Assembly (NCBI GenBank): GCA_010093745.1
Contig: MU006050.1
Span: 1-34,538, forward strand
DNA: 34,538 bases
From: Piedraia hortae CBS 480.64
Lineage: Eukaryota
Reading direction: 5' to 3'
Translations under genes and position numbers: made by a program
Part shown: positions 1 to 34,538 of the stretch, one piece after another
Numbering within the stretch: the first letter of the stretch is position 1
Layout: the number at the start of each line of letters is the position of its first letter
The notes under the pieces: model-generated
What the model was told of the DNA's origin: nothing
The model's database searches: none
Seen by the model: only the letters and a program-made list of their open reading frames with translations

Positions 1-46
1 GTAGAGATTTGTATGCAGGTACACATCTGCTCACAATTATAATACC

Positions 47-270
47 AATGACGGCTAAATCCCCGATGGCGTTGCTATCCTTATTCAAATGAAGAACGCC
101 CCGCTTGCGATTCTTCAAAGCTTTTCAAAGGCCAACTCTCGTAGCTGGCGCGGATCTTTTGGATGTTTTGAAACGGACGGTGGGGGCTGAGGTCCAACGG
201 CTGGTGGTTCGACAAAGGAGCTTGACCGTCCCGATCGCCACCCTTTGAGTCGCAGAAGTCTGCGAGACAT
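47..270 (-). pseudogene. Frameshifted relic of the 5' end of an NWD NLR paralog
   Basis: Minus strand from ATG at 270 reads MSRRLLRLKGWRSGRSSSFVEPPAVGPQPPPSVSKHPKDPRQLRELAFEKL*. In another frame 88..47 reads LNKDSNAIGDLAVI. These align with the N-terminus of the NLR at 34281 (WRSSR...SVGALLQPTMSKDPRDPHQLRGLALDKL...LNENGHAIEDLTFL). Confidence 0.75.
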
Positions 271-1088
271 TTTGTTGAAGTATTTGGATGGGCATGAAAG
301 TGAGTGGATGGGATACGTTGAACGGGGGCTTTCACTGCCACATCTGCGCAGACTCAGCCCTACAGAGTACAACAATGGCTGCAGTTGCCCGATTCATACT
401 GTGGACTTCAAAGGAACGTGGAGGACGTCCTCAATAGATGTATTATAACGGAGGTACATGGAAACAAGCTATCTCAGTTGGAATCGTATCATGGTTGTTG
501 AACGCCGAATGCAGGGCGGGCGGCATTGCATATAAATGTTTCTTATTTTGGGGTTATGCGGGGCATCCTCGGCCTGATTTGATGGTCGAAAGCGTTGTTA
601 ATTCACACAACAAGCAGACCCTGAGAAGAGCAGCAAGTCTAGCTTATTCATGGCAGTGTGGATGTCGAGTAGAGTGACGATTACTTTTTGTGATATCTTG
701 AATGTTGGCCAGCCTCCGAGAGCCATAGAGGTTTCGTAGACAGGTAGGGGCAAACTATCTATAACCATATCCAGCCTTCATCAGAGAACGGCTTATTCGG
801 TTAAAGTCCGAACATTGCATTAGCTAAGATACGCAACAGCATGCAAGGACTAGAGTGCCAAAACATGGTTATCCTCCTCGATCGACGGCCTGACTGAAAA
901 TCAACTAGGCCGGGCTGTAAACCTTATTTCACTCCCAGTTGAAATGGGAAGTGTGCCGGCCAAGACTCCCGCTCCCCACCTTCCCCCAAACAGCCTAGCC
1001 ACGCTTAGGAGCGGAACTCCGCACATGAATTTTGGCACGGACAAGCAGCGCCTAGCATGTAGGCGCACAGTGCCATCCAGCCTCTGCT

Positions 1089-2328
1089 ATGGCTGTTACT
1101 TTTACTTGCTTATGGCAACCGGTGGCATGCCAGCGCTTGCCGTTGTTGTTCCGCAGCGCTGCCCGACGAGGGTTCTGCAGCGGCAATGGACTGCGGACTG
1201 ACTATGGCTTCATAGGGCTGGGCCAAATGGGTAAGCAAGCACCAAACAGAGTGGACAGAGAAGGAAATTGAACGTGACAGGTTTTCCCATGGCCGTCAAT
1301 CTCGGCCGTCATACGCCAGATGCCGACAAGTTGCACGTTTACGATGTCAACGAAAAGGCCCTCGACTCCATCTCTACAAAGGTTGGAGAGAAGCTGAGGG
1401 TCGAGGAGTCGGTACATGAAGTGGCTAAGAAGTCGGTAAGTTCAGACGTGCTTCCCGCTGCCCTGATGAGATCCATTTTCCTCTTTTATATGACCTAAGT
1501 TGGTGGATGCCTTCTGCATCTATTGCTCTGATTACAAAATTCTAGCCAATCCTCTGAATGCAGCTATGCCAGTTTCTTCCTGCTCTCCTGGATCCCTGCT
1601 GACGAGAGCAGGATGTCATCATCACGGCCCTTCCGGAACCGTCCCACGTCAAGAGCGTCTTTGAACAAATGCTTCACCCGCGGCTGCCTTCCAAGCAGCG
1701 GCTGTTTATCGACTGCAGCACCATAGACCCCATGACATCGCAGGAAGTGGCCAATGAGGTGGACAGCACGGGAAGCGGACGGTTCGTCGACGCGCCCATG
1801 TCGGGAGGCGTCGTTGGGGCGACGAACAAGACGTTGACGTTCATGATTGGGTCAGCGCCGGAGCTGGTGGAGCAGGCGACGGCGGTGCTAAGCATGATGG
1901 GCAAGCGCGTGGTACACCTTGGGCCGCCGACGAGCGGGCTCAAAGCCAAGCTGGCCAACAACTACCTTTTAGCGCTGAACAATATTGCCACAGCCGAAGC
2001 GCTGAACCTGGGTGTCCGGTGGGGGCTAGATGCAAAGAAGCTGTCTGAGATGATTAATACGGCGACAGGCAAATGCTGGCCCAGTGACGTCAACAATCCG
2101 GTGCCATCGGTCGATCCGCGAGCTCCAGCATCGCAGGACTACCGCGGCGGATTTGGAACAAAGCTGATGTTGAAGGATCTGACGCTGGCGCTCAAGGCGG
2201 CCGAAGAGGCAAATGTCGCGCCGCTGCTGGGCGGCCACGCAAAGGATATTTACACGGCTGTTGAGGCGACTGACGGGTGTCAGAACCGAGACTTTTCGGT
2301 CGTGTACAAGTATTTAGAGCTCAGGTAG
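1089..2328 (+). CDS. HIBADH: 3-hydroxyisobutyrate dehydrogenase, mitochondrial; exons 1089-1230, 1281-1435, 1612-2328
   Basis: Spliced product has YGFIGLGQMG-FPMAVNL (NAD-binding), DVIITALPEP, FIDCSTID, DAPMSGG, KLANNY and YRGGFG. Introns 1231-1280 (GTAAGC..CAG) and 1436-1611 (GTAAGT..GCTGAC..CAG) preserve the frame. Arg-rich N-terminus resembles a presequence. Confidence 0.93.
1457..1564 (+). ncRNA. Intronic box C/D snoRNA candidate
   Basis: Terminal stem GCTGC (1457-1461)/GCAGC (1560-1564); box C TGATGA 1464-1469; D' ATGA 1490-1493; internal hairpin GGTGGATGC/GCATCTATT; C' TGATTA 1529-1534; box D CTGA 1554-1557 preceded by AGCCAATCCT. Sits in a 176-nt intron, about three times the length of the other introns. 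Confidence 0.82.
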
Positions 2329-2363
2329 TTTGACTCGTTTCTTGACACAGCTTGGCACGCACA

Positions 2364-3485
2364 ATGAACCATTCAAACTCAAGACACAACATGGCAGCTA
2401 GCAGCAGCAGTGCAAGAGAACGCGATGGAAGCAGTAGGACAAGGGAAAGCGACAGAGGCAGCAGGACGAGGGAGAGCGGTGTGTCTTCCCCACTCTGGAT
2501 CCCGCCGCCGGTAGTGGCTGGCGTGGCCAGCATCAGCCTCCCTACGAAGCGTGAACCGACGGCGGCCGACGTGGAGGCGCAGATCCAACACCTCCTGGAT
2601 GAGCAAGTCGAATGTCTCACGGCGCCGACAGCGACGCATGACATCCGCGACATTCGCACGCACATTTGCGACGCCATGGCGACCCTGGTGCGCATCAAGG
2701 AGACCCAAATCACACAGCTGGGCCGCTCCAGAGAGGCCGATGCAGCTTCACTGACCTATATCGATGGCTTCCTGGCCCAACGAGAGACGCTGGGTGAAGA
2801 GGAGCGGAACTTGGAACTTGAGTCTGTCCAAGACGAGGAGAGGATGGGAAAGCTCCATTCGCACGCGGCAAACCTACAGACACAAATCGATGACATGGAA
2901 GAGGTGTTGGCAAGGTTGAAGGCGGATCACGCGCAGGCCGTGGACGAGATAAAGTGCATCAGGAACGCGTTGCGGACCAGGAACGATACGGTACAGAGAC
3001 AGCGACAGACGCTGGAGAGGAACATCCACACTTATGTGCAGCGGCAGGCGAGCGCATCGGGAAAGAAGTTGCGGTCCCTGGAGGCTCTCCGCGCAGCAAC
3101 TGCAAGGAGCAGAGACGTTTCGCACGGGGCCAGGGAGGAGGCGAAGTTTGAGAGCGACGCGCTGCAGGAGGGCGTTAAGTTCTGGGAGCAGACTGTGAAC
3201 TCCCTGCAGACATTCGAGCGAGCCGTTGCCAGCGCCATCAACTCTGGAACCAACATGGACGCTCTGTTTGAAGACATGATCGGGGAATTAGAAGAAAGGA
3301 TGGAAACAGTCAAGGAGAAGGGATGGAACCTCATGATCTGTGCCATTGGAGCAGAGCTCGAGGCCGTCCGAACAGGCCGCAAGCTGCTTCCTGTTTCGGC
3401 AAGCCTCCTGGATGATCCACCCAGCCGTCTCGTCAGAAGCAGAAGCAATTCAACCGACGACGAACTGGTGTTTTCGAGGCACTAG
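2364..3485 (+). CDS. ATG28: Atg28-like coiled-coil autophagy protein (start 2364 or 2391)
   Basis: Single long ORF with extended coiled coil, QIQHLLDEQ and C-terminal KGWNLMICAIGAELEA, recalled as typical of filamentous-fungal Atg28-family proteins. Confidence 0.72.
   Translation: MNHSNSRHNMAASSSSARERDGSSRTRESDRGSRTRESGVSSPLWIPPPVVAGVASISLPTKREPTAADVEAQIQHLLDEQVECLTAPTATHDIRDIRTHICDAMATLVRIKETQITQLGRSREADAASLTYIDGFLAQRETLGEEERNLELESVQDEERMGKLHSHAANLQTQIDDMEEVLARLKADHAQAVDEIKCIRNALRTRNDTVQRQRQTLERNIHTYVQRQASASGKKLRSLEALRAATARSRDVSHGAREEAKFESDALQEGVKFWEQTVNSLQTFERAVASAINSGTNMDALFEDMIGELEERMETVKEKGWNLMICAIGAELEAVRTGRKLLPVSASLLDDPPSRLVRSRSNSTDDELVFSRH
2406..2480 (+). repeat. Degenerate 24-27 nt coding tandem repeat, about 3 copies
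   Basis: Encodes SSARERDG / SSRTRESDR / GSRTRESG in the Atg28-like N-terminus. Confidence 0.6.
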
Positions 3486-3984
3486 GCCCCCTTTTGCGCC
3501 TTCTCATGCACCCAATCGTTCAGTCCGGCCTTGTTCCGCGCGATTTCAATCGCATAAAACTGGATCCTCAGTGCAAACATGGTCTCCTTCTCGCCGTACT
3601 CCCACTTTGGATTTCGCCTCAGCATCGTGCCAAAATTGTAGTCGTCAATCTTCTCCTCGTACTGCTTGATGAACTCTCGCCACTTCTCTTTGCCCGCCGC
3701 GCTCTTCATGGCGTCTTCGTCTAGTGTGCCGGCCACGTCAATATCGGGAAACTCGCGCTGGAAATGCTCATATATCTCATCGTCGTGCTTGGTTAGCCGC
3801 AGCTTTGACCCGGGAACCTTCTCTAGCAAGCCCCAGTATGTCATCATCTGCTGCACCGCTTTCACGGCAAATTGCTTTTCAATCTGCGCGATAATCGTCA
3901 GTGCAGGCACGGCGCTGCTAGAAGGAGAGCGCCTACTTCTTCTGTGTTTGGCGCATTTTCCACGTCTATCTGGTTAGCAGCCAT
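3482..3984 (-). CDS. PBDC1: PBDC1/YPL225W-like protein, 149 aa; exons 3984-3937 and 3883-3482
   Basis: MAANQIDVENAPNTEE | IEKQFAVKAVQ...LRLTKHDDEIY...KEKWREF...DYNFGTMLR...RIQFYAIEIARNKAGLND. Phase-0 intron 3936-3884 with GTAGGC, CTGAC and CAG. Confidence 0.92.
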
Positions 3985-4585
3985 AGTGTGGTGGGAAGCT
4001 GTGGAAGAAATTGCCGTTGACGTAGTGCCCCGCAGCGGGGTATGTCATGTCTGTTTGAAATTTCCTCCTGGTCAGTCCCCAAGAACAAACAACTTCACCC
4101 TCATCCAAACCTCATGCATTTTACCTCACCTCTACCCTCCCGCTGTCAAGTAACCAACTACATGCATTAATCTTCCTTCCTGGCCTTGATGAGCCCCGAC
4201 AAACGAGCAACCCATGTCATGACAGCAGAAGGATACGTGCGGCAAAGAGAGAAACAGAATGGCAAATGTTGCCGAAGAATGAGTTATGCGGCAGCTGGAC
4301 TATGAGCGTTCGCACCAGCGTGTGTCGTTGGGGCAACAACAAGGACTCTGACTCGATGATCTGCATGGTGGCCTTACACCCATGTCCATGGCTCGTGTCC
4401 CATTTGCATAGTTCATTCCCGCCACATTTGTGTCAACCTTTTATCTCAAGTTTCGCAATGGGCCCAAGTTCATGAGAAAAACACGATAATGAGCGTGATG
4501 AAGAAGCCATTCGACAGTTCTGTGAAGGAGATTGACCTTCCTGACCATCACCCCACCCGAGCTGACCCCACCATCCAACTCCATG

Positions 4586-5025
4586 ACGCAACTCAATTAG
4601 GATGGAATGTTAGCCATCGCCAGGCTAAAGCATCTACGGGAGCTCCGGATTTGGCTGATGAGGTCAGCCTACTTGCAGATGAGCGGCGAGAATCTGCAGA
4701 TTCTTCTTTCTGGCTTACCGGGCTCCGGGAGCCTAGACATCAATTCGTCGGTATATGGCCAAGGGGCAAAAGTCTCCTGGTATGACTATGGAGGCAGTAC
4801 CGCCGACTTGGTCGTTGCTGTCTGAGCAGGGAGTTCACGTTGACGGCATTGGTGAACGAGGAAGGGATCCTTTTGCCGGCTCTTCGGTATATTGCCTTTG
4901 AAAAGGTGGCGATGGAAAGTGAGAGTTTAGACAATGCACAAAGACTTGTGGGCAACATACTGGAAGATCAATTCCCAATATTGGGGGACTGGTGTCAAGA
5001 AAAGCTCAAAACAAGCTTCGAGTAA
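4586..5025 (+). pseudogene. Probable decayed LRR-like (F-box-associated type) coding relic
   Basis: TQLN*DGMLAIARLKHLRELRIW...LQILLSGLPGSGSLDI...*, then in another frame GILLPALRYIAFE. LxxLxxLxL patterns broken by stops and a frame change. Confidence 0.35.
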
Positions 5026-6496
5026 CGATTTGTGTGTGTCGGTTAAATGCGTCAGCGCGAGCTAAATGGATGATAAGAGTGAACGGATGGCTGAAGGAGA
5101 GAAACTAAGAGACGTGAGTATTGCTGTCTTTCAGGGATATTGAAGTTTTTATGCTGCATTCCAAAGTTGTGTCTTAACTGTCGTTTGTACTCTCTTCCTA
5201 GATACGATCATTAATCGTCCACTCACGACACTGCACACTCGGTCCTCTCCCTCTTACTCTTTTAGTAAGAGACAGCCAAAAACGAGGGCCTGCCCTGCCT
5301 GCTAGGTATCGGTGTAACTCCGACTACCGAAGGGCATTCTCCGAACAAACTGGCAAATCCGACAACTTCGACTCCCCCGTCAGTCAGTTAGTCAGATATG
5401 CACGGATCACCGACGCACTCGTCGGCGCTCTATTGTGAAATTAGCGACAGATGTGACATAAGGCAGTGTCTGAAAGGGCCGAAACGGGTCGTTGAGGAAC
5501 AGGCCAATGCCAGAGGATAGGATGGAAATTCAAGAGAGAAGGGGGAGGGCCTTGGACTTCGGGACGCTACTGTCCTTGTTTTAGTTGTGGACAAAATCTT
5601 TGATCACGAGTTGGTGTTTAAATTTGTGCCTGATTGCTGGGTCGACATAATATAGGCGGTTTTGGGTATGTGGAGCCTGGCGATGGAAAAAATGGTCGAA
5701 TTACAGATAGCGTGAAGCGATCCCTTGGGACGAGCGCCATGCTGGGAATCGTATGCTAGTTTATCTGTCATCTGTTGAGCAATTGCGCGAGGTAGATCTC
5801 TCTAATGATTGGCCGTAAACGGTGATTGAAATGGTGCGATCTCGGGAAAGATTCCAGGTCAGTAATAAACACGTGTATTTGGGAGAAGAGGATGTTTGCG
5901 AGTGATGTTAAGGCGTCGAGACTGACATCGGTTAGACGTCGCAAGGTGGGTCCGACAGAGTCTTGGCTGTCACGGACAGGGTCCGTGCTCTCTGTAGTAG
6001 AGGTAGCGCGCCTGGAGGCATCTCCTCGCGCGACAACATAGTTCCAACGCGTACCCTGACATTGGCGGGGTTTTACAATGGATGGAAATGGTTGTTAGAT
6101 CGATAAGCGCCGAACACGTTGGCAATCTTCACACTCAAAAATTAGTTGCGATGCAAACGGCAAAGTTTAAGCTTAGTTTGAGGGTTCGATCCCGGGCTCA
6201 GCTTCTCCGTACTCCGGATGATGCATCTCCACAGTCAAAGCTGTATGAACTTTCTGAAAACAATTTGGAGTGTTTGAGTCCATTTGTGTATGTTATTACG
6301 ATTGTGCTTTTGACGCCTAACTGTACGCGGGCCCTAGCGGCTGCTAGATCTACACGCCGAGGCGTATTATTCGTAACGGTTCGATACAAACACTAAGAGC
6401 GGGGGATTTACAGAACCCATTTAGGAACAAAGCTCATCTGACGTTGACTCGTCATTCTATTACAGTACAGAAGCGAACAACTGGCATCGCAGCAGA

Positions 6497-7499
6497 CTAC
6501 CTTTTCCCCCTTCCTCTCTTGCCACCACGTCCTTTGCGGTTGCCGCCTTTGTTAGGCGCAGCTTTTACTTTCGTGGCGCCGGATTTCGTTTCGGTGGTTT
6601 CATCAGTAGAATCTTCGCCGTCTTCTTGCTTGACATGGACAAAGTCCTCGTCTTCATTGTCGCCGTTTGCTTTAGGACCTCCGTTGGCATGGACAGGCAA
6701 GACTAGATTGGCCATCGAACGAATAGTGGGTGCAGTAGCACCATGATCCTGCTCCGCAATGCCGTGCTCGACAGTTTCATACTCACTCTCGTCAAATACC
6801 TCATCTTCACTGTTTGGGTCAGTGACCTCGCTCTCTTTAGAGGAAGCAGCAGCGTCAGCAGCATCCTTTCTAGCAACCCTTCCAGGCGGGACTTGATCCT
6901 TGGAAACGTTGACAAGTTGTTTCCCATCGGTGCCCTCTTTTCCTTTGGTTGTACCCGCACCACTGCCACCACTACCTCCTGGCCCTCCTTTCTTTTCTTG
7001 ACTTAGGGCCCCCGTGTTATCTTCAGGGTCGCCGCACCTGGCGGGGGATTTGCGGTTGCGCTTCCTCGTGAAATTCGCCATCTCATTGAATTTCTCCTTG
7101 AATGGGTTGAGACGCTCAATTGATTCAACAACGTCATCAAGGTCGTCATCATCTTTATGCTTAACAGCCTTGTCTTTGACAGACGTGGGGGCAGGCTGTC
7201 CACTCTTGCTGCAGTGGATCTGGATCTTCTGCAAGTTCTTGGTCAATATCTTACCTATATCATCCGCCTTCTTCTTCCTCGAGCGCGCAATGGCATTAAT
7301 GTCGACCTAATTCGCAAAGTGTATTAGCGGTGCTGTAGCCATTGCAGTAGAGGAAAGTTGGACGCACCTTCGGGAATACATCCACGAAAAACCAAGCCTG
7401 TTCCATTAGCGCTTCCTCCGCCGGCGTAAACTCCGGCAGAGGGCTCTTGGGTTTGACGGGCTCGTCGGCCGTGGGAGAAGCTCTCTTCGTTGGAGCCAT
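6497..7499 (-). CDS. Hypothetical 313-aa protein with possible divergent Myb-like N-terminal domain and disordered tail; exons 7499-7368 and 7306-6497
   Basis: MAPTKRASP...EFTPAEEALMEQAWFFVDVFPK | VDINAIARSRKKKADDIGKILTKNLQKI. Phase-0 intron 7367-7307 (GTGCGT, GCTAAT, TAG) joins the 249-aa ORF in frame. Acidic tracts, FVHVKQE and basic C-terminus KGRGGKRGRGKR. Confidence 0.75.
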
Positions 7500-10308
7500 G
7501 TTGATGGGAGAGTGTTGCAAGGAAGAGTGGTGACGTACCAAGAAGTATTATGACGCAGAGGTGCAATGGGGGTACATATGAGTGATTCGTTGTCACTAGT
7601 ACCGTTTGCTATTCCCTTTCTCCGTACAAAGGTGCTGGTATTCACTCTCATGTGGACTTTGTTATTCCATTTGGTAACCTCGCAGAAAATGGACAATGTC
7701 GGTGAATGCTGGCAGAGCCTAGAGATCGACACATCCAAGTTGAGCCCTTTGAGGAAGAGCGCGAAGACGTAAGATTAAAACCGTCTCTGTCCAAAATGCA
7801 AAGCTGTCTTTAAGAAGGACAGGGTTTTATACACGCGTTTTCACCGCCTTATCAATGCCTAAAAAGCCGCCACGGAAACCAGACGATCAGGATAATGCCA
7901 TTTTCACCATTATCATTGAGTTGCATGTCTTACTGTCAGAAGAATGTGGTACCCACCATGACCAGAACCATAGATAGAAGTCGAAAATTCTCAGGGTTTT
8001 TACCTCTATAGAGGAAGTTTTCCCTGAGACGGGTCATTGTCTCGTTCGTGCTTAAGGGCATGGTTCGCTGACGTTGTCCTGGAAAATGCGGTTAGAATGA
8101 GGTGGTGTGGGGAAGGTTTCGAACCTCACCTCAGATAGATATAGAAATCTACATTTCACCTTTTTCAGTAAAAGTTGAGTGAAAGCTTTTGTCATTGATA
8201 TCCACTCCACTATAGTCCTCGGAGGTTCACCCCCCTCCGAGAGCACAGCAATTGCTTGCAAAGGCCACAAGCTAAGTGCCGTTACCACCTCGTCAACGGA
8301 GGCTGAATCTCTGGCATGTTGACGCCATCAGCACGGACTAAGACTAGAAATCCATCGCCAAGCCATCAAGTTTACTGTGTGTCGATCGAGGATATGATTG
8401 CCGACGGCCTGACCTAGACACTCCAGACACTCCCCCGCCAGAAATTTGCCCATTTATTCACTATTTCCAGGTGGTCGGGTTTCATCCTGGAATTTTGTGA
8501 CCCTCACTCTTTTTCCCTGTGGGCAGGGATGTTCAACACGATTGCTTGTTGGAATGACGCCATTAAAATGGAGCATAGCCGGGAGTTTGACGCGTGAGGC
8601 GAGTTTCACGGCCAAGAAAACCACTGCACGAATGACACCACCATGCTGCTCTGGAGAGCCAATGCAACACCAAAGTCTCTCCTCGAAGACAGATTCGGAG
8701 ACGAAATTTGACACAACCGAGGGCCATGTCTTGCAGCCCTCCCTCGAATCCGAAGTTCTAACCCCGCCAACTGCTGTGTTTACAGCCCAGTGTTGTTTCG
8801 CTGCAGTAGCCACGCATTTGCAAGCCATGACCGGAGGAAATTATGCCACAAACATCTTCCTATGGCGACGACAAGGTCTCGATAGCCTCCATGGGGCTAG
8901 GCTTCCCGGAGCTGGAGGAGTTAGCATCCACGGCTCTGCTCCATCATCAAGTTTCCCTAAGATGCAACCGTTAGGAACTTGCTCGCCAGTTGAAGAACAT
9001 CAGCGTATGCAATTCTGGGATACCATGACGACAAGCAGTAACTGCAGCCCGAGGGTGATGTCCGGCGGAGAAGAATCTAGACCAAGAGCAGGAACATTAT
9101 GAGATCCTCTCCGAAATCGCGCACTTGAAGATGTCCCTCGTTCCGTTGGGGATGGCTACACCGCTAACTCTTCCGGACTTGAAGACGGCGGCATGGGATG
9201 GGACACCACCAGAAGTCTCCGTGATTTACGCTGTGAAGGTCTCGCGAGTTCATGTCCAAGCGTAGCCGACTAGGCCAGTGACGAGGCTAGGTCAAGAGGA
9301 AGGCTGTGGTCGTGCGATGTTAGTTATTAGCTCAGATGCTTTGTGAAAACACAGTTTCACTGTGGAATCGGTTGAGATCAGTTCAAAGCATGTATGAGAA
9401 TTGAGCTGCTCGACGATGGGCTCGGGGACGACGTCCTGGTGGTGAATAGGACAGAGCTGCGCTACAAGTTCTTGGATATAGTAAAGAAGGAGTCAGGCCA
9501 ATGAAAAAACCCTGCTCATTCTCACAATGGCAAACGGCGATGCAAAACCAGCACTGACAGTAGCAAAAGGGAGAAAGACTGGCAAGACCATTCTGTCGGA
9601 AGACAGTTGTTGCGTAGCGTAATCGTACTGAAGATTGAGTTTTCAACAAAGTTGTATTTTCTGATGTTCAGCAGCGAGCTTATATACAAGTAGCTTCTTT
9701 GTTCAGACAGTCTCAAACATCACTCAATTGCCCCACGTCCTCTTTATTATGCTCTTTGAGCATTCTGCTAAACAGCATTTTTCTTTGTATAGTCTTCGTT
9801 ATCAGACCGAGGTATAGCACTGATACTTCTCAACAACATTCTCTATAATCCTCGCAAGCCACCGATAAACTCCCGCTCAACGTCACATACCTGAGCATCG
9901 CCTGTTATTCATGCGGATGGACGCTGAGCATGAATGACAATATCTGGAGCGGAAAAGCAGAGCATCCCTGGATTAGTGCGGAGACACTCTGGGGGTATAT
10001 ACTGCACAGCTAACCGCATAGCTTGGGAGCTAGCCAACCTGTCACGCAGCAGAAGTCGATCGCTGCATTCGACAGCTAAATCCTGGACATGCTGTTCAGC
10101 ATTGACAAGAAGAGAGGCGGCAGAGTTCCAACACATTGCTTTCCCTGAATCGACTCTTGAGTTTCCGACAGAGCTCGATACTTCAAGATTAAGAGTGATT
10201 CTCTCAAAGCTAGGTTTTCTGGCATAAGTATAACCTCCCAGGAAGAGGTTTCCCTGTGTCTGAGGCGAGATCAATAACATCAAGTAGACAATCGCTATAG
10301 TCCCAACG

Positions 10309-11583
10309 TTATATAACCTCCCCATCCGCACCCTCAGCCCTCACCCCCTTAGTCGACCCTGTCCTCTTCCTCCTCCCATGAATCTTCTTATTAGTGGGCT
10401 CCTCAAACGGCTCGATCGGTTCCATAAACCCATCGTTATGCACCGCCCCGTAATACACCCTCGGAGTAGAAACCTCTTCCCCAACCGGCCAGAGTGATGT
10501 CTCGACTTCATCAACCTTATCGTATTCAAGTTTGTGGAGGTTATGCATATGCAACCTCCACGACCCTCTATCCTTGAGAGTTTTGTGGTGGCGATTGCAT
10601 GTTTCGTACGGACAGAGCCACTTCCTGATTACAGTCCCAACCGGGGCGACGTTATCATTTTCGTCTTCCGAGGGATTGTTGGGGTGGGAGGGTATATATT
10701 GTGTTATGTGATCGTTTATGGCATTGGATGGACGCTCGGGCATCACGCGAAGAGACATGTTTTCGTGGAAGAGGTCTGCACAACGTCTGGCTGAGCGCTG
10801 GACGATGGCAGGGTCCCACATGGACAAGGCAGCCATGCTGAGGACTTCGCTCCAGTCGCGGGGCGCGGGTGGAGGGTTTTGTTTGGGTTTTCCTTTGGGG
10901 GGTTCGTCGGAGTCGGTGGTAGAGATCGAGGGGTCGGTGTCGGGCTTGGACTTGTGTTTGTTTGCTTGCGGGTCCGTTCCGATGCGGTGGTGCTGACGGC
11001 TGAGTTGGAGGTTGTGAAGAAGCTGGTCGAGCTTGTCCATGATGTTGCGGATACTGGGGCCGAGGATTTTCCGAGCTTCGTCGTCATCGATGAGGAATGA
11101 TGGATGGATATTGGTGGATTCTTGGAATTGCAGGTCAAGTTGGTCTACACTCGATGTCCATCGTCTACTGTTAAACTTGTCCTTTGCTTGTCTCATTAAC
11201 ACCGCTTGAATCTCGTCCTCGATGTCTGCACTTGGCTTGTATTCGTAATTATACTCGTAAGCAGTGAAACGTTCTTCATTTCGAGGCACACGGTCTGGCG
11301 GGAGCGGCCAACTGGTCCAGGAACGAGACGGCTGCCAGGGCTGATCTCCGGCCTTGGACCACAAGCTTTTGTTGTTGGGCGGCCTACAGGTGGAGGCGTC
11401 TATGTCCCGTACACGGACTTTGAGCATATGTGCATTGTAAAGGTGCACAGCCAAGTCACCAGCTCGTTGGGCATCAAGCGAGCTGGCTAGTTGTACTACA
11501 TCATGGTTCTGGTGGAACCAGGTACTGGATGCTGTGGATCTGGACGATCGCACGCTACTGCCGCTGTCGAAGTCAGAGTCCAT
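10309..11583 (-). CDS. RRN9: Rrn9-domain protein (RNA polymerase I upstream activation factor subunit), 424 aa, with C-terminal C2H2-like finger
   Basis: LASSLDAQRAGDLAVHLYNAHMLK...WTSWPL..VPR matches the Rrn9 domain as recalled; also RDWSEVLSMAAL and CPYETC-x15-HMHNLH. Likely ATG at 11583; the upstream part of the listed 644-aa ORF is antisense to eIF4E. Confidence 0.85.
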   Translation of the reverse strand: MDSDFDSGSSVRSSRSTASSTWFHQNHDVVQLASSLDAQRAGDLAVHLYNAHMLKVRVRDIDASTCRPPNNKSLWSKAGDQPWQPSRSWTSWPLPPDRVPRNEERFTAYEYNYEYKPSADIEDEIQAVLMRQAKDKFNSRRWTSSVDQLDLQFQESTNIHPSFLIDDDEARKILGPSIRNIMDKLDQLLHNLQLSRQHHRIGTDPQANKHKSKPDTDPSISTTDSDEPPKGKPKQNPPPAPRDWSEVLSMAALSMWDPAIVQRSARRCADLFHENMSLRVMPERPSNAINDHITQYIPSHPNNPSEDENDNVAPVGTVIRKWLCPYETCNRHHKTLKDRGSWRLHMHNLHKLEYDKVDEVETSLWPVGEEVSTPRVYYGAVHNDGFMEPIEPFEEPTNKKIHGRRKRTGSTKGVRAEGADGEVI

Positions 11584-11716
11584 GAAACGGTGGAACGGCG
11601 GAACGGTGCCGCGCCCCGCGTCGTTTGGAAAGTGGGGCCGCGCTAGTGACTCAAAAGGGCAAGTTTTCGACGCACTTTGTCTTTGCTCCAACACACACCT
11701 ACTTCCAACTCTCGCA

Positions 11717-12504
11717 ATGGCTGCCGCGGCCAATCCCAACGAACCTGTCCCCCTCGATACTATCCCGATCTCCCCTGAGGGCGGCATCTCGGATGTGACG
11801 AACGCCAGCCACGGCGACAAGGACAAGATGGTGACGGTGTTTGACGATCCTGCCAATTTCAACGTCAAGCACCAGCTACAGCACACGTGGACGCTGTGGT
11901 TCACCAAGCCTCCCCAGGCTGGCAAGTCGGAATGGGGCGATTTGCTCAAGGAAGTCATCAGCTTTGACAGCGTCGAGGAGTTTTGGGGCGTTTGGGTAGG
12001 CCATCTCCGTACCGCGTTTGTCGATGACGCTGACCATGTTAGAACAACATCACGTTGGCCTCGGACCTCGCGCAGAAGTCGGACTACCACCTGTTCAAGA
12101 AGGGCGTGCGCCCCGAGTGGGAGGATCCGCAGAACAAGAACGGCGGCCGCTGGTCCTACACGTTCCGCACCTGCAAGCCGAGCGACGACATCTGGCTCAA
12201 CGTAGTGCTGGCGGCCATCGGCGAACAGCTCGAAGACGAGCACGACAACGAAGTCATGGGAGTCGTGATCAACATCCGCAAGGCCTTTTGGCGTGTCGGT
12301 CTCTGGACGCGCACGAATGGATCGCGCAAGAAGGGTAAAGAAGGCGATACGTCAGGCGAGGATGGTGAGGCGCGTCTCAAGAAGATTGGCAAGCGTTTCA
12401 AGGACGCGCTGCAGCTGCCGCCCGGTGAGGGCATTGAGTTCAGCAGCCATAGCGACGCGGCCCATTCGGGAAGCACGCGTGCCAAGACGAAGCTCACCCT
12501 TTAG
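11717..12504 (+). CDS. CDC33: Translation initiation factor eIF4E, 246 aa; exons 11717-11995 and 12043-12504
   Basis: KHQLQHTWTLWF, SVEEFWGVW|NNI, DYHLFKKGVRPEWEDPQNKNGGRW, GVVINIRK, GLWT. Intron 11996-12042 with GTAGGC, GCTGAC and TAG. Confidence 0.96.
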
Positions 12505-12612
12505 GATCATAGACATGAGGTTTGTCGACGGGCGTGGCACATGTGGTCGTCCAGAGGAGTCGACTCGTTATGATTGATGGTCTTATACCCAGCATTGCGT
12601 AAGGCGTTGTTT

Positions 12613-13806
12613 CTATACACAATTTCCCACGTCCACATCTGTCATGACTGTTGCCAATATGATGCAGTTTGTGATGAAGAAAGCTCCTCCTGCTAGGCCA
12701 ACCGAGTAAAAAGTTGACTTGCCAAGGAATTCTAGCTGAAAAGCCTTGTACAGCCAAGCTGCCTGTGTACATACCCATGCAAATAAAGCCGCCAAGCCCA
12801 CCGTCGGTCTCTTGACCAAAACCGACCGTGGAAGGTACAGCGGTAAGAAGACTAGATACCAGACGAAATACTGGCTCGTCGCAACCTTATTGAAAGTAAC
12901 AAACGCCACGGTCTGAGCCAGCATTGTAGATTCCAAATCCTTCCTCGCAATTGCCATGGGAACGATCACAACCGCCAACAACAACTGGGGAAGAAACGCA
13001 AGCTTCGGGACCAAACTACCGCTTCCATCGCCATAAGCAGAATCCCAATGCAGCAACGTATTCCAGACGGAGAAGTTGTGTCTGTGGTCGAGTCTTTTCA
13101 GGTGGTAGAGGAAGGTGTGTTCCACAGCCTGCATACCATAAGGCAAGAGTGAGAGGTTTAAAGCCGAGAAGGTAGCCAAACTGATCACGGCGAATTTCAC
13201 GTTGGTTCTGTTAAACACTTGGTTAAGGAAGCCCTGCGAGGAGGCATTCCAATGCCATAGGATTGCAAAGGCATAGATAAAAGGATAGATCTTCATGTGC
13301 GTTGCCAGTCCAAGCAGAACCGCAGCAAGAACCACTCTCCTCCGAATAGCAGCCCAGAGAAGGGCTATCACGATTAGAGAAAGAATGCTCTCGGCACTTC
13401 CGCGAGTGGAGATGTTGGCAACCATGGGGTTGAGCAGCCAGACACTTGCGTAGCGAGTGCTTTTGGCTTGATCATAACCCCTTTGGCGGAGGAGAGCATA
13501 GATGCCCAAGCCAGTAGCCATGTCTGCGGCGGCAAAGAGACATTTTCCAAAGGTGAAGACGTAGTTGGTCGGATACAAGAGCCAGGCTACGAGCGGCGTG
13601 TAGCGGTATGTGGAGCGCTGATAGGGGGACGCCCCACGGAACACGTAGCGAGCCGCATCGGTGAAGACGTAATAGTCAACGTCGGTGTACTTTAGTGGTG
13701 AGTGTGCATCTTGCCATTGGCCGTAACAAAGGAGAGCGATGCGAAACAGGGCAGAAAGCGGGATGACGACGGCCGGCCGCAAAAGGGGCATTTTTTCCTC
13801 TGGCAT
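12613..13806 (-). CDS. GPI14: GPI mannosyltransferase 1 (PIG-M), single exon
   Basis: KYTDVDYYVFTDAA, SPYQRSTYRYTP, ISTRGSAES, HMKIYP, RLDHRHNFS, FVTFNKVATSQYF; many transmembrane segments. Confidence 0.96.
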   Translation of the reverse strand: MPEEKMPLLRPAVVIPLSALFRIALLCYGQWQDAHSPLKYTDVDYYVFTDAARYVFRGASPYQRSTYRYTPLVAWLLYPTNYVFTFGKCLFAAADMATGLGIYALLRQRGYDQAKSTRYASVWLLNPMVANISTRGSAESILSLIVIALLWAAIRRRVVLAAVLLGLATHMKIYPFIYAFAILWHWNASSQGFLNQVFNRTNVKFAVISLATFSALNLSLLPYGMQAVEHTFLYHLKRLDHRHNFSVWNTLLHWDSAYGDGSGSLVPKLAFLPQLLLAVVIVPMAIARKDLESTMLAQTVAFVTFNKVATSQYFVWYLVFLPLYLPRSVLVKRPTVGLAALFAWVCTQAAWLYKAFQLEFLGKSTFYSVGLAGGAFFITNCIILATVMTDVDVGNCV

Positions 13807-14309
13807 CGCGTCAGATGACCATTACGGGTGGCTTGATGCCATTGTTACAAGGATCGGTCTTTGTGCGACGCGCTGCGACGTTGCTGCGACGTGACGCGAG
13901 GTCGGAGCATCGGTCGTCGGGATCTACGCTGCTGCAGGGGTCGGCCCGCGCCGCAGCGGCAACCTTGTCCTGAACTTCACCCTATCTTCGGCCCAATTCA
14001 TTGCGCGTTTTGACTCTTGGATTAGGCAGGATCGTTGTAATCTTGATTCATAATGATGCCACCTCGCATGTGCGCCACTAGCCCCATCCCGAAGCTTGGT
14101 TTTCGGCAATTTCCACCGCGGACTGCCGGAGGCAGAACGGCCAACGCACCCCCGTCCACCGATGAAGCGAACCACAAAGTCCCGGCGCGGGAGGCTAAGC
14201 GAAATGTCGGAAATTTAGACCGGCCCGAACCTTCGTATCGACGTGACGTCGCGGGTGGGCGGCGCCCGCTGGAGGCGACCACGAGCTCGACATGGATAAG
14301 CCCCGAGGG

Positions 14310-14345
14310 GTCCACTGAGTCTACTGAGTCCACCGAGTCCACCGG
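14310..14345 (+). repeat. 9-bp tandem repeat, 4 copies
   Basis: gtccactga gtctactga gtccaccga gtccaccgg, about 100 bp upstream of the ATG at 14447. Confidence 0.8.
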
Positions 14346-14446
14346 CTTTGCCGAGCACGCTATTGGCGGACAGCAGGGATTATGTCACGCTCGAGCGATG
14401 CTACAAAAAGCTACTGGAAGCCCCTCTGCATCTGTGGCGGTAAACA

Positions 14447-15448
14447 ATGCGATTGTCAGCCTTGCTCTTCGCTGGCCTCGCGTTGGCGACTCCGGTGGTC
14501 CACAGAGCTGCAGCTGACTGCCAGCCAACAATCAGGACGCTGTTCAGGGCCGACAATCTGCTGGTGGAGAACCTTGCCCAGACAAGCAAAGGGGATCTGA
14601 TCCTCAATCCTCTTACTTCGCAAGGCCGAATCTACAGCGTGTCGCCCTATGCGTCACAGCCCAGGCCCGAAGTCATCGCCATATTGCCCAACTATCCAGC
14701 CGCCGATGGTCTCACAGGAATAAGCGAGGTGTGGCCAGGCATCTTTGCCGTTGGTGGACAAAAGCTTGTGGGCTATGCAGCTTCCCCCAATACAAGCGGT
14801 ATCTACTTGCTTGATGTCCGCAGTGGTGTGACGCATGCCAAGATCAATAAGGTCGCTTCGATACCCGCAATAGGCATTATCAACGGCATAGTCGCCATCC
14901 CCAACACGGGCCTTGTGTTGGTGGCAGACTCCGTCTATGGGCGAGTCTACCGCGTTAATACAGTCACTGGAAAAGTGGATCTAGTCATGGAAGGTGACCT
15001 GTTCAAGCCTCTCGACCAATCAGTAAACCGTATCTCGCTTGGCATTAATGGCGTCAAGATCAGAAACGGATGGCTCTACTTTACGAGTTCTGCACGTGGG
15101 CTGTTTGGACGAGTCAAGATCTCGCCTCGAGGTGATCGCCAGGGAAAGATCCAGGTGATTGCCACGCTTGACATTGCACACACGGCCGCCGCTTACGACG
15201 ACTTTACTCTGGACCGCAACCTGAACGCGTATATTGGGTTGCAGAACAACGCTATTGTTAAGATTACGCCGCAAGGCAATCAGACGGTGCTGGCAACGGG
15301 GGTTCCGACGGTCAACGGCACATATACGGTTGATGGTCCGTCTTCGGTCGTTATTGATCGGTGGAACCCAAAGAAGTTGTACGTTTCGGAGAACGGGGGC
15401 GCTAACGGGGGGAAGAACGGGGGTCTGCTGGAAATGACCCTGTGTTAA
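14447..15448 (+). CDS. Secreted SMP-30/gluconolactonase-like six-bladed beta-propeller protein
   Basis: Signal peptide MRLSALLFAGLALA; VENLA, INGI..VLVADSVYGRVYRVN, GINGVKIRNGWLYFTSS, YDDFTLD, GPSSV motifs. Confidence 0.88.
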   Translation: MRLSALLFAGLALATPVVHRAAADCQPTIRTLFRADNLLVENLAQTSKGDLILNPLTSQGRIYSVSPYASQPRPEVIAILPNYPAADGLTGISEVWPGIFAVGGQKLVGYAASPNTSGIYLLDVRSGVTHAKINKVASIPAIGIINGIVAIPNTGLVLVADSVYGRVYRVNTVTGKVDLVMEGDLFKPLDQSVNRISLGINGVKIRNGWLYFTSSARGLFGRVKISPRGDRQGKIQVIATLDIAHTAAAYDDFTLDRNLNAYIGLQNNAIVKITPQGNQTVLATGVPTVNGTYTVDGPSSVVIDRWNPKKLYVSENGGANGGKNGGLLEMTLC

Positions 15449-15750
15449 GCGTAATTAGTGTTAATGTGAGTTCTTTGAGATTCTTCTACTGCATTCCATG
15501 ACAGCTGTCAAGGCCATGTGCCAGACATGGGGGTCCACGTGGAATACGAGTTGACAGTTCCCAAGGGCCGGGTAAAGGTCGAGTTGCACGGACAGATAAT
15601 AGTTGGTGGGTGATATGGCAACGGCTAAACCTTGGACCCTGCATGCGGACGTTCTGCCTTGATTGCGTCGCCCAGCCACTCCAACGTCTGCACACGCTGT
15701 CAACAGTGACGCCGTCACAACATTGACCGCGCCATCAACTCTGCTCCAAC

Positions 15751-16451
15751 ATGGCGTTCTCGGGCTTCTTGTTTCTCGCATGGCGACTATTTGAGATTAT
15801 CACGCTGATTCCCGTCATGGGAATGTTGGCCTGGTTCGTGCATCAATATGTCAAAGCGAACCTTTTGACGCCAACGTATATCCTCGTTTTATTCATCGTA
15901 TCAGTCGTCGCATTGGCATGGGCACTGTTTACAACAATCGCTTACCTGCGCGCACGGCACGATGCTGCTTTCGTGGCGCTCTTCGATCTTGCCATCATGG
16001 GTGGCTTAATCGCTGGAGTCTACTATCTGCGTAATATCGCCAAGCAGAACTGCACCAGCCTGCGTGCTCAGCGACAGAACCTCGGCGGATCCATCAGCTA
16101 TCGTGCGGACAAGCAGTGCGTAATGCTCAAAGCCGCCTTCGCACTGAGCATCATCAATATTATTTCCTTTTTCATCACCTTTGTAAGTTGCCGGCAGTGG
16201 AAGGGAGTCGGAAAAAAAAAGGCTAACTAGATCAGCTCTTGGCGTTACTCGTCCACCGCCATCACAAGAAAGAGGACCGAGTCGTTGTCAAGCGCCAGTA
16301 CCGCGGCTCGTCCCGACATGGAAGCCACCACTCTCGCTCACGTTCTCGCAGCAGGGACCACCATCATCGTTCAAGCAGGGATTATGACTACAGACCGTCT
16401 AGCCGTCACCATTCGACTCATAGGAGCAGTCGGAGGGAGTATTATGTGTGA
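15751..16451 (+). CDS. MARVEL-domain four-TM membrane protein with Arg/Ser/His-rich tail, 215 aa; exons 15751-16182 and 16236-16451
   Basis: Four hydrophobic helices, C..LKAAFALSI. Phase-0 intron 16183-16235 (GTAAGT, GCTAAC, CAG) joins the LLALLVHRHH tail. Confidence 0.85.
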
Positions 16452-16906
16452 GGGAAGGAGGGTAGGAAGGGGGGGGGAAGAAGTTAATGTAGTATAGGTA
16501 CATAATAGGTTCATAATGAATATTGCATGGGCATCTCAATGAACCTGTAGCAATAATGGGTCGGCAGATGCAGATGCAGACGCCCGAGTGGGCTTGTGTG
16601 ATGCGGGACTCGACCGCATGCTGACGGGGCCGATCTGTCTCAACGCCGATGGTGGACAGATGGCTTGCAATACCGAAACCTTGTCAAGACAATCACATTG
16701 TGGCATCTGTTTGATCACGGAGTGTAGCGAAACGCAGGAGCCACTGCTCAACGGGGGGAGGGGGATTTTTGCGGGATTCCGATGGATTTCCATCCGACCA
16801 ACGGGTTCACATGCAAATGTCACAGGGATGATAACATCATGTGACACGGAACATTCCGCGCTGACGTATTCACCACTTTGCAGTTTTTGGACTCCCCACA
16901 AACGAC

Positions 16907-17822
16907 ATGGCTGACGATAAACCGCAGAAGAGCGTGGCATTTGCCGCTGAACAAGATGTCGTTGATCCTGATGGCGAAGTCACTCAGAAAAGCGTTCCGG
17001 AGGCCGACAAACCGATGGATGAAATGAATGCAATGTTCGAGGGACTGGGCAAGAAAAAGAAGAAGAAGCCGAAAAAGGAGGACAAGGAGGAAGAAGAGCC
17101 CAAAGACGGGTCCGATGACGTACTCAGCCTCAAGAAGAAAAAGTTGAAGAAGGCACTACCTGACTTCGACGCCGAACTGGCACAAGCGGGAGCCACAGCG
17201 GACGAGACAAAGGAAGAAAAGGACGAGGCCGGAGAGGAGGGTGTACAGGAAGGAGACCTTGTTAAGGGCACAGGGATTTGGGCACACGACTGTACGACGC
17301 CCTACACCTACGCCTCGCTCGCCTATCGTTTCTACACCGTCCTGCATGATAGCCACCCGGATCTTGCATCCAGCGGATCCAAAAGCTACAAGATCCCGCC
17401 GCCGCAGTGTCTGCGTGAAGGCAACAAGAAGACCATTTTTGCGAACATTGCCGACATCTGCCGCCGCATGAAGCGGACAGACGAGCATGTCACGCAGTTT
17501 TTGTTTGCAGAATTGGGTACGTCTGGCTCTGTAGACGGCAGCCGTCGTCTGGTCATCAAAGGCCGGTTTCAGCAGAAGCAGATTGAGAATGTTTTGCGGC
17601 GGTACATCGGTAAGTTGTTTGATATACTGCTGTATATGTGCTGACGGCTGGACAGTGGAATACGTAACATGCAAGACGTGCCGTTCGCCAGACACGGAGC
17701 TCAACAAGGGCGAGAACAGGTTATACTTTGTCACCTGCAACTCGTGCGGCTCTCGGCGGTCTGTGGCGGCCATCAAGACGGGATTCTCAGCCCAAGTGGG
17801 AAGACGCAGGAGGATGCAGTAA
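16907..17822 (+). CDS. SUI3: Translation initiation factor eIF2 beta subunit, 289 aa; exons 16907-17609 and 17656-17822
   Basis: Poly-Lys boxes, [34 protein letters not shown]4 finger CKTC...CNSC. Intron 17610-17655 with GTAAGT, GCTGAC and CAG. Confidence 0.96.
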
Positions 17823-17875
17823 GTTGTTACAGTCACTATTACAGTCATTATCACCCTGTTGTTACCCTGACAGTT

Positions 17876-18730
17876 TCATTCTTCATGCCCATCTTCTGTC
17901 CCTGCTCGCTTTCTTTTCCCACCCTTCTTGGCTGCCGTCTTCTTCTCCTCCTTGGGTCTCTTCTTTTGAGTCGGAGGGTGCTGGTGGTCGTTCTCATCGT
18001 GTGCATCTCTCGCTGGGCTTCCTTTTGCCACCTTGGCTTTAGCCGATTTCTTAATCTGCGGAGCGAGTATAGCCACCTGCTCTTCCTGGACATTGCCATC
18101 AAGCCTTCTGTGAGCTTTCAGCCAATTATGCTGTGAAAGCGGGTTCAGAAGCTCAGCGACCCTCTCCAGTTCTCTGGGCGTCATTTCCGCCAGGTGTCTA
18201 TCCTCATCGTCTACCACTCCATTATCCAACTTAGCAAGATGTTCAGCCTCCTGCTCGGTACTGAACCACCTGGGGTTATCCTTAACCTGCAAATCCTCCG
18301 GCAGGGCAGCCTCATCGATCGTCCCATCTGCTCTCCTCGGAACCCTGGGCAACACAAAATTATACGAAGCTGCAAAATCCTCCAACATCTCCCCGGCCGG
18401 GGCATGTTGTTCCCCATCGGGCCAAATCTGTGGTGCCCTCCCCCTCCTCACATCAATCCCCCCAGGCGTAGAATCATTAATCTCAAGCGCAATCTCCCTC
18501 AACGCATCCAAATCTTCCCGTAGCCGCTTAGCAGTAGAATCAAGCTTCATCTCCGTCTTGAAAAGCCGTTTGTTCTGCTCCGCGAGAACTTCAAACCTTG
18601 CGCGCGTCTTCCGGTACGCTTTGCGCCAGCTTTTGTATGGCGGCCGGCCTGTAACTGACGCTAGTGACTTCCCGCCCATTGTTGGATGAGCGGGCTGCGA
18701 TGCGTGCGGACTAGAGGGTGGTGAGGACAT
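17876..18730 (-). CDS. IEC3: INO80 complex subunit IEC3-like
   Basis: YKSWRKAYRKTRARFE followed by coiled coil, NPLSQHNWLKAH, basic tail; matches the recalled IEC3 layout. Confidence 0.8.
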   Translation of the reverse strand: MSSPPSSPHASQPAHPTMGGKSLASVTGRPPYKSWRKAYRKTRARFEVLAEQNKRLFKTEMKLDSTAKRLREDLDALREIALEINDSTPGGIDVRRGRAPQIWPDGEQHAPAGEMLEDFAASYNFVLPRVPRRADGTIDEAALPEDLQVKDNPRWFSTEQEAEHLAKLDNGVVDDEDRHLAEMTPRELERVAELLNPLSQHNWLKAHRRLDGNVQEEQVAILAPQIKKSAKAKVAKGSPARDAHDENDHQHPPTQKKRPKEEKKTAAKKGGKRKRAGTEDGHEE

Positions 18731-18840
18731 GGTTGGATGGATGGAATGGGGCAGCCTGAGGTGAATGTGAAGTTAGCAACGGGGCGGGCCGGGCCGGCGC
18801 ACATTGCAATACTCTTCCAATGCGAAGCGGAGTAGATAGC

Positions 18841-19896
18841 ATGGCGAAGCAGCAAGAGTCTAATAAAAAGCGCCAGCGAAATGTAGAGGAGGGGAAGCTA
18901 GTAATTGACATCTCCCTCCCCGAGCCGCCTTCGAAAAAAGCGAAGCGGCTTGAGAAGAAGAAGAAGTCCAAAACCACCACAAACAAACCACCCAACCCTC
19001 CAAAACAGGAATCTATACACACCAAAGAAACCAAGGAAACACCCCCCAAGAAAAACCCCTCCCCATCAATACATTCAATCTGGATCGCCAACCTCCCCTT
19101 CAGCACCACAAAATCCACCCTCCGCACCTTCTTCGCTTCAGCGGGCATAACCGCGGAATCAATAACGCGAATCCACCTCCCCACCCCATCTAAACCTTCT
19201 AACGCGAAGAATAAAGGCTTCGCGTACGTAGATTTCACTTCCCCCGCAGAGGTGGAGATAGCACTCAGTCTGTCAGAGACGCTGTTGAGTGGGCGGAAGG
19301 TGCTTGTCAAACGCGCTAGTGACTTCACCGGGAGGCCGGACGAGGGGAACAACAAAGGGGGGGATGAGAAGAGGAGGGACGCTCCGACGTCAAGGAGGCT
19401 TTTTGTAGGAAATTTGGGTTTTGAGACTACGCTGGAGGATTTGAGGGAGTATTTTGGAACTGAGGATTGCCACATGGCTACTTTTTTGGATTCGGGGAAG
19501 TGTAAGGGTTTTGCGTGGGTTAGGGTACCTAGTGTGGAGGTTGCGAAGGGTTTTGTGGGGGGGGACGGGGGAGATTTGTTGCATGGGAGGAAGTTGAGGT
19601 GTGAGTATGCGGAGGATGGGGCTGTGAGGTATGTTAGGAGGTTTGGCGGGGGGAAGGGGGGTGATACCAAGGGGGAGAGGAAGCAGGAGGGAAAGGACGA
19701 GTGGATTGAGGAGGTTGATGGCAGCAAAAAGGCTGATGAGATGAAAAAGGGGAAGGGCGTGTTGAATGCAGAGCAGAAAAGGGCCGAGCGAAGGAAGAGA
19801 CATGACCTGAAAGTTGCACAAAAGGAAGTACAGGCTCCTTCTGTGAAGAGGACGGGTGCGATTGTACAAGGTTCGGGAACGAAGATTGTGTTTTAA
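18841..19896 (+). CDS. NOP13: Nucleolar two-RRM protein, Nop13/Rnp24-like (alternative start 18820)
   Basis: IDISLPEPPSKKAKR; RRM1 IWIANL..KGFAYVDF; DFTGRP; RRM2 LFVGNL..ATFLDSGKCKGFAWV; C-terminal TGAIVQGSGTKIVF. Confidence 0.85.
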   Translation: MAKQQESNKKRQRNVEEGKLVIDISLPEPPSKKAKRLEKKKKSKTTTNKPPNPPKQESIHTKETKETPPKKNPSPSIHSIWIANLPFSTTKSTLRTFFASAGITAESITRIHLPTPSKPSNAKNKGFAYVDFTSPAEVEIALSLSETLLSGRKVLVKRASDFTGRPDEGNNKGGDEKRRDAPTSRRLFVGNLGFETTLEDLREYFGTEDCHMATFLDSGKCKGFAWVRVPSVEVAKGFVGGDGGDLLHGRKLRCEYAEDGAVRYVRRFGGGKGGDTKGERKQEGKDEWIEEVDGSKKADEMKKGKGVLNAEQKRAERRKRHDLKVAQKEVQAPSVKRTGAIVQGSGTKIVF

Positions 19897-19900
19897 GTTT

Positions 19901-21229
19901 CTACATGGCAAACTTCATGATTGCCTTCTTGACTGGTCCGAGGTTTTGTAAAAGGTCCATTCCTACGCCTCTGCCCCATGGCACTGGTCCTCCTAGTCTG
20001 AAGAGTATTTGTAGCTTGTCAACTGCGCCCAGCATGGCATGGTTGGCTGGCCATCTCTTGCGTGTATACTCATCTAGACACCATGTTGAGCCAATGTCCA
20101 TTCCCTGGGCCGTGGCTTCGGCGATTCTACGGGCTAGGCAATCTGCGTCTGCTAGCCCAAGGTTCAGGCCCTGTCCCGCTAGCGGATGCACCGTGTGTGC
20201 CGCATCGCCTACTAATGCCACCCGTGGAGAGACATAGGTGTCTGCGTGTCGTATTCTCAGAGGGAATGATGCTCGCGTCTGTGGTTCGACAGCTGTCACA
20301 GAAGGCACTGCCGGGCCTGTACTGGCTGTAGCACTCTGACGCCATTCAATCTCATCTACTGTAACTGCGTGGGAGAGCATGTACTCCAGGTCATCCCACC
20401 TCAAGCGGAAAGCTGCATTAATCATGGCTACAAAGACCTCCGGTGCCATATTTTTGAGAGCAGCAGCGTGCTCGGGTGATGTGCTCCATACTAAGCTGGC
20501 TGCATTGCAAGGCAGAGGCAGCAGAGCTACGGGTCCTGTGGGTAGGAACCGCTGGTAGGCTTTCCGAGTAGCTCCAGGACTGAGATATTGGTCCAATGTA
20601 AGAGTTGCAACCACGCCGTGTTGTCCGTAATCCCGTCCTGGGCTGGGAATGTTGACGAATTGTCGTACGGGGCTATTCCCACCATCTGCTCCTACTAGCA
20701 GCCGGGTTGCAACTGGGCTCCCGTGAGATAGCTGCACTAGAGGCCACTGGGAGAGATCTAACCCTTCATGGGACTCTCCAAGCTTGATAGATTCGACTTT
20801 GGTCTTATCCCATACTTGTATCCGGGAGCCAGCCACGAGTTCAAGCAATGCAGAGGTCAGGTTGTTATTCTCGCACATTGTTGCTACCGTGTCACCATCT
20901 TCTCCATCGAAATTTACCCGGCCTCCACTGACTCCATCCCAGACTTCCATTCCATGGTAAGGCTGTGTTCTTGCTTCTTCGATGCGTTCCCAAGCACCTA
21001 TTCTTCGGAGAAAAGCTTCTGAAGATGGTCTTAATGAAGAGCATCGATTTGAAAACGGTCGATCTGGGGGTCCGGGGCTTTTTGGAGTAAGATCCTGAGT
21101 GTCAATGAGACCGATTTTCAGTCGACTCGTAGATGGCTGAGAAAGAAGAGCTGCTGTAAAAGCCAATCCAACTGGGCCCCCTCCCACGGTTAGCACATCG
21201 TAAATCTCAGGAACACCCCGACGGAGCAT
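19901..21229 (-). CDS. COQ6: Ubiquinone biosynthesis FAD monooxygenase (possible extra 5' exon, see findings)
   Basis: YDVLTVGGGPVG, FSNRCSSL, LLVGADGGNSPVR, AYQRFLPTGPVALLP, LVGDAAHTVHPLAGQGLNLG. Confidence 0.95.
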   Translation of the reverse strand: MLRRGVPEIYDVLTVGGGPVGLAFTAALLSQPSTSRLKIGLIDTQDLTPKSPGPPDRPFSNRCSSLRPSSEAFLRRIGAWERIEEARTQPYHGMEVWDGVSGGRVNFDGEDGDTVATMCENNNLTSALLELVAGSRIQVWDKTKVESIKLGESHEGLDLSQWPLVQLSHGSPVATRLLVGADGGNSPVRQFVNIPSPGRDYGQHGVVATLTLDQYLSPGATRKAYQRFLPTGPVALLPLPCNAASLVWSTSPEHAAALKNMAPEVFVAMINAAFRLRWDDLEYMLSHAVTVDEIEWRQSATASTGPAVPSVTAVEPQTRASFPLRIRHADTYVSPRVALVGDAAHTVHPLAGQGLNLGLADADCLARRIAEATAQGMDIGSTWCLDEYTRKRWPANHAMLGAVDKLQILFRLGGPVPWGRGVGMDLLQNLGPVKKAIMKFAM

Positions 21230-21373
21230 GGCGGATGCCGTGATTTTTGGGGATACTTTTCAGATGTTAGTTTAAGGTGCGGGCCGTGCCGAACCTTAAC
21301 GGACGGCCCGCTGCCCCACGGCTAGCGCTCACCGGCTTTCCAACGTCGATGCGTCACAAGCGCGTCGCAGACC

Positions 21374-23158
21374 ATGGCCAATCCATACGCGAAGAAGAAT
21401 GTCCAAGCCAATGTCAACGTCGCGTCATCTGCCCCGCGGAGTGTTCCATCGCCGGCCGCAGTGGCGGGCAAAACCCCAGTTACCACCTCTTCTCACGGAC
21501 CCAAAACCATCGGAGGAACGCCAATGGCTGCTTCTCTGAGCCAACCCGGGATCGCAGCATCACCCTCCCCAGGTGGACATGCACCAACCCCCGCACTTGA
21601 TGGAATCACACCCGGTCTCCTGACTCCTGGGCTAGGCGGTATTCCTATGAATATTACCATGTCTGAGCTCGGAATGTCAGCCAACAGCGTCAGTTTGAAG
21701 CGCGATGAAGACCAAGAGCGGCGCAACAAAATCAACAAGATGTTGGAAATGGTCGGGAAGAGAACGGGCAAAATTACAGCAGAAGGTATTGGCCGCGTGT
21801 CCCGGCGGGTTGGATTTACATTCGAAAACGTTGGCACTCCAACCCCAACATCCGCAAGCTTCACTATCGGCGGCCCTAGTAGAATCGTCATCGATATAGA
21901 GCAGAAGGATGATCGATTTGTAAAAGCTCAAGTCGTCATAGACTCTTCTAGTCCCAATATTGAAGCGGAAACGATCCCCATGGGTGCAGTGTTACTGGAG
22001 AATTTACAGACTGACTGTCCTCTGACTTCCAACCTGGACGCGTTTGCGAGAAATCTCAAACGGTTGGCCCATTTGGACCGTCTAAGTATCAACGGAATCA
22101 ACTGCTTTGAAGCTGTTAATGGAATCTATACCAGTCTCCAGCGACTCTATCAATCGGAGGTGAAGCAGTTCGGCCCTGAGGAAACTCTGCAGAGACGAGG
22201 CGGTCGACCGGCTGTCCACGAACGAGGCCGCATCGGACTTGCCATAGAATACTGGCAGGATTACGACTGTGACATGCATCGCATCCACATTAATGTCGAA
22301 AGATCTCAGGCGAATATGTATCCTCCAGCGCGAGTTTCAGATCTGTGGCTACCAGAGGATATCGTGGACTTTACCGTCTTACCGTGGCAAGAACCGCTGC
22401 CAACATTCACCGCTATGGATGGCATGGACCTTGAGGAGCACAATATGCAACACGTTCGCTTCGTCATGTGTTTGGATCCGCCACTTATCGTCCCCTACAC
22501 CGTCGGGGCGTTTGTGTATGCCTCACTTGGTCTGCCTCCGCCCCAGTTTACCTCGATGCCACCAGCTTGGCATAGTGCCGTCATTGATGAGACGTCTACT
22601 GTCCCCTTCAGCATCGCGGAGGGAGCTTCGTCGTCACGCTACGTGATGAATCCTGATGGAAAGTCCTCCGTCATTCGGGACTACAAGTTAACCTTGGAGC
22701 AACAAGCCGATGCAGCGTTAAAGCTCGAGGTCTTGCCCTTTTCACATCCTAAACAAATAGTCGAACTTCTACCCACATTCAGACAATGGGCTCGTTTCGG
22801 CTACATTGTAAAGGATATATTCGGGAAAGCAGATGACGCTCCCGAAGCAGATAACGAAGAGTTCTTCTTCAGCGAGCTGCTCAAACCGCCGTCTTCGTTC
22901 GTGGATCGCATGACTATAAACATGGCGCTCTCCACGTCGCCTCCCCAGCTACTCATTTCTCTACCCTGTGGTGTCAGAACGCTCCACGTGTTGCCTAATG
23001 CGGAATTGGCGGTCAGATGGGAGGCCACCGCGCAGGAACAGTACATGGTCACTGATGCGTTGCAGCGGTGTGGTGACTTCAACGTCTGGTTGGAGTGGAT
23101 ACAAAGGAACATGAAACGCAGACATTCCGAGCTTACCTCGGCTCCCGTCCAACCCTAA
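21374..23158 (+). CDS. MED1: Mediator subunit Med1
   Basis: PRSVPSP/TP-rich N-terminus, KRDEDQERR, LDAFARNLKRLAHLDRLS, NCFEAVNGIYTSL, GRIGLAIEYW, LPFSHPKQIVELLPTFRQWA. Confidence 0.88.
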   Translation: MANPYAKKNVQANVNVASSAPRSVPSPAAVAGKTPVTTSSHGPKTIGGTPMAASLSQPGIAASPSPGGHAPTPALDGITPGLLTPGLGGIPMNITMSELGMSANSVSLKRDEDQERRNKINKMLEMVGKRTGKITAEGIGRVSRRVGFTFENVGTPTPTSASFTIGGPSRIVIDIEQKDDRFVKAQVVIDSSSPNIEAETIPMGAVLLENLQTDCPLTSNLDAFARNLKRLAHLDRLSINGINCFEAVNGIYTSLQRLYQSEVKQFGPEETLQRRGGRPAVHERGRIGLAIEYWQDYDCDMHRIHINVERSQANMYPPARVSDLWLPEDIVDFTVLPWQEPLPTFTAMDGMDLEEHNMQHVRFVMCLDPPLIVPYTVGAFVYASLGLPPPQFTSMPPAWHSAVIDETSTVPFSIAEGASSSRYVMNPDGKSSVIRDYKLTLEQQADAALKLEVLPFSHPKQIVELLPTFRQWARFGYIVKDIFGKADDAPEADNEEFFFSELLKPPSSFVDRMTINMALSTSPPQLLISLPCGVRTLHVLPNAELAVRWEATAQEQYMVTDALQRCGDFNVWLEWIQRNMKRRHSELTSAPVQP

Positions 23159-23652
23159 ACTGAACCTACCAAGGTGATTGGCTGAGAGCCAGACCTCGAA
23201 GGATCAGGCGGCGCTCAGCCACCAATTAACTCAAGCTAAACCAAGCCACACTTTCAGCCTTCTTTTTTTCCTGGAGCTGGTTTACTGTACAGCATCGAAG
23301 CAGTTGCAAACGCATGGGAGAGCATCTTTCAGTTGTGTAAGAGTAGCTTAATGCAATAGTACGATCAATGTATGATGAAATAGTTGTCATGTCCCGTTCG
23401 CACTTCGGAACTCCATGTACAAGGCTGAAGCCACTTCCGTCCATCATTGAGGCTGTGAACAAGGCTCTGTACCTTATAATCCTGGGAGCCGCTCAACCTA
23501 CCGCAGCAGTGGACCATGATTGTCTCTACGCATCTGGCTCCGAGCAAGTGAGTAGGTATAGCCATCATCGCGGAGGGATATTGACAACTGGTAGTCCGGA
23601 TGATCGTCCAGAGATTGTGTCGCCATTGACACCAAAGGAATCATGCGAAAGG

Positions 23653-25613
23653 ATGAATGTTATATCTCGGCCTTCGTCACTATCGGGCCAGACTTGCCCA
23701 GGTACCGATACTGATGATATTTTGACTCGTCCAATAAGCTGTCCTTATGAAGAATCTCGTCCAATAAGCTGCCCTAATGAGGGACAGTCTCGTCCACCTA
23801 CATGTCCCAAAGCTGAGGAGGAATGTTCAACCAGATGTCCGGAAGAACCAACTCATCCAATAAGCTGTCCCAATGCGGAGCCGACCTGTCCAATTCAGCG
23901 TTCAGACTGCCAACAAAATGGCCCAACCACATGCATAGAGTCCGAACCAATATATCCAACTCATGGCCCAGATACTGGACCGATGATTCCAAACAAGGCT
24001 GCAGAAGATTGCCCAAAGCCTTCAGGAGCTGTTCCAGAACCAGAATGTCCAAGATCAAAGGCCCCAATCCCAATTTGGTCCAGCCCTGATGTTTGGGGTG
24101 ACAAAGAGAGACGGTCTCTTCTGCCTAAAGAACCAGTTTCTCTTGGCGCTGGACTAGAGGAAAAAGAAAGATCGAATTCTTCCATGGGCAAGGAATACGC
24201 AGGTTCAAACTCTGATTTAGAGCGTGCAAAAAATGCGGGACCTGGAACATCCAAACGTGGACTAAAGATGTGCCTGCTAATGCTCCTGGCTCTGATTTTC
24301 CTACTTGCCTTGGCACTGGGAATCGGCTTGGGAGTGGGACTAGGCGCGAAGAAGCATCACCGCAACCCCTCATCTTCCCAGAACCAATCCACGCCAACCT
24401 CATCCACCTCTATAGCCGCATCAACAAATGACATCGTTCCCATCTCACCCTCCAGCGGACCCATCGAAGGCTCTGACCCAGGGAGCACCAGTTCCTCCAA
24501 CGCCGCACTCAACTTCCAACCCTCCAAAGCCCTAAACTGCACCGGCTCCGAGAACCCCTCCCCCAAACAACCCATAAACGGCACCGGAATAGCATTCACA
24601 TCCCACCCCGACTACCGCACTCCCGGTTCCAACCGCATTTTCGCAAACCTCTACTACCAAGAGCCCTCCAAAGGCGACCTCTACATCCACCAATTATACC
24701 TAAACGGAACCTGGTCCAACCTCAAACTCCCCATCGATTACCAACCCAAACTCAACACCCCCATAGCCGCCCTTCCAACCCTCTTCAAAAACGACACAAC
24801 CTGGAACATCTTCTGTACGCGCGAAGCATCCCTCCCCCTACCCCACTAACGGTTGCAGTCGTAACAACAAGCAACAGAATCTACCACCGTCTGTACCACG
24901 ACCCCGGCTTCAGCGGCGGATGGGGAATCTACCCCGACGCCTCCTCCCCCATGCCTCTCAAGGACAAAACCCCAATCCTCGCATGCAGCTTCCACTACGG
25001 CTCCCGCAACACAACAAACGGCTATTACGCGGAAGACGGGATAAACCTCTTCTTCACCGCCAACACAACCTCAGAGAATCCCTCCGGCTCGGCAGTCGAA
25101 ATGTGGACATACCAGCACTACACCTGGACCCACACGTACACTTGGCACGGCGCATCCCTCCCCATCGGGTGCGACAGCAGGGAGCGAAGCACCGTCGCTG
25201 GCGTCTATCTCACCGATAACTCAGGGAGGGTCACTTCATGGACGAGGGACATGAACTCTGATACCTCCTCCTGGTCTGCATGCGGCGCTTCGCGCGCGGT
25301 TCCTTGGGAGAGGGACACGTTTTTGAAGGGTGATGGGACATGGGTTTATACCCTGCTGCAGGGGGAGGTGAGGGCGTGGGAGTATACTAATGTGTGGGAT
25401 TGTGAGGCCACACAGGCGGAGGTGAGGGGACCGTGGGTTGTTGCGAGTGGAGTGAATAGGACGAGTGTGGGTGCCGCGAGACTGTTGTTGGAAAGTGAGA
25501 GGGAGATGCCCGTTGCATTCTATCAGGAGGGGGAGGGGACGGGGTTGTTGGGGAGTGTGTTTAATAAGACCACAGGGGTGTGGGATCAGGGGGGAGAGGT
25601 GTTAAGGTGTTGA
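23653..25613 (+). CDS. Type II single-pass membrane protein with extracellular fucose-lectin-like beta-propeller; intron 24815-24858; start uncertain (frame open from 23368)
   Basis: TM helix CLLMLLALIFLLALALGIGLGVGLG, Ser/Thr stalk, NGTGIA..LYYQ..W..TPIAA..IFFV..W..TPILA repeats with many N-glycosylation sequons. Intron (GTACGC, ACTAAC, CAG) joins the 493-aa and 220-aa ORFs in frame. Confidence 0.75.
23728..23893 (+). repeat. Degenerate coding tandem repeat of PISCP/PTCP units
   Basis: cgtccaataagctgtcct, cgtccaataagctgccct, cgtccacctacatgtccc, catccaataagctgtccc, ccgacctgtcca. Confidence 0.75.
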
Positions 25614-26065
25614 GGGCCCGTCATGGTAAGGGGAGGGAGGCTTTGCTATGATGCGTGGAGGGGGCGTCGTGGATTGGCTACATGTCGGCTGGAAAAATGA
25701 CTGTAGCGCGTGCATCGTTGATTTTGATGATGAAGATGATCTGTGTGCGACTTCTATCGCATGAATCGTTTGAGCAGGGGTTGGTTCAATCGACATTCTC
25801 GATTGGATGTGATGTCAGGAAGTTGGGCAGACGGTATGGGGTTTCAGATAGTCTGCATGACTCAGGCGTCATATGGATTGAGTTTCCATTTCAGTTCATT
25901 TCGCGTTTTTCGCCTTGTAAACTCTATTTTCGTATGCCGACAACTTCTAGGTGTTCAACCAAACCCCCGTTTTTCCATCTTTAAGTTAAGCCTATTAGGA
26001 TTAACTCTGATTACTAATCGAGATAAACCTGGCATACAACATTATCTTCCTGATTCGGGAATTCG

Positions 26066-26160
26066 GGAGATTGACTGTCCACTTCGTGCCACATACATAG
26101 CGGCATGGCTCAATATTCTACCAGCCAGCGAGGAGGTTACCTTAGTGGTAAGCCGTTCAA
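26066..26160 (-). pseudogene. Possible NB-ARC NLR relic
   Basis: LNGLPL (26160-26143) followed in another frame by LSHAAMYVARSGQSIS (26113-26066), resembling the GLPLAxxxAAxYI motif. Confidence 0.4.
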
Positions 26161-28634
26161 TCAGTTCAATGACCATTATTTCATCATCTGTACACTCTGC
26201 GAGTTCACTTTTATTGAACGACGCTTGGCCACTTCGGCCTGCTTGTGCTTTGTGGCTCAATGGCAACTTGTAAGAATCTGGGTTTGCGGGAAATTTTCTG
26301 ATCTGACTTCATGCTGTGGCTTCGGCTTGACGAATGTTGATCAAGCTTTCTGATCAGGGTTTAGTCCAGGGGTGGGTTTCACTTCTTCAACTTGAGTTAT
26401 CACTACACTTTTCTTAATATATTACATTCATTGGTTTCAAGATATTTGGTAAGTTGATGGATGTAGTCATGCACCTTGCTCTATCTGCATCTACTATTCC
26501 TCTGATATTCAAGCACCCTTGCTTTTTCTGGCAGGATTATGCCCTTCTGTGGTGCACATGAGTGTTGAGCCATTTTTGTGCAGTGATAAATACCGGTTAG
26601 CTTTATCGTCCCATGGTCTTGCTTGTTAGGCGTGCGCGTACGCGCGCGCTATACTTATCAGGCGCCCTGGGACAGGAGTCTATTGGCAGATAGTCTGTTC
26701 CCGGCGTTTCTCTTTACAGCATCTGTGTTGCTGTTTGCGAAGGTCAGGGGTAGATGCCACCTGGAAGAGATGCAGTCTTCTACTTGGTGGTTAATTGCCT
26801 GGAGAAGTCGTCCGATTGTGAATGTGTTCTTGACGAGTGGGAAGCTCACAGGCCACCTATAGTATGGGTCACGACTATGCCAAGAACGCGATTTACTTGA
26901 CAGGTGTAAAATCTTAGCAAACTTTAAACAAACTCATGTAGGGAAAAAATTTCTGCTCCCTTAATGAGCATATACTCGCAGTCCATGACTCCGATATGAC
27001 GCACGAGAACACGTCCAGGGCATTCACATAGCACGGGTTGATAGTATGCACCGAAAACTCTTTTCCAAGCGAACAAAGACCACTCCATTAGCTCCCCAAG
27101 TTTCCACCATCCTATGTAGAAGACCCGCGTGCTTGGCAAGCAAAACCTGATTGGGAATTGCGTCAGCTCACTGACAGCGTGTCAACTATTTCCCAACACG
27201 CGAGTGTTTGTCGTGATTCGTTGTTCTCTTCCGCGTTCTTGTTTTTTGCTTCCACATTCAATCTTCTATTTTACTACTTTGCCTTCAGGCAGCATACCTG
27301 CTTCGTGCAGTGCCACAGCTAGCTGTTCAGCAACAGGTCTTGCTGATGGCTCTATAGGCCCGGCTTGAGGCGATATCGCCTGCAGGCCTATAGGCGGAAC
27401 TGGGGCTGCGCAAGGATAAATGTCCTGTTATCAACACTCGCAGAACTCCCGCAGCTGGCTGCGAGGTACCTGCCACTTTAAGCTAGGTCTATTGAATATA
27501 TCACAGCGACAGCGCTCCCCCCGATGCAGCAAGCTGCGCCGTACATCGTGTGTGCGGGCCACCTCAGCAGAGATTATTTTGGGCAGATCTTCTGTGGAAG
27601 CCAGAGCCTTCAACACTTACTGCCCGCGAGTTAGTCAGGGAATCTAAGCGGAGGCGTACACGGAGAATTTGATGCCAGAAATCTCTATCGAGCTTACTTA
27701 AGGCAGTTATATCGAACTGATCTCGGCCAATGGCATTACGCCTACTTGTTCGCTGAGATCAAAGGTCAAGCTCTGGCGCCAGATTTGAAAATGGGTTCAT
27801 TTATGGAGTTCAAAGTCGTATTTACATATACGGGTGCCCATAAGGTACCGTTGTTTGATGACCTGGCCATTCTGAATGACCAAGAAAATTTGGGCAAAGT
27901 TTGGATATTCAAAACAAGAGGCCGAATTACAAAAACATCTCAATCAGCGCAGCAGATGAAGCAAATCAGACCACTGCTGGAAAGGCAACCTGGTTCCAAT
28001 TGCTGAAGGAAGCCTCTGGCAAACTGTGATGCTGATCATTTGTGAGCGTTAGCACAGTAACAGTTAGCAAAGACGAAACCTCTCAGATGAAGAGGGCTGT
28101 GCAAATACGCTCGTTCCGCCTCATCTGGTATACGAGTACTATCCGCCCCACAAGCAAGGAAGCCTGGAAGCGGATGCAACCATGAAGGTCAGGGGTTTCT
28201 AAGGGCACGTTTTACATGCAACCTCACCGATATGTATAACGGCATGGTATGCGGCCAGGTGAAACCTACGGTTGTGAATGTCAAGGATTCACTGCTTGGC
28301 TTTGACATTGACACCAGCGAAGTCTTCCGGAGGATGAAGAAGAAGCCGCGGTCTGCAATTCTCTTTGAATCTAGGGGACAAAGCCGCGCCCAAGTAGCTT
28401 GAATTATGGCTGCAGTACAACTTTCCCAGGCGCGAGCGTGCTGGCATGCCGTACAACACTATGGAGCGATGCGCAGAGCATTTCAACGGTACTTACTGAG
28501 ACGAGAGTACCAAAAAGGGCGCCATTTACAAGTATCCCCAGTCCGCGCAGATGCTATAGGCTCTCCAGGGCGAGCAAGTGCGGCAGGCGTTCCTTCACTA
28601 TGAAAAGAATGGCGATTGGTATATTGAGCCTGCA

Positions 28635-29110
28635 ATCACTGATGCCTTCGGTGTCTTCATGGTTTACCCGATCGACCTGGTGAAGACCCGGATGCAGAAT
28701 CAGCGCCAGTCCCGCGTCGGTCAGCTCCTGTACAAGGACAGCATGGACTGTTTCTCCAAGTTGCTGTGCAATGAGGGCACACGCGGCCTGTACTCAGGTG
28801 TCTTGCCGCAACTTATCGGCGTGGCTCCGGAGAAGGCCACCATGCTGATGTTCAACGATTTCGTGCACGGCAAGTTCAACAAGCCGACTCTCGCGCTAGG
28901 CTGAGCTATTGGCCGGTGGATCTGCGGCGGGGTCCAGGTCATTCACACGAACTCCCTTGTAATTCTCAAGATCCGTCTGCAGGTGCAAGTGAAGGCTGCG
29001 AAGGTTGTGACCCACGAGGGCGAAGAATTCACCAAGCGGTCTGCCATGTGGTTTGTCCGCTACCTGAGCCTGATGGGCCTATGCAAAGGCGCGTCCGCCA
29101 GTCTCCTTTG
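28635..29110 (+). pseudogene. AGC1: Fragment of mitochondrial aspartate/glutamate carrier (AGC1/aralar type), carrier repeats 1-2 only
   Basis: [39 protein letters not shown]; stop at 28902-28904; AELLAGGSA in a shifted frame; then QVIHTNSLVILKIRLQVQ..KRSAMWFVR..GLCKGASASLL. No third repeat and no EF-hand region. Confidence 0.9.
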
Positions 29111-29351
29111 TAATTTGCTCGGAGAAAGCTCGACACAGTGACTTGGCACCCTCGAGCTTTGAATGCAGTGGCCATCGCGGGCATGCCCACAGCACACCAG
29201 GCAACCCTCTTCGCTGGCTTCTTCGACGGGACTTTGAAGGCGAAGCATCACAAGAAGGCTGAAATTTGCTCGGTAGATCCGGTGGAATTGCTAAAGTATC
29301 CTTTGATACATACACTCGCCTAGTCTACATTGATGACACAGTTCTCGGCAG

Positions 29352-32300
29352 TTAAGATCGTAGTGCCCACTCGACTCCTCTTTTATTTTCATCGATGATA
29401 TCAGTATCATCCTCACTCTCCTCAGTATTGCTTATTCTAATGCGCCCGTTTCGTAGCTCAAGGAACTTCCCGCTATGGTACAGTCGTGATAGATCCTCAT
29501 CAGCATGAAGAGCTTCTCGAAGTGATCTGCAAGTGTTCACAATACAACTGCAATGCATCCGACTTTCTGTGATCTTAGACAGCCAGTCATTTGTGAATTT
29601 AAGAGCTATCAAGTCCCCTGAGGAGAAACTCATAGCCAAGCTGGTCTCTCGGACTGAGCTTTTCAACAAAGTTTCTCCTGGTGGCAAGGGCATGATCTTA
29701 CATCCACCGAACGTGATCCAACCGATTTTCTTGTCAATGTCCGGAAGGCAGCTGGATAAACTTCGTCTAAGATTTTCGGGGGAACCCTCAGGAGATTGCA
29801 CTTCGAAGTATTGTGCTGTCGGCTGATCAGGCCTCACATCGTCCTCTTGTACCAAAGTCGGCAGTGCTGTCAATGTTGCAGGCTGGCCATCTGGCCACTG
29901 AGGCTCAAGTTCTGGAACCCCTTCGTGCGCCTTCCAACACCACACAATGTCCGGCCAGTAGGCTGAAACACTAATCCGTCCATCTGGAAGGTGTCGAATG
30001 CCTCTGATGTTAAGTGCCCCTACCATGACTGATAGCAGCTGGTCACATTTCGCATCTAGAACTTTAACAGCGTACTGCTTTGAGCCCTCCTTGCGTGAGG
30101 CAATTGCGACGGTTTGGCCGTCCGGGGAGAAAGTATATAATGTGTCCCGAATGTACTCCTTGTACTTCCGTGAATTCTGTCCGAGCCATTGGCCACATAT
30201 AGCTAGGGGCTTGGATTCGAAAATACAGTCCCCCGTTTTTATATCGTAGAACTCAGTGACCCCGCCTCTCATCGGCAGCAAAGCCGTTTCCCCGTTGGGT
30301 AAGATCGTGATGGGACCCCGAAGTTTCCGTCTACAGTTGATGGAACTGACTTCTCCTGTTTGCAAATCCCAGAGACTCGAGCCTTCACGAGTGGTGATAC
30401 ACAATTGTCTCGTCTCGCCCTGTGGAAAGTCAAGCGAGATTGGTTGATCAAAGTCTTTCGGACTTCTTGCTGATAGTCGACCAGTTTCTGCGCCCCAAAG
30501 CTGCACAGGACCGTTCGATGATATCGTAGCTAGCAGTTTTCCATCATTTGACAGAGCCATTGCATCGAAATTTTCAGCGTGGTCATTGAAAATTGAACGA
30601 AATTCATTCTCTCTCATGTCAAACCACTGCAATGGATTTTGTCTTGACGCAAGCGCCACCTTGTATTGATCTGGATGGATCACCAAGTGCCTTAAGTGGC
30701 CCAGCTCGAGAGGTGCTTGTCTTTGCATCGCCAGCTTCGTATCCCAAATTTTTAAAGAAGAGCCCGCAGTTGTGACCACTTGGGTACCATTGGATGTTAC
30801 TCGGATATTTGTACTGCTTATCTGAATACCAAGGAGGATGTTCTCTTCTTCTGTATGAAGATCCAACAAGTGTACCTTCCAATCCTCGGATACCCCGGCC
30901 AAGATCTCTCCTTCAGGCGAGAATGAAAACCCCAGGAAATCAGAGAAACTGAATTTGAGTCGTCGTTCCAATGATTCAGTTGACGTGGCCCAAACATATA
31001 CCGTCCCATCTCTTGATACAGATACCAATAGTCGCCCGTGTTTCGCGAACGACAATGCCTTCACTGAGCTCGAATGTCCAGTAAAACGGGCCTTCTCGGC
31101 CCCAGTTTTTGTCCACCAAAGGCCCACAGACTGATCTTTCAGTGAAACAGCAACAACCTCGCTGTCTGGTGGAAACTCAGGCTTGCACTTCAAATCCGTT
31201 TTACCGCTCTTGCAGGTTATCTTCATCTTTGTTCTCACATCGTACAATGAGAATATGCCCACGTGTTGGTCAAATATCACGATCGTTTGCAAATTTGGCG
31301 AAATGGCCAAGCGTTTGATGAGAGATCTATCTTCAACTCCAACTTCGAACAATGACCTTATCGTTCGAGTCTTGACATTACAAAGGTCTATGCCTGATGA
31401 CCTAATGCTGACTAGCTCATCGTTGTTAGGTAGGAATCGAATATAGTCATTACGGGAAGTTTTCAGAAATTGGTGGGTGTTTGTCTCCGTGTTCCAGATT
31501 ACGATGTCGCCTGTTTTGGTCCTCGCTGCTATGGTCTTCCCGTCAGGTGACACAGCGGTGCCTAAAAGCGATTGGTCGGATCGTAGGGTCTGAAGCTCGG
31601 CACTCCAATCGTCAGTTTTCTGTGGAACGACTTCTAGACATTTGGCAATGACGTGTTTGAACCGAGTTCTGACGAGGCTCTTGTATGGCGCATAGGCTAA
31701 TGCTGCGAAATAGGCCTGAAGTGGTGAAATAGCAATGATGTCTCGAAAGCGTGACATCCAACGAATAGCATCGTTTAGGAAATCGTCAAGGGGCTCAGTT
31801 TCAACGACCCTGGTCATATCTGGTTTGTGATGGCTGGCTTCAAATGCCGCTCGTAAATTCTTGATATTGACAAACGCTTCATCTACTATGCGGAGCCAAC
31901 ACACCGTCTCTATCCAGTGCAAAAAGTGTTTTTGGAGGAAGGCATCGGCTCGTTGAAAGTCCTTCCAGCCCGGGTGACTTCCGACCAAGTGACTGATCCA
32001 GTAGCGAGCAGCGTACTCTTCAGCCTTTGAGATATAGTGTTCCACCTGTCTTTGGTCCACATATGCCCCAGGACATGCCGGGCCGCACATGCCGCGTTCC
32101 ACCGCATTGGCTAAATCACCCATGACGCGTTGCTCAAAGCCTGCGTCCAGCAGCTCAAGACATTTCCCGAACAGCACACCATGCGTTGTTTTAACATCAA
32201 CGCCGAACTTGGCCTGATCTTCGCCATCGAGGTTGATAAGGAACTCCCGAAACGAGAGGTGGTAAGTGGTAATCGGCTCTATATTATCGGCTGGCAGATG

Positions 32301-34281
32301 GATCACCGAATGCAGTGGATTCAACACCTGCTTGACCTTCCTTACTGGACGACCCAGCAGTTCCGCCAGAGCGTTGGCTGAGAGACCATTGCGCAGTACA
32401 ATGAGGGGCTTAACAATCTCTTGAAATGACGAAACCCAGGTAGTCCCCCTTGCGCCTCCGGCATAACGCTCAGCTTGCTTCAGAATAGATAGATACATGG
32501 ATCCTAGTCCGTTTCCGGAAAATAGGTCGTAATTCATTTCCAACATTTCTTCGAGTTGCAGCTCAGGGTCACCTTGTTTGAGCATTCGGCAAGCGGTAGC
32601 TGCTACAATGAAAAGGGGCTGAGAATTGGACACCAGAGTTTCTATGGCAGAGTCTCCAGGCCAATCTTCGTCAAGATCATGCCGAGCACGAATCTTCTCG
32701 AAGGTTTCACGGAAAAAAACGCGAATATCGCCCTCGATTGTGTGCTCTTGCTCCCTGTCTAGAACTTTGTGAACGTATCCAGAATTGGGAAAGTTGAAAT
32801 GCTTGGCGTAATCTGGCCGGCTCGTAATGAGTACTCGCAGATCTATTGAAGGAATTTCAACCAGTTTTGCTAAGTGCAGTAGGACAACTTCAATGTCATC
32901 GGTGTTATCGCACTCATCCAGAGAGTCGATCACGAAAAACATTGGTGTTCTCGAATCGGCGTCAGAAGCGAGTTCAAGAGGGGTTTTCAGGAGCTTCTGG
33001 AACTGAATTCCTACATGTTTTTCACAAGCTTGAGAGTCTTTTGCGAGAACAGATGCAATTGACTCGGCCACGCTGCGCAGCTCCCCGGTCAGTTGTTTTG
33101 CCATGGTAGGAACTATGTAAGACAGCTTGCCCAAATCACCAACTGCACGGTTGAAGAAAAAACTGGCGACTAAGAACTCGCCGCCAGAGTCCATAACCTT
33201 GGCCACAGTGCGGGCAAGTGTGGTCTTTCCAGTCCCGGCCATTCCACTCAACCACATAATTCTTTTATCTTTTGGAGGATCCTCGGCCCACCGGGTAATT
33301 TCCCATATCAGAGCTTCGCGTGTTCCTTGGGAACAGTACGAGTTTTGAGCATCGTATACCGCCCCTTTGGCTTCTTTCAGTCCTTTCAGGTCCAGTTTCA
33401 GGTTAGCCGAATCCAGTTTGCCTTCCACTCTCGCGACGGCGTTTCTAAGGTCAGTTTCCAACTGATCTAGTTGGTTATTCAGCCCTCTTGTCCATCCATC
33501 ATAGCTCTCGCGATCGCACATGGCCACCCCATCTCGCACTTTGTGCCGTAGTTCTCCGCAGCGCTCTTGCATGCCCTTAAGGTTAAAATCATTTTTGACG
33601 GTATTGCAAAACTTTTTCCACGCACTTGCCGAGTGTGCTAGCATTGCATTGGCCAAGATGCGATAAACTTGAGCGAAAAGCTCAACAAGATCATTACCCA
33701 GCCTCTCGGCTTGATTAGATGGTGGGAGCTTGCAAAACCAATCATGATAGATACTCAGTAAGGAGCAGGTATACGTAACGGTATCGAGCGCATCAATGAG
33801 CGCTTCTCGTCTTGCTTTCTGCTCAACCGCTATCTGTGGGTACCGGTTAGATCAAGGTCACACATCGTACAACTCTGTGGCTTACTACAAGGAGCACATT
33901 AACACACGCCCATACTCCGCCTAGATACAAGGACTGCATGTTTCCTAAAGACGCACCGGAGTCTCTGAAGCGATAGATACTAGCGAGTATCCTTTCTGTC
34001 TTCCTGATCGCTCTACCCCACCCATTCACACGAGTTACAACTTCCTCAAGCTTCTTCGCTTCATCTTCAAGGAAGGTCAAATCCTCAATGGCGTGGCCGT
34101 TCTCATTTAGCTTGCGTAAGATCTCCTCTCGCTCTCGATCATTGAGCTTGTCTAGCGCCAACCCCCGCAGCTGGTGTGGGTCCCGTGGATCTTTTGACAT
34201 TGTCGGCTGCAGCAGTGCACCAACCGAATGTTGCACAGCAGTGGAGCTGTGGTATTTTTGACGTGACGACCTCCAGGGCAT
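29352..34281 (-). CDS. NWD-type fungal NLR: helical N-terminal domain, NACHT NTPase, WD40 repeats; about 1600 aa; intron 33885-33834; start 34281 or 34200
   Basis: CSQGTRE, WLSGMAGTGKTT (Walker A), ASFFF, FFVIDSLDEC (Walker B), VLITSRP, HLSFREFL, YAARYWISHL, HFLHWIE, PLQAY, WD repeats such as FTGHSSSVKALSF..DGTVYVW. Phase-0 intron (GTAAGC, CTAAC, CAG) links the 144-aa ORF to the 1434-aa ORF through an open frame. Confidence 0.93.
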
Positions 34282-34538
34282 CCGTGAAGATGTTCAAGGC
34301 ATGAAGCAGGGGCAGGTAGGCTATTGTACGAGCGACGTTGATAGAATGACGCAGGGCTCAGCCTTGCGCTTAAGCTGCAGTTTCCCCATTTGTAACTTTG
34401 AACTCAACCCAAAGTAACCACGTGATCCATTCGAAGCTGAGCTCAACGCAGCTCGACAACTACATCTTTGCATAGCATTTGCGAAAGATCAAGCTGAATG
34501 TTGTGAATATGCGGTATATTACGCGCATTATTAGTAAC

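Follow-up and report, generated by a model that had tools for sequence, protein, structure and literature searches.

An intronic box C/D snoRNA of Piedraia hortae that matches Neurospora Nc CD40, with a predicted guide to LSU rRNA

What occupies the second intron of a 3-hydroxyisobutyrate-dehydrogenase-type gene in Piedraia hortae CBS 480.64, to which family does it belong, and with which part of the ribosome would it pair? The gene lies near one end of the window, the whole 34,538-nt stretch of DNA analyzed here (contig MU006050.1), and a sequence-only reading of the window had singled out this intron as long and as the carrier of a box C/D snoRNA. The host gene is laid out as follows.

1089..1230, + strand: host exon 1, from the ATG to the GQMG of the NAD-binding motif (basis: translation)
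1231..1280, + strand: host intron 1, 50 nt, GT..AG (basis: gene model and the contig of run X2)
1281..1435, + strand: host exon 2 (basis: gene model and the contig of run X2)
1436..1611, + strand: host intron 2, the carrier of the snoRNA, 176 nt, GT..AG (skipped in the contig of run X2)
1612..2328, + strand: host exon 3, stop codon included (basis: Pfam)

Scanned alone, exon 3 matches NAD_binding_2 (E=1.4e-21) and NAD_binding_11 (E=1.1e-23) of Pfam, which are the domains of 3-hydroxyisobutyrate-dehydrogenase-type (HIBADH-family) enzymes. Splicing was assessed with contigs from two sequencing runs: X2, which is presumed to be RNA on the basis of an automatic label that is itself a guess, and X1, a DNA run that is possibly the source of the window DNA. 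The X2 contig contains the exon 1/exon 2 joint at 1229/1280 and omits exactly 50 and 176 nt, each stretch being bounded by GT..AG, and X1 is collinear with the window, both introns being retained. The claim of a long intron is upheld: at 176 nt, as compared with 50 nt for intron 1, intron 2 is removed in the transcript-like X2 contig. The run contigs leave the intron interior, 1470–1610, uncovered and have no bearing on expression either way. Downstream in intron 2, CTGAC at 1597–1601 is, by consensus, a branch-point-like site.

Inside intron 2, a box C/D snoRNA of 108 nt spans 1457–1564. It is composed of the following elements.

1457..1461, + strand: terminal stem, 5′ arm GCTGC, pairing with 1560–1564 (5 bp)
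1464..1469, + strand: box C, TGATGA, near the 5′ end (CTGATGA at 1463–1469)
1470..1489, + strand: region upstream of D′, a decayed D′ guide, containing ATCCATTTTC at 1471–1480
1490..1493, + strand: box D′ (D′-like), ATGA
1495..1504, + strand: conserved internal element CTAAGTTGG(T), complementary to LSU ACCAACUUAG (1495–1503 when the final T is left out)
1502..1524, + strand: internal hairpin of 9 bp (1502–1510 with 1516–1524) and a 5-nt loop, from folding and family covariation
1529..1534, + strand: box C′ (C′-like), TGATTA
1544..1553, + strand: D guide AGCCAATCCT, complementary to LSU AGGAUUGGCU, with A1549 facing the first U
1554..1557, + strand: box D, CTGA, near the 3′ end
1560..1564, + strand: terminal stem, 3′ arm GCAGC

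The sequence-only reading had described the full set of C/D elements in order, and each of them is present at the position assigned to it. Boxes C and D, the terminal stem, and a 10-nt guide adjoining box D, by which a box C/D snoRNA is recognized, are all found. The boxes plus the terminal stem alone are not beyond chance, with one site in the window having boxes and a stem of at least 5 bp and a mean of 0.78 such sites in 100 first-order Markov simulations. The site rises above chance because its D guide is anchored to LSU rRNA and because its boxes are conserved among homologues. It is a real snoRNA, and it was correctly spotted from the letters.

Homologues were collected by scanning metagenome contigs for CTAAGTTGG, followed by a gap of 25–55 nt and then AGCCAATCCTCTGA, and at least 113 homologous loci were obtained. 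Two loci broken off at box C were left out, and the listed rest gave 94 distinct sequences, or 95 with the window. Both searched elements are 100% identical in the listed loci by construction, because the pattern required both exactly; the independent check on their conservation is that of Neurospora only. The sequence-only reading had held that boxes of a genuine snoRNA should persist in orthologous introns, and three cores that did not belong to the pattern do so: GATGA of box C, TGA of D′, and TGAT of C′ are each invariant, 95/95 among the matches listed. The D′ box reads ATGA in 94/95 of the matches listed, its A being kept in at least 90%, and it lies 1 nt before the internal element in 81/95; C′ reads TGATT in 92/95. 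A box C variant, AAGATGA in place of TGATGA, is seen in five of the 95 listed members.

The internal hairpin covaries. In the alignment of the 95 listed sequences, 93.1% of the hairpin cells are paired, compared with 80.2% in shuffles and 61–83% in slid controls, counts that lean towards structure because the alignment was fitted to the model. Double-sided changes occupy 72 cells among the same 95 sequences, as compared with 15.2 in shuffles, and none of 500 shuffles scored as high. Folding of single sequences gives a mean z of −2.96 relative to mononucleotide shuffles, with z < −2 in 74 of the 95 listed. The terminal stem was also considered as a family feature and set aside as weak: at least 4 contiguous bp are formed in only 20/95 of the sequences listed, compared with 8.2% in mismatched controls. 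With a covariance model (R1), exactly one copy per source was recovered in 274 kb.

The host is conserved as well. An exon-3 homologue lies directly downstream on the same strand in 106/113 of the loci listed, and in 105 of those 106 it starts at residue 1–3, that is, at the same intron position. The distance from box D to the start of the exon is 59–88 nt in the listed HIBADH loci and 54 nt in the window, and the best host-protein matches in the listed loci are 43–72% identical to the window protein. The sequence-only reading had called a valine-catabolism gene an atypical host; because 106/113 of the listed loci share it, the HIBADH host is the rule for this family and not an oddity, and this intron is a conserved host across many filamentous fungi. 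Seven of the listed loci have no exon-3 match, and six of these end within 121 nt of the pattern match. The seventh, L044, has its snoRNA (2493–2601, − strand) in an intron belonging to a gene of the GrpE family (E=8.8e-42 for Pfam GrpE) rather than to a HIBADH gene. Another contig from the same metagenome, L093, carries a near-identical snoRNA in the usual HIBADH intron, and the L044 locus seems to represent a copy transferred to a second host.

To which described family does the RNA belong? The sequence-only reading had presented it as novel and could assign it to no named yeast snR family. The first part does not hold, for the RNA matches Nc CD40 of Neurospora crassa (GenBank EU780963), an intronic snoRNA of 107 nt (Liu 2009, PMC2780460), and the snoStrip family CD_40. 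As matched by eye in five conserved blocks against the Nc CD40 sequence of Additional file 1 (PMC2780460), the two RNAs share the same block order: box C, AUGA, CUAAGUUGG, hairpin, and UGAUUA, then AGCCAAUCCU-CUGA. In particular, CUAAGUUGG is found at 1495–1503 of the window and is complementary to 26S CCAACUUAG. A scan against LSU sequences gave a third 10-nt complement in the candidate, CTAAGTTGGT (1495–1504) against ACCAACTTAG, and this complement matches the published guide of Nc CD40 (Additional file 4, PMC2780460). The two RNAs, each intronic and of similar length (108 nt in the window, 107 nt in Neurospora), have an identical D guide and box D. The arms of the hairpin differ in sequence, with pairing and location kept. 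The main differences are the region between box C and D′, in which the two sequences are unrelated, and the spacing from D′ to the internal element, which is 1 nt in the window and 6 nt in Neurospora. Judged from these shared blocks, the window RNA is the predicted local ortholog of Nc CD40.

Table 1 of Liu 2009 (PMC2780460) gives Nc CD40 the mark “C, N”, for cDNA library and Northern, and the host gene of this RNA is not named in the available portions of the text and supplements of that paper. The one piece of evidence for a stable RNA is this Neurospora ortholog, cloned and Northern-positive, accumulation in P. hortae being presumed. A literature search for Nc CD40 returned relevant mentions only in Liu 2009 and Canzler 2018 (PMC5824354); in the available part of the latter, Nc CD40 is assigned to snoStrip family CD_40, which is described as “not detected in Eurotiomycetes”.

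The comparison with Rfam that the sequence-only reading had proposed gives no hit to a known family, the family having no Rfam model. Rfam 15 yields zero families at the gathering threshold over the whole window, five weak matches at E up to 10 on 1380–1660, none of them relevant, and, for six homologous loci searched at E up to 1, one unrelated match. A weak match of window 1487–1636 (− strand) to Afu_198 of A. fumigatus (15.3 bits, E=0.82, gathering 40) was judged to be noise.

The failure to fit a yeast snR family is, in turn, corroborated. Nc CD22 (yeast snR62, human U34) and Nc CD28 are methylation guides in the same LSU stretch, and their guides and targets differ from those of the window RNA. 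Identity with snR62/U34 was considered and rejected: the pairing given by Liu 2009 is to ACAAU*GUAGAUAAG, and in L001, the LSU contig used for coordinates, 49 nt separate the predicted U from the upstream U targeted by snR62/Nc CD22. The snR61/Nc CD38 guide targets a different sequence, and a link of snR61/U38 to the 5′ element after box C is likewise ruled out by the pairings in Liu 2009.

The rRNA sequences with which the guides were compared are eukaryotic LSU contigs that contaminate bacterial assemblies; they come from unknown eukaryotes and not from this organism. They were found with an 18-mer taken from the sequence-only reading, and their LSU nature was confirmed with Rfam. L001, L003, L004, L008, L009, and L031, all filed as bacterial genomes or MAGs, carry eukaryotic LSU, 5.8S, or SSU rDNA (Rfam 1725–2631 bits), which indicates contamination of those entries. 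L024 and L028 match the 18-mer with no rRNA hit, probably by chance. The LSU of L001 contains AGGATTGGCT, ACCAACTTAG, and GAAAATGGAT, and the 10-nt complements of the D guide and the internal element are at 2086 and 2232 of this contig.

Directly beside box D, all 10 bases of the D guide AGCCAATCCT pair with AGGAUUGGCU in these real eukaryotic LSU sequences, as the sequence-only reading had proposed. For a random 10-mer next to box D, the probability of matching the 2255-nt LSU part of L001 is 0.002. The duplex is only 10 bp long, is not extended in any homologue listed, and has a predicted energy of −15.6 kcal/mol, compared with −12.5 kcal/mol for the internal element. Counted upstream from box D, A1549 is the fifth base and lies opposite the first U of the target, so that the D+5 rule selects the first U of AGGAU*UGGCU as the predicted methylation site, again in agreement with the sequence-only reading. 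With U1888 taken as the snR62 site of yeast, this residue presumably corresponds to a yeast position of about U1937. By offset from Um1866 of Liu 2009, it would be about U1915 in N. crassa 26S numbering. No guide is listed for this site in Liu 2009 (PMC2780460), and a literature search for a methylation map of a filamentous fungus found none.

The two complementarities fall on opposite strands of one rRNA helix. According to the consensus structure of the LSU in Rfam, a small hairpin is closed by GGAUU, and GGCUCUAAG-GGUUG pairs with CAACC-AA-CUUAGAACU. The former stretch constitutes the 5′ strand of a long helix, and the 3′ strand lies beyond a variable insertion of ~140 nt. We take this helix to be helix 63 with expansion segment ES27. 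From the placement of GGAUU and GGCUCUAAG, the D guide takes in the 3′ arm of the small hairpin and reaches four bases into the long helix. On the opposite strand, CC-AA-CUUAG is the stretch covered by the internal element, and this target is ~146 nt downstream of the D-guide target in the rRNA sequence.

On these grounds, we consider it likely that the D guide of the RNA directs methylation at one uridine of the LSU and that base-pairing with the other strand of the neighboring helix assists it. The snoRNA would be released from intron 2 of the HIBADH gene after splicing, and the terminal C/D motif together with the internal C′/D′ one (ATGA and TGATTA, joined by the covarying hairpin) would assemble the usual snoRNP. 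The D guide would pair with LSU 5′-AGGAUUGGCU-3′, so that the fifth guide base would face the first U, the residue predicted to be 2′-O-methylated. CUAAGUUGG(U), between D′ and the hairpin, would pair with 5′-(A)CCAACUUAG-3′ about 146 nt downstream; the helix to which this stretch appears to contribute the 3′ strand has a 5′ strand that starts within the D-guide target. With its two targets on opposite strands, the snoRNA would hold both strands at the base of the helix and expansion segment. The internal element would thereby serve as extra base-pairing that aids the D guide and not as a second methylation guide. This element is preceded by the conserved AUGA and followed by the covarying stem, both of which argue against its being a canonical guide, there being no box 3′ of it.

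Extra base-pairing in snoRNAs has precedents. According to the available part of van Nues 2011 (PMC3116282), extra pairing can raise methylation up to five-fold, and most conserved extra-pairing regions are between D′ and C′. Similar to snR70 and other yeast and human snoRNAs with extra pairing, the window RNA has a conserved, probably non-guide element between D′ and C′ that is complementary to rRNA near the predicted site. In the cases of the available part of van Nues 2011, the pairing is “immediately upstream or downstream”; here, 146 nt of sequence separate the partner from the target, and the partner belongs to the other strand of the adjoining helix.

Three other readings of the RNA were weighed. 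One is that it methylates nothing and that its two pairings have a purely structural role, keeping the expansion-segment helix open or together at its base while the pre-60S particle folds. To our knowledge, neither the yeast nor the human map reports methylation of the predicted U, and this, along with the location of the two complementarities on opposite strands of one helix, is what a folding chaperone would lead one to expect. Chaperone snoRNAs are few, the D guide is in the exact canonical register beside a perfect CUGA box, and nothing in the data speaks against catalysis, so that we regard a purely chaperoning RNA as unlikely.

The published annotation of Nc CD40 leads to a different guide. 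In Liu 2009, only the internal element was annotated, and not the D guide: CUAAGUUGG would be a methylation guide acting through a strongly diverged D′ box immediately 3′ to it, with the A of CCAA*CUUAG (26S-Am2062) methylated, and AGCCAAUCCU would be accessory or functionless. The 11/0 match given in Table 1 and Additional file 4 of PMC2780460 agrees with this annotation, as does the conservation of the CUAAGUUGG element, and in the available part of van Nues 2011 (PMC3116282), divergent C′/D′ motifs can direct methylation. The alignment of the family speaks against it. The CCCA boxed as D′ is not a conserved box, because its bases covary as part of the stem, and the window reads GGAT in its place. 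The box that does have an invariant TGA, ATGA, is 5′ of the element and not 3′, and in 54/95 of the sequences listed it is preceded by an in-register guide of its own to a different A. In addition, according to the available part of Canzler 2018 (PMC5824354), in which CD40 is not named, false detection of D′ boxes underlay three of the Neurospora targets. We therefore think it improbable that the internal element is the methylation guide.

That the motif arose by chance or is an intronic splicing or regulatory element from which no stable RNA is made, as the near-chance rate of boxes plus stem in a window of this size and the lack of RNA-run coverage of the intron interior would allow, is very hard to credit given the cloning and Northern detection of the Neurospora ortholog, the invariant boxes and hairpin covariation among the 95 distinct homologues listed, and the L044 copy in a GrpE-family intron, which speaks against dependence of the function on the host gene.

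Methylation by the D guide with help from the internal element thus remains the preferred reading, and a broader proposal can be attached to it tentatively, with rather less confidence than the reading itself. CD40-family RNAs may be two-handed guides, in which the D guide directs a filamentous-ascomycete-specific Um, so far unannotated, at the foot of the expansion-segment helix, and the invariant element invades the opposite strand, clamping a segment of ~150 nt during folding. Am2062 would then be a misread accessory pairing, and the RNA would have been kept in one valine-catabolism intron.

As a find, the snoRNA is fairly ordinary, the family having already been described in Neurospora. 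What the analysis provides is a tidier annotation: an unannotated intronic snoRNA is named and linked to a published family that is absent from Rfam, and the 95 sequences are enough to seed an Rfam family. Three points appear modestly new and may be of use to snoRNA specialists: the predicted D-guide target at an LSU uridine, which is new relative to Liu 2009; the published “D′ guide” of Nc CD40, which on re-reading looks more like an accessory pairing; and what seems to be a long-conserved, stable host in the HIBADH intron. Of the sequence-only reading as a whole, the box C/D snoRNA, its D guide, and the D+5 uridine stand, whereas the novelty, the atypical host, and ATCCATTTTC do not, and the conserved CTAAGTTGG had been missed.

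The family varies in its pairing potential with rRNA in the region between box C and D′, and it is there that the sequence-only reading had placed its extra pairing element, ATCCATTTTC. The LSU motif that this element would pair with does exist, and only the TTTTCC core of the element recurs in the closest homologues listed, its ATCC part differing even there. An unanchored 10-mer complement to this LSU part arises in 17% of shuffles, and ATCCATTTTC was set aside as a conserved feature on account of this frequency and of its variation in the closest listed homologues. Its LSU match is probably due to chance, a species-specific role being the less probable alternative.

A different pairing is observed in the same region of other family members. 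In 54/95 of the sequences listed, the bases before ATGA form 9–12 contiguous in-register pairs with LSU GAUAGAACAA; these D′ guides are TTGTTCTATC-like and select the same A (26S-Am1859) as the D guide of Nc CD28. The D′ guide has decayed in 39/95 of those listed, including the window, in which region 1470–1489 forms 0 in-register pairs with GAUAGAACAA, and a Neurospora-like group. This split of the family points to redundant guides and lineage-specific loss.
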